Source: Eledone cirrhosa (taxonomy: Eukaryota). From it: a DNA stretch of 64,000 nucleotides. Below, piece by piece: positions 1-64,000 of the stretch (positions are counted from its first letter, which is position 1; every line of letters begins with the position of its first letter). Location: NCBI GenBank assembly GCA_964016885.1, contig OZ024740.1, positions 113,584,001 through 113,648,000 on the forward strand. The letters run 5' to 3'. The translations under genes and the position numbers were made by a program. The notes beneath the pieces were generated by a model. It was not told the origin of the DNA. It worked only from the letters and a program-made list of their open reading frames with translations, and made no database searches.

Positions 1-1340
1 CATTGATGCAATTCAATTCAACACTCAACGTACTTTTTCCACATAGGAGTGACGGAGTAAATATCGAATAAGGAAAAGCGAAGTAGTTTCAGATGTTCAA
101 GTCCTTTAATTAATAATGCTGTGATATATATTTCAATGACGACACTGGCCATACTGTTCTGTGTGCGAGTGTTGTGTCATCATCAGACAGCTTGTTACAT
201 AATAAGGTTATGTTTCCGAGGCAATCCAAATTGAATCGACATGGGAACGGATGAAGTTCGTGCTTTTGGGTTTTTCATCCGTTCCCTTGTGAGTACCAAT
301 TCACCCCCACCGGTCTGCGCAAGCGTATGTCCGAAGGAAGTTGACCATTAGCCACCGCAGATTTCAACGAAATTCACTGTCAGTTCACCCTCTCAGCCAA
401 AACAATGGCCCACCTATGCCCTACCAAAGTTTACTGCTACCCATCACGACTGTGGCAGTCAGCCGAAAGCCAGAGGGGATGGGAGGGTGTTAGTTTTTAT
501 AGGTCATAATACTACCTTTCACCAAACGTTGACAGCAAGCCTGACCATCAACTCATAAGGGAAAATAAACTTAATTCTAGGTACCATGGTTTTACATTGG
601 AAGTTAAGAGTGAGGGTTAGAAATAAAAATTAAAAATTAAAATCCTAAATCAAATATCAGAGATTATAAATTAAACAATTAAAAAATTAAAAAATTCGAA
701 ATTAAAAAATTTTTCAAGTGATAATTTTGGATTGAGTAAAAATATAGATTGAAGTGAGTAAATAATATGGAGAGAGATGTTTAAGTAATAAGTTCTGAGA
801 GGGATTCTAGTGTCCCAGTTACTCTATCCACATATTGAACGACAATGACGTACATTATAACGGAGGGCAAACTACAGGGTTCACGGCATTAGTCAATCTG
901 GTACACAGTCATAATTTCAATCACATGGAACAAAATCAAAGAAATACAGACATAAAGTACACAAAAGAAAAGAAAAGAACAGAACCAATAGTGAATAAAT
1001 GCAAAAACACAGAGTATATGCGAAATGATCCATATGATTGTCCATCTGTCCATGTATAGATTGAATTGAGGGGGCTTCTGTTCAAATGCGATTTGGTGCA
1101 GGAAAATAGGGGTTTATCTTATTTTTTGTTTCCGCATATTTATCCTGCCGAAAGTTACTATTATGCCCGTCCGGTGTCAGGGGTTTTCATCCCCATGGTA
1201 GAGGGAATTTCCAGGGGTAGCTCTTGGTTGGTTCCTCTCTTCTCCACCATATCGGTTACATCATAGAGCGCTCAACTAATCGGAGCTAAATTATTAGGGT
1301 AAACATTGATGCAATTCAATTCAAGCACTCAACGTACTTT
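1..1340 (-). mobile_element. ~1.3 kb hammerhead-bearing unit with terminal direct repeat (Penelope pLTR-like partial tandem; left end cut by window)
   Basis: cattgatgcaattcaattcaa(g)cactcaacgtactttt occurs at 1 and again at 1304 (period 1303). A hammerhead motif lies at 118-191 (-). The unit ends at a short (TA)n. Confidence 0.55.
118..191 (-). ncRNA. Type I hammerhead ribozyme motif, extended stem II
   Basis: Minus strand: gctgt CTGATGA tgac...gtca tt GAA ATATATAT C acagc. Stem I gctgt/acagc, palindromic stem III, AUC cleavage triplet. Confidence 0.75.
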
Positions 1341-1351
1341 TTTATATATAT

Positions 1352-1742
1352 ATAAACGGAAAAAATGAAACGAAATTTTATTTCCCTCTCTTAGTACGGC
1401 TGTTACTTAAATATAAGTATGTACACGTACATACATATATGTATAATCGTTGCTCGTTTGTTCAACACCGACAAAGGAACGCTGTACTAGTTTCAAGCTT
1501 ATTAGCTATCGTCAGCAACGTATACCTTCCTGCCAGATTGTTGAACGTATATACTTACCTTATGCATATTAACGTCTGAGTAGCCCAATTTGCATATCGA
1601 GGGGTTAATCGACCGGGTACACCGAAAACGATAAACGGAAAAAATGAAACGCAATTTAATTTCCCACTCTTAGTACGGCTGTTACTTAAATATAAGTATG
1701 TACACGTACATACATATATGGATGTACGTGTACATACTTATA
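1352..1742 (-). mobile_element. Family A short hammerhead element (279 bp monomer, partial tandem plus terminal fold-back)
   Basis: ~88 bp direct repeat at 1352 and 1631. Terminal inverted repeat tataagtatgtacacgtacat...atgtacgtgtacatacttata. (TA)n on both sides. Homologous to 19721-21002. Confidence 0.8.
1479..1521 (-). ncRNA. Minimal type I hammerhead ribozyme (family A)
   Basis: acgttg CTGACGA t agct aata agct t GAA ACTAGT A cagcgt. 6 bp stem I, 4 bp stem II, palindromic stem III, GUA triplet. Confidence 0.85.
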
Positions 1743-1883
1743 TATATATATATATATAGTAATAATAATAAATTTGAAGACTAAAATCCAAATTCAATAT
1801 AAAAATTAAATTATAGCATTCTATATGTAGGTGGGCCCCCTTCATTTCCTGGCAACCAAAACTTTTAGACGCAGTCCGCCACC

Positions 1884-1924
<41 letters not shown>

Positions 1925-2158
1925 AAAGTTCTATTTAAAATTGTTGGGATACAACAAGTAAATATTTTTATAACTGATATAAAGCACTCGACAAGTATTT
2001 GGAGTAGATATACGATATTAACGTCTTTTTCTAATTGTCCTTAACACTAAGACTTATTAAAATAATATAAACAATTCACTATCCAGATGGCTTCCAAAAA
2101 TAAGGGTTGCATTTTAAAAGGGTACGTCAAAGCTTATTTGTAAAACTGTTATATATTG

Positions 2159-2223
2159 TATTTTGTCTGATGAAGGCATACCATGATTTAATTTGGTATC
2201 CCTGAAATATGTATAATGAAATA
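2159..2223 (+). ncRNA. Minimal type I hammerhead ribozyme (family B)
   Basis: tattttgt CTGATGA aggcatacca-loop-tggtatccct GAA ATATGTAT A atgaaata. 8 bp stem I with two G-U pairs. The downstream flank is shared with 28806-28885 and 57600-57685. Confidence 0.8.
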
Positions 2224-2261
2224 GATATGGTTTTATAAATATAGTTTCCATTTATTAATAT

Positions 2262-2327
<66 letters not shown>

Positions 2328-2372
2328 GCCAATCATTGTAACTTTTAATCTGTTATTTTAATAAATAAATAA

Positions 2373-2408
<36 letters not shown>

Positions 2409-2714
2409 GAGTGCGTGTATGTGCGCATGTACATGTGTATATATAGATTTATATATATGTTTATATATATGTGTGTGCATATATATGCATATATATATAT
2501 ATATACACACACACTTGTGTGTGTGTCTACATATGTATGTTTGCATGTAAGCTTTAGATTTAGTAGAATGTACAACCACTGATTCCAGCTACTTGCACTA
2601 TCGTATACTTTGGTTTCTATTAATTCCCTGGAGAATTGGTCGACCAAATGCTTTGCTTAATTATTTTATTTATTTTTAAAAAATGTTATTCTTATTCTTA
2701 GAATTCAGTTATTT

Positions 2715-3545
2715 TATGAAAGCATAGCACTGCCCCCGAAAATACCAGTGGGCTCCTGCAAGTCTACCTTGGTCCCACTTGCCATTGGCAACCTGGCCAG
2801 TCTGCCACTGCCTATACCAGGCCAAATCTCAGCGCAAATTCTCCTGGCGCCACCTTCCCTCAGGGTACTGGCTCCAGCTAAACCTGATCTCCACAAGACG
2901 CAACTATTTGAGAGAAGTGTTCCTGACTCGGTTTTTTTTTATAGTGTTGACTGTGATACAGATCATTCTCTGGTTTGCTGTAATTTCAAACCTCAACCAA
3001 AAATGATGCTCTACGCCAAGCCTCTGAGCAGACAGCATATCAATGCTACTGCAACCAAAGTAGCTGCATTCCTCAAGTCACTGGACGACGCCCACCTTGC
3101 AGACTCACCGGAAGGTGATGCTCAGCAATGATGTGACCCTCTCAGAGACACCATCCATGGCACTGCTTTGAAGACCTTCAGGAAGAAGCGAAGAATGACA
3201 CATGAGGGTAGTGCAGATTAGCTCAATGAGGAGTCGTGCGCTACCCTTTTGAAGCACAATCACCAACCCACCAGGGCAATGACATGAGCATTGAGATTGC
3301 GGGAGTCTGTGTAAATGATTACTGGTTACACATTTGCGAAAGCATCCAGCTGTAATTTGACACAGGTAACATTCGCAGAATGTATGAGGGCATCAAGAAT
3401 GACATCGGCCCAACCCAGAGCAAGACAACTCCACTCAAATTCAGAGAGGATGAGGCCATCAAACTTAAAAGAGAGCAGTTGCAGCGATTGGTGGGCATTA
3501 CCCCGAACACTACAGCAAGGAAATCAGTATCACAGACAATTCGCT
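2715..3545 (+). mobile_element. Degraded RTE-clade LINE fragment (APE endonuclease C-terminus and linker)
   Basis: Across frames: KFSWRHLPSGYWLQLNLISTRR, SVDCDTDHSLV, LRDTIHGTALKTFRKK, NDYWLHICESIQ..DTGNIRRMYEGIK..GPTQ...PLK. These are typical RTE ORF motifs, with stops and frameshifts. Confidence 0.85.
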
Positions 3546-5121
3546 AGACACCGTGAAACATTTGCTAGTCATATATATATATATATATATATAAACTGGT
3601 TTTCTACGCACGCGGCTGACCCATTTAAGCTCGCTACTATATCGCATTTAAAGTCCGTTAAAGGTTCTTGGCACTACCATTATTACTATCGCTTTCCTCT
3701 GGCCATGGGACTTGGAGACATGAGTCGAATGCTTCCATTCATCGATGTAGACTGCTATTTCTAATAGCCATCTTTTCACCTCTTAATAATTTGTGTGTGA
3801 GACACGTTGGCTAAATGCTTTTGACGGGAACGAAAAGATTGGTTTTCTACTTTCCCGCCACCACGTAAAATGTGTAAATCGGTGGCTAGTCAAGAGACAG
3901 AGTTGTATCGAGTGCCAGTTGCTAATCGTTTTACCGTGTCGGTTGTCACAAACTGTCATGACCGGCATGGGCTGGGGTTTGGATTCTGTCGATCGATTGG
4001 TTATTGATTAGGCGATACTCGCATAAGCCGATTGTGCATTGTTGCATAATATATGTAGACGGATGGTGCAGTACACCTTACTGCTGCATCATGCTGGGGT
4101 GGACTGTCATTTACTACGGTGATTTGGGGATTCGGGGATGAAGAAAAGAACATAATACTTTAATTATCATATAATTCTGTTCATTAATATTTTCTTTAAT
4201 TTCGATCTGTATTTTCAGTTGGTTGAGCGGAAACACGAAACTGTTGTCATCATGGCTTCCAATTTCATATCGATAACAAATGATATCAATCGGGATAATG
4301 TACAGATTTTCTACAGAAAAGTCGAATCATCTATGAATTTAAAAACGAATTTCATCAATATAATCACCTACTTCGATAACGTATCTCTGCATAAATGTTA
4401 TAAATAAATATGCATTATTAAAAAAATCATTAGGAGGTGAATAAGGTCGCAAGGGGAGGTAGTGGCACAAAAATGTAGCTAAGTTCTCAGTAATGGATTC
4501 AATCTTCTCTCATTCTCCATTTGTCTCTCTTACAGGGTTTTCATTGTTCTAAATTAATAACGTTTTGTTCTTTTTATGTTTTTGTAGTTCATATGCGCTT
4601 ACTCTCTCTTATCAGTTAGTGACGTTCAGTTATGTTTCCTTAGTTTTCGTGTAGGATATTTATTCAATTTCATTTTTACATCTATGTTAGCGCTCATATC
4701 TTTTTCTATTCCTCTCTCTTATCTATGTCCGTCCAAGTGCATTTTTTTCATGTAGATTTGCTCTAAAATAATGCATTTTCTCTTGCTCCTTATCTCTTAG
4801 TAGCATCATGAATTCCTTTTCATTTTAACTTGAACATTAATGTATGGTCTCATCTCATTATGAATACCAATCTCGCTTCGCAATTACATGATTTCAAGTT
4901 CGATTGAATATCAAAATTTATTGGACAACTGTCGACTACTACAGACTCTTGTCGACCAAAACATTATGGAACAGGGGGAATGTTCCAATTTTCTTTAATC
5001 GACACTCAATTCCGACCTTGCTAGAAGTATAACATGACTTAGGTTAACATACATCTTCCTCTTATCAGTCTTGGTGACTCTGAAGACTTTAAAATGCATT
5101 ACCCTTTTTCTTCTAACTATA

Positions 5122-5271
<150 letters not shown>

Positions 5272-5329
5272 CGTGGAAGCAGTCAATGCCGTTGCGAGAT
5301 CCAAAACTACAGCTGTAGTGTGAACAATG

Positions 5330-5481
5330 TAAATAGATTTAAAACAGTTGAAGTCAGTGTTGCAGCATATGTACAAACTTTATTTGCATTTAACAATTGT
5401 TTCGTGGTCAATTTAATATGCAAATAAATTTTGTACATAAGCTGCAACACTGACCCCAACTCTTTTAAATCCATCTATTTA
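5330..5481. repeat. Imperfect palindrome, ~60 bp arms (MITE-like or fold-back)
   Basis: gtcagtgttgcagcatatgtacaaactttatttgcat pairs with atgcaaataaattttgtacataagctgcaacactgac. Confidence 0.8.
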
Positions 5482-5517
5482 TATATATATATATATATAC
5501 ATTTATAAAACAGAGGA

Positions 5518-6530
<1,013 letters not shown>

Positions 6531-6775
6531 TTCTACGTTTCCAGTAGATGAACAATCATTCCCTGAGAATAAGGGAATTCAAAAAGTACACAGCTACATT
6601 CCTCAATTCTCAAGTGTGTTAAACAAATATTTTATCTATCTATATATATGACAGGATAGAGTCAGTTATAACCTAGTTCGACCATTACTCAACATAGTAC
6701 TCGACACTTGGAATAGTAGAGAATCACTATATTAGGAAGAGTAGGCGCCCTGCGGCTGAGTTCTTGCCGTTTCAA

Positions 6776-7038
6776 CAGTGATTAACGCCGCACCAAGACG
6801 CTAGAACTGCCTGATCAAAGAATGGCCAAGTTGAACATTAACAAATTTCATATATCTGTCAACAAAACAACTTTCCATAGTTTCGTCAGAGGCGTCGATT
6901 GTCCATATAACTTTATAAGCTGTCCCTCTAGACTACAAGTAGGTTCTTTTCTTGACAGATACAAAACATTTCTTAATGTGCGACCGGGCCATTCTTTTAT
7001 CAGGCAGCCCTAGTGTCTTGATGTGGCGTCAATCACTG
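6776..7038. mobile_element. ~260 bp diverged fold-back element (MITE-like), termini CAGTG...CACTG
   Basis: cagtgattaacgccgcaccaagacgctagaactgcctgatcaaagaatggcc versus the reverse complement of the right arm, cagtgattgacgccacatcaagacactagggctgcctgataaaagaatggcc. Pairing continues inward. Confidence 0.7.
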
Positions 7039-7556
7039 GGTCTATGCCTGTATTTAAGCTGGCTAAGTTTTCGGACCACTCCGACCATATAAATGGCAAA
7101 ATCCATGCTGACTCGGACATATACATACACAGACATACACATACATACACTTGCTCTTTCACACATCCACATACATAACTATTTCTTAAATATATATAAA
7201 AATATATACATCCCAAGCATATTATGTAAAGAGTTTCTAGTTGCTTCGGATAATAAGGGATATTTAATGTCCACTTTTGTACGGAATCCGCTTAATTTGC
7301 CAGCTGCAGCTTAAAAAGTCCATCTCCCCCATACTCCTATTTAGAGCGAGTAGCGGTTGGGATAAATGGATGATGTTTGAGGTAGGGATTATGGGAGGAA
7401 ATCTTAGATCTAATATAGACAGTTAGTTCATAATTGACTTGTTTTTTTACGAACGTAATTTTTACGAGTTTGTAATCCGATGGTTTTGCCCAATAGATGC
7501 TTTTTTATTGTTGGGTTTCCTTTCCGAGTGCATTATTTATGTATTGCTTGGGCTTG

Positions 7557-7597
<41 letters not shown>

Positions 7598-7721
7598 TCT
7601 AGTGTATATATGTGTAGTGTAATTGTATGTATATTTAGGATAGTTTGAATGGTTGGAGGAATAGCGATCTAGCTTACTCACACGCACACAAATACACACA
7701 TACAGGTCCCCCCCCACACAT

Positions 7722-7776
<55 letters not shown>

Positions 7777-9205
7777 AACACAATATATATATCTATATAT
7801 ATATCTATATAATCAATTCATTCTAAAACTTTTCTTTAATATTCTACAAGGAACCGTAAATGGACAAACCATGCCCCTGTCGAAAAGGCCCGTATATAAG
7901 CAATGTAATATTTTGAAAGCCCAAACTTAATTAAGGTATGTTATGAATATTTTAAGCTCAATGTGTTTCTACAATCCCAAAATAGACCGAACCGATTCAA
8001 CCAAGATGTAATTCATGAGATAAATTAATCCAAAATATTTTCAGAGAGTCATTTAGACGGAATTCACACTGTTTCTATTAGTTTCACGTTGGTCTCTACA
8101 AATGAAATGAAGTATAAAGATAGATTTGGTCAAAGGTACTCATATAAGTAAAATTCGAGTATATGAAAATTAATCCATATATTTGTTATCTGAAAGATTT
8201 CCCTATAATTGTTTATTCCAGTTTAGTGGTTTCATCAAACAAATGAAAATGAATTAATAAATGTATATAACATCTTCATTACAACCCAACGGTCTCGTAG
8301 GAGGCCAGCTAAACTTGCAAAAGCGTAAAAATCTGGAAACTTTTAAAATGTTTTTTCATTTATTATCATTATGAAATGTCCACCGTAAAACCAATAAATG
8401 CCATACTTTTCCTAAGTCTCTTTCTTACCTCTATCAACTTTTCTAACTTGTTTTTCAATCTCTTTATCAGTCATTAACATAGTATGTTCTCATACTACCT
8501 CTCTCCCCCTCTCTTTCTCTCTGTCTGTCTCTCCCTCTCTCTTGTTCTCTCTTTCTCTCTATTACTAATACCACTTCATCATCCTAAACGACGACGTTAC
8601 TTACAGATAATTTTGGATGGGAATCAGTAAATTGGTCAGATTTTGTTGATAAAAAAATATGTAATTTCTTAATGTACAATAATCATGGCGTCACCAATAT
8701 CAGCAATATTAAAGAAAAAAAAATAAAGAACCAAACGTAGAAACAACAGCTGTAACAACAACACCATCATCAGAAACAAAACTAAAACAACTTCAACGAA
8801 AAGCGAATAACAGAGAGCATACAACCACACACAACAACAGCAGCTGCAGTATAAAAGCAAATAAAATAACATCAACACAAAACATTGGTGCTGACAGGAC
8901 TAATAATAACAACAACAACAATTTAAAAAAATAATCATAAAGATGATGATGATTGAAAAGTTTGCAAAATATGCTCTTTGTGCATGTATAGGAGTGTGAC
9001 TGAGTGGGATTAAGCAGATAATCAATGAATGTATGTGTACATTCGTACACACAGATATATATATATATATATATATTAAATCATAGATAAGCAGTCATAG
9101 ATATGTAAACGTACTCATAACAAGTATGTATGCATGTATTATGTATGTATGTATATATGTATGTATGCATATATGTATATATATATATATATGTATATGT
9201 ATATA

Positions 9206-9268
<63 letters not shown>

Positions 9269-9784
9269 TGCATACATACGTACATACATACATGCATACA
9301 TACTTGTTATGTGTACGTTTACATATCTATGATTCCTTATCTATGATTATGCACACATACAAGTATGCACACATCCCTGTCGGCGCCAGACAAACGATGG
9401 TGTTTATAGGATGTTTGTTTTGCCTGCTGTTGTTATTGTCCTTTTATTAAAAAATAATACAACATAAAAATCAGAGAAGCTCATAATATTAAATCTAGAT
9501 GAGTATGAGCAATAATTTATAGAGTATGCAGCAGAGATTAGTCTCCCTTTATGGAATACTTTGATTTTTGACCTAGGTCATTGGTGTGTCATATTACTGG
9601 CTTCAACAGCTAGATTTTCAGACTCTCTTCAGCGAGACACACTTTTACACGATTCTTATAAGGACGTAACTGAAAGGAGCACAAGCATAACCCCCCCCCC
9701 CCATCACACGCACATATATACCAACACACACGCACGCACACACACACACATATAAATAGATATGCGTATATATATATATATATG

Positions 9785-9961
<177 letters not shown>

Positions 9962-10375
9962 GCAAAGAAAATAATTATATGAATGATTTTCATGATAACA
10001 TTGATTTTTAGTTTAGGCACAAGGCCAGCAAACTTGATGGAAATGCAAAGTTAATTAAACCAACCCCAGTACTTTATTACTGGAATATATATTATCCCGT
10101 ATAGAGAACTAATAAGAGGATATAAAAAAATACAAACTATCATAGAATCATTGTACACAAATATATATGCGCTGCAGTCGTTGTTAGAATAAAAACTCTT
10201 CATTTGATATTCCAAAATCCCAAATCCTTCAAAATCCGAAAGTTCTGTTGGAATCTAAATGGATAATTAGGTCTAGGCTTGAGGTCTACTCCCACGTTGT
10301 CCTAGTTTATAGATGGTGTATACTAATTAAAATCCTAAATGAGTGGCATACATCCCTCTCTCACTCTCTTCTCTA

Positions 10376-10449
<74 letters not shown>

Positions 10450-10530
10450 GTATTCACAACCTCTAACTGGATTACCTATAACGATATTTTGTCATCCCTT
10501 GTATATGTATATATATATATATATACACAT

Positions 10531-10565
<35 letters not shown>

Positions 10566-10753
10566 CATACAAGGGATGAATACTTCTTATTATGGATAGT
10601 TTTAGCATACGGCTTTGTTTGACTAAACAAGAGGTTTACGTAGATAGCGAGTTTATGTTTTAACTTGTATTCCTCTGTAAGTTTATCTTGGAGTAATAAC
10701 ATTGAAAAAGTGAAGAATATCATGGTCAACAGTACAAAAAAGTGAAATTTATT

Positions 10754-10860
10754 TAGTCTAACAATTGTTTCGCTCATTGAGTTGTCTAAAAATTGCTGAA
10801 GACTAGAAGCAGTGCCTCTCAATCTTACAACGATTAGCTCAATCATATCATCAGAGACTA
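10754..10860 (-). ncRNA. Type I hammerhead ribozyme with 76 nt stem II domain
   Basis: tagtct CTGATGA [..attgag..ctcaat..] GAA ACAATTGT T agacta. Perfect 6 bp stem I, 8 nt palindromic stem III, GUU triplet. Confidence 0.8.
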
Positions 10861-10974
10861 TTACAAAAAATATATAACCGGTAAATCTACAAATTCAAAT
10901 TACAGCATCAATAATAAAATTAGTAATAAAGATAGAGAGAGAAAAAAGAAAGAAAGAGAGATAGATAAAGGAAA

Positions 10975-11125
10975 GAAAGAAAGAAAAAGGAAAAAGAAAA
11001 AGAAAAAAGAAAAAAGAAAAAAGAAAAAAGAAAAAAGAAAAAAGAGAAAAGAAAAAAGAAAAAAGAAAAAAGAAAAAAAGAAAAAAGAAAAAGTAAAAGT
11101 AAAAAAAAAGAAAAAGAAAAAGGAG
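10975..11125. repeat. (GAAAAAA)n-like purine tract
   Basis: Direct reading. Confidence 0.9.
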
Positions 11126-11490
11126 AAATGTAAACAGAAAGATATAGAGAAAAAAAAAGATGTAGAGAAAGGAGGGTAGAAAGAGGAGAGAAAAGGATAG
11201 AGGAGAAATGACGTAAGGGAATAAGAAAAATAGAGGGAAAATAATGATATCAACAATAAATGAATAAATGTTAAAACATGAATAAATGTAAATAAATAAT
11301 AAATGAATAAATAAACAAATTACATCTAGTATGATACAAAATGATACAAAATATGAAATATGAAAATATGAAAAAATGAAAATAAATAAGTAAAAATGTG
11401 CGGAGAAATTTAAACATAAAGATTATTGAGAGTGGTTAAAATATAGAGAGATGCGAAGGTTTAAATATGATAATGTTAAATATATGTGTG

Positions 11491-11592
11491 TTCAGCAAAT
11501 TTTAGACAACTCAATCAGAGAAACAATTGTTAGACTGTAAATAAATTCTCCTTTTTTGTACCGTTGACCATGTTATTCTTCACCTTTTCAAT
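11491..11592 (+). mobile_element. 5'-truncated inverted copy of the 10.7 kb hammerhead element (starts inside stem II)
   Basis: ttcagcaaattttagacaactcaatcagaGAAACAATTGTTagact...cttcaccttttcaat matches the reverse complement of ~10701-10800. Ends at (TA)n. Confidence 0.8.
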
Positions 11593-11594
11593 TT

Positions 11595-11752
<158 letters not shown>

Positions 11753-12743
11753 TACATATATATTTATATATATATATATATACATACATACATTCGGACA
11801 GACAGACAGATATGTAATACTCTTCATGCTTACAACACCTTCACAAATATAAACACACACATGCTTTATGGTTATAACGCACACTCGTTAACAAACAAAC
11901 ACATGTATATACAAACAGTCGCAAACCTACATATACACACTCGTAATGACCACACGTACACATAAACAGTGGCACATACATACATACGCATGCACAGTCA
12001 CCTATACCCAAACACCCATATGTAATCACACAAACACCCCCAAAACATTTAATAGTGACATCAGATACACATACACAAATACATACAAACATACATACAT
12101 ATGAACAAACAGGCATGTATGCTCACACTTATAGAGAGAAACACAGTTACACAGACTCAATTAATAACAACCGCCTATTCACATACATATCCACATACAT
12201 ATACACAAACAGAGACATATACGCATACTTATACACAGACATATACACATAGATACATACATATACACAAACACACTAGAGATATACACTCACAAACACT
12301 CTATTTACACATGACATACACATAAACAAATATGCATACAATCACAAACACTTAATGATCATAAAAAGGCACATAAACAGAGGCATACACACACACATAC
12401 ACACATACATTCACGCACACATACACACACACACGCACACACACACACCAACTGACACAGACAAAAGCACACAATCAATCAAAGTACACAGAACAGTCAG
12501 TTCGATAACCAAATTATTGAAATTCGTGATAATAATGATGAGTTGGGGTACGGTGGAGAGTTTATCTTTTGTTTGAAGAAACTCAATAATAGGAGATAGA
12601 ATGAAACACAATAACAATAAAGACAATAACAATTACAACGGGGATAACTATCGGCAGTAACAGAAGGCGAAGAAGAAGAAGAAGAAGAAGAAGAAGAAGA
12701 AGAAGACGGAGAAGGAGGAGGAGGAGGAGGAGGAGGTGATTAT

Positions 12744-12945
12744 TAATAATAATAATAATTGTTTCTACTTTAGGCACAAGGCCGGCAATTACCCAGTGCA
12801 TTACTGGTACTTTATTTTATCGACCCCGTAAGGATGAAAGGCAAAGTTAACCTCGGCGGGATTTGAACTCAGAATGGCAAGGGCCGTAACTCTATGCGTC
12901 AAAGCATGGTGCCCGACCCTCTACCGATACACCCAATCCACCGCC
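12744..12945 (-). mobile_element. tRNA-derived SINE, full length
   Basis: Head ggcggtggattgg, B box gagttcaaatccc, core gttaactttgcctttcatccttacggggtcgataaaataaagtaccagt, (ATT)n tail. Confidence 0.92.
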
Positions 12946-12960
12946 AATAATATTAATAAT

Positions 12961-13148
12961 AATGGTTTCTTATATGGGTACAAGGCCAGCAATTTTCGGA
13001 GGGAGGAGAAAATCGATTAAGTCAACTCCTGTGCGTGACTGGTACTTTATCTTATCGACTCTGTAAGGATAAAAGGCAAAGTTAACCTCAGCGGGATTTG
13101 GACTTTGCCCATAAAGGGTCGTAACTCTATGCTGCAAAGCATGGTGTC
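12961..13148 (-). mobile_element. tRNA-derived SINE, longer-tail subfamily, head truncated
   Basis: Same core with an extra segment before the tail. Tandem with the preceding copy. Confidence 0.85.
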
Positions 13149-13149
13149 A

Positions 13150-13180
<31 letters not shown>

Positions 13181-13245
13181 TGATTTCTTTATTTCTTTAT
13201 TTCTTTCTTTATTTATTTATTGTTTTTATTTATTTATTTTTTATT

Positions 13246-13300
<55 letters not shown>

Positions 13301-14188
13301 TTAATAAATAATAATAAGAAGAATTCGATTGTCATCTGCAAATTAAACAAAACCGAAAATGTAAACGAAAAAGTATCAAAACTACAAAAAAAAACAAAAA
13401 CATTTGAAATTTACTGACTGGAGGGTGCCGTTAAGTATATAATGGGTATATGTTAACACACGTGATTTGCGGTTATAGTGTAGGGCCCACGACTATATGA
13501 TTGTGAACCCGATTTACAGACGGGTCGGCTTTTTTTGTGCTTGAGAAAGACACTTTAATTCTCATTTATGCAGTCCAATCATTGAAAAATATATGAGTTG
13601 CGACAACACATATCAAGCTGTATTGGTCTTTACAATTCACTTGGAGAACATCCTTGCCCTGGAGAGGAGAGACTAGAATGCACGGGCGACTGCTGTACTT
13701 CAACAAAACATTTTCCAACTGCAAAACCTTCACCACTCATGACCGAATAGAACTTATTATTATTCAAAGCCTGAAGATTTAATGTAAAATTTGATAGTTT
13801 TGTTGAAACAAATAAATGCTCCAAATAATTTTCTCTCCCAAATAAAACCACCCCTGAAACTAAATGTTGACACAAGTGACAGTGTAATGATTAGCGTATT
13901 CTCTTCAAATGCCGCCGATAACCAAACCGATGTGCTTCCGGGAACGGTCTCGCTGTAATTTGAGCAAATATCTACTAATATATCCTTGGCTTACGAATAC
14001 GGTGTTTGCTGGTGTTTTGCCATGATCAAGACTAATTACGCAGACCTTTGATCAAAAGCAAGACATAAATGAGACACTCATTCTTAAAGGAATTTAGGTC
14101 TACATTTCGTAATGTCTTATTTCCTTTTCAATGAAGGACGGATATGGTAGGGACAAGAGACAGGATTTGGTAGACGGAAACGTGTGTG

Positions 14189-14231
<43 letters not shown>

Positions 14232-14236
<5 letters not shown>

Positions 14237-14348
14237 AAAATGTTTAACCCCGACGGCAGAGCTCAAGCCGTTTCGACGGCTATTTCTAGTCCAGAAATAC
14301 CCATCGAAACGGCTTGAGCTCTGCCGTCGGGGTTAAACATTTTCCTAT
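14232..14348. repeat. Fold-back palindrome with perfect 45 bp arms
   Basis: 14232-14276 is the exact reverse complement of 14304-14348. The spacer itself pairs (tatttct/agaaata). Abuts (TA)n. Confidence 0.93.
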
Positions 14349-14833
14349 TGCCCACTCTACTACCCTAAGTATTGAGTATTCTGGTGCGTTATGTTCCATC
14401 TAGTTCCTTGGCACACATATATATGTATATGTGTGTGTGTGTGTGTGTGTGTGAGTCTATGTTCAAAATTGATGTAGTATGCTAACATGAATCTATAAAC
14501 CCCATTACCACCACTACAAAAGTAAAAAACACAATGCTGCTCACAGCTTAGAAACATGAAGTTGCTTCTAGTGATGCAGTACAAACTTGCATGAAACGGT
14601 CAAAGAAATCATAATAAAAGAAATTAGTATATATCAAAATAAATATTTCCACAGACATGTATTTATTATTAAGCCATTAATAGTTGTAAATTATTTTACA
14701 AATAATACTTAACAGTGAATATTGATTAGATTTTGACAAAATAAATGGCAAACTTTCCAATATTTCTAACAGGGGATAGTAGCCATCATCATAATATTGG
14801 TTTTTGGTAATAGGTATATCAACAGACGGGTAT

Positions 14834-14876
14834 ACAGTCCTGATGAAGGGTAATGACCCAGAAACATGTTGATTGT
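14834..14876 (+). ncRNA. Minimal type I hammerhead ribozyme
   Basis: acagtc CTGATGA a gggt aatg accc a GAA ACATGT T gattgt. 6 bp stem I, 4 bp stem II, palindromic stem III. Confidence 0.85.
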
Positions 14877-14958
14877 TCTTCAAAGCCAGTTTTGAACAAA
14901 CAGGTGACGATCGGCAAGCTTCAAATCGGGCCCTTTGTTTACAAACGAATCGAACATT

Positions 14959-15144
14959 GATTGGCAGTATCGGTAGAGGGTCGGGCCCCATGCTTTGAAA
15001 CATAGAGTTACCTCCCTTTATGATCTGAGTCAAATCCCGCCGAGGTTAACTTTGCCTTTCATCCTTAGGGGGTCGATAAAATAAAGTACCAGTAATGCAC
15101 TGTGATAATTGCTGGCCTCGTGCCAAAAGTAGAAACAATTATTA
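14959..15144 (+). mobile_element. tRNA-derived SINE
   Basis: A box tggcagtatcgg, core and tail as in other copies. Confidence 0.9.
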
Positions 15145-15195
15145 GTGTTCGAAATAACCCATACGTACATGTATATGTGTGTGTGTGTACATATG

Positions 15196-15239
<44 letters not shown>

Positions 15240-15482
15240 TATGTATATATATATATATGTGTGTGTATGTGTGTATGTGTGTGTGTACGTGTGCATACTT
15301 ACATTTATGAGTCAGCCGAGAATTACATTTCTAATTTTGATTATATATATATATTTATATATAGGAGATTATTAAAATTTCAAGTTATCAATAATGTAGT
15401 GATAATATATCGTCACGTTAGAGATGAACAGCGTAAGTGTAGGTTTGCTCAACGAGTATAAATTATATTCCGGAGAAAATGT

Positions 15483-15544
15483 ATTAAGATTAATAGAGAA
15501 TGTTAATATGTAAATACATATTAACATTCTCTATTAATCTTAAT
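15483..15544. repeat. Perfect 30 bp-arm AT-rich palindrome
   Basis: attaagattaatagagaatgttaatatgta aa tacatattaacattctctattaatcttaat. Confidence 0.9.
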
Positions 15545-15961
15545 TCTATCAACTCTTCTATTCTTTACCATTTAATATAAACTGCTATAGATAAAACTTG
15601 ATTTCTTAATTCAATTCCCTAATGCATATACCAGTAGGCTACCAGCATTGTTGTTATACAGTAACAGTGAAAATCTCTCTCTTCCTTCCCGGGCACTTTA
15701 TAACTGTATTAATACTACTAGACCAAACGACCAGCCCTGTCCATTGTTCAATTGGTCAAATATAGATTAAAATAGGCACTCCCAAATATTCTTATTTAGG
15801 TAAAATAAGCCATATACTCATTGTATTCTCATTAAAAACCTTCTATATACTTGTTTACCAGCAAATTGAATTGCCATCTGTCATATACTATCCCGTCTCT
15901 TCTTCCTTTCTTACAACTAATATAAATACTTTAATTTTTCTGATTTTATCCAATTTATCCA

Positions 15962-16062
15962 ATATCTCTGAAGAAGTGACAACTGTTTATACATTTGCTA
16001 TCGAATACTTGCTAATATTATATGATTACGCAAGCATATGTTACAGAAACATATGTCAATAC
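15962..16062 (+). ncRNA. Hammerhead motif with branched or extended stem II, stem I eroded
   Basis: CTGAAGA a gtgaca ... tgttac a GAA ACATATGT C, followed by AATAAA, a T-rich tail and (TA)n. Stem I pairs only with a bulge. Confidence 0.55.
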
Positions 16063-16112
16063 CTAATAAATTCCTTTATAAAAGCACTTTCATTTTATAT
16101 TCATCTTTTCTA

Positions 16113-16170
<58 letters not shown>

Positions 16171-16176
<6 letters not shown>

Positions 16177-16935
16177 AACTTAGTCATGGCATACTTAGAA
16201 GTCCAGATTTATGAACAGTCCAAATCAAAATACGGATTGAACTTCCACAAATATTTATCAGATTGGAAACGTTACTTGGATGATTGTCTCATTCTTTGGC
16301 CGCACACACTCGACCAACTGAATGATTTGAAAAATTTAATAAACGGCATCAATAACCACATCCAATTCACAATGGAATACAGCCAAGATCACCTACCATT
16401 TCTGGACATCTTAATCTTAAAAAAAGACACACATATTGAAACTGACACACACTACAAACCAACAGATTCCAAACAATACCTGCGATTCACCTCCAACTAT
16501 CAAAAGCAGACGAAGACGAACATTCATTTTAACCTAGCAAGAAGAATTTGCACAATTGTCTCCAATTATGAAACGCAAAATAAAAGACTTCAAGAATTAA
16601 AGGAAATTCTACTCGAAAGACAGTACCCACCATTACTTATAAATAATGGAATAGAAAGGGCTAAAGTAATAGGCATTGATGAATTACGAAAACAGAAACA
16701 AATTCAAGGTACGTCCAATATTCTATCATATATCTCAACACATAACCCAAGAAATGCGGAAGCTTACAACACTATTCACAAGAACATCCCACTACTGAAA
16801 CAAGACCCAAGAATTAAAAAAGCCATTGAAACACACAAAATAATTAAAAGCAAAAGACAACCGAAATCACTGAAAACATTACTCACCTATGCTAAATTAC
16901 CTACCAGAAACCCAAAACAACTGTCAAAAAATGTC
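16171..16935 (+). mobile_element. Penelope-like element (probably Neptune group) reverse transcriptase, C-terminal half
   Basis: NLVMAYLE..WKRYLDD..IQFTME..LPFLD..YKPTDSKQYL..FNLARRICTI..RQYP..KRQPKSLKTLLT. 5'-truncated at (TA)n. The ORF-track N-terminus from 15871 is spurious. No GIY-YIG domain seen. Confidence 0.92.
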
Positions 16936-17438
16936 TACTTTCTTTATTTCAATAGAAAATCTGAACTCTGACACCCCAGCGATCTAGCCATATTAACTGA
17001 ACAAGAACAATTCTCCCAACCCATTTCTCTTGACCATTCTTTTGCTTGTCATAAAATTCTCTAAAAGGCTACAAAATAAATTCCCAAATACGGGCGCGAA
17101 ATTTAATGAACTTGTTCATGTGACAGCCATAATTTCATTTATAACCAATAAAATTACATTTAAAAAAAAAATCCTTCGTGAGCCCCTTTTTTTAAGTAAA
17201 AAGAAATTCAAACACTCATATATGAAAAAAAACAATCTGAGCCCCCCTCACACACACATTTGTTTGAAGATCTTTGTAACGCGAACCGGCGCGAAATTTA
17301 TTATACTTATTGACCAACCAATCAAATTACTTCTCTAAAAACCTGGCGTTTCGAGCCACTTTTTTCCATATAAAACAAGTAACATTCAAAGACCAACCAG
17401 ATGTGGGAAAAAACCACAGACCCTCTATCTCAACTCTA

Positions 17439-17475
17439 CTTTTGAGAAGCAGAAGAACTGCGAAACCGGTAAAAG
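17439..17475 (+). ncRNA. Decayed hammerhead in the probable 3' pLTR downstream of the Penelope RT
   Basis: cttt tgagaa gcag aagaa ctgc GAA ACCGGT A aaag. The CUGANGA box is damaged and the rest is intact. AATAAA and (TA)n follow. Confidence 0.55.
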
Positions 17476-17542
17476 GAACCAAATAAATATATATATTTAA
17501 AAAAAAATAAGACTCCAGTTGCATTTTCGATTTCATCTTTTT

Positions 17543-17606
<64 letters not shown>

Positions 17607-19364
17607 GGTTGTGTTAGGGCGAACACTTAAATTTTAGCTTTTGCTCAAGCCGGCCGATTGCTCTATAAGCAAATAAAGCTAATCAGCCTCTGTACATAGG
17701 TGTTAAAACTTTCGCCTATATTGAGTTCCATCAGAGAGCAGGGTAAAAAGGCATTGTCTTGATAACGACCAGAATCAGAAATGATGATCGGTCTCAGAGA
17801 ATTAGGCGCAAATGAAAAGAAGTACCAGATTCACAGTTGCCAGAAAATCGGTAGTAAACCTATAATAACGGATCTAAAACGCAGTGGACAATACAAAATC
17901 AAAATAAAAAAGAAAATATCAAGAAACACTGAAGGATTTGCATGGAATAAAAAGGTGCGATTAACAATAACAACAATCAAAACATTAATAAATAAGTACC
18001 AGAAGCCATAACAGTATAGAACAAGAAAATAACGAGAAGGTATCCCCAAATAGGTGAGGGAAATCTAGAGCAAACCTTACCAAACTCCGTTTCATTCTGA
18101 CACGCAAAAGGTATGTTCTTGTCCTAAGTCGCATATTTAAAGTAGACACATTTAACCATGCCATTTCGCCACTATCACCCATCTTTCATGAAATTTACTG
18201 AGAAGTAACATCTTCTTTCTACTCTAGCCTTCTTCTTTAGGTGATATTTATAGATGTTAGGGATATAGTACTATTATCATCACACTTTTCAGCACTCTCA
18301 CTTACTACTTTTGATAGCATATTTACGCTAAAGAATTGGAACATCAGTTTAACAAACATGGTAAAGGGAATCTAAAATAATGCCAAAAAAATGTAAAACT
18401 AAAACCACAATATTTCCGCATCATACATAAAAGTTTTAGTGTTTTACTTTGCTTTAGCCTTCACCACTAAGGCCGTGATGGAGCACTCTAAATAGCAAAT
18501 GCATTACGTAAATTACTTTCAATACAAGATCAACAAAGATACGCTCGGTTGTGCTTTGGAAGTTGGCTTTCCTTGATAATAGCAATAATTACGACGATGG
18601 TGTGTAGGATGTTAAATAAGATGGTGAAGTAATATTGCTGCATCAGGTTGAAAAATAAAGTAAAATAAAATAAAAATAAAAATAATACAAGAGGATCAGC
18701 AACAATGTAGCAACCACAACAACCACAAAAACTAAAGCAACTGCAGTAAGAACAAGAAAAACCACCACCAAGAACATCACCAGCAACAGCAGTAGCAGGA
18801 ACAGCAGTTTACGCACAGCAAAATCGAAATCTCATTAAAGCTTCATTGATTGAGAATTATTACTTGACTGGTTCATTACATTTTTGCAGCAAGTAGAAGA
18901 CAGATGATATGATGTTCATAACTAGTTTTACGTGTAAGATTGTTATTAACAGGGACTACATTACAGGGCGCTTTTTCTTTTGTTTTTCAATATTATTTAG
19001 TCACTTTATATTGTGTTACTGTTGCTGATGAGGTTATTTTTATATTATGTATTGTATAGAATATTAATCTGACGATTGAGAAGGCGAATTGTTTTCTGGA
19101 ATTTAAACGAAACCTAACACGATGTGATTAAGAAAAACAAAAGACGGATGAATATAGAAATAAAAGCCACCGAAAGACTGTCTAAGAGACACAACTAATA
19201 GTGCATTGGCTAATATAGTAGTATTAGATAGAAGATAAAGTAACAGGAAAGACGGGATGGTCATAGGTAGAACGCTTTTGATCTTACGTCTGTTCAGTCA
19301 GGAATGATTTGGACTTACGCAGTCCCAACAACAACACATATTTCTACTACTGATAATAATGATA

Positions 19365-19520
19365 TTTACTATAGACACAAGGCCATTTGGGGAGAAGGTA
19401 AAGTCGATTAAATCGCCTCCAGTGCATTACTGGTGCTATAAGTTATCGACCCCGTAAGGATGAAAAGCAAAGCTAATCTCGGCTGGTTTGAACTCAGAAC
19501 ATAAAGAGGCGTAAATATAA
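19365..19520 (-). mobile_element. tRNA-derived SINE, partial
   Basis: atcgaccccgtaaggatgaaaagcaaagctaatctcggctggtttgaactc core. Confidence 0.8.
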
Positions 19521-19636
19521 GGAGAAAACAAGCATTACAAAGGTAACATACCAATATTTTTTTGTTGTTATTATTGATATTTTGTCCGATCTACTATGCT
19601 ATAGCCTTCTATTACACATTCTATTCTATTAAAATG

Positions 19637-19725
<89 letters not shown>

Positions 19726-19925
19726 TATGTATATGTACATAGATATATGTATACAAACGTACAGTAGTGTGTATATATATACATACATGCACACATATAT
19801 ATATGTACGTATGGATTTACTGAACATTTATTACAATGCTCGGTTTGTTTGTAACAAACATCACGAATTAAGCGGTACAGTGTTTAGCAACCATCGATGA
19901 CCTTTTGTTCAACACTGACAAAGGA

Positions 19926-19968
19926 ACGATGTACTAGTTTCAAGCGTATTAGCTATCGTCAGCACCGT
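19926..19968 (-). ncRNA. Minimal hammerhead (family A)
   Basis: acggtg CTGACGA tagctaatacgctt GAA ACTAGT A catcgt. One stem II mismatch. Confidence 0.8.
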
Positions 19969-20510
19969 ATACCTTCCTGCCAGATGATTGAACGTCTGAA
20001 AGTATATACTTTCCTTATGCATATTAACGGCTGAGCAGCCTAATTTGCATATCGAGTGAGTTAATCGGCCGGGCACACCGAAAACGATAAATGGAAAGAA
20101 TGAAACGAAATTTCATTTCTCACTCTTAGTACGGCTGTTACTTAAATATAAGTATGTATACGTACATACATATATGTATACAGACCTACACATATGTTTG
20201 TTTACCAACAAACCGAGCATTGTAATAGATGTTCGGTAAATCCATACGTACATATATATATGTGCATGTATATATATATAGATACTACTGTATGTCTGTA
20301 TACATATATGTATGTACGTATACATACTTATATTTAAGTAAAAGCCGTACTAAGAGTGAGAAATGAAACTTCGTTTCATTTTTTCCATTTATCGTTTTAG
20401 GTGCGCCCGGCCGATTAACTCACTCGAAATGCAAATTAGGCTGCTCAACCGTTAATATGCATAAGGAAAGTATATACTTTCAGACGTTCAATCATCTGGC
20501 AGGAAGGTAT

Positions 20511-20553
20511 ACGGTGCTGACGATAGCTAATAAGCTTGAAACTAGTACATCGT
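20511..20553 (+). ncRNA. Minimal hammerhead (family A)
   Basis: acggtg CTGACGA tagctaataagctt GAA ACTAGT A catcgt. Confidence 0.85.
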
Positions 20554-20790
20554 TCCTTTGTCAGTGTTGAACAAAAGGTCATCGATGGTTGCTATACATA
20601 CTTATATATATATATATATAAATCATTTTTATAGAATAGAATGTATAATAGAAGGCTATAGCAAAGTAGATCGGACAAAATATCAATAATAACAAAAAAA
20701 AAATCGGTTTGTTTGTAAACAAACAGCCCGAATTACGCCGTACAGCGCTCGGCAACAATCGTCGCCCTTTTGTTCAACACTGACACAGGA

Positions 20791-20833
20791 ACGATGTTCT
20801 AGTTTCAAGCTTATTAGCTATCGTCAGCATCGT
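20791..20833 (-). ncRNA. Hammerhead (family A) with mutated cleavage triplet
   Basis: acgatg CTGACGA tagctaataagctt GAA ACTAGA A catcgt. GUA has become GAA, so it is predicted inactive. Confidence 0.75.
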
Positions 20834-22967
20834 ATACCTTTCTGTCAGATGGTTGAACTTCTGAAAGTATATACTTTCCTTATGCATATTAACGGTTGAG
20901 CAGCTTAATTTGCATATCGAGTGAGTTAGTCGGCCGACCATACCAAAAACGATAAATGGAAAAAATGAAAGGAAATTTCATTTCTCACTCTAAGTACGGC
21001 TGATATATATATATATATATATTCTGATTTCCAGCTTGCTTGTTTTATTCTCCCATAAACACTGGTATAAACCGCAAGCTATCTTTAAAAAATCTACATA
21101 TTTCTTCTTTCGATTCTTAAAAAAAAATCTCTGAATTCATTCCAACATCTAATTGATAAAAAAACCCAGTGCATTTTATTTTATGAGGATGATAGTCCAT
21201 GATGTTTTAGCACAGAAATCAGAACTATCAGGAAAAGAATTCATACTTGTCTTTAGTTAAGTGATTTGCTAATATGAATCCAAATGTTTGAATGTGGGTT
21301 TAAACTCAATACGTTTTACAGAATAACTTCAAAAAAGATTTCAATCATGCATTCTTGACGAAAATAACATAAATATTTTTCAGGACTCATTCCGACGATG
21401 CTGGAAAAGAACAATAGATTAAAATCTAGACAGGTCAAACCCAATAATGTTATTGTAGGATGATATACATGCACTAAATCCCAATATTTGTTTTAAATAC
21501 TTTGTATGTGAGTCTAGTTTTATAGATATATCAATGGAGGTTTATAGATGAAACTGACTGTTTATTCACCAATTGCCTTTCTCTTAAAGTGTAACCTACG
21601 CATTCACTTTAACACACATGCCATTGACCTAGTCTCGCAGAAAATTGCCAAATCACTCTCAAGTCCACTGTAATGTCTTATATCGGAAGTTTTCAATTAT
21701 ATGTATTTTTTTATAGTGTTTAGTTAGGAAAGAAAAAGTAGTGTCCCTTTCAATCTCTCCAAGGCTGTTGAAATGTAACAATTCCTAGATGCAATATATC
21801 TGAAAAAAAAGACATGATAGTTACAACTGGAATTGTATATCTTATGCTTGTATAAGATCATACCTGACATAGAACTCCACACGTCAATAGCAATGACAGT
21901 AAATATCAACGAAATATCACACAAATCACATACCGTCTTCCAAAAAGTGAAAGGCATATTGTATAATATATAAATAGGTATCCACGAAAAGACAGGATGG
22001 TTATGGTTGGAATACTTTTTTCTCCATGAGCTTACTTGATTAGGTTTTAATCTAGAGCTGAATGACAATGACAGCGGAGACAAAGGTGTGATTTGATGAG
22101 AATTTGGCGGGCATGTCTTATAAGTGGAACGGCCATATAGGAGGCCTTTCGTTGGCAGGTTTTTCTTCATGAAAAAAATTAAGGTTCATATAAAACTACA
22201 AGAGTTTCTCTGGTGGCGTCTCAATGATAATTTAACTATAGCACAATTATCTAGCATTAATTAACCTGATTAAATAAATTATTGACGCGATAGCCATAGG
22301 TGTTTTTTGATTCTATGGTTTACTATAAGATTATCCATTGTATCAATGCGTGTGTAATTAAGAATAATTGGATGGACTGTACAGTCATAAACGACTATTT
22401 GTTTGTTTATATAGTTTCACCATGGACATAAAACTATTCTAGAGTTTCAACGTATTGCGTTCTTATCAGTAGCTGCATACGCTCATTGTAACTGACCAAT
22501 ATGATAGTGTTTACGTTTCTAAAATATATCTAATTAATTTTGATTAGTTAACACATACAATAATGACTAAAATCTATGAGTTTGTCCTATACTATTCTAT
22601 AACATAATTAATGTGAGCACATTACTAATGTAGTTTATCTGTTGGTTTTTAGATATCTGTTGGATGATAAAAGTAGATTTAAAACTACAATCTGGTATTA
22701 ATTATAAACACTCGAAGGTTATGTATTGTTTTCATCTAAACTGATTATTATAAATACATATGGGAGAATATGCGGAGCCATTGACGTGATACGAACAATT
22801 AATACTCGCTTTGCTAGATTACAACACTATCGATTTGATTAACTGCTAGTCTATATAATATATAGACACGTGAATATAAACATTGTAGTGAAACTTCTTC
22901 CCAAATGGCTCGTTATTTTGTTATTGATCAGCACTTACTCGACCGCAAAGGAAATAACGTATATAAC

Positions 22968-23056
<89 letters not shown>

Positions 23057-23059
<3 letters not shown>

Positions 23060-23317
23060 AGGATATTTTCGAAACAGCGAGTGCGTTTGAAATTATTAGA
23101 AATGTAAGCTAGCGCCGTATTTTGACTAAAGAAATTAAAGAAATTATTTAGCCTGATAGTGGGGTTAGGAACCCTCGGAGAAATGGAAAAAGATGAGTAT
23201 GTACGTCAATACTCATCTTTTTCCATTTCTCCGAGGGTTCTTAACTCCACTATCAGGCAAAATAATTTCTTTAATTTCTTTAGTCAAAATACGGCGATAG
23301 CTTACATTTCTAATAAT
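23057..23317. mobile_element. Family C element, fold-back with 109 bp arms
   Basis: 23092-23200 pairs with 23209-23317, loop gtacgtca. Homologous to 57256-57600. Flanked by (TA)n. Confidence 0.88.
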
Positions 23318-23327
23318 ATATATATAT

Positions 23328-23608
23328 ATATTTATTAAAATAACAGATTAAAGTTTAAGCAAAGAATCGCTGGTTTCACCCTTAACGGGATCTTAAGATC
23401 CCTTTAAGGGTGAAAGCAGCGATTCTTTGCTTAAACTTTAATCTGTTATTTTAAGCAAAGAATCGTTGGTTTCACCCTTAACGGGATCTTAAGATCCCTT
23501 TAAGGGTGAAAGCAGCGATTCTTTGCTTAAACTTTAATCTGTTATTTTAATAAATATTTGCTCTACGGTTCTTATATATTTGATTTTAGTCTTCAAATTT
23601 ATTATTAT

Positions 23609-23612
<4 letters not shown>
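23328..23612. repeat. 120 bp palindrome duplicated in tandem (96 bp period)
   Basis: Centres at 23394/23395 and 23490/23491 (gggatctt|aagatccc). The tail is related to ~1758-1800 (inverted) and ~2341-2370. Confidence 0.88.
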
Positions 23613-23647
<35 letters not shown>

Positions 23648-24084
23648 TAAATACACATGCACATAAATACACACACACACACACACACATACATGCTTAC
23701 TAAATATAATGTTTAGGATAATTTATTTAAGTAAACGTTCATCATATTTAGCAAAAGTGAAATGCTATTTTCGCCCTGAACAATTTCAGTTCGCTTCATG
23801 AGATATAGCAATTACATGAAAGTATGTAGTTAACATCAAAAGAAGGCTATGGTAAATACGAAGAAGTGTTGCACTGTTGGTGGTTCATTGAAAATGAATA
23901 AAATATATTTCAAGTGGTGTTATTGAAATGAATAAATAAAAAAATATGAAATAATATGTTTTAGAGTCGTTGTCGTTCAGAACTAATTTTCTACATCCGT
24001 TTGATGAAATATCTCAGGATTACTCAGATGCTTCCAATTCTATTATTAAAACACTATACATTCAAACAAATGTAAGCATTGCAT

Positions 24085-24247
<163 letters not shown>

Positions 24248-24439
24248 AATGAATTTAACATTCGAGTGATAATACATCTGACCTTAGTTAGATTAAAAGA
24301 AAATTCTCTTATTGAAATTCTCTGTGGAATATCTGTAAAAGTGTATTTGATTTCCAAATAGAATTTACAGTGTACTCCTGTGTTTATTGTTAACCCTCCG
24401 TGGCGTGATTCATGATATGATATACCCCTGTATTATGAA

Positions 24440-25425
24440 TCACACTCTGTTTGTACCACAGCTGAATTAATAGCAGCCCATGAATACCAATTGCTATATG
24501 CCAGTGAGCATTATGCAATGTAATATCTGCAAAATTCTATCGGAGATATCAAATTATCTTACTTCTGTTCTAAGTGACTAAACGCCACTGAAGATAGATA
24601 AAACATTACTGTGTTGGCTGTGACAAGATCACAGCTTTAAATGCTCACTGCGAGATTTACATCTGCTTATTATACATAAACATACTGTATATTCAAGATC
24701 GATAAAAATGTACCAGTTTAGTACTGGGGTCAATTCCTCCTCTATATCTCTTTCTCACTTTCATTCTCTCGCACTTTTTCTCCTTCTCAGGAAGAAATCT
24801 GTTGTATTCAGAGATGGGTTCCGCAAGTTTAAAGGTCCACTAGAAATGCTATATATCAATATGGCATCCCTATGGCCCCTCGGAAGTTACGGAACTAGAA
24901 ACTAGATATGACCCCATATACACCAGTTTAATACCAGCCCATCAATGCCCAGTACATTATGCAAATGAACATATTTACAAAAATGTAATATTTGCAAAAA
25001 TGTGTATAAGCAATCAGATTAGTATTTCTCACTCTCATAGGGCTACTGAAGTACTGTGACATGATTATAGCTTAAAACAGTCACCATGAGTTTAACGCAA
25101 AAAAAAGATATATGTCTTAAATGACACTGTGTTAATGCTAGTATTAATTGATATCAGCTCATCACGCCCCTACATTGTGCAATTAAGCATTTTCATAAAT
25201 AATCTATACAATCTACTAGATTATTTTGCCTTCGTGCCGAAACCTTACTGAAGACGCATAGAAATCATGAAATGTTAGTATTTGGTGTTCTCATGCAGTC
25301 ACTGTGGTATATATGACATAATCACAGCTTAAAATACCTACAGCACGACCTACCTATGTATGCTTATTGTATATAAACATAGTGTATATACACCTCTAAT
25401 ATTAATCACGCTGTGCTAGTGCTAA
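24440..25425. repeat. Old degenerate tandem repeat, three ~220-280 bp units
   Basis: Ordered motifs cagc(c/t)cat, catt(a/g)tgcaa, actgaag and tgaca..at.a.agctt recur from ~24474, ~24935 and ~25155. Confidence 0.6.
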
Positions 25426-26240
25426 TGTTCATCTAATTGATTAGCAATGTGCGAGAGTGAACTTTGCAAACACATCGTTCATGAAGTGATAAGTGAGTAA
25501 TTTTGAAGTTTGAACTTATTTAAAATTAAAAATTCAAATAAACAAAAAAAAAAAAATAAATAATAAATAAATAGGAAAATGGAGAAAAATAAACTAAACA
25601 CAAAAACAAGAAACAACATCATCAACAATAAAAAGAAGGAAATATCAGATAAACGAATTGCTGAAAATTGATTATTTTCTATTTTTACTAATTAAGCCTC
25701 ACACCTACTGTTCAATTTTGTGTTACAATTTCACCGGAGGAACCATTTTACTTGAAAAAGAAGTAAATTGTTAAATATAATTGATCATCGTTGCAGTATG
25801 TCCTGATTGAGTCTTTTAGTAATCGATAATTCAATGTAAAATCCCATGCAACATGTATCGAATGAGCAATTGTTGTTGTTAGCTTTACTGTTCAGCAATT
25901 GCATGTTTAAACGGCATCCTCTGATAGTCTATCTCATAATAGTTCTAACATGCCACCATTTCTACACTGACAGCAACATTCTGTATTTATTAAACTGAGA
26001 ATGTACCATGCTGGAGCCGATAATGCATGTCAAATGCTCTAACAATACCGCAAATCTACCATCCTGGACTGATGCTTCATTTATCGAACTTGAAAAGATG
26101 AGAGGCGCGATTTGAAATCAGGATGGAGAAAGCAAGCAAACATCGTCTCAAATCATTTAGTCTGACGTTCTAACAACCGTGACAATTTTCTGCCTGCATA
26201 AGATTGCTTGCATAGTAAATATATATACATATATATATAT

Positions 26241-26830
26241 ATAACCAAAATTATATTAAGGATGTCATGTCTGAGAGACATGTCCCATAACCTCTGTAGA
26301 ACATGCTCAAATATTCCAATGAATAGATCCGAGGATTTATATCAACTCGAAATCGATTAACATATATATATATATATATCTATCTATATATATATATATG
26401 AAATAAACATATGAAACAATCACAGGGGATAATTTGTAGAGGGTGTAAGCACACACAGTAAGGTTGGTAACTATTTAAAGTATATATTTCATTAAATATA
26501 TATTTCATTAAATAAAGAATTATATTTGACCATCAATCGGTAAATCACAGTAGTCAAATTCCGGATCGTCCGCAAAGGAGAAGATTTAACTATCTGTGTT
26601 TACACAGCAAATGCAAATCTGTGAATGACTAGAAGCACGTATTGCATTTTAAAAATACACACATCGTACCAGCGTCATCCCAGTGGCGTGAATAGGCTTA
26701 TCGACAGCGAGAACTGAGTTAGCTCTACAATTAAGGAGCCGTATATATAACCAAAATTAAATTAAGGATGTCATGTCTTAGGAACATTTGCCATAACCTC
26801 TGTAGAATATGCTCAAAGATTCCAAAGATA
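26241..26830. repeat. ~506 bp unit bounded by ~85 bp direct repeats, embedded in (TA)n
   Basis: aaccaaaatta.attaaggatgtcatgtct...cataacctctgtagaa.atgctcaaa.attccaa at 26243 and 26749. Confidence 0.75.
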
Positions 26831-26872
26831 TATATATATATTTCAAAGATATATATATATATATATATTAAT

Positions 26873-27007
26873 ACCCCAGTGCATTACTGATACTTTATTT
26901 TATCGACACGTAAGGATTAAAGTCAAAGCTAACCTCGGCATGATTTGAACTACATACCGTAAATCATGTTGTCTGGTGCTTTACCGACTCTGCCAATCCA
27001 CCACCCT
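26873..27007 (-). mobile_element. tRNA-derived SINE, internally deleted
   Basis: Core plus head (ctgccaatccaccac). Confidence 0.8.
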
Positions 27008-27172
27008 TAGAGCAGAGGAATAATGCAACGTTTAATGGTTCAATGACAAACGCACACATATCCGTATATTAACCACTAACTCTATCTCTGTTATGAAGTG
27101 GGACATTATATTTTTACACGTATCGCTTAAGTATATATTATTATTTTGTAATATTTTAAAATACTTTACAGT

Positions 27173-27199
<27 letters not shown>

Positions 27200-27203
<4 letters not shown>

Positions 27204-27382
27204 CGACCCCAGTGCATTACTGATACTTTATTTTATCGACCCGTAAGGATGAAATATGTATATATATATATATATATATATTTCATCCTTACGGGTCGAT
27301 AAAATAAAGTATCCGTAATGCATTAATCGACTTTACATTCCCTGAAATTGTTGACCTTGTGCCAAACGTAGAAATAGTTATT
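27200..27382. mobile_element. SINE 3' half with inverted duplication around (TA)n
   Basis: 27213-27256 pairs with 27279-27322. Confidence 0.85.
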
Positions 27383-28633
27383 CACTTGCTCTGAATTAGT
27401 ATCGTGAACCCGTTTTAAAAATAGACCAAAGTACATGGCTCTATACCTAAACATGAATTAGCTTCCTATATAAATATTTAATACGCTATAAGGATACTTG
27501 TTTATAAATGAATTTGAAAACGCACATTTAAGTTTCCCCAGCCTTGAATTTCATGAACATCTAATGGTTATACACGGTATACTAAGGTAGTTGTTACGAT
27601 ACAACTTCATCGGTGACCCTTACCCTAGTAGAGATGCCCATATACGATTATAGTTAAGTTCCCTAGTGGTCAAATTAGCTATTCATCATTTCGTGGATGA
27701 CGCATAAAGTTCAATACGATTTGATTCATCTTCAATATCTCTCTATCTCCCTTTCTCTCTTTCTCTCTCTCTCTCACACACACACTGTTTCTATCCCCCC
27801 CCCCAGTCTCTCTCTGTGTCTCTCCCTCTCTTTCCCCCGATATCTCCCCCTCTAGCAGACATCGACTGGCTCTACCTGGTTCAAATACTGAAAACACTCC
27901 ACATGTCACGACGGTGGCCTTAAAATTACATCACATGTGAAAGGTCTTTTCATGGGTAGCGTGGGACGCAGAGTTTATTTGAAAGCTAACTAAAAATAAA
28001 TACGTAGTGAGTAAAAATTGAGGTTCGTGTTTGTTTGATAAAACTTATGAAATTATTTTGTTAATCGAAGGAGACATTTAAATATATATATATAATTTAT
28101 ATTGTGACTATATAAATAATGCATAGATTTTGCAGATCATGAGAAAGTAATGATGGCAGAATCATAAAGTAAAATTACGGGAATATACATTGGTTAGATT
28201 AGAAACGTACCCATGTTTAGAGAATGCAAGAGGATGCAATGACTGGGCAATGGATTAATTGTCTAGCCAACAATATATCTGAAATGAAACTTAACTGGTT
28301 CCTGTGTCTTAATAGGCAGCATAACGATCGTAAAGTATAACAACACACCTATTCTCTAATCCATCTGATCATCATTGCTAGGCCTGTAAGTGACAATGAG
28401 AACTGTAGAGATTAGTATGGCTTTAAAAGACTTGATAGTGTACAAATATGGTATCTAGGAGATACTAAATACCCATTCCTTTAATTAACCACATGACGAG
28501 TAGCAGAATAACAGCATTTAACATATTTGTTCAAGGAAAATTAAATATTTGATATAACTGTATACCGGCGGATATAACGAAGGAATTGCAGAAAATGTAG
28601 CGACAAACATATGGCATACATAGAACTGAGCAG

Positions 28634-28687
<54 letters not shown>

Positions 28688-28725
28688 TTGATATATATAT
28701 ATATTATTGATATATATATATATAT

Positions 28726-28885
28726 ATATCAATGATATTAATAAATGGAAATTATCTTTATAAAACCATATTTATTGTATTATATATATTTCAAAGGAAC
28801 CAAAATTTTGGTACCCTTGAAATATATATAATAAAATAAATATGGTTTTATAAAGATAGTTTCCATTTATTAATATCATTGATAT
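28726..28885. repeat. 160 bp palindrome of the family B element centred in hammerhead stem II
   Basis: Centre 28805/28806. The right arm tggtacccttGAAATATATATAataaaata... equals the 3' half of the family B hammerhead and its flank. Confidence 0.88.
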
Positions 28886-28961
28886 TATACTTCAGAAGAA
28901 ATTTTGTAGGGTGCTTTGAATCTGTTTTTTGAATAACCAACAAATTAAATATCTTTTTGCT

Positions 28962-29047
<86 letters not shown>

Positions 29048-29052
29048 AGTGT

Positions 29053-29089
<37 letters not shown>

Positions 29090-30128
29090 TTTATTGACTA
29101 TGTGCTAAGTTGCTTGTAAGGGGACGATTATAATTTGGTCAGTATTTTGAATTCGTAGTTGAGATGTTCATATACCACCAACAACAGCACTGCGTTAATC
29201 AAAAAGCCGTTATCTTACCACTTATTTATTTTTATATAGATGTGTTTAAAATATTAGTTGCTGAACTAATTGGACCTGGTCCAACCCATACATTTTTCTA
29301 CAGGAGAAATTAAATCTGCGATAATCGGACGACAGTTCTTTAATATGGGCATTAATGGAGCTTTGTATATTTAAATTCTTGGCTTTAATGAAAATTCCTA
29401 GTCGCTGTGATGCAGTAACCTTATAGTATTGGAGTCAACATGAGAGATGATCAGTTAATCTAAAGCTTGGCCTTTGTATTAGTTTCCCGATATGTTGTAT
29501 GTTGTTCATGGCAAAATCATGTGAAAACACCCGATATATGCGTTAAATATTTCTTTGCTTCAATGATAAACAAACACTGGGTTATCGAGGCTCTATTAAA
29601 GAATATTCTGAAGATCTTTGTTCATGCAAGTATATATGTAAATGAGGGGTTAGGCTGTGTTTGGTTTCTGATGTAGGATATAACAAATACGGCGTTAATG
29701 AATAGATTGAGTTCATTCTGATATGTTACTCAACAACTCTGTTTATAAAATTTGAGTTGGAGAGAGTTCTATCGGAAACATGCAGCACAATACTAAATTG
29801 AATTTCAGTCGAGGCAGATATTGAATTTCATACGCTTACAGATGGTAATATATAGATTTCTGATATTGCTGCAAGTTCATGTGGTGGTAGACTTTGACAA
29901 GTTGATAAAATAACGTTCGATGGACTAAAGGGAAGGTCGACAACCGATTGGAAAAAATCGACCAATCAGAAGAGTGTGTAGTGGGAGAAGAAGCTGTAGT
30001 TGAACCCGTACATATATGTTAATCGTTATCGCTATAAATGCATGTGTTCTGCATATGCTTGTTAGAGAGAGGGGCGGGAGATGGGATGAGAAAGCTAGAT
30101 AGCTAGAGAGAGAGAGAGGGGGTGAGAA

Positions 30129-30190
<62 letters not shown>

Positions 30191-30446
30191 AGAGAGAGAG
30201 AGAGAGGGAGATTGTGTGTGTGTGCGCACTATGACGGGGAATATACCAGTTTTTCTGCACGTTCCATTCTTTCTCAATACAAATAGCGCAGCAGTATTTC
30301 AGCAACTGTTATCCCCAGGACTATCATCAATGTTTCAGGAATTATTATCATTATCATCATCATATTCATCACTTATATTCTCTCCCCAGCAAATTTAAGG
30401 CCTTTAGCTATAGTTATAGTATTCAATCATAATTATGTTTGAGATG

Positions 30447-30668
30447 TCAGTGGTTTGGCAGAAACGACTGATCAACGGATTAAATGCCTCGTATTATTTA
30501 GTTACATCTTTGTACGTTTTGATATAGAATACCAACGAGATTAACAGTGCCTTTTATCTTTGCCGGATCAATAAAATAAAGCACCAGTCAAGTACAGTTA
30601 CAGATTTAATCGATTGCGCCTCTCCCGCGCACACTTGTAGCATTGTGCTTATTATGTCAGAAATCATT
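30447..30668 (+). mobile_element. Old diverged SINE copy
   Basis: gtggtttggcagaa head, ttaacagtgccttttatctttgccggatcaataaaataaagcaccagt core. Confidence 0.65.
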
Positions 30669-33432
30669 CTTAAGGTGGTTATGTTAGTAAAACCCATTTA
30701 TTAACAGACACTAAATCTCTGTGTTATATTTTATATTCATCATTTTCTACAAGATTCCACAGAAAATATTGCAATAAAGTGTCTAAAACTATACAAGATC
30801 AAATATTATACCAGTAATTGTTTGGTTACTGCATTACCCTGCTCCCTATTTTGTGGGTTGTACAATTAAATATTGTTATTTTGTCCCAAAATTTCTAATG
30901 AAAATATCATAAAGCAGAAACCTTGTACGGGCATCTGTATATATATTTTGTGAGAACCTATATGTTTTTATATGGATGCACATATATGTATGTGGATCTG
31001 ATGGACACCAACTGGAAAAGATTAATCACATGTGTTATATTTAGTAATAAATAATCTTCTTTTGGGCAAAAACAATATTAAACAGAATTATTTGAACATG
31101 AAATATATTACGAGAGTAGCTAATAACTCTCAACAACTATCATATTTCCTTCTTCATTGATCTATCTGCTTTTCTATCGATATAATGTGTAAAGGCTAGT
31201 AATGATATGATTTGCTTTGGCCTTTCGGATAGTAAAGGCGCTGCCGTGAATTACATCGTGTCTTGAGTAATTTAACCTGGTGGGGCCCATTTGTTGCCAG
31301 TCTTACCGTAGCTGATATCCTCCAAAGAGAAATAGAGATAGAAGGGAAAGAGGAAGAGATCCATAAAATGGACTTGTACCGTAGTTATTTATCAATAACG
31401 GCATTTGAATAGAGAGAGCAATAAGCCGGTAGGAGTACCGTAATGAATTTTATGTAATACTTCAACTTCTCTGCTAAATCGTGTAAGCATATGTCTATCT
31501 ATAAATTTAACATATAATCACTTAGAAGTTTTCATATGACTACGTGACATGTCAAAAGCAATAGCATATAAATAAAAACAGTGAAAATAAAAAAAGAAAT
31601 GCATGTAAAAGTAATTCTAAAAATTATGTTTTCGCTAAGGGTAATTTATGATAAATAATGTGTTTATTTCTTGTCAGTCAAAACTGGAAGCTCTTTCAAT
31701 TGGGCAGATGTATAACAGTAAACATAGAGAAGCTCTTTAAAACGCACAAATAACGATATATCAATATTGATGATGGCATCATTTGGGAAAAATAATCACT
31801 CTTCAATAACCATCAAAATACTTGTATTAACGCAATTTACACAAAATATCTGTATACATATCTACTTTTTTAAATCTCACAACGCTAAACAAACTTTGCT
31901 TTATGATGAGCTAAAATTGCTCTCAACAAATAAGCTCAATTTGCTGAATATTCTGACTAATGGAAGATCTTTTGTCAGGAAATGAGATGAATGACCGAAT
32001 ACTATAGATCTGTACACAAATCCACGTGCCCCTGCTAGGTAACAACAATTTGTATACTGCGTTCAAATCTCACTCTTCATATTTACTGGAATTCTATTCA
32101 ATTCAGTTGTATCTAAAATAAATAATTATATTCTAAATACTAGATAATTATTATCCTAGATAAAGAGAATGAGTTCTTCATTTATATTGTTTAGCTACAC
32201 ACCACATGTAAAGTACACCGTGCAAGCTTCCTTGAGAGTAGGTCGTGTGCCTCAATTTTTGTAGCACTGATTTTCATTTCACTTCTTTACAGATTAAAAT
32301 TATTCTGTACATAAGATTCAGGAGCATGATGCAACTATTTTATCGTTCTCAAAAAATATTATAATTATTAACAAATCTCTAAAAATATAGCTACTTAAAA
32401 TATATTTTTATAGGGGGATGCGAAGATTAAGGGTTATTCACCCAAATTACGTTTGATGATGACTTGCAGACAAGGATAAGTAACGGGATTCAGAAGATGA
32501 CTACAAACCTGTCACTATACGTACTTACGAATTGCATTACAGTATATGTAATGGGGTGGCCATGTTAAAAAAGAACAATATAAAGAATAAATCTATTTAT
32601 AAACATAATAAATTCTTGTGTGTGCTTATGTGTGTATTTGTATGTATACATGTATGTGTTTCTGTGGTATTTTCCTGTTAATTTCCTATTACATAATCAA
32701 TTTAGCTGTTACATTTCATCAGCAGCCTACATATGTACGCCGCAAGGAATTTTAACTATTTTCCAATCTAAATGATATTACGTAAGAAATAGAATGAAAA
32801 AACACGACAAATTCTCTATGAATTATTTCTCTCCAAATACAAAATGTAATCGAAAGGAATAAATCATCATAGAAGTGCATAGAAAGAAAATATTACTGAA
32901 CCCAAAACACGTCCTAGCTATATTTCTTTGCAAACATAAGCAAAATGATTATAAAGAAAATCCTCTCTATTCATATTAAAACACGCACGATTGTAATATC
33001 AAATAGAAAATCCTAACCAAGTAGTGATATTGAAATACTTTATTCTTAAAAGGGAAGATATATGTTTTCGTAGTAATTATTTTGAACAACCTTTCGTTGT
33101 CTTATTGTGCCGCACAAGCAGCTACTGTTAAACGATATAATCAAATGAAAATTTATTAGTCACGTATGAAAATGTGAGGCGGGCACCATTTTGCAAAACG
33201 CACACGATCTCATCTGAAAAAAGTGAACGCCTTATGAGCTCCTCTATGAAGAAAATATATTCTACCTATACAGGAATATTGAAGAGAAATCTCTTAAAGG
33301 CTTTGAAATAAAAGGAAATTACACGTGGTTGCATTTAACAATACTACGGTTAACAACAATGTCATCACTGAAACAATTACCGCTTCATCACATTTCCAAA
33401 GTTATACATCGAAGAAGAAAAAATGTTTAACA

Positions 33433-33551
<119 letters not shown>

Positions 33552-34075
33552 AATGGAAGTTCAGCATAATCGAAGCTCTGACTGCAGCTAAGCTAAGGAA
33601 TGCAAACGGAATGTGCTGATAAGCACTCAATAAGGTATTTTACCTTAGAGTAATAACATTACGTTTAGACAGCTTGGCAAATTGAAGATTGTGACCGGTA
33701 AGCCAGCCGCAGGTACCAAAGCAACGAGAAAACCGACTCAGGATTATTTTACAAACCTGGACCATCCCGTCGATATTAAGCAATATCTCCGCTAATCAAC
33801 AAAATGCACTTGCGGGGTATGCAATGTATTGGTTTTGGAAGATCGAACAGAGGATTCACTTTCTCAACAGGTATCCGTTCTCTGCCGCTGCCGGGTGTGA
33901 GTTTTAGCAGTAAACACTGTTAGCCGTCACATAGTTTTTCCCAAAGGGAGGTAACCCCGGTTTTTGGCGGTCAAAATTCAAATTTTGGACAAAGGAACAA
34001 ATTTCTTTCCACAAACCGAATAAAGTTCTCGACCAGACGTTATTAAACAAACATAAATAATTAACCAATCAATAG

Positions 34076-34778
<703 letters not shown>

Positions 34779-35349
34779 CAGTTTGTAATATATTTGCACT
34801 TGTCAACTACATTGATTAACTTTTAACATCATGATTTTTGTTTTGCTTTTACAATTCCTCGGTTTATGAAAAAAAGCTTTAAATCTCTGTAGTTTATAAC
34901 AAAATGTGTGTTAACACGTTTTAAACGTAAAAGCCTAATATAATAAATCAAATGATTAGAGCCAAGCCCAATACACACCTAAAAATGTTTATGTAGAAAT
35001 TAATGTATGAAAAAATAAAAACATGTATAATATTAATTCGAAAATAAAACACATTTTTTCATTTCCTATCTGATAGCGTACACTTTAAATTACACCTTGA
35101 CACATCGGTATTTTGTATAAATTAAATTAGACACTGCGTGTGATGAAGAACGTAGAGGAAAAAGAATAAACGCTGTAGCAAAAACAAAAGAAATAATGAA
35201 GTGTTATGAGTCATTAGTGTAAATATTTCCCGTGATTTTCAAAATAAGGTAAACTTTTACAAAATTTCACAAACCTATTTACTAAACAAAAAAATGCAAG
35301 TACTAAACATACATAAACACACACTTTGTGTTGAATAACTTTTCTCAGC

Positions 35350-35500
35350 TCCACTCCAAGGAAAATATGCTAAAAATGGTATCACAAAGAACATCCTGTG
35401 ATATCCACAACGTCTGCCATTCCACCACAATAAGATGCAACGCCATCTTACTGATTTTACCGCAGAAAAGCAGTATTCAGTGAAATGAGAGCACTTTGGT
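35350..35500 (+). mobile_element. Possible highly decayed mariner transposase fragment
   Basis: FHHNKMQRHLTDFTAEK..VK*EHF resembles FHHDNARPH...T.EK...L.WE.L. Weak. Confidence 0.3.
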
Positions 35501-36269
35501 CTCAAGAATGACCCGTGCAAAAATGAATATATTGTTAATGAGTAGTATATATTCCCCTCTGCTCATCTGCTTCGCGAGCGGTAACCCACTTGTTCATTGT
35601 CGAAGCGACAAAAATAAGACTCAGTACGTGATGTCCAAAATAAATGATTTAAGCCTCACCCTTTCCGACTGCAACCGAAAAACTATTATTCCGTCTGCAC
35701 ACATAGCAAACAAAGCAATTCTTCAAAACAAATGGGACTACAGATGACAAATTAGGGTCAGCCTATGTGGTATAGTTGCAAGGTTCACTCGCACTTTTGA
35801 ATGGCTTTCGAGTGAGTCGATGATTAGAGAATGAATCGTACTTAGAGGTAAGTCATACCCCGGGTAAGATATATTGAAACGTTCGCTCAATGTCATCAAA
35901 TTGATTTTCATTGTATTTCTCATTTAAGACATTAGACATTGTCAATCTTATCTCGAGTTCAAGAAACTCAGTGATATTTTATATTCCAAGGACTAGAATG
36001 GCGTTGCGGACATCGTTTCAGACGGATGCAGCTGGACATTTCCTCACCACACTTTTGCGTTGCCCATTCATGTGACTTTGGATGGCAGATGATCAGAGTG
36101 AGAAATGTCATTAACAGCAAACGCAAACAGAAGCAGTCCATGTTGGAATTCTTACGGAACATCGATGGTAGATATAATGTTATGAATAATGATGAGCATG
36201 CTAAATGTCTGAAGGAATGATTGTCAGCAAGAATATTGATAGGGTTAGTCTCATGGATATGGGCACATC

Positions 36270-36445
36270 TAATAATTATTTCTACTTTTGGCACAAGGCC
36301 AGCAATTATCCCAGTGGATTACTGGTACTTTATTTTATCGACCCAGTAAGGATGAAAGGCGGGATTTGAACTGAGACCGTAAAGGGACGTAACTCTATGC
36401 TTCAAAGCATGGCGTCGGACCCTCTACTGATACTGCCAACCCACT
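36270..36445 (-). mobile_element. tRNA-derived SINE (small internal deletion)
   Basis: Tail, core and head all recognisable. Confidence 0.88.
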
Positions 36446-36754
36446 AATAATACCATAGGACTTCGATTGTCCAAATATAAAATGATGCAAGAACTATTGG
36501 ATGGAGAATATTTAATTATATATCTGTATTCGTGAGAAGCTCTTTCTTGAACGCTTTTCTTGGCTTCTGCCACTTGTCAGTTGAACATGTACAGTGTCGT
36601 TCTAATTTGAAAATTTATAAAACAAGATATCTCAATATATATGTTCGTAGATGGAATCTTTTCCAGGAGTCATTCAGTCAATATCACCACACATATAATA
36701 GTATATTATTACTCATATATAGTAGTAGTAGTGGGAGTGGTGGTAGTTGTTGTT

Positions 36755-36787
<33 letters not shown>

Positions 36788-37004
36788 AGTTGAGAAAGTT
36801 TGAAATGGATGTTGTAATGAGTGTTACAAATTATTTAGTAATGTTGTTAACAGGGAATTAATTGATTATAGTCATATTAAAGATGATGATATTAGTAATG
36901 GCGATATTGACATTAATATTACCAAATTATCTTAACCATAACAATGTTAATATTGTAAGTACTAATATAATCGGACATTATTATATTAGTCATATTAGTC
37001 AATT

Positions 37005-37200
37005 GGGCGGTGGATTGGCAGTATCGGTTGAGGGTCGGACGCCATGCGTTGACGCATAGAGTTACGGCCCTTAACATTCTGAGTTCAAATCCTGCCGAGG
37101 TTAACTTTGCCTTTCATCCTTACGGGGTCGATAAAATAAAGTACCAGTAATGCACTGTGTAATTGCTGGCCTTGTGCCAAAAGTAGAAACAGTTATTATA
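37005..37200 (+). mobile_element. tRNA-derived SINE, full length
   Basis: gggcggtggattggcagtatcgg...gagttcaaatcc...gtgccaaaagtagaaac. Confidence 0.92.
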
Positions 37201-40200
37201 TTAATCATATTCCATCAGTGGTAAGGAGCCTCGCAACTGCTGCTACTAGAATTCCTTCACATTCCATTGAGAGTAAACTGATATTTGACGATATATACAT
37301 TGTCAACAGTTTCCGAACGTTTTAGAATAGGCTAAATTAATTGCAATGATTGGGATAGAATATATTAGAAGCAGAATTTCTGAATATTTACATACATTAA
37401 TGGAAGCTACAAGTAAAATAATATTGAAAGAACGACCCAATGTGGTAGTATATCAATACAAAGTAATATTGTGAATGATTCGCTAAACGTCTGCTTACCC
37501 ACAGCTATACAAGATACTGGGTTAAATAAATAGTTTACCATTTCACGAACATTAAAAATGCAAACTGAAATTTAAAATCCGGGCTCTTCGTATGTTTTGT
37601 GATATTATGGATCTATACCAGTCTTGAGAAGAGTTTTCTTTATGTAAGACCAGCATACGCATCTTGCCTCTTGACGCCAAGAGAAAGCCAAACGTTAAAA
37701 CAAATTTGGCACACATGATGTCGGCAGGTAATCTGGAACGGAAAGAACCAAAAGAGATATTCAAAATCATCACGTCTTACACTTTCATCAGTTTTGATAC
37801 ACTTAGATTCGTACTTTATTTGTTGACTCTCAGAAAATAAAAAGTAATGATGACATCGACGACAGGGTTCGAACTCAGATCTCAGAGAGACGTGAGAGAT
37901 ATCACGACGCATTTAATCTGATGCTCTAACGACTCTTCCAATAAGCCCCTTTTTGTAGAACGTTTCTCTATATAAGCTACATATAGCAAATCTTTTTCAA
38001 TGAACATTAATGAGAGTGTATGACGAGTACGAAATAAACAACGTTGTAAGGGAAGAGTTTCCTTTATATTGCCAAATATTTTAATAACGTTAAGATAAAC
38101 TAATGCTCGGAGAACAACAAGACGGTGTAAATACAACAAAATATATTGGCAAATGGGGTAAGTAATTTAGAACTCTAAAAGGAAGGAGTTGGTAGGATCT
38201 GGATAAAAAGGTAATTAGGCACGTATAAAAGAAAACACCTTTTGTATAAAAACTATCATTGAATATCAAAACTGAATATTGTGACAGTAAAACCCATTTT
38301 AGATAAATTATCTCAGTGGTAAGGATAGCAATATCTGTCAAATTAAAAGATTTGCATTGCCTGCTATGACATATTCTGTTATTGAACTTGAAGCCTACAT
38401 TCAATGATACGATCATGATTAGAGAAGTAAACTAAAACTATGCCACGTACTAGATTTTTCGTTCGCCATCCATTGGTTATATTACTAGAAGCTATACTAT
38501 GTTAGGAGCATATTCTGTATTAAAAAGTAGTTTAAGAAGGCAGTTATATATTTTACACTCTACATTTCTAAATCACAATAAGGATTGCAATGTGTATTTA
38601 TCAGTGATGAGCAGGAAAATAAGAATCGATTATCACCATAGCAACGGGTTCCTCACAAGAAATTAAGTTTGATTTTTAACAGGTAAAATCTAAATATAAA
38701 TCAGCTGCAAGTTTCCAAAAGACTGTTCATGTATGACTTAATAAATATATATAATTCTGTGGTTAATACTTCAGCAAACTTGATGCACCCATATGAATAA
38801 AATGACCGACGCTAGCCTGAAAAAACAAATCCATTGCGAAATGTATTATAGATTCAACTTCAATTGCTATACAAAACCGGTTAGATATGCTGGACGTAAT
38901 ATACGCAATTTATACAATATATGCATTACAAATGTTACCTCTGTGGAGTATTTTCAGAAAGAATACATCACATTTGTATCAGGGTGTTCTTCGTGTACCT
39001 AAAAATCGAAACGCGTTTAAGAAAAGTTTATAGGAACAGCGCTTTTAGAAAATGAGGACGTGAATGTCTTTTCCGGATTTTGATATACAGACAAATTAGT
39101 AAATAGCATATAATACATCTGGTATAATTTCCATGACAAATGGCAATAACACATTAATTATCGACATCAAAATAAGATATTGTCCAGAAGTAGAGGGAAA
39201 AGCTTAGAAATTACACTGACTGGGTTGTTAAATTACAAAAGTATTATGGTGGTTAAAAAATATGCATCATGCTGTTTGTTTATGGCCAGTCATGTTAGAC
39301 AAATGATCAGACTGCTGACTGCTTCCGCGATACCTTAGTGGTGTGCATACTAAGAAGAAACTAATTAAGAAGGGCACAAAATACTGCATATGGGAAATCA
39401 CTTTTGCATAGCTGGTATAAGTTTAAACTTGTCTTAATAGAGTATCTTATGAGTTACTGAGTGGGTTTCCCTTTGGGTAAGCCTATTATTACAAATTAAA
39501 TGATAGTCAACCATTTCGCTAAAGATATTGACATACTAGATGAGGTATGTTACAGAAATGAGTAATATCAAGGTCTGTTAAAATATTCACACAAAACAAC
39601 GTGATGTAGAATTTTATTTTCCAATGCGTACTTAATTATGTTTGAAGAAAATGAAATCTTGGTGAATTCCTGAAACCATGCACAATAATGAGTGAATTCT
39701 AATTGTGACCCAAGGGAAACAATGTTCGATTTGGGGTGTCGAGTAGTGAGGGGTCGATTATATCCATTACGGGAATTGTCTCATACTTAATTTACTGTAA
39801 ATGTATGAAAGACAGTGTTGACGTTGGTGGGATTTGAACTGAGAACGTTACGAGCCGAAACAAATATCAGAAAGGGTTCATTTTGTACGAGGCTCTAACG
39901 ATTCTGCTAATAGTAATATCATAGTAATATCAATTTTATGAAATCTGGAGGTGGTTGTGGTAGAAAATAATAACCATGATACTCATTATTAACATTATTA
40001 CCTCTGCTATATTCCTTGTATTGTCATTATAAATATAGCCATGACTACAGCGCTGTAGACTTTCAAGAAAAATTAGTTGGGAGCAGCTGCGGGATTTCGT
40101 GATATTGCTCAAGACACTTGAGCATAAACATTCATGAAATTGGAGATGTTTGTGAGTGGAGATATAGCAATTATTTTCTTTGTATGATGTGTCCAATGAA

Positions 40201-40237
40201 ACTAATACAATAGGAATCTTAATATTATTATTTATCT

Positions 40238-40415
40238 TTGGCAGTATTGGCAGAGGGTCAGACATGATTTCCAGTGTAGTTACGTCCCTCTACGATCTGA
40301 GTTCAAATCCCGCCGAGGTTAACTTTGCCTTTCATCCTTAAGGAGTCGATAAAATAAAGTACCAGTAATGTACTGGTTATTTGCTGGCCTTGTCCCAAAA
40401 GTAGAAACAATTATT
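40238..40415 (+). mobile_element. tRNA-derived SINE
   Basis: A box, B box, core and tail. Confidence 0.9.
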
Positions 40416-40709
40416 TTTCTATATTGATGAAACAAACTTAATAATTGCACGTAAGGATATCATTCTGTTCATTTATTTGCTTTGATATATATACATAAAT
40501 AGACACACACATACACACGCATATACACATAAACACATACCCACACATACACACACATACACACGTATATACACACGCATATACACATAAACACATACAC
40601 TCACATACACAAGCGCACGCTCACACATACATATATATAGGGAGAGTCTAGATAAGGAGAAAGGTTGTAATACAGTATTTTTAATTGCACGTGTTGATTT
40701 ACATATATC

Positions 40710-40900
40710 GCTATCAACTCATAGCTTCTAACTTTAATGGGAGGAACATCGGGTTGACAGCCTGGTGTACGTAGCGAAGTCACTTATGTTTTGGGTTCGA
40801 GTACTACGCAGGCTGAAGCAGATTTCTTCCGTTATGGGGTTTTATATTCCTGTTATTAGAATATTTTCTGTATTTCTTTAGCGAAAATACGGTGAAAACT
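40710..40900 (+). mobile_element. Diverged relative of family C (tRNA-like module with conserved flanks)
   Basis: Upstream atagcttctaactttaatgg..cgggttga and downstream atttctttagcgaaaatacgg match family C. The module is closed by cagcctg/caggctg and contains gggttcgag. Confidence 0.55.
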
Positions 40901-40904
40901 TTTT

Positions 40905-40946
<42 letters not shown>

Positions 40947-41113
40947 AAAAAAATCCTCGCTCTACTTGGCTGAATAAAATAAATGTAATCTGACCTTTTC
41001 GAATATTAATAACAATATTCGATTCGTTTGCAGTTATGCAAACAGTCTCTTTTTTAAAGCCATGTCAGTAGAATGAGCCCCTCATTCTTGCTCATGTCTT
41101 GGCATGTAAACAA

Positions 41114-41152
41114 AACTAATGTTTCTGGGTATCACCCTTCATCAGTGCAGTT
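41114..41152 (-). ncRNA. Decayed hammerhead related to 14834-14876
   Basis: CTGATGA agggt gat accc a GAAACAT. The stem III/I junction appears deleted. Confidence 0.5.
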
Positions 41153-41706
41153 CAGTGTTCACTTCTTGCCAACTGTCAGAGCTAGTGAAAATATATGAAT
41201 TATTTTTTTTTATTACTTATTATTTATATATATTGAAGATAGTATTATAAGTTACTAATCTTATGTTTAAATATATGTTTCCTCTGACTTTGTTTTAACT
41301 CCCATACGGTTGAGTAAAATTAGACTGTAATTAACTGCTTCTTCTAGCAATGAACTTACTGGCTACCAGTCTACCCTTCACAATACTTCTAACTTGACCG
41401 TTAGCCACGTGATTATTTTTATTCCTTTTGAATTTGTTACTGGCGACGATTACTTTGGAAAAAATCCGTTCTCACTTAGGAAGACCCTTGATAAGTTTGG
41501 ATAATGCAGTAATCTTGCATATTTTCCCATAGCACAAGCGAAACTGTCGACAGAGGGACTGGAGGAATATTGGTAAACATTTATCTATTATTTCTTCAAA
41601 CTTACATTTGAAACTTAGCTACGTTTAATTGATTATTTATTTAGTTAATTTCTCCGGACTGAGAAGAAAAATTGGGTAAACTTTAACTGTTTGTTCTTCA
41701 AACTTA

Positions 41707-41795
<89 letters not shown>

Positions 41796-42279
41796 ATGCC
41801 ACTCCACTTTACATGTTTCTGTCCTAGGTATTCTTTTACATGAGGACTAGTTAGACTGTGAGCAGTGCTTGATTTTTCTGCTGGGGTTCCAGTTTCCCGA
41901 ATGGACTCAGCTTCCCTTCTAAGTTTCTTAATCTTTACTTACCCTTGCACACATACGCTCGCCCTTAATTTTCTACCCTAGCCATTGTCATCCCTACCTC
42001 AACCGCAACATCACACGCGCACACATTCACGCCAGCTTTGTACAGACCAACAACAAACACGCACACTCATCTACGCTTACATTCGCCTCAGACGCGGCAA
42101 CAGTAACTCTCACACACACACTTTTAAATGTATATATACAAACACATAACTTCAGAGTTTCGTATAGACAAACTACACACACATACACACTCACACACAC
42201 ACACACACTCACGCACTCACTCACACACACATACACACACACACATACGTCTCCACTCTATGTACAAAAGTATGTTTTC

Positions 42280-42575
42280 ATCTTCAGCACGATAGAAACG
42301 CCTTCGATCACAGCCTTTCAAAACACGACCAACTGACCTTCTTATACCGACTTGGATTCAGCAGAGATGGCGACCTGAATAGACCTGTTTTTTCTCAATG
42401 AATCTTTTTGTTTTCGTTTCTACCACAGATCCCTCTCCCCCTTCTTTCTATTTCTTCTTTAATTTCTCATATTTTCTGATGAAATACTAACGTCCGAGAC
42501 GTTAAGACATTTTTACTACTATATCAAGCATAATACTAATATATTCCTGTGTCATTTGTTTTGTTATTTCGGTTT
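42280..42575 (+). mobile_element. Probable decayed 3' end of a Penelope-like element with relic hammerhead (42469-42510)
   Basis: LYRLGFSRDGDLN weakly resembles the PLE C-terminal LI..LG....GLN. It is followed by atatttt CTGATGA..gtcc GAGACGT T aagacat (GAAA changed to GAGA) and a T-rich tail into (TA)n. Confidence 0.4.
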
Positions 42576-42610
42576 AACTTTTGCATATATATATATATAT
42601 ACATATACGT

Positions 42611-42673
<63 letters not shown>

Positions 42674-43503
42674 GGGGGTGGGTGTGTTCGCATTTCTGAA
42701 AGCACGCTGATGCTTAAAATAGACAATAAGTACTTCAGACTGAGTACTATTTTCGTCATGGTCGGTGAGGGTGGTTCAATATATTTTATTTCATTAAGTC
42801 ACAGCCCTTTGTTCTACTTTGAAATGGTGTGGTACTATCCGGAATATGTCATGTTATATATTTCTTCCACCTTAATGATTAAAAAATTATGTATTTTAAC
42901 TGAGACATTATTTGAAAAGGGCAAGGAACATGTGCATATCACTTACTGTTAAATATCTTTTTTGGTTTTGGTTTGCTTTGTCTATGTAAGGGAGAGGCTT
43001 CTAATTTTGAGTTCAAACTATTGTATTTTTCTTATTCCACTAGTATCACTGGGAAAGCTTTAAAGATGTAAAGACTTATCTCTTCACCCATTCGAAATAT
43101 AAAGATTGCATTAATTTTGAAAACTAAGCCAATACAGACATATCTTGTTTTACCAAAGCTGCTTAATGTTTTAAAACAAAACGATACACTTAAATGTAAT
43201 TCAGAAAACAAAGACACAATTAATGGCATACATTACTTGATATATATCAGTATCATTTTAATTTTATAAATCTTTTACTTAAATTTGATAGATAAAATAA
43301 CAGAAATCCAACGAAATTTCATCGTAAATACAGACATGAAGTAAAACATAACCGAACGTGAGAAGTGTCTAAACAAAATATAAAGCCTACGTTAATGTTA
43401 TAAAACAAAGAAACCATGAAATTTACATATACACATTTTACAAAGGATGCCATACTGTCTATACTGAAACGTAGAACCGTAAACATATATGCATACATAT
43501 ATG

Positions 43504-43586
<83 letters not shown>

Positions 43587-43657
43587 GTGTGTGTGTGTAT
43601 GTGTGTGGTGTGTTAGTGTGTGTACATATTATATATACATATATATGTATGTATGTG

Positions 43658-43704
<47 letters not shown>

Positions 43705-43735
43705 ATGTGTATATATATATATATATGTGTATGTG

Positions 43736-43846
<111 letters not shown>

Positions 43847-44363
43847 CAAAAGAGAGAAAAGGAGAGAGAGATTAGTTCAAGTCAGTGTCCTGTGTAGTCA
43901 CAAGCTCATCACACACATAATGATATAGATATGCGTATATATTCTTTTATTCTTTTAGTGTTTATAATCATTAAAACTGCGACCACGCTGAAGCACCACC
44001 CGGACGGGAAATCAATGGAAATAAACATTGCACAGGGAGAACACTAAATAATAGAAATACTAAACAAATATCGAAGATAGTTGAATAGATGTGTACAACG
44101 ATAATAAATAATGAAAAATATCCACCTTCTGTCGATGTCGGAGGCTCCAGCAATTTTGTGCAACTGTTGCTGAAACATCAGTCATGTTACTGGAAATAAT
44201 TAGATGGTTGTTTATGTGACATGAGATCTCTACGCACGACGTCAAGCCTAGATGGAGCGCAGTGTAATATTTCAATAGGAATAAGTGGTAGCCATATTAC
44301 ATTGCTAACCGCCGAGGTTCTTCTATCTATATATTATTACATGGCGGCAAATCAAACGTCATG

Positions 44364-44469
<106 letters not shown>

Positions 44470-44543
44470 CATACATATATACATATGTTTAGATATATAT
44501 ATTTATACATTTATATATATATATAAACACGCCCACACATATA

Positions 44544-44607
<64 letters not shown>

Positions 44608-44904
44608 CATATATACATATGTTTAGATATATCTATCACGCACACACATATATATTTATATATATATATATATATACATGTGTGTGCGTGTGCGCGCGTG
44701 TGTGTGTGCGTGTGTGTCTTTGTGTGAGTGAGTGTGTAGTATGTCTCTCTAGAAACGTTACAGTAAGAGTTATTGCCGTTATTATTGAGGCTGATGTTTA
44801 ATGGTGTCTCTGTTAATATCAACCGAATTAAGAATAGTTTATTCTCGATTCAGCTAAATTGGGAAATTCAAAACCGTTCAATAATACCCACCTCCTCCTC
44901 CTTC

Positions 44905-45260
44905 TCACCATCATCATGATCATCATGATCAGGATCATGATCATCATGATCATCTTCATCATCTTCTTCTTCATCATCATCATCCGCATCCTCCTCTTTC
45001 TCCTTCTCATCACCATTATCATCCTTATCATTATCGTCATCACCATCACCATCATCATCATCATCATCATCGTTGTCATCATCATTATCATCATCATCAT
45101 TATCATCATCATTATCATTCTTATTAATACCCCCCCATCTCCTCCTCCTGCTCCTTCTTCTTCTTCTCCTCCTCCTCATCATCATCATCAGCATCATCAT
45201 TATCATCAATATCATGTCCCACTTCCCCCATCATCAACATCATCATCTTCATCATCATGA
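44905..45260. repeat. Degenerate (ATC)n trinucleotide tract
   Basis: Direct reading. Source of the poly-I/H/S/D/M ORFs. Confidence 0.93.
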
Positions 45261-47135
45261 GCATTATTATTATTATTTTCTTTTCCTTTGTCATCTTCCT
45301 CTACATCATATTTAAAAAAATATTTTTCCACTTTGTCATCTCAATCAAAACCAGTGCAGCCACACAATAGCTGACTACCTTCCCTACCATCACTAACACC
45401 ACCCCACCACTGTGATTGCCTTCAGCTCCACCAAACCATTTAAGTAATTTCTACTCAGCCCATGCTACTACAGCAACCAAACTGTACTGATCAACACAAT
45501 AACTATATGCCACTAAATTTCTCAAAAATTGTTATACTTCAGTTCTAAGGCTATCGCGTCTCCACCTCACCATCAAGCCCGCTGCCGTCACAACCAGCCT
45601 TGTACTTCACAAACCCCTTTATATCCCCCACCAACATAACCAACAGCCCCACTATCCCCACCACAAACACTATATACACTAATACGACAATATCTAAAAT
45701 ATCACTATCAAAATCGAATTCGATGGACCTCTGTCGGATTCGACTCTGATTGTTCCAGTAGCAATCAATTTTAAGCTTGAGAGAGGACTGACTTGGTTGG
45801 GTGTGAGAGTAGTCTGTCTACTATTTGACTGACACTTTATTTATCAAATTCAAAGTGATTAAAGGCAAAATTGGCCTCAGTGGGATATGAAATCAGATCA
45901 CAGAAAACTTGAAGAAATATTTCAAGGCATTATGTCCGACGGTCTAACAACTCACTTAATTTACCAGTTAGCGTTGTTCTGGTGTTTTCTATTGTTATTG
46001 CTTTTCGTACAATATTTTTCTCAATAAAATTCATGTTTCCCAAATTATTCTTTCTCTTACATTGTAAATATTTAAGTATTTAAGCTTGAAGGCCTGTCTG
46101 TGTCTTTGTTCAGTATTTTTCCATTTCCTGTTACATTTTTTTCATATTTGTTTTTAATTGTTTTTTTCTCCAAAATACTGTGTCGATGTGTTTATTCAAG
46201 ATATTATGGGATGCCGATGCTTTTTTCACTGCATTGAGTTTTTTTTATGACACTTCTGAAGATATTTTGAACCAAAAATAATAACCAGTAGAAACATAAA
46301 GGTAATAAATAATTTCTAAAGAACAATTTTCCTTTACATCAGAGAAATGGTTGAAACCTCAAACAATGAGAGCTGCAAAATTTGAAGGAAACCTTCCCTT
46401 CTTCGCAGTAATCCATTAAAAAGAATTACAATATTCGTGAAGTGCTCCCAGGAGCCGTCCACTCGTTTCAACATACAATAATATTAAACAGAAGAACGAG
46501 AGGAGCCTGTAAAATATGAAACAATGAAGAATATAGACAAATATAAATGCATTATGACTCCGTATCAGTTAAGCAAGTGTTGCACAAGCAAACACACACA
46601 TACACACACTACAGTATATGTCCCAGAATACAAAACTAATCACACGTACAGATATAGAGACGAACACAGACAGTTAAACACAGAAACACAAACACACAAA
46701 ACACACATGCATACAAATAAACCCACACAAACACACATACATCAACACACATTCTCTGTAAATCAAGCTGGAAGATATGCAAAAGACAAACATAATAAAT
46801 ATATAAATTTAAAAAAAATCCTTTGCACTATTTTAAAAACAAAAAAAGGCCATTTTAAAAAAACAACAGCAATAACAACAACAAACGCAATAACAGTAAT
46901 AATAGTAACGACAACATCGATAAAAAATGCAAACAGAAAAAAAAGAATCGACATTTCCAAGAGAATAATGTGAGAAAAGAAATCGATTTTTAACCACATG
47001 TGAACTGCAAGTTAATATTAGGGAAGGTGATTGATGATGGAAGAAGACAGGGAGAGAAATATCTATTATTTTTGTTATTATTTATACAATAATATAATAT
47101 AATACAATAAAAGAAATAATTATTATTTATTATTA

Positions 47136-47287
47136 TTCAAATCCCGCCGAGGTTAACTTTCCCTTTCATCCTTACAATGTCGATAAAATAAAGTACCAGT
47201 AATGCACTGGTTAATTGCTCGCCTTGTGCCAAAAGTAGAAACAATTATTATTTATTATTATCATTATTATTATTATTATTATTATTG
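47136..47287 (+). mobile_element. SINE 3' two-thirds with (ATT)n tail
   Basis: Starts at the B box ttcaaatccc. Confidence 0.88.
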
Positions 47288-47504
47288 GCGACCTACGTAG
47301 TAAATCGTATCATCGTGAGCTCCGCAAAGGTTTCTTATTTTCAGTTGTTTAAAATTGCCATTTATGGAAATTTTTTATTGTTAACTGTATATAAGTGCAC
47401 ATACATTTATTTCCGAAAAGGACACTCAAAAAGATTGGGGCCTTGAGCCCAAAATTTAAACTTTTTATAATTATCAAACAAAAAAGAAATTTCTTTGAAA
47501 AATC

Positions 47505-48950
47505 ATGGCCGATTCAGCGACACACCTTCCTCAGAAACTAACATCTCACACCAACACCACCATTGTAAATATTACTACGTTTGCCAACACTAAAAATATA
47601 AGCAGTAGCAATATTTTAAATTTATCTCAGGCAGACGTTCATTTCCCGCCATTAACAATGACTGCGGGTGTTAAAGCCGCCAACCCCACCGCCTCGACCA
47701 CAGCGACAACAGAAACAAAATAAAAAAAAAAATAAATTAACTCGTGATATCGAAAAGAATTCAACCAAAATAAATTCTTCCACACCGAACACCACTGACG
47801 CCACCACCAACACAACTGAGACTAAAATTAACAATAACAAAAATAACGATAACAACAACAATGAAATTAAGAAAACTACCCGGTCTTTTGCGAGAGTAGC
47901 AAAAACGTGCGAAGAGATCCAGGTAACTCAGGATGAATTAGAAGAATCCAAATGAATGGTAAAGTAAGATGGGTACAGGGTCAGCCTCACCCCCCCCCCA
48001 CACCTAATAAAATGGAGCATCGTCGCCTATGCACCGTGTCTTATCGGACAATTAACATAAAATCGCGCCGAGTGGAACGGAACGGGAATCCGAGTCCCAA
48101 ATCCCAAAAGTTTGGGACATGTGTGGGCAAAAAAACCCCACATCAGACGTCGGCAGAAATATGAAACCGTGAATGTGTTCTTTGAAACACCACAGGAGGC
48201 CAGAGAACACTCCATGGCCCATTAAGATGTGACGACTTCACACTCGTCCCAAGCTATTGTAGCCAGAGACTCGTGAAGATCATGGTGACCCACGTTCCAC
48301 CGGCCATCGAAATTCCCTGGCTAATGGCTGCCGTCCTCGCTGGCATCGAGCCCAACACCAAGATAAACGAAATAGAGAGAGAAAAGCAGGAGAACTGGTC
48401 CGGATCTGGGATGGAGCTCCTGATCCAAGCGGACCATAAAAGCATTGAGGAGATCCCAGAGGTAATAGACCTCACTGACGGCAGCCACCTCACCGTAATC
48501 GTCGAGGGCAGAAGGCCTAGGTGTGTCGTTTGTGGTGAAGGAACCCACATATAGGCTTTCTGCCCTCAGGCTAAATGGTTGAGGTCACATCTCTTACCCA
48601 CCCCAGTGACTCAACCATCAACACCACCAGCAGCAGAGATGACAGCAACAACTCTAGCCGCAACAACAGAAGCAACTGTAACAGCAACAACCGCAACAAC
48701 AGTAGCAAAACCAACACCACCACCACCCAACGCGCCAGAACTAGCGCCAGCGCCTACACCATCCACCACGCCACAACCAAAACCAACGCCTGTGGAGGAT
48801 TTTCCACTGCCCGGCTTATCGCAACTGGAGACAGATTGTGACGACGAGGAGTGGGAAACGGTATCAGGAAAAAAGAAAAAAAGAAACCAAAAAAGAAAAA
48901 AATTCTCTTCCTTCCCCCTCCAAAAACAAAATACAGAGGGAAACAAATAA
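47505..48950 (+). pseudogene. Tx1-type ORF1 (gag-like, CCHC knuckle, Pro/Thr-rich and basic tail), disrupted
   Basis: SFARVA, VIVEGRRPRCVVCGEGTHI*AFCP (CX2CX4HX4C), EWETVSGKKKKR. Confidence 0.8.
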
Positions 48951-49466
48951 ACTATCAAACAAAAAAGTTAGGACAGATATGCTACCATCCAAACCAGCAT
49001 CACCAACCCCATCACCACAAACACCAACACCATCACCATCATTAACCCCAACACCACCATCACCAACACCACAAAAGTCACCAAAAAGCGTAACAGAAAC
49101 AAACCCACAACAAACGCAAACGAAACAAAACAACCAAAACGATACACACTACACAGCATTAAATTTGAACAACAACCAATTATTACACTACATCCAACAC
49201 AACACCAGCATCACAGAAAAAGACTACACACCAACCCAAAAGTTCACACCACCTCCACACATACAAATCACTCGCATCACACAGAAAACGTACACGACAC
49301 TAAAACAAAAATTCCCCAAAGACATCGGAGACAAACACTCTCCAGGAGGATTTATAAGGACATCCTTCCGGAGTAGGCCACAAGCAGTAAAAAGGATGGA
49401 CAAACAATCCTTCCTCTACGAGAAGTAAGGTAAGTGGTCTTTCCCATCTTTCCACTCCATTTCAAC

Positions 49467-51301
49467 ATGACCCCCTCTCAGAATAGGTAGCATAAATGCG
49501 CGTGGCTTGGGGTCGTCATGGAAGCAGGGCCACATGCTCAACGACCTCAAGTCACTAAACATAGATGTAGTGGCCATCAGCGAAACCAGAATCTCCGAAG
49601 CACGGGCCTTCGCACCGATCTTCGGCGTCTACGATGTGTACGCATCTCCCAGCCGTCCGGGATCGGGGTGAGGTGTTGCTGTGCTTTTTCGGAGAGGTTT
49701 GGATCTCGCCATACGGGCCATCTTCCTGGACCCAGAAGGTAAGATGGTGGTGCTAGACGTGACCAGCGGAGACGGGCAAGCTTTCAGGCTAGTGGTCGTC
49801 TATGCCCCGACAGGAGCAGGGCGGCCTGATTTCTTCCGGCGTCTAGAGACCTTTCTTGAAACATCCCGCTCTTTAGTGTTAGTGGGCGACTGGAACGGGA
49901 TCTTAGATGCACGCTGGGACTGTGTGGGATTAGCGGATAGGGTGCAAGAGCCTCAGCAACCTGCTCAGGCGTTTTGAACTGTCTGACAGGTACCGATTGG
50001 ATTTCCCGAATGTGCCAATGTGGACTTGGACAAATCGCATAGGGTCATCCAGTTCATATCTAGATAGAGTATTTTGTAGGGAAATAGATAGGTCTAGCGT
50101 AGGCTGTCCACAATTCAAGATAGTCAGCTACACGGACCACAAATTCGTGATCTGTGTGCTTGAATTAGATAGGCTTCATAGACGCGGACCCGGCTACTGG
50201 AAATAAAACGCGTCTTTACCAGCGCGCAAGTCCTACAGAGACCGGATTAGCGAACTAGTTAAGCGGGCGTTGACGGGGGCCATCTTCAACAACAAGTGGT
50301 GGTTTTCTCTGAAAAGAGCAATTAGAATAGAATCCATTAGGTTTGGTAAGGCTTTAGCAATAGAGAAAAATAGAGCAGAGGGAGAATTAGTTAGAAAATT
50401 AGACGAGGCATTAACAAAGGCATCGCGACCACGTACTTGCGGCGAAAATGGCCCTTGACCAATTCTTCAATGCAAAGCACGAAGGCTGCGTTGTCAGAGC
50501 TAGAGTGCGTGCTCTCAGACACGAGGGGACGAAAGCTGTTCAATGGGCCCGAGTGGCGGAGGCGCGTCGTGGCGCATGCTACACGATCCTGGGCAAATGT
50601 GTGAATCTTTTCAGCGACACTTCGCAGAGTTGTTCGGGAGCAGCGGCGGGATGGATCGAGGGATGGACTCTAGTGTCTACCTCGACGAACTGCCGCGGCT
50701 CTCGGCCACAGAGGCGAGGTGTTGCGAAAAGCCGATAACAGCCGCTGAAGTACGGGAGGTAATGACTGGCTGCACAAGGGGTAAATCGCCTGGTTTGGAT
50801 GGTCTGCCCTATGAACTTTACGTACAGATGCCAGACTTCTTCGGAGGCCTCTTGGCGGACGTCTACTGCAACTGGCAACAGAACGGGAGAATTCCCAGCT
50901 CTGTGAGCCGAGGAGCTGTGGCGCTGCTGAGAAAGGATCCGAACAAGGGGGATAACATAGATAATTTTAGGCCCATAATTCTGCTAAACACAGAGTTCAA
51001 GATTTTGGCCAAGGTGCTAGCAAAGAGGTTGGCGCCTGTCGTTGGTGGTCTGGTGGGAGAGGCGCAGATATGCGCCATTCCCGAGAGATTCATCCACGAC
51101 AACCTCCACCTCATGCGATACATCGTAGAGAGGGTAGCTAGGGAACCTGGCACGGGTGGGGCCTTGATCAATTTAGATCAGTCGAAAGCTTTCGATAGGG
51201 TCGACCATCGTTACCTAGCGGCAGTCCTGAGGTCGGCTGGCTTTGGGCCCGTCTTCAGAGGCTGGATCGCTGCCATGCACAGCGACATCTGCTCTGTGGT
51301 G
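49467..51301 (+). pseudogene. Tx1-type ORF2 (APE endonuclease + partial RT), disrupted
   Basis: IGSINARGL, DVVAISETR, VYAP, LVGDWN, SYLDRVF, TDHKFV, GPGYWK, KSPGLDGLPYELY, NFRPIILLNTEFKILAKVLAKRL, LDQSKAFDRVDH. Confidence 0.93.
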
Positions 51302-52020
51302 ATTTCTGGCCTTGTGGCAAAAGTAGAAACAATTATTATAATAATAATTATTATTAGAGTGGTGGGTTGGCAGTATCGGTAGAGCATCAGGCCACATGCT
51401 TTGCGGCATATAGTTATGGTATTTTGCATCATTCGGAGTTCAAATCCCGCCGAGGTTAGCTTTGACTTTCGTTTAAATAAATCACCAGTAATGAACTGGG
51501 TTCGATTTACTCCCCCCCCCCAATTGCTGGCCTTGTACCAATAATAGAAACCGTTACTATTATTATCATTAGGACGGTGGAGGACAGGGGCTTGGTAGAA
51601 TCATTAGAGTGTTGGAGAAAATGTTTTGCGGCATTTATTCCGGCTTTTTACGTTGTGAGTTCAATTCCCGCCAAGGTCTACTTTGCCTTTCATCCTTTCT
51701 GGGTTGATAAAATAAAGTACCAGTAATGCACTGTTGTTAATTTAACTGACTTTCCCTTCCCAAAAAATGATTGGCCTTGTGCCTATATAAGAAACCATTT
51801 TTAGGACGGTGTATTTGCAGAATCATTCGAGCGCCGAACTGTAGATGTTCCGGCTGCTTATTTTCTGCTTTCAAATCCCATCTATGTTAACTTTCTCTTT
51901 CATCTTTCCATGATCGATAAAATAAAGTACCAGTAAATTAATGGAGTCGGTGTAATCCACTTTCCCCCTGGGCACTTCCAAATTACTGATCTTTTGCATA
52001 AAAGAGAAATCCTTATTATT
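51302..52020 (+). mobile_element. Head-to-tail cluster of SINEs (tail fragment plus three diverged copies)
   Basis: Heads at ~51358, ~51572 and ~51805, each with a B box and tail. The first two are preceded by short (ATT)n. Confidence 0.85.
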
Positions 52021-52959
52021 GCTGCTTTTCTTTATCGTTTAGTAAATACATTAACAGTTTCAGTTCTTGAAACAAGAATTACATACATGATAGAGAACAA
52101 GCGGAGATTTTGATCAAGTTCACCAAATATGATATTACAGGATTAACTGACTGAATGGATCTTTACGAACTTTTCATAGAACATTCCTGTTAATCCTGTA
52201 CAACGCATCTCTTGCTGTATATTGTTAGTATAAGGGTTTATATATTTGTGTGGACTCTACCCAATGAAAGCAATATGCTATCATATCCGTTTCGGTAGTT
52301 AATACAGATAATATTAAGCTTGTTGATCTTCATTTTCTCTCCGTACTTAGCAATAATAATAAATTGAGGTAGTGAATGTGTATGTCTAGATATGTGTATG
52401 CGTGTGTATGCACACATGTATGTGCCTTATGTACTCCTAGTTTTATAATTTAATACATTTTAGTAAATTTTCTCCTAGAGAGAGACGATTTCTAATATAA
52501 AATCACAACTCATTCAATGGAATTATGACAGCTATATATATATGTATGTATTTAAGTGTGGAGGACTCATAAGAGCCCACATAAAAAAAATGTAAATATG
52601 TGTATACACATGTACATATGTATGTATATGCATGTGTGCAAGTGTATGTATAAGCGCAGGGTCAGAGAAATAGTCTGGCTGGATACCCGATCATGCAGTT
52701 AAACCACTGGGAGTGAAGGACCCCTAGACTTTGTCAGGGCATTCTTCTGGAGAAGGCAACTCGGGAAACTGGGATAACTCCGACAAAAAACCTGCAGCTC
52801 AGTAGTTACCGATGATGTTGATCTTTTCTTCTTTTCGGCTTATAGCTACTGTCACTCAGCGAGTGTGATTGGCTCGGTGCACAGTCATTGCAAGATAGAA
52901 TCAATTAGTAATGGTATATCGTGCAATGGCCATACTCGATTACGAAGGGGCAGCCATCA

Positions 52960-54930
52960 TGTATGTACGTTTGTATGTTCTTCTGGTTTTATAATTTCAC
53001 AAATGTTTGCCAATAGAGAGAGAGTCGGTTTCTAACATAGACACAAGAATCTCTCATTGGAATTTACACATCAACTAGATAGATATGTATGCATGTCTAC
53101 ATGCATGTGTAGATATGGATGTTATTGTATGTGTGGATGTGAATGTTTTGAGTTGTACGCGTGCATGTGTATATGCTTAGTATCTGTACATGTGAATATG
53201 TAGTTAGTAGATACAAAATATTTGGAATGTTTTACATATTTTTACTGTTCCATTAATGTATTGTACTTATAATTTCTTCTCAAGATTTGTATTGAGGCAG
53301 TTACTAACACATCCAAGTGCCCCAATAATCACAGGCATAAATGTGAAGGTATAATCAGTGTGGAGTATCTGCAGATTTCTCATCAGTTCTGCATAAATAT
53401 TCTCCCTTTCGCCTATCTTTGATATTATATTGGGATCTGCTGGACAGCTAACTCCCACTACTGTGCATGCCTTCTTTTCCCTGTCCCATATCATAATATC
53501 TGGTCTGTTATGCTTGCATTTTATTGGGGTTTTTACTTGAACATTCCACCATTACTCTTTCATTTTATGTATATATGTATGCCTTCCACATTGCCGTAGC
53601 GTTTAATGTATTTATTATCGGGGCTATCTTTTCTACGGATTGCATTGTACTGTGTTTTGGCCATTACATCATGCCTCATAGGTTGATAGTACCGCGATGA
53701 CATTTTGGACAGCTGCTTATGACATGGGTGACATCTTCGATGTTAATTCTGCAGAGTCTGCACTTGTTATCACATCTAGGTGTTCTGCCTGCATCCCTAT
53801 CTCTTTTGTGAATCAGGTATTTCGTGTTAATCTCCTGTTCTTGGATTGCAAACGTGTATCCTTCAAAGTGGGAGCCAATATAGCGGTTGTTGGTCCAAGA
53901 TAGACTACTTTCTTTATCTATATTACTCTCACTCTGGAGCGTCCTGGCAAAATATCCATGCATGATTCTTTGCTGATATTCATGCAGTTTTTCATCCGTG
54001 GATTCACTGACATTCTGCTGAACAACTTCCCTGGGTGTGAGTTTTTGATTATCACACAGGGAATACCTCTCGAGGAGTTCATTCCCAACTCTCATGCAAA
54101 TAGACTTGCTCGAGAGACGGGCTCCTACGATTTGAGGTTTGTAGATGTTGTCGGAGGGATATGATGCGACATTCAAATGCTGTCTGGACTGATGTTAGGC
54201 TCTGCCTCCCTGCTTACGTTTCAAGTAAAGGCGGTCTATGTGGACGTTTCCGGTTTTGTTTAGTATTTTTCGAGTTCTAACATCAATCGCTCGGATTTAG
54301 TCTATTGTCTAATTGAGTATTCCAAAAGTTGGTGTTAGTACAGGCACACCAAACTCATTGTGAGCCACTGTTTTGTTTTGCGTAGAGTGTTCCGATGACC
54401 AAATCTTTCTTAATCGGGTGTAGTATTCCCTGGTGACGCGTTCTTTATTACAGATACCATTATAGGATATGTTCTCATCTATCCGCAGGTATCTGTAGCA
54501 GTCCTTATCAAATATTGGTGAAACAGTTAGGCCATTGATACAAATGTTGCTAGATTGGGTTGTTGTTTTTCCCCGCTTTACAGTCATATATGAGCATTTA
54601 TCTTGGCCAAACTCCATTCCTTTATCCTTTGAGAATGTTGTAACCCGGTTAACATTTTTCTTTATCCCATCCATGTTCTTGGCATAGAGTTTCAGATCTT
54701 CCACAAAGAAATTATGGGTTAGGTTCGTATTTCTGTTCTCCTGTGAGCCAATGATGTATCCTTCACATTTCTTGAACAGAAAGGACAAGGGGTTAAATGA
54801 CAGGATGAATAATATCACAGAGAGACTGTCTCCCTGAAATATACCACTGCGATATTTTATTTTATCAGTGAACATAGAGTCCTCCTTTTGTGTCTTTAAC
54901 TTTAGGATAGTAGCTCAAGAAGAATGCATG
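52960..54930 (-). mobile_element. R4/Dong-clade non-LTR retrotransposon, 3' part (RT, CCHC finger, PD-(D/E)xK endonuclease, 3' UTR)
   Basis: GIFQGDSLS, THNFFVEDLKLYA, GMEFGQDKC, QEQEINTK, CRLC..EDVTHVISSCP, RHD, NRPDIMIWD..VSCP.D.N, PVIIGALG, GTVKICKTF. Frameshifted. Confidence 0.92.
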
Positions 54931-55059
54931 TTTGTATGTATATTCTTAAATTCTTTTACTGGTTTCAGTCATTATACTGCGGTCATACTATTATATCGAT
55001 TTAGTCGCACCTATTGGATCAGTAATTTTTATTTCATATCTGGTATATATTTCGTCACG

Positions 55060-55333
<274 letters not shown>

Positions 55334-55659
55334 GTGTATTTTGCAATACACTGTATGCTTAATTAAAAGCATTTCGAAGACCTTACGCTATTGTTTTAGA
55401 GTATTGACAGTCTAACTTACATTAAATTTTCAGCAAGCAGGGGAGATAAAGCTGACAGAGCTCTGTTTCGTACTTTTTGGTACTTATCAAAGCTAAGTAC
55501 TCCACCTGTTTGCTGAAAATCATGAATGTTTGATTCTTATAGAATTCTAGTAATAATCAGGAACTGATTATACAGAGCGGTTGCCGGTCAAGCAGAAATT
55601 GAAAATTAGAATTGGTGCTCTGAAATAGCGATATATATATGTTTGCTGAAAATTTAAAG

Positions 55660-56536
55660 TAAGTGAGACTGTGGAGGCTAAGTGGGGGCTAAACGTTTCG
55701 GTTGGTGAAATCGTAAAGACTTTCTGATAACTTCTTCTAAGTCTTCCCCCAAAATGTGGCAGAGAGCTGAATCTTGATGCCATACATATGGTCTTCCAAA
55801 GTGACATTCTCCGATCAAGGTTTAATATCACCCTCACTAGAGACACATCCAAGTTTAGAGGAAATTGGTCTTTGAATATTGTAGGCATGACATTTGTTAT
55901 TCTGAGTGTTATGCACCTGGTCTTGACAAAAATACTTTCCCTCAGAGAAGAACCATATTGTCCCTGGTTCAACAGCATCTTTCACTTTACTCAGGAGTTC
56001 CTTTCCTTTGTCAGACGGTCTTCTCGGGCCATTTCTCTAAGCTTTTACGCCTCTTGTATGACTGGTTACGCAGGTCTTAATTCAAGGCCAACTTCATGGT
56101 GGAAGCTGCAACACCCAACCACGCGCCGAATTCGCATTGCCTTGCCTGGGTGTTCCATCACTTTCTCCTGGAGTTGTTAGATACATTTTGGTTTACGGAG
56201 GCAATCAGAACGCAAACTGTGTTCTTTCTTACAAGGCATGAATTCGGAATATGCGTTACAGCTCTACATTTGACGTCTTATTGTTTTGAGTGTTCAAAGA
56301 TCATTGAACAGCTGACATGATTGCGGGATTTTGATGCCCGACACGAATCATCATGATAGAGGCTGCCCTTTTCCGATATTCACCAGTTTTCCACTAGTCC
56401 ATTTTAGTTAACTTTTGATCTCCTTGAAACTGTAGTGATTAGGTTTCACAGTGTGGATCGATTTTCAGAAATACAAGGTCATATTTCAAAAACGATGCAA
56501 ATGTTAGACTCTATCAAATTTATCCCGAACACCCTG
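55660..56536 (-). mobile_element. Decayed Tc1/mariner-superfamily transposon, maT/DD37D-like
   Basis: End TA|CAGGGTG at 56536 next to (TA)n. Frames give KEHSLRSD, LQEKVMEHPGKAMR, FFSEGKYFCQDQVHNTQN, GCVSSEGD, LSESLYDF...V*PP. The other TIR was not found. Confidence 0.75.
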
Positions 56537-56820
<284 letters not shown>

Positions 56821-57017
56821 TTTTTATACATGGGGAGGGTCATATTGTTGTAATAATATTGCTAGAATTAATAACAGAACACACTCACTGTTTGTTTGGT
56901 TTTCGCTTCTGTATTTTTATATCAGTTAATTCATTCGGTACTCAATGTTTACCATTGACTGACCAACGGTCAAAAATACAGACACAATATAGATATAAAC
57001 ACATATATATATAGTCT

Positions 57018-57059
57018 AACAAAGCTCTTTCGTTGCACATTTGCAACATCGTCAGTGGT
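57018..57059 (-). ncRNA. Hammerhead motif, perfect stem II, weak stem I
   Basis: acca CTGACGA t gttgca aatg tgcaac GAA AGAGCT T tgtt. Confidence 0.6.
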
Positions 57060-57193
57060 GCTATTATGTTCCTCCTCTTGTATTGTATATTTACGCCATC
57101 TTTATTTAATCTGTTTATTTATTTAATTTTGTTTCGTATATATATATATATGTGTGTGTATATATATATGTATATATATATATATGTGTGTGC

Positions 57194-57225
<32 letters not shown>

Positions 57226-57255
57226 GTATATATATGTATATATATATATATATAT

Positions 57256-57600
57256 AAATTAAAGAAATTATTTAACCTGATAGTGGGGTTCAATAATTTC
57301 TTTAATTTCTTTAGTCAAAATACGGCGATAGCTTACATTTCTAATAATTTCAAACCCACTCGCTGTTTCGAAAATATTCTTACTTGACATTACAGTCGCT
57401 AAGTTTATAGCTTCTAATTTGAATGGAAAGAGACGGGTGATGTGTTGGTGTAAATGGTACACAGTGGTCCGGATAACCAAAGATGTGGATTCGACTCCCA
57501 TGTACGTCAATACTCATCTTTTTCCATTTCTCCGAGGTTTCTTAACCCCACTATCAGGCTAAATAATTTCTTTAATATCTTTAGTCAAAATACGGCGATA
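57256..57600 (+). mobile_element. Family C: 270 bp monomer with internal tRNA-like cloverleaf, partial tandem plus short 5' inversion
   Basis: aataatttctttaat..ctttagtcaaaatacggcgata at 57292 and 57562. 57256-57290 is an inverted piece. Cloverleaf at 57439-57509. Confidence 0.8.
57439..57509 (+). pseudogene. tRNA-like cloverleaf with A and B boxes (not a functional tRNA)
   Basis: gatgtgt/gtacgtc acceptor, gtgt/acac D stem, tggt/acca anticodon stem, gtgga ttcgact cccat T arm. The anticodon loop ccggata lacks U33 and purine 37. Confidence 0.7.
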
Positions 57601-57685
57601 TCTGATGAAAGTGCACCATAATTTGCCTTGGTTGCCCTTGAAATATATATAATAAAATAAATATAGTTTCCATTTATTAATATAT
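57600..57685 (+). ncRNA. Family B hammerhead, 5'-truncated in stem I and fused to family C
   Basis: t CTGATGA aagtgcacca-loop-tggttgccctt GAA ATATATAT A ataaaata, then the family B flank. Confidence 0.65.
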
Positions 57686-57687
57686 TG

Positions 57688-57782
<95 letters not shown>

Positions 57783-58439
57783 GGAGAGAGAGAGAAAGAG
57801 AGGGGAAGCGAGATGGAGAGAGAGAGAGATATTTGATTTCCAAATAATCGACCTGTTATTCATTGCTAATTTCGCTTCACAATCTTTTGATGTAATTTCA
57901 TTATATGATTTAGGCATGTTCCATATTATTATTATTAGTATCATTACTATTAGTTTTAAAATTATTTCCTTATTGTTATGTATCATTTATAATGTTATTG
58001 TTTTGTTATTTTTTCTTCGTATTTTTATTGTAGTTATTATTCGCTCTCAGTGATATATGTTTGTATGTGAGCCGTATTTTTGTTTGATTATTCCTTTTCC
58101 TTCTGATTTATTTGTATATTTATTTCTTCCTCATTACATTTGTGAGGTTGAGATGATATTTGTGTTGCGTTGTTTTTCTATTCTTCATTGGCTTTACTAT
58201 TTAACAAGTTTCGTTAGCATTTTTGTCGTTGTTACTTTTACTTCCTGCCCTTTTGTATACATTTATTTGTTTATATATGTTTCCATACATGTCTGCTTTT
58301 GTATGTATGTTTCAGTTCTTTTTTTTTAAGTTATTTGTTTTCGATTTTATTTAGTCTTTAATATTATTCATGTGAAATTTTTTTCATGTGAAATTTTTTT
58401 GTGTTGCGCAGGAAAATAAATTAGTGTAACAATAATAGT

Positions 58440-58627
58440 AATAATTGTTTCTACTTTTGACACAAGGCCAGCAAATACCCAGTACATTACTGGTACTTTA
58501 TTTTATCGACCTCGTAAGGATGAAAGGCAAAGTTAACCTCGGCGGGATTTGAACTCAGATCGTAAAGGGACGTAACTATGCTGGAAAGCAGGTTCGACCC
58601 TCTACCGTTACTGCAAATTCTTCGCCC
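58440..58627 (-). mobile_element. tRNA-derived SINE, full length
   Basis: Tail, core, B box and head. (TAA)-rich on both sides. Confidence 0.9.
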
Positions 58628-58965
58628 TGATATAATATAATAATAATAGTAATAATAACAGTAACAATAATGTTAATAATTATTATTATTAATAATATAG
58701 TAAAAATAACAATGATAATATTAGTCATGATAGTGATCATGATGATGATGATATACGGAGGAGAATGAGAATATTTAAAAAATTCTCATTATTCTAAACG
58801 AAATTGCAATTATTGTTGTATTAGATTTGCAAGATTTTTCGTGTGAAAACGTGTGTTGAAACATATAATAACAACCCGAAAACAGTGCTTAAACGCATAT
58901 AACAAACACTGAAGAACAAAACAAATAAAATACCAAGACAGACACATCCCATATATATATATATA

Positions 58966-59070
<105 letters not shown>

Positions 59071-59763
59071 TACAAAAAGAAATCAAGATAACAGCTAAAT
59101 AGTAACAACTAGGAATGAGAGCTGAGATAAAACTCATACACACACACACACACACTCGGATGTAACACATGCGCAGTGCAGATGCATAGTTCTTGAAGAC
59201 AAGATGGTGTAAAAGAAAACAGACAAAAGTGAAAGAAGTTGTCACTGAACAGGTCACAGAATGTGTGGCGAAAGAGTTTTGACAATTAATAATTAAACCA
59301 CCACCCGGTTATTAAACTAAATGACGAAAAATTATAATATATTGATATATAAAACGACTGGTGCGTGTGTTTTTATTGGCAGCATAACCCTCCCAAAATA
59401 TAACCATACAATTATTATTAGTAGTAGCATTATTGGTATTGGAAGAGCGATGGATTGGTGGAGCTTTTCTAGCTCTTTATGTTCTGTGTTCAACTAAAGC
59501 TTAGGTCAATTTTCCGTATGCGATCGATGAAATAAAATACTAATCCAGAATTGGGTTCTATTTAATCGACAGTTTCCTCCCTCAAATTGCTGGCCTTTGT
59601 GCCCAAAGTAGAAATCGTTATTAATCGATTTTTTTTTTTTTAGCCTTCGTTTTTTTCTTAAATTGAAATATCTGACATGGAATGAAATTTACTCAATATT
59701 TCGACGTTTCTTTCTGCTGTTATTGATTTCTATTAAAATCTTTACAGTCATTTTTTTTTCAGA

Positions 59764-59857
<94 letters not shown>

Positions 59858-60199
59858 CGTGTGTGTGTGTGTATATGTGTGTGTGTATGTCTGTGTGTAT
59901 GCCTGTGTGTGATTTTGCGTGTGTATAAAATATTTGAGACACAATAATAGTAATAATAAAAAATAATAATAATGATGACAATGATGGTGATGATGATGAT
60001 GATGATGACGATACAGTACATAACAATACAAATAATAACGAAAATAATAACAATAATATTAATAAGAGTGATAAAATACTCTTGATATTGATAATCATAA
60101 TGATAGTAACAATAACAATACTGATAACCATTAGAACTATAATAATAACACTGGAAATATTAAAGAACAAATCAAAATATTTGTCGTATGAAACAAAGA

Positions 60200-60204
60200 G
60201 ATAG

Positions 60205-60250
<46 letters not shown>

Positions 60251-60257
60251 GGAGATG

Positions 60258-60342
<85 letters not shown>

Positions 60343-60345
60343 GGA
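60200..60345. repeat. (GATA)n/(GA)n microsatellite
   Basis: Direct reading. Confidence 0.95.
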
Positions 60346-61200
60346 GTTAGATTGATAGATTAAGAGAGAGAAAGAAAGATTATATGTGTGCTTGAGAGAA
60401 AGATAAATTGAGTATGAGTGAGTGTGTGTGTGTATGTGTGTGTGTGTGTGTTTTGTGTGTGTGTGTGTGGGTGTGTGTGAGTGAGAGAGAGAATTTTGTT
60501 TTGCTATGACATTTAAAGTACAAAATTGATAGCAAGATATAAAAACAATAAAACATCAAAATTGTAAATAAAAGAGAAATAAATTAGCTAAAAGAAATAT
60601 TCTTTGTGGTTTTAAGTTAACCAGTTACAGGAAAACAAATTAAATTTAGCGGGCAAGTTCTGGTGTATGTGAGGGTCACAATATTGAATTCTCACAAAAA
60701 ATAAAACAATTTCTGAAACAAATAATTTTGGTTGTGAGTTCAACATTTTTTTCAATTATAGGAAATATTACTGCACAATATTACTGTAAACACATAAAAA
60801 ATATTGTAAAAATATTGTGTCGACTCAAGCATGATGTTGGATCTTCCGTCCGTTTCGACGACGAACATACCGTGCTTCGTTTAACTTAACGTCCGTCTCG
60901 TTAAATTTATTCTTAACATAATTTCTAGGTCGAATCAGCGTGACGAAATGTGTAACAAAGCTGGACCTTTTAATAACAGGGACATTCTATCGACATCGTT
61001 TCCGTTTCCCAAATTTCACTCACAAGACATAGGGTCAATACGGAGCATGATAAAAATATCAATCGAATGTATCATACATTAGAATCAAAAATTTAGACAG
61101 CATAAGGCATACCTATACGATTCTGGGTTTAATAACACTGGGTAAAACCCTACGATAGGTGTCTACTACTACCCCGGGTAAATATATATAAACACACACA

Positions 61201-61800
61201 TGTAAGGATTGTCAGAAAAGAAATAAGACTGGGTTCGCAAATCTAAACTAAAACCTGCAAGTCTTCCACTTCGAAATAGACCCCCCCTCGCGTATAACGC
61301 ACATTTCCATCCTTCTCAGCGACGCCTCAATACACTCCTGGAAGGTTTCTCCCAGGATTCCCCATAGCTTCATCGTCACGGTACCCTTGATGGCTTCCAC
61401 GTCCGGAAAACAAGTCCTCCTGATGTCCTTGATGATGACTCTCGCCAGTGTGTCTGGTTCGGTATCAAGAGGCTCAAGGACGTCCTCACACACATGTATA
61501 CGCCGCTCTTTCTGGATATCGTACAGCAATTTCGGCACCATCTCTGCGAAGATGTTCCGGATGCACAAATATTAGGTGATAATCTTCAATGTTAGCCACA
61601 TTCCTGCTCGTGGAAGGCCTTCCGCTCCTGGGATCATCTTCCCCCTATTCGCGTCACTCTTTGAAACTTTAGTACCATAGGCGCGACATTCTCTCAGCTC
61701 TGTACACTTGCTGTATTATTTCGTGTGCGCCAGCCGGATCAGACACTTCAAGTTGGTTCGTTGCTCTGTGCCAATCACTTGACGGCATAAAATTAAAGAG
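61201..61800 (-). mobile_element. Internally deleted mariner transposon relic
   Basis: EQRTNLK (N-terminus), then IFAEMVPKLLYDIQKERRIHVCED...LARVI joined directly to CFPDVEAIK..FQECIEA..RMEMCV..EG. The DD34D core is deleted. Confidence 0.82.
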
Positions 61801-62306
61801 CTTTTAACAAAGGAGCTGAAAAAAACCCCATACATACTCTGCAGAGAGGTGAGGCAACTCGCTAATCACCTAGCCTATTGATAGCTACACAGCACACAAA
61901 CTCCTGTTACTTCCAGTGGGATTGCTGGAAAAGGCAAAAGAGTAATATATATATATATTTATTACTATTTTATATATATATACACGAAATGTATGTGTGT
62001 TCGTTCGTATGTTTATATTTGCAAGCATAAAATGGAGTAATTTTTCATGAAATAATTACTTGGGTTAAAGTGAACAATGATCTTTTGTAAAGCAAAAATC
62101 TTTATGGTCACTTGCCAGGAATGTTTCTACCAAAAGTCACATCTCTTACGTTTTAAGCTAAACTATACTATAACATAAACAAATACTAAATAATTTTAAG
62201 TTAATTATAGATTGAACTCAAGATTCGAATGTCAAGAATATTTTTGAAATTTCTAGTGGTTTCAATACCATCACTCTTCGTTGTGCGTTATCTTTGAGTA
62301 TTATTA

Positions 62307-62345
<39 letters not shown>

Positions 62346-62346
62346 G

Positions 62347-62540
62347 GGGCGGTGGATTGGCAGTATCCGTAGAGGGTCGGACGCCATGCTTTGACGCATA
62401 GAGTTACGGCCCTTGCCATTCTGAGTTCAAATTCAGTAGAGGTTAAATTTGTCTTTCATCCTTACGGGGGTCGATAAAATAAAGTACCAGTAGTACACTG
62501 GGATAATTGCTGGCCTTGTGCCAAAAGTAGATAGTTATCT
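62347..62540 (+). mobile_element. tRNA-derived SINE, full length, preceded by (TTA)n
   Basis: Head, B box, core and tail. Confidence 0.92.
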
Positions 62541-62879
62541 TTTAGTATTGTGCAAATAATAATCCGATAATTCTGTATTTTTCTTTCATTTCTTCCCTGA
62601 TGCTCAACTCCTGAGAGACGCGTAGTGGCACCGTCATAACATTTGGCATATCTAGGGTGTTTTAAAAACATGGTGCTGTACTTGCCTCTTAAAGTATGAA
62701 CACAAGCGATTTTTTCCAATGAAACAATGGAAGAGGGAAGTAATAAAGATTTGGTATAACATAGCCGATTTCAAGAGAAAAAAGATAGGGTAGGAGTGAA
62801 TGAGAGAGAGAGAGAGAGAAAGAGGGAGAGAGAGAGAGCAAGACAGAGCGAGAGAGAGAGAGAATACGAATGTTTGCGA

Positions 62880-62956
62880 GAGAAGAAGAAGAAGAAGAAG
62901 AAGAAGAAGAAGAAGAAGAAGAAGAAGAAGAAGAAGAAGAAGAAGAAGAAGAAGAA
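62880..62956. repeat. (GAA)n microsatellite
   Basis: Direct reading. Confidence 0.96.
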
Positions 62957-63538
62957 TCGATCCCTGTATTTAAGGGTGAAAGGAAAATCAACTTCTGTAG
63001 TATGCAAACCCAATTAGCCGGAACCAATACCGCAAGGTATTCCATCGTTAGGAATTCATATAATGCAAAACCATTTGGTGATTTCTTATCTTTTTTACCT
63101 TCGAGGAACATTATTTCTATATAAACACTATACATTCGACTGTCAGACTGCTTGATATATACAGATTTATAAAGATAATATAGCTGTCGAAGAAAGAATA
63201 ACACGTTTATGTAAATAATATGTTTGCAGGTTAAAATGATGTATTTATTCAAATGTCATATTTATGACATTATAAAGAATTAATAAGAAATCTAACTGCC
63301 GTAGAGTAAAAGATAAGCTCATATAAATGCTAGCGTTGAAGCAGCCGTAAATTCTGGTTGGAAGCAAATTATTTCATAAATATATGGGTCAAGGTATAAA
63401 TGTCAAATGATTTTCTAAATCTTGAAATATATTCGTTGAAAGAAGGAACCTTCCTTTAATAAACATTTCTAAGCCTACGAGCACTGCTTGTATACAAACG
63501 ATTTCTGTATGATGTGAATATCTAGAACGGTAAGCATT

Positions 63539-63541
<3 letters not shown>

Positions 63542-63600
<59 letters not shown>

Positions 63601-63634
63601 TCCCTCTCTCTCTCTCTCTATCGCTCTCTCTCTT

Positions 63635-63687
<53 letters not shown>

Positions 63688-63731
63688 CTCTCTCTCTCTC
63701 TCTCTCTACTCTCTGTCTCCCTCTCTCTCAC

Positions 63732-63770
<39 letters not shown>
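63542..63770. repeat. (CT)n/(CTAT)n/(TA)n compound microsatellite
   Basis: Direct reading. Confidence 0.95.
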
Positions 63771-63773
<3 letters not shown>

Positions 63774-63783
63774 CTATTATACA

Positions 63784-63980
63784 GGGCGGTGGATTGGCAG
63801 TATCGGTAGAGAGTCGGACGCCATGCTTTGAAGCATAGAGTTATGTCTCTTTATGATCTGAGTTCAAATCCCACCGAGGTTAACTTTGCCTTTCATCCTT
63901 ACGGGGTCGATAAAATAAAGTACCAGTAATGTACTGGTTATTTGCTGGCCTTGTGCCAAAAGTAGAAACAATTATTACAT
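63784..63980 (+). mobile_element. tRNA-derived SINE, full length
   Basis: Head, A and B boxes, core and tail. Confidence 0.92.
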
Positions 63981-64000
63981 TATTATATACATTATTATTA

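What the first reader, a model, noticed from the sequence alone, without database searches (positions are those of the whole stretch)
1352..1742. Family A: retrozyme-sized monomer with covarying stem I
Seen: 279 bp period, one hammerhead, no ORF, a terminal hairpin and (TA)n on both sides. Stem I reads acgTtg/caGcgt here, acgGtg/caTcgt at 19926 and 20511, and acgAtg/caTcgt at 20791. One position is thus U-G, G-U or A-U and always paired. Inference: selection on the RNA fold. Tandem transcripts could be cut to monomers and circularised, as described for retrozymes.
Basis: partly seen in the sequence, partly recalled or inferred. Interest (0 to 1): 0.75.

Follow-up and report, generated by a model that had tools for sequence, protein, structure and literature searches.

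The report
Deleted copy of Penelope-spread retrozyme
This is one internally deleted copy of a protein-less repeat whose hammerhead-ribozyme motif occurs over 25,000 times in this animal genome; the normal unit is about 425 bases, not 279, and it is predicted to cut itself, is likely transcribed from a built-in U6-like promoter, and is likely pasted into (TA)n by Penelope-type jumping-gene enzymes, probably from a circular RNA.

Summary
The sequence description is right, but the 279-nt monomer is not. The hammerhead core has 25,386 exact matches genome-wide. Family A tandem units are 420-453 bp, or 456-538 bp in one subfamily. The junction that makes the 279 spacing occurs once in 3 Gb: a private deletion. 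With one ribozyme, this locus cannot release a unit-length RNA. The 'terminal hairpin' is a Penelope-type 5' inversion. The stem I position is paired in 293 of 302 copies, but the G.U to U.G flip is about one ancestral event. Stronger covariation comes from sister family B. Insertions end at two fixed sites next to (TA)n, one per arm in 33 of 36. cDNAs run through the cut site (44 of 70). Arms and units share rare alleles about 40-80 times more than controls. Each unit carries a block like the host's U6/U6atac promoters, spaced 4-5 nt shorter. No RNA data. The scan noted this family, its ends and its promoter before on other DNA of this genome.

The parts
1343..1354 (.). (TA)6 target microsatellite, left
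1355..1716 (-). Main arm, ribozyme sense. Its 3' end is at fixed site 2 (unit position ~275 after the cut)
   Evidence: 2,478 exact site 2-(TA)n junctions genome-wide
1352..1444 (-). Second copy of unit positions ~182-275, holding site 1, a hairpin, a T6 run (1365-1360) and site 2
1445..1446 (-). Junction of a private ~143-150 nt internal deletion that produces the 279 spacing
   Evidence: 1 match in 3 Gb; full units 420-453
1460..1546 (-). Extended helix I, about 28 predicted pairs around the ribozyme
1479..1521 (-). Type I hammerhead motif: helix I 1521-1516 with 1484-1479 (variable pair 1518.1482 = U.G), core 1515-1509, helix II 1508-1495 with a U.U at its base, 1-bp helix III with palindromic loop 1494-1485, predicted cut between 1485 and 1484
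   Evidence: activity not tested
1548..1596 (-). U6-like promoter block: octamer-like box 1596-1585, TCAG 1579-1576, TATA 1554-1548
   Evidence: transcription not tested
1631..1723 (-). First copy of unit positions ~182-275 (5'-truncated part of the previous unit)
1717..1738 (+). Short inverted arm (the 'terminal hairpin'), 3' end at fixed site 1 (unit position ~219)
   Evidence: 32 of 70 site 2 insertions have such an arm
1739..1758 (.). (TA)10 target microsatellite, right
19716..20620 (.). Second family A insertion, two-armed (minus 19716-20190, plus 20194-20620), G.U subfamily, cores at 19962 and 20517
20706..21021 (-). Third family A copy, A-U subfamily, core at 20827, cut-site U mutated

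Best explanation
This is a 1.3-unit, two-armed, internally deleted insertion of an abundant ~425-bp non-coding hammerhead repeat (non-LTR retrozyme) whose RNA is predicted to self-cleave, is likely made from a built-in U6-like promoter, and is likely reverse-transcribed into (TA)n by a Neptune-type Penelope-like element, probably from a circular monomer. Shown in sequence: unit length, copy number, two fixed 3' ends 56-59 nt apart, one site per arm, (TA)n targets, read-through of the cut site, rare alleles shared within an insertion, the promoter-like block. Inferred: read-through transcription of tandem units (promoter p~0.6); cleavage as a dimer, because helix III has one pair (p~0.8); ligation to a circle used as template (p~0.6); priming at site 1 and site 2 from the two sides of a break in (TA)n (p~0.85); Neptune as the partner clade (p~0.6). 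This copy lost ~145 nt and has one ribozyme, so it would yield no unit-length circle on its own.
For: 25,386 core matches, control 0. 34 distinct family A monomers of 420-538 bp among 35 listed; the other is a 310-bp family D unit. One array fills a 9.9-kb stretch. 145 of 179 3' ends at two sites (71 and 74), 137 of those 145 beside TA; 33 of the 36 two-armed insertions with both ends at a site have one of each (58 two-armed in all). This matches the two internal RT start sites and 'tail' of a Penelope protein in vitro (PMC11167929) and the 5' inversions and (TA)n bias of PLEs (PMC8557442). 44 of 70 insertions chosen by their 3' junction pass the cut site by more than 12 nt, 10 pass it twice, and 5 stop within 12 nt of it, near the ~4 expected. 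Rare alleles in both pieces: tandem units 36 of 298, opposite arms 13 of 221, unrelated insertions 8 of 5,224. Six of 28 pairs show changes on both sides across subfamilies and family B; 96.3% of cells paired against 26-44% when slid. U6-trained score beaten by 0 of 150 shuffles for this locus, A2 and A4, 1 of 150 for an A1 copy, 2 of 150 for B; the 3 sites over threshold in the 64-kb window are all family A. The held-out U6atac gene has the same box at -78 and TATA at -31. Intact 775-aa RT plus GIY-YIG elements with a CxxxxCxxC linker also end in (TA)n.
Against: No RNA evidence of transcription, cleavage or circles. A Penelope protein in vitro used uncleaved RNA and did not need its ribozyme (PMC11167929), and 8 of 9 Xenopus retrozyme dimers did not cleave (bioRxiv 2026.07.22.740005). 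A uniform donor array read as linear RNA, or gene conversion, also gives shared alleles; 15 of the 31 tandem pairs that share an allele come from one locus, L194. Overall within-insertion divergence was not lower than to the nearest other locus in most of 27 loci. Box-to-TATA spacing is 41-42 against 45-47 in U6; the model rests on 3 U6 promoters and the spacing window was set after seeing the data; the U1/U2-type score is not significant (25-67 of 150 shuffles); subfamily A1 has an 8-nt deletion behind the TATA. No autonomous PLE with a homologous terminal repeat was found in 42 + 30 PLE loci; only a short 3' motif is shared (shuffle p 0-0.8 over 8 comparisons, chosen after inspection). In one search the count of pairs with double changes did not beat the shuffle control (327 of 500).
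Confidence: 0.82

Rival explanations
1. Same family and same PLE enzymes, but the template is an uncleaved linear multimer transcribed through tandem arrays; circles, if made, are by-products.
For: Unprocessed RNA was the main substrate of a Penelope protein in vitro. A 1-bp helix III and a U.U at the base of helix II predict weak cleavage (axolotl precedent). Young arrays are uniform. Site 2 lies just behind a T6 run that could be a Pol III end.
Against: 5' ends do not pile up at the predicted start site or at the cut. The fold is kept by compensatory change, including a helix whose 5' strand lies upstream of the predicted start. Circles are the main form in mussel, coral and axolotl.
Confidence: 0.35
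2. One reading: a 279-nt monomer class that is cut out and circularised.
For: The spacing is real and a hypothetical 279-nt circle keeps helices I and II in the predicted fold.
Against: The junction is unique in the genome. The locus has one ribozyme. No 279-bp unit among 35 monomers.
Confidence: 0.03
3. The copies are only the truncated 3' pseudo-LTR of an autonomous PLE, or a DNA-level satellite, with no life cycle of their own.
For: Animal retrozymes are proposed to derive from PLE terminal repeats. My PLE survey was partial: 150 of 20,461 and 150 of 10,596 candidates scored.
Against: Upstream of the ribozyme lies the previous unit, not an ORF, in all 13 loci printed and in the tilings. No PLE ORF under 75% identity to the 775-aa query lay beside any copy held. 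Fixed ends, inversions and successive subfamilies point to repeated retrotransposition of the short unit itself.
Confidence: 0.08

Closest known systems
Metazoan non-LTR retrozymes (Cervera and de la Pena 2020, PMC7229834, parts 2-4 of 6 read; Li, Clavereau and Pollet 2026, 10.64898/2026.07.22.740005, parts 1-3 of 5 read)
   Same: Short ORF-less tandem unit with one type I hammerhead, thousands of copies, strongly folded RNA (z -7.3), PLEs in the same genome. Helix III is like axolotl HHR_Amex1; the U.U in helix II is like HHR_Amex2.
   Different: Those papers propose PLE mobilisation from co-occurrence and terminal-repeat homology. Here the insertions themselves carry the PLE footprint, and a U6-like block sits in each unit. 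Expression and circles are shown there, not here.
Penelope-like elements, Neptune type (Craig 2021, PMC8557442, passages; Frangieh 2024, PMC11167929, parts 1-2 of 4; Cervera 2014, PMC4209133, parts 1-2 of 4)
   Same: Partial tandems, 5' inverted arm, two internal RT start sites (tail), (TA)n targets, hammerhead with palindromic helix III.
   Different: No ORF. The tail is 56-59 nt against 30-40. The autonomous elements found here carry a U3-A8 hammerhead and share only a short 3' motif with family A.
Newt satellite 2 and schistosome hammerhead satellite (seen only as cited in PMC2220036 and PMC6765202, passages; originals not held)
   Same: Hammerhead tandem repeat with an internal promoter that ends up at the 3' end of the cleaved monomer.
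   Different: Newt: snRNA-type Pol II promoter. Schistosome: Pol III. Here the block best matches the host's U6/U6atac upstream box plus TATA, with shorter spacing; the polymerase is undetermined.

Membership tests
Non-LTR retrozyme | Type I hammerhead in each unit | tested here: met
   Core, helices and covariation; no Rfam hit
Non-LTR retrozyme | Tandem units of a few hundred bp, at least two consecutive ribozymes | tested here: met
   Family: 420-538 bp units. This locus alone does not meet it: one ribozyme
Non-LTR retrozyme | No protein-coding ORF | tested here: met
   46 aa at most at this locus
Non-LTR retrozyme | No LTR, PBS or PPT | tested here: inconclusive
   Ends are fixed internal sites, not LTRs; PBS and PPT were not searched for
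Non-LTR retrozyme | Self-cleavage of the RNA | not testable with these tools
   Needs in vitro transcription
Non-LTR retrozyme | Unit-length linear and circular RNA in vivo | not testable with these tools
   Needs RNA data or a northern blot
Autonomous Penelope-like element | RT plus GIY-YIG ORF | tested here: not met
PLE-mobilised element | Two internal 3' ends (tail) and 5' inverted arm | tested here: met
PLE-mobilised element | Insertion into (TA)n | tested here: met
   137 of 145 site 1/site 2 ends
PLE-mobilised element | Homology to the terminal repeat of an autonomous PLE | tested here: inconclusive
   None in 72 PLE loci; short 3' motif and like helix II geometry only
U6-type (type 3) promoter | Upstream box and TATA as in host U6/U6atac | tested here: met
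U6-type (type 3) promoter | Host spacing between box and TATA | tested here: not met
   41-42 against 45-47
U6-type (type 3) promoter | Drives transcription | not testable with these tools
   Needs a reporter or 5' end mapping

The most novel reading that the evidence does not exclude
A self-sufficient RNA-circle retroelement: each unit hijacks the host's U6-type promoter, read-through transcripts are cut and circularised so that the promoter travels inside the circle, and a dimeric Neptune PLE enzyme copies one ADAR-edited circle from two fixed sites into both sides of a break in (TA)n.
Probability: 0.3. Interest if true: 0.75.

Novelty: new variant of a known kind. Interest (0 to 1): 0.48.

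Why it matters
How animal retrozymes are transcribed and which enzyme copies them is proposed but not shown in the papers read here. This family names the promoter candidate, the two priming sites, the target and candidate enzymes, so each step can be tested directly. The locus itself is an ordinary damaged copy, and it warns against reading a monomer length from one insertion.

Tried and rejected
279-nt monomer class: rejected. Splice donor upstream of the ribozyme: the GTAAGT is only in subfamily A1, dropped. Pile-up of 5' ends at one unit length as a sign of a circle: 17 of 70 ends at 380-460 nt, but inverted arms primed at the other site break at the same unit positions, so a sequence hot spot explains it. 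Overall within- versus between-insertion divergence: uninformative. Strand bias of private substitutions: A>G 103 versus T>C 73, p 0.15; only the alleles shared within insertions lean A>G, 8 versus 1 of 27, a weak hint of editing. Local alignment of U2 upstream DNA to the unit found only TA-rich matches; the U1/U2-type score is not significant. The four U.U copies share few derived sites, so a U.U intermediate lineage is not shown. Sequencing runs: no RNA holder listed; contigs of four runs were laid and show the same variable sites but nothing on expression. Rfam's microRNA hits are the inversion hairpin, below gathering score. A 21-nt match to PLE loci lies in the RT coding region and is taken as chance. 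Literature: 'retrozyme + octopus' gave 3 papers, 2 listed, neither on this family by title or abstract start; 'octopus + hammerhead ribozyme + Penelope' listed one work; two searches listed none with 'retrozyme' among 15 shown each, out of 4,965 and 933. Supplements were not opened; lists of retrozyme-bearing species there may include relatives.

Full report
Setting. The window lies on contig C1 of a 3.0-Gb animal genome rich in microsatellites; earlier scan notes call it a cephalopod, which I did not test.

Observation. The 279 spacing, the single minus-strand hammerhead motif, the lack of an ORF, the hairpin and the (TA)n flanks are all present. The four stem I strings are exact. Rfam does not detect the ribozyme.

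The unit. The 29-nt core has 13,075 + 12,311 exact matches, control 0. Of 35 distinct ribozyme-to-ribozyme monomers, 34 are family A: 420-453 bp, and 456-538 bp in subfamily A4. The junction behind the 279 spacing has one match in the genome. The finding is therefore a standard unit that lost about 143-150 nt. It holds one ribozyme, and its 1-bp helix III predicts cleavage only as a dimer (PMC4209133). No ~280-nt circle is expected.

Covariation. Among 312 distinct ribozyme contexts, 302 had recognisable flanks. The variable pair is U.G 181, G.U 90, A-U 18, C-G 3, U-A 1 and unpaired 9; independence would give about 161 paired. The association is subfamily structure. On 219 of these copies with both positions masked, parsimony needs 3 changes for U.G versus the rest and 4 for G.U versus A-U, and G.U is the state of the most divergent subfamily. 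My sample is biased towards copies like the queries. Better support comes from family B, a diverged homologue with a copy at 14840. On 24 hand-picked rows, 6 of 28 named pairs change on both sides and 96.3% of cells pair, against 26-44% when slid. Four of the six are the single A-versus-B split, and that count did not beat the shuffle control (327 of 500).

How copies insert. In 130 loci, 145 of 179 distinct 3' ends fall at two sites 56-59 nt apart, 137 of them beside TA. Of 58 two-armed insertions, 36 have both ends at a site and 33 of these have one of each. In 70 of the 2,478 site 2 junctions, 32 have an inverted arm starting at site 1 and none at site 2; 44 pass the cut site by more than 12 nt, 10 pass it twice, and 5 stop within 12 nt of it (my counts from its table; two loci look like a local duplication). 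The finding fits exactly: main arm to site 2, a 22-nt inverted arm from site 1. Two internal start sites, a tail at one end, 5' inversions and (TA)n bias are PLE marks. Rare alleles are shared by tandem units (36 of 298) and opposite arms (13 of 221, in 9 loci) far more than by unrelated insertions (8 of 5,224) (overlapping loci were dropped and two long arrays left out of the tandem count). So the pieces of an insertion share a template, which cannot be the cleaved linear monomer. A circle and an uncleaved multimer both fit; I put the circle at 0.6.

Partner. An intact 775-aa RT plus GIY-YIG family and several relatives are abundant and end in (TA)n; the CxxxxCxxC linker places them with Neptune or Nematis by the description in PMC8557442. 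They carry U3-A8 hammerheads, a variant known from schistosome PLEs, and one family has a helix II with the same U.U base and three pairs as family A. Only a short 3' motif is shared, so no parent is identified.

Promoter. Three independent U6 loci have an octamer-like box at -76 to -78 and TATA at -31; ten U1/U2 upstream variants have TCA(G/A)T at -56 to -58. Family A and B units carry box, TCAG and TATA in this order upstream of the ribozyme. The U6 score is beaten by 0-2 of 150 shuffles, family D lacks it, and the only 3 high sites in the window are family A copies. The best of 8 U6atac loci fetched, not used in training, has the box at -78 and TATA at -31 (the script's TATA label is offset by 60). 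Against: spacing is 4-5 nt short, the U1/U2 score is not significant, and A1 has an 8-nt deletion behind the TATA. No T4 run lies between the predicted start and the site 2 region, which suits Pol III, but propagation of the promoter needs read-through. That vertebrate U6 spacing is strict is recalled, not checked.

Comparison and novelty. It works like, and by sequence belongs to, the metazoan non-LTR retrozymes; activity and circles are untested. The PLE footprint and the U6-like block make it a variant. I reached both readings before opening the scan's notes, which already report them for this genome; those notes are not independent support.

Verdict. Real, known kind, misread in monomer size; the family gives a testable model. 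Interest 0.48.

Noticed in passing
window 17442-17471 (+); L091, L357, L361, L364: Autonomous Neptune-like PLEs carry a U3-A8 hammerhead variant near their 3' end, missed by a standard core pattern; an RT fragment of one lies at 16174-16920.
   Followed up: partly
window 14819-15318 (+); L135-L157: Family B, a diverged homologue of family A with the same promoter block. Many copies carry a ~200-nt tRNA-type SINE inside a hairpin loop (SINE label recalled, not from a call).
   Followed up: partly
L188, L195: Family D: unrelated 310-bp hammerhead tandem repeat with like ribozyme geometry (G.U at the same helix I pair) and no U6-like block.
   Followed up: partly
window 1922-2263 and near 57602: Family C: hammerhead with a long helix II and two 3' ends at (TA)n, inserted 160 nt from the finding.
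   Followed up: no
window 1293-1343 and L386:3490-3539: 51-bp direct repeat flanking 1.25 kb left of the finding; matching inverted ends appear further out (L386 ~3215 and window ~1790-1884), suggesting nested insertions in an older element.
   Followed up: partly
window 20194-20620 (+): Another internal deletion of the same structured domain: the arm jumps from unit position ~51 to site 1.
   Followed up: no
L388, L389, L394: U6atac copies without promoter sit next to (TA)n runs, possibly retrocopies made by the same enzymes.
   Followed up: no
L268-L312, L338-L340: U1 and U2 genes of this genome have a TATA-like box near -30 and no exact octamer within 300 nt, whereas U6 has the octamer-like box right upstream.
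   Followed up: partly
window 41145 (-), 57055 (-), 19069 (+), 6349 (+): Further hammerhead-core-like motifs of other families or chance.
   Followed up: no
window 50504-51382 (+), 53676-54914 (-), 57439-57509 (+): LINE-like RT fragments (by eye) and a weak tRNA match of 31.6 bits.
   Followed up: no

What the first reader, a model, noticed from the sequence alone, without database searches (positions are those of the whole stretch)
57256..57600. Family C: tRNA cloverleaf inside a 270 bp partial-tandem element with Penelope-like architecture
Seen: a full cloverleaf with A/B boxes in the middle of the monomer rather than at its 5' end. The upstream sequence, with a tata-like motif ~30 nt before the module, is conserved in the relative at 40710. 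The unit shows a partial tandem, a 5' inversion and (TA)n targets, has no poly(A) and no hammerhead core, and is fused directly to a family B hammerhead element. Inference: a Pol III-driven non-autonomous element mobilised by PLE machinery, possibly using tRNA-processing nucleases in place of a ribozyme to release monomers. I know of no description of this combination.
Basis: partly seen in the sequence, partly recalled or inferred. Interest (0 to 1): 0.75.

Follow-up and report, generated by a model that had tools for sequence, protein, structure and literature searches.

The report
tRNA-promoter passenger of Penelope retrotransposons
This is one of thousands of copies of a 271-base non-coding repeat that has a tRNA-shaped core and no ribozyme and sits in TA repeats with the back-to-back, one-arm-longer layout of Penelope-like jumping genes, so it is likely copied by their enzyme from an RNA that likely starts just in front of the tRNA-like part.

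Summary
The observation largely holds. The 270-bp partial tandem, 5' inversion, internal tRNA-like cloverleaf and (TA)n flanks are real, and the family has thousands of copies in three age layers. Its ends carry the Penelope-like element (PLE) signature: 40 of 62 loci are head-to-head pairs, and 35 of 37 classifiable pairs join one long and one short 3' end (median offset 39 bp). A coding PLE in this genome shows the same layout. TA-joined 5' ends stop sharply 4 nt before the tRNA, which fits a Pol III start. About half of all arms begin just 3' of the T-loop, likely a reverse-transcriptase stall. The cloverleaf covaries between layers and is closed by a 17-bp leader/trailer stem containing a T5 run. 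Not supported: a conserved TATA box (the motif is a variable hairpin loop), the hammerhead fusion as a family trait (one junction in the genome), and release by RNase Z. RNase P cutting stays open. No autonomous partner was found and no RNA run was listed. This scan noted the family before elsewhere in this genome. Verdict: a SINE-like, ribozyme-free PLE passenger, a new variant that my paper searches did not find described.

The parts
57137..57256 (.). (TA)n target, left flank
57257..57290 (-). Short inverted arm (reverse complement of 57544-57576); the head-to-head second arm, here truncated
   Evidence: 33 bp at 97%
57293..57562 (+). One full 270-bp unit (q1 = 57293; consensus 271 bp)
57322..57366 (+). 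Tail stem (57322-57328 pairs with 57360-57366); one C-G/U-A compensatory change between young and intermediate layers; candidate RT-binding element (inferred)
57330..57390 (+). Zone of family 3' ends: short class q38-58 (57330-57350) and long class q85-98 (57377-57390), the PLE-type tail
57398..57411 (+).
57422..57438 (+). Leader strand of the 17-bp stem that closes the tRNA-like domain; contains G at 57435 (-4), the inferred Pol III start
57439..57509 (+). tRNA-like cloverleaf with A box (57446-57457) and B box (57488-57498, G53A in this copy); anticodon loop varies between subfamilies
57512..57528 (+). Trailer strand of the closing stem, including the T5 run at 57519-57523 (terminator-like; must be read through)
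57563..57600 (+). Partial second unit ending at q38, a short-class 3' end
57602..57687 (+).
57680..57779 (.). (TA)n target, right flank
23057..23317 (.). Second young copy in the window: head-to-head pair joined near q208-212, ends at about q91 and q56, in (TA)n
40660..40906 (+). Old-layer relative with a decayed tRNA-like module, ending in (TA)n

Best explanation
It is a short non-coding repeat with an internal tRNA-shaped domain and no hammerhead core whose copies show the Penelope-type insertion layout, likely transcribed by RNA polymerase III from 4 nt before the tRNA and likely copied in trans by an endonuclease-bearing Penelope-like element. Shown here: copy number, head-to-head arms, two 3'-end classes about 39 bp apart, (TA)n junctions, 5'-end pile-ups, and conservation and covariation of the tRNA domain. 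Inferred steps: (1) the A/B boxes recruit Pol III, which starts at -4 and reads through the T5 run in some transcripts; (2) a PLE protein binds the structured tail, nicks (TA)n on one or both strands and starts reverse transcription internally, at a long site on one strand and a short site on the other; (3) the RT usually stalls on entering the T-arm (stable helix or m1A58), otherwise runs off at the RNA 5' end; (4) read-through of a tandem source gives a copy of about 497 nt that runs from one tRNA to the tail after the next, and so rebuilds a source locus without any ribozyme or nuclease cut.
For: 40 of 62 tail-selected loci are two-armed; 35 of 37 classifiable pairs are long+short (binomial p 5e-9), offset 31-60 bp, median 39; 93 of 99 3' ends are followed by TA repeat. 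PLEs are described with partial tandems, 5' inverted copies, a 30-40 bp tail at one end and (TA)n bias (PMC8557442 passages); the anole PLE extends both strands and starts at two internal sites that bound the tail, without needing its hammerhead (PMC11167929 main text). A coding RT+GIY-YIG family here forms a 3266-bp head-to-head pair with a tail of about 45 bp on one arm. TA-joined 5' ends: 41 of 43 loci at q143-150, 11 at q143, 0 at q136-142 (my count); control window q108-124: 1 locus genome-wide. 52 of 102 arms start at q201-216 against 1, 2, 1 and 8, 8, 2, 5 in the neighbouring 16-nt bins. Leader+tRNA+trailer differ at 4 of 108 sites between young and intermediate consensus against 26 of 150 elsewhere (p 6e-4). 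Sense-strand runs of 4 or more T fall from 4 (old) to 2 to 1 (young). Two-tRNA arms that begin at the first tRNA: L027, L250, L294.
Against: No autonomous PLE sharing the tail was found in 20 ten-kb and 30 three-kb PLE loci (best E 6.8), out of 10,595 candidate GIY-YIG places. A T5 run 10 nt after the tRNA should stop most Pol III transcripts (my knowledge). Arms of up to about 760-840 nt that start upstream of their first tRNA (L271, L008) need read-through of 3 or more T5 runs or a circular template. L271 shares at least 8 rare variants across its units, as rolling-circle copying of one molecule would give. The control anchor spans variable positions, so it is less sensitive than that. Covariation rests on essentially two lineages, and the count of pairs changed on both sides was not above shuffles (324 of 500).
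Confidence: 0.62

Rival explanations
1. Ribozyme-free retrozyme: tandem transcripts are cut at each tRNA 5' end by RNase P into unit-length monomers that are circularised or template-jumped, and a PLE RT copies them by rolling circle.
For: 14 of 43 TA-joined 5' ends lie at -1/+1, more than the 8 at q148-150 that have a longer microhomology. The whole cloverleaf, acceptor stem included, covaries, more than a box-only promoter needs. Helices recur around the whole unit, including upstream of the inferred start. Multi-unit arms share rare variants.
Against: 11 ends lie at -4 and 7 at -3/-2, upstream of the RNase P site. The +1 peak coincides with a T microhomology. A 17-bp leader/trailer duplex would be expected to hinder processing (my knowledge). 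RNase Z ends are not enriched (3 of 102). A route for ligating RNase P ends is not established (my knowledge).
Confidence: 0.2
2. An ordinary LINE-dependent tRNA SINE (possibly one already catalogued) whose tandems and inversions are secondary, from twin priming and microsatellite instability.
For: Under 700 bp, thousands of copies, 56-63% identity to two host tRNA types, and a subset of copies starts at the tRNA (13 of 42 tRNA-selected loci). An octopus annotation lists 893 unclassified recently active SINE families (PMC13282606), sequences not seen.
Against: Both arms of inverted pairs carry their own 3' tail with a fixed long+short rule (35 of 37), which twin priming of one RNA does not give. 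No poly(A). Only 6 of 62 loci start at the tRNA. Sequence upstream of the tRNA is part of the amplified unit (9 of 62 loci, my count).
Confidence: 0.06
3. PLE-mobilised, but the templates are Pol II read-through transcripts; the tRNA fold serves only as an RNA handle (stability, RT recruitment) and not as a promoter.
For: The T5 run pairs with the leader, so it need not be a terminator; long multi-unit arms are easy to explain with Pol II.
Against: A sharp 5' boundary at a C|G step 4 nt before the tRNA, often with extra untemplated bases; A and B box positions are among the best-conserved columns; T4 runs are lost over time.
Confidence: 0.12

Closest known systems
Animal non-LTR retrozymes (PMC7229834, passages read; bioRxiv 10.64898/2026.07.22.740005, parts 1-3 of 5 read)
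   Same: Short (170-400 nt) non-coding structured units in tandem, proposed to be non-autonomous dependants of PLEs.
   Different: Defined by a type I hammerhead in each unit; this family has none and carries a tRNA-like domain. Circular RNA not testable here.
Schistosoma Sm-alpha / Sj-alpha SINE-like repeats (passage in review PMC6765202; the primary paper was not held)
   Same: Pol III promoter inside a tandem unit; a dimer is needed to propagate.
   Different: They release monomers with a hammerhead; here there is none, and PLE-type ends are mapped.
Helenus / Cassandra / Ajax, 'TRIMp3' (PMC10886601, passages read)
   Same: Non-autonomous retroelements with a tRNA- or 5S-derived Pol III promoter inside the repeated terminal unit rather than at the 5' end.
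   Different: They are LTR-dependent, with PBS, PPT and 4-5 bp TSDs; this family shows PLE ends.
EN+ Penelope-like elements and non-autonomous Chlamys such as MRC1 (PMC8557442, passages; PMC11167929, main text)
   Same: Partial tandems, 5' inverted copy, one-sided 30-40 bp tail, (TA)n bias, hammerhead dispensable.
   Different: No ORF here, no sequence match to an autonomous partner found, and no tRNA module in the passages read.
tRNA-derived SINEs (SINEBase definitions, PMC3531059 section 4); octopus OR1/OR2 (seen only as citations calling them CORE-SINEs)
   Same: Short, high-copy, tRNA-derived, likely Pol III.
   Different: tRNA internal to the amplified unit, tandem and inverted, no simple-repeat tail of its own, partner apparently a PLE and not a LINE.

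Membership tests
PLE-mobilised non-autonomous element | Partial tandem units with a 5'-truncated inverted copy | tested here: met
   40 of 62 loci two-armed; tandem arms up to about 3 units
PLE-mobilised non-autonomous element | 30-40 bp tail at only one end | tested here: met
   35 of 37 pairs long+short, median offset 39 bp
PLE-mobilised non-autonomous element | (TA)n target bias | tested here: met
   93 of 99 3' ends
PLE-mobilised non-autonomous element | Autonomous EN+ PLEs in the same genome with the same layout | tested here: met
PLE-mobilised non-autonomous element | 3' sequence shared with an autonomous partner | tested here: inconclusive
   No match in 50 PLE loci; most of the 10,595 candidate places not examined
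PLE-mobilised non-autonomous element | Trans-mobilisation by PLE protein | not testable with these tools
   needs an in vitro or cell assay
Non-LTR retrozyme | Type I hammerhead in each unit | tested here: not met
   0 exact cores on both strands of 3 consensus units; Rfam gives only tRNA in the window
Non-LTR retrozyme | 170-400 nt structured unit in tandem copies | tested here: met
   259-271 nt
Non-LTR retrozyme | Linear and circular monomer RNA | not testable with these tools
   no RNA holder listed
SINE (SINEBase definition) | Short, 100 or more copies, 60% or more identity to a tRNA over 60 nt | tested here: met
   2310 exact tail hits; best 61-63% to host tRNAs, only 3 types compared
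SINE (SINEBase definition) | 5'-terminal tRNA head, interspersed non-tandem copies | tested here: not met
   6 of 62 loci start at the tRNA; tandem and inverted forms are common
SINE (SINEBase definition) | Reverse transcription by a partner LINE, simple-repeat tail | tested here: not met
   Ends follow the PLE rule; no poly(A). The enzyme itself is inferred
SINE (SINEBase definition) | Pol III transcription from the internal promoter | tested here: inconclusive
   Indirect support only: 5' boundary at -4
TRIMp3 (Helenus) | Two LTRs around PBS and PPT, 4-5 bp TSDs | tested here: not met
   No internal region between repeats; flanks are (TA)n
Functional tRNA gene | Conserved anticodon and isotype-typical structure | tested here: not met
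   ARAGORN reads Ser(GGA), Ser(CGA) or Thr(GGT) in different copies, with a short variable loop
Octopus CORE-SINEs OR1/OR2 | CORE domain and sequence identity | not testable with these tools
   Sequences not available; only citations seen

The most novel reading that the evidence does not exclude
A retrozyme-like element that replaced its hammerhead with a tRNA mimic doing two jobs: an internal Pol III promoter and an RNase P site that frees unit-length RNA for circularisation and rolling-circle copying by a Penelope RT, with the T-loop modification of the RNA recorded in the genome as the main truncation point.
Probability: 0.18. Interest if true: 0.8.

Novelty: new variant of a known kind. 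Interest (0 to 1): 0.52.

Why it matters
SINEs are defined as LINE dependants, and tRNA-promoter passengers of LTR elements were described in 2024. This looks like the counterpart for Penelope-like elements. At about 270 nt, with thousands of young copies, it is a minimal natural substrate: its ends record where a PLE RT starts (two sites, one per strand), stalls (T-arm) and runs off (-4). That bears on open questions in PLE biology: how tails, inversions and tandems form, and whether hammerheads are needed. Practically, ARAGORN called a tRNA in 23 of 30 young loci, so the family will inflate tRNA gene counts.

Tried and rejected
(1) Dead-hammerhead origin from the window's other retrozyme-like families: motif-level likeness by eye, but local alignment scores were not above dinucleotide shuffles (18 comparisons, p 0.09-0.94). 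Rejected as unproven. (2) Search for an autonomous partner: nothing in 50 PLE loci. (3) Upstream TATA promoter: not conserved. (4) B fusion as a family trait: unique. (5) RNase Z release: 3 of 102 arm starts. (6) Linear versus circular template from position-specific variants in tandem units: 303 differences in 6058 paired sites, few recurrent, some from a segmental duplicate pair; not discriminating. (7) Expression: no RNA holder listed; no reads were laid. (8) Source tRNA: Ile(TAT)-like and Asn-like genes score 56-63%, a Lys-like gene 46-55%; other types were not compared, so the origin is unresolved (isotype names are my reading of the sequences). (9) An Rfam E-value scan of 4 PLE/retrozyme loci listed microsatellite-driven miRNA hits and one weak snoRNA hit among the 150 of 248 rows shown. 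(10) A sequence look-up in earlier findings returned nothing. (11) A literature basis for an m1A58 stop in retroelements was not obtained (listing only); that point rests on my own knowledge.

Full report
Coordinates. q numbers refer to the 271-bp young consensus, with q1 = window 57293; the tRNA-like part is q147-218. The window is G000:C1:113584001-113648000 in a 3.0-Gb genome. That it looks octopus-like is my recall-based impression and was used only to choose paper searches.

Observation. The window shows (TA)n, an inverted 33-bp piece, a 270-bp unit, 38-41 bp of a second unit, 86 bp of a hammerhead repeat and (TA)n. Rfam finds one tRNA at 57439-57509 (31.6 bits, gathering 29); ARAGORN finds none in the window. 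This copy has a D-arm deletion and G53A; ARAGORN calls a tRNA in 23 of 30 young loci. A second young copy lies at 23057-23317 and an old relative at 40660-40906.

Family size and layers. The unit has 2481 candidate places, 40 scored, the best at 96-100%. An exact tail 24-mer has 2310 hits and a tRNA-end 23-mer 1555, reversed controls 0. In 100 evenly spaced 10-kb regions, 6 held the family, that is 2.2-13 per Mb or roughly 7,000-39,000 insertions. Three layers emerged: young, intermediate (259 bp) and old.

End mapping. I took tail-pattern hits on contig 1 in coordinate order: 70 loci fetched, 8 dropped as duplicates (7 overlapping views, 1 segmental duplicate), and 7 listed insertions in that span left out (6 held under other ids or in the window, 1 not fetched). 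For the 62 left, ends were curated by hand from BLAST and tallied. 40 are two-armed and head-to-head, 22 single. Of 37 pairs with both ends in a class, 35 join a long end (q85-98) with a short end (q38-58); 3 further pairs had an arm ending elsewhere. The offset is 31-60 bp, median 39. 93 of 99 3' ends run into TA repeat. This matches the PLE description: partial tandems, inverted 5'-truncated copy, 30-40 bp tail at one end, (TA)n bias (PMC8557442 passages). It also fits the anole PLE, which extends both strands and starts at two internal sites bounding the tail, without needing its hammerhead (PMC11167929 parts 1-2 of 4). As an internal control, GIY-YIG has 10,595 candidate places here, 150 scored. 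Locus L352 is a 3266-bp head-to-head pair with a tail of about 45 bp on one arm; its family member L340 carries GIY-YIG (above cut-off) and RVT_1 (27.6 bits, just under the 29.6 cut-off).

5' ends. 52 of 102 arms start at q201-216, just 3' of the T-loop; 8 start at q143-150 and 3 at q217-222, where RNase Z would cut. In a tRNA-selected set, 13 of 42 loci have an arm starting at q139-154. A genome-wide pattern for TA-joined starts in q134-150 gave 119 matches; the 100 rows listed collapse to 43 loci by my count: q135 x2, q136-142 x0, q143 x11, q144 x2, q145 x5, q146/147 x14, q148-150 x8. Many q143 ends carry a few extra bases. The same design for q108-124 gave 1 locus (its anchor spans variable sites). 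I read G143 (-4) as an RNA 5' end, most simply a Pol III start. The peak at -1/+1 could be RNase P or a T microhomology. The q201-216 peak is read as RT stalling at the T-arm or at m1A58 (q203) followed by trimming to microhomology; that reading rests on my own knowledge (one search gave a listing only).

Structure and selection. The cloverleaf sits on a 17-bp stem formed by the leader (q130-146) and the trailer (q221-237), which holds the T5 run; the 109-nt domain folds at z -3.97, 0 of 200 shuffles as stable, though the minimum-energy fold is not the exact cloverleaf. Young and intermediate consensus differ at 4 of 108 sites in this domain and 26 of 150 elsewhere (p 6e-4); the anticodon loop is among the sites that vary. 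On 30 natural copies, 88.4% of cells pair against 23-59% for slid controls, with clear two-sided changes at two acceptor and two anticodon-stem pairs; the number of such pairs (6) is not above shuffles (324 of 500), and the signal is mainly old versus younger lineages. Further short helices recur around the unit. Sense-strand runs of 4 or more T number 4, 2 and 1 in old, intermediate and young consensus, as selection for Pol III read-through would give; this is suggestive only.

Mechanism. Shown: architecture, end classes, pile-ups, conservation. Inferred: Pol III start at -4, partial read-through of T5, internal priming by a PLE protein on one or both target strands, stalling at the T-arm. 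The region q99-142 can only be copied from a multi-unit or circular template; 9 of 62 loci contain it (my count). A transcript from a tandem source gives an arm of about 497 nt from one tRNA to the tail after the next, which is again a source; L027 and L250 have this form and L294 its short-end version. Longer arms (L271 764 nt, L008 about 840 nt) and rare variants shared across the units of L271 keep a circular or jumping template open.

Results against or not found. No partner PLE shares the tail in 50 loci examined. Likeness to the window's hammerhead families is not above chance. The B junction is unique. No RNA holder was listed. The source tRNA is unresolved.

Comparison with what is known. 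It works like a non-LTR retrozyme or non-autonomous PLE but fails the hammerhead test; like a SINE but fails head position and partner type; like Helenus (TRIMp3) but lacks LTR features; and like Sm-alpha without the ribozyme. Papers seen: PMC7229834 passages; bioRxiv 10.64898/2026.07.22.740005 parts 1-3 of 5; PMC10886601 passages; PMC6765202 passages; PMC3531059 passages and definitions section; PMC13282606 part 1 of 3 and passages; PMC4824008, PMC4758252, PMC8967140 passages. Ohshima and Okada 1994 was seen only as a citation; Ferbeyre 1998 was not held. Searches listed no paper that describes a tRNA-promoter, ribozyme-free PLE passenger; Repbase, Dfam and supplements were not seen, so prior cataloguing, for example as an unclassified SINE, is not excluded.

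Earlier notes of this scan, read after my mapping, describe what appears to be the same family elsewhere in this genome and similar elements in other genomes. They are unchecked AI notes and not independent support. Their lead that Hydra-clade PLEs are the carriers was not tested here.

Verdict. A real family, new variant of a known kind; interest 0.52. The RNase P and circle version has probability 0.18 and would deserve 0.8.

Noticed in passing
window 19850-20980, 1400-1700; L347:7060-9900: Retrozyme-like family with an intact minimal hammerhead and an octamer motif; head-to-head pair in the window and a tandem array of at least 6 units of about 480 bp in L347.
   Followed up: partly
   Followed up: partly
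window 23340-23556; L347:6575-6640: Palindromic 96-bp unit in tandem, directly beside the second family C copy; recurs elsewhere next to (TA)n.
   Followed up: no
window 14840 (+) and 41145 (-): Two more very short hammerhead-core matches of one type.
   Followed up: no
window 40255-40415 (-), 58450-58630 (+): Two copies of another abundant repeat with a B-box-like motif, probably a conventional SINE.
   Followed up: no
G000:C4:117364590-117477463 and C1:206118193-206127489: Large tandem arrays of tRNA-like genes (about 1.26-kb period on C4; alternating intron-bearing Ile-like and Lys-like genes on C1, the latter misread by ARAGORN as stop tRNAs).
   Followed up: no
L352:3360-6625: Coding Penelope-like element as a 99.7% identical head-to-head pair with a one-sided tail; looks very recent.
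   Followed up: yes
L013:1820-1860: A family C 5' junction falls inside the stem II of a hammerhead repeat, a second case of nesting at a hammerhead.
   Followed up: no
L001 and L021, q15: The same T-to-A change occurs only in the last partial unit of two copies that both end at q38; possibly a shared source locus.
   Followed up: partly
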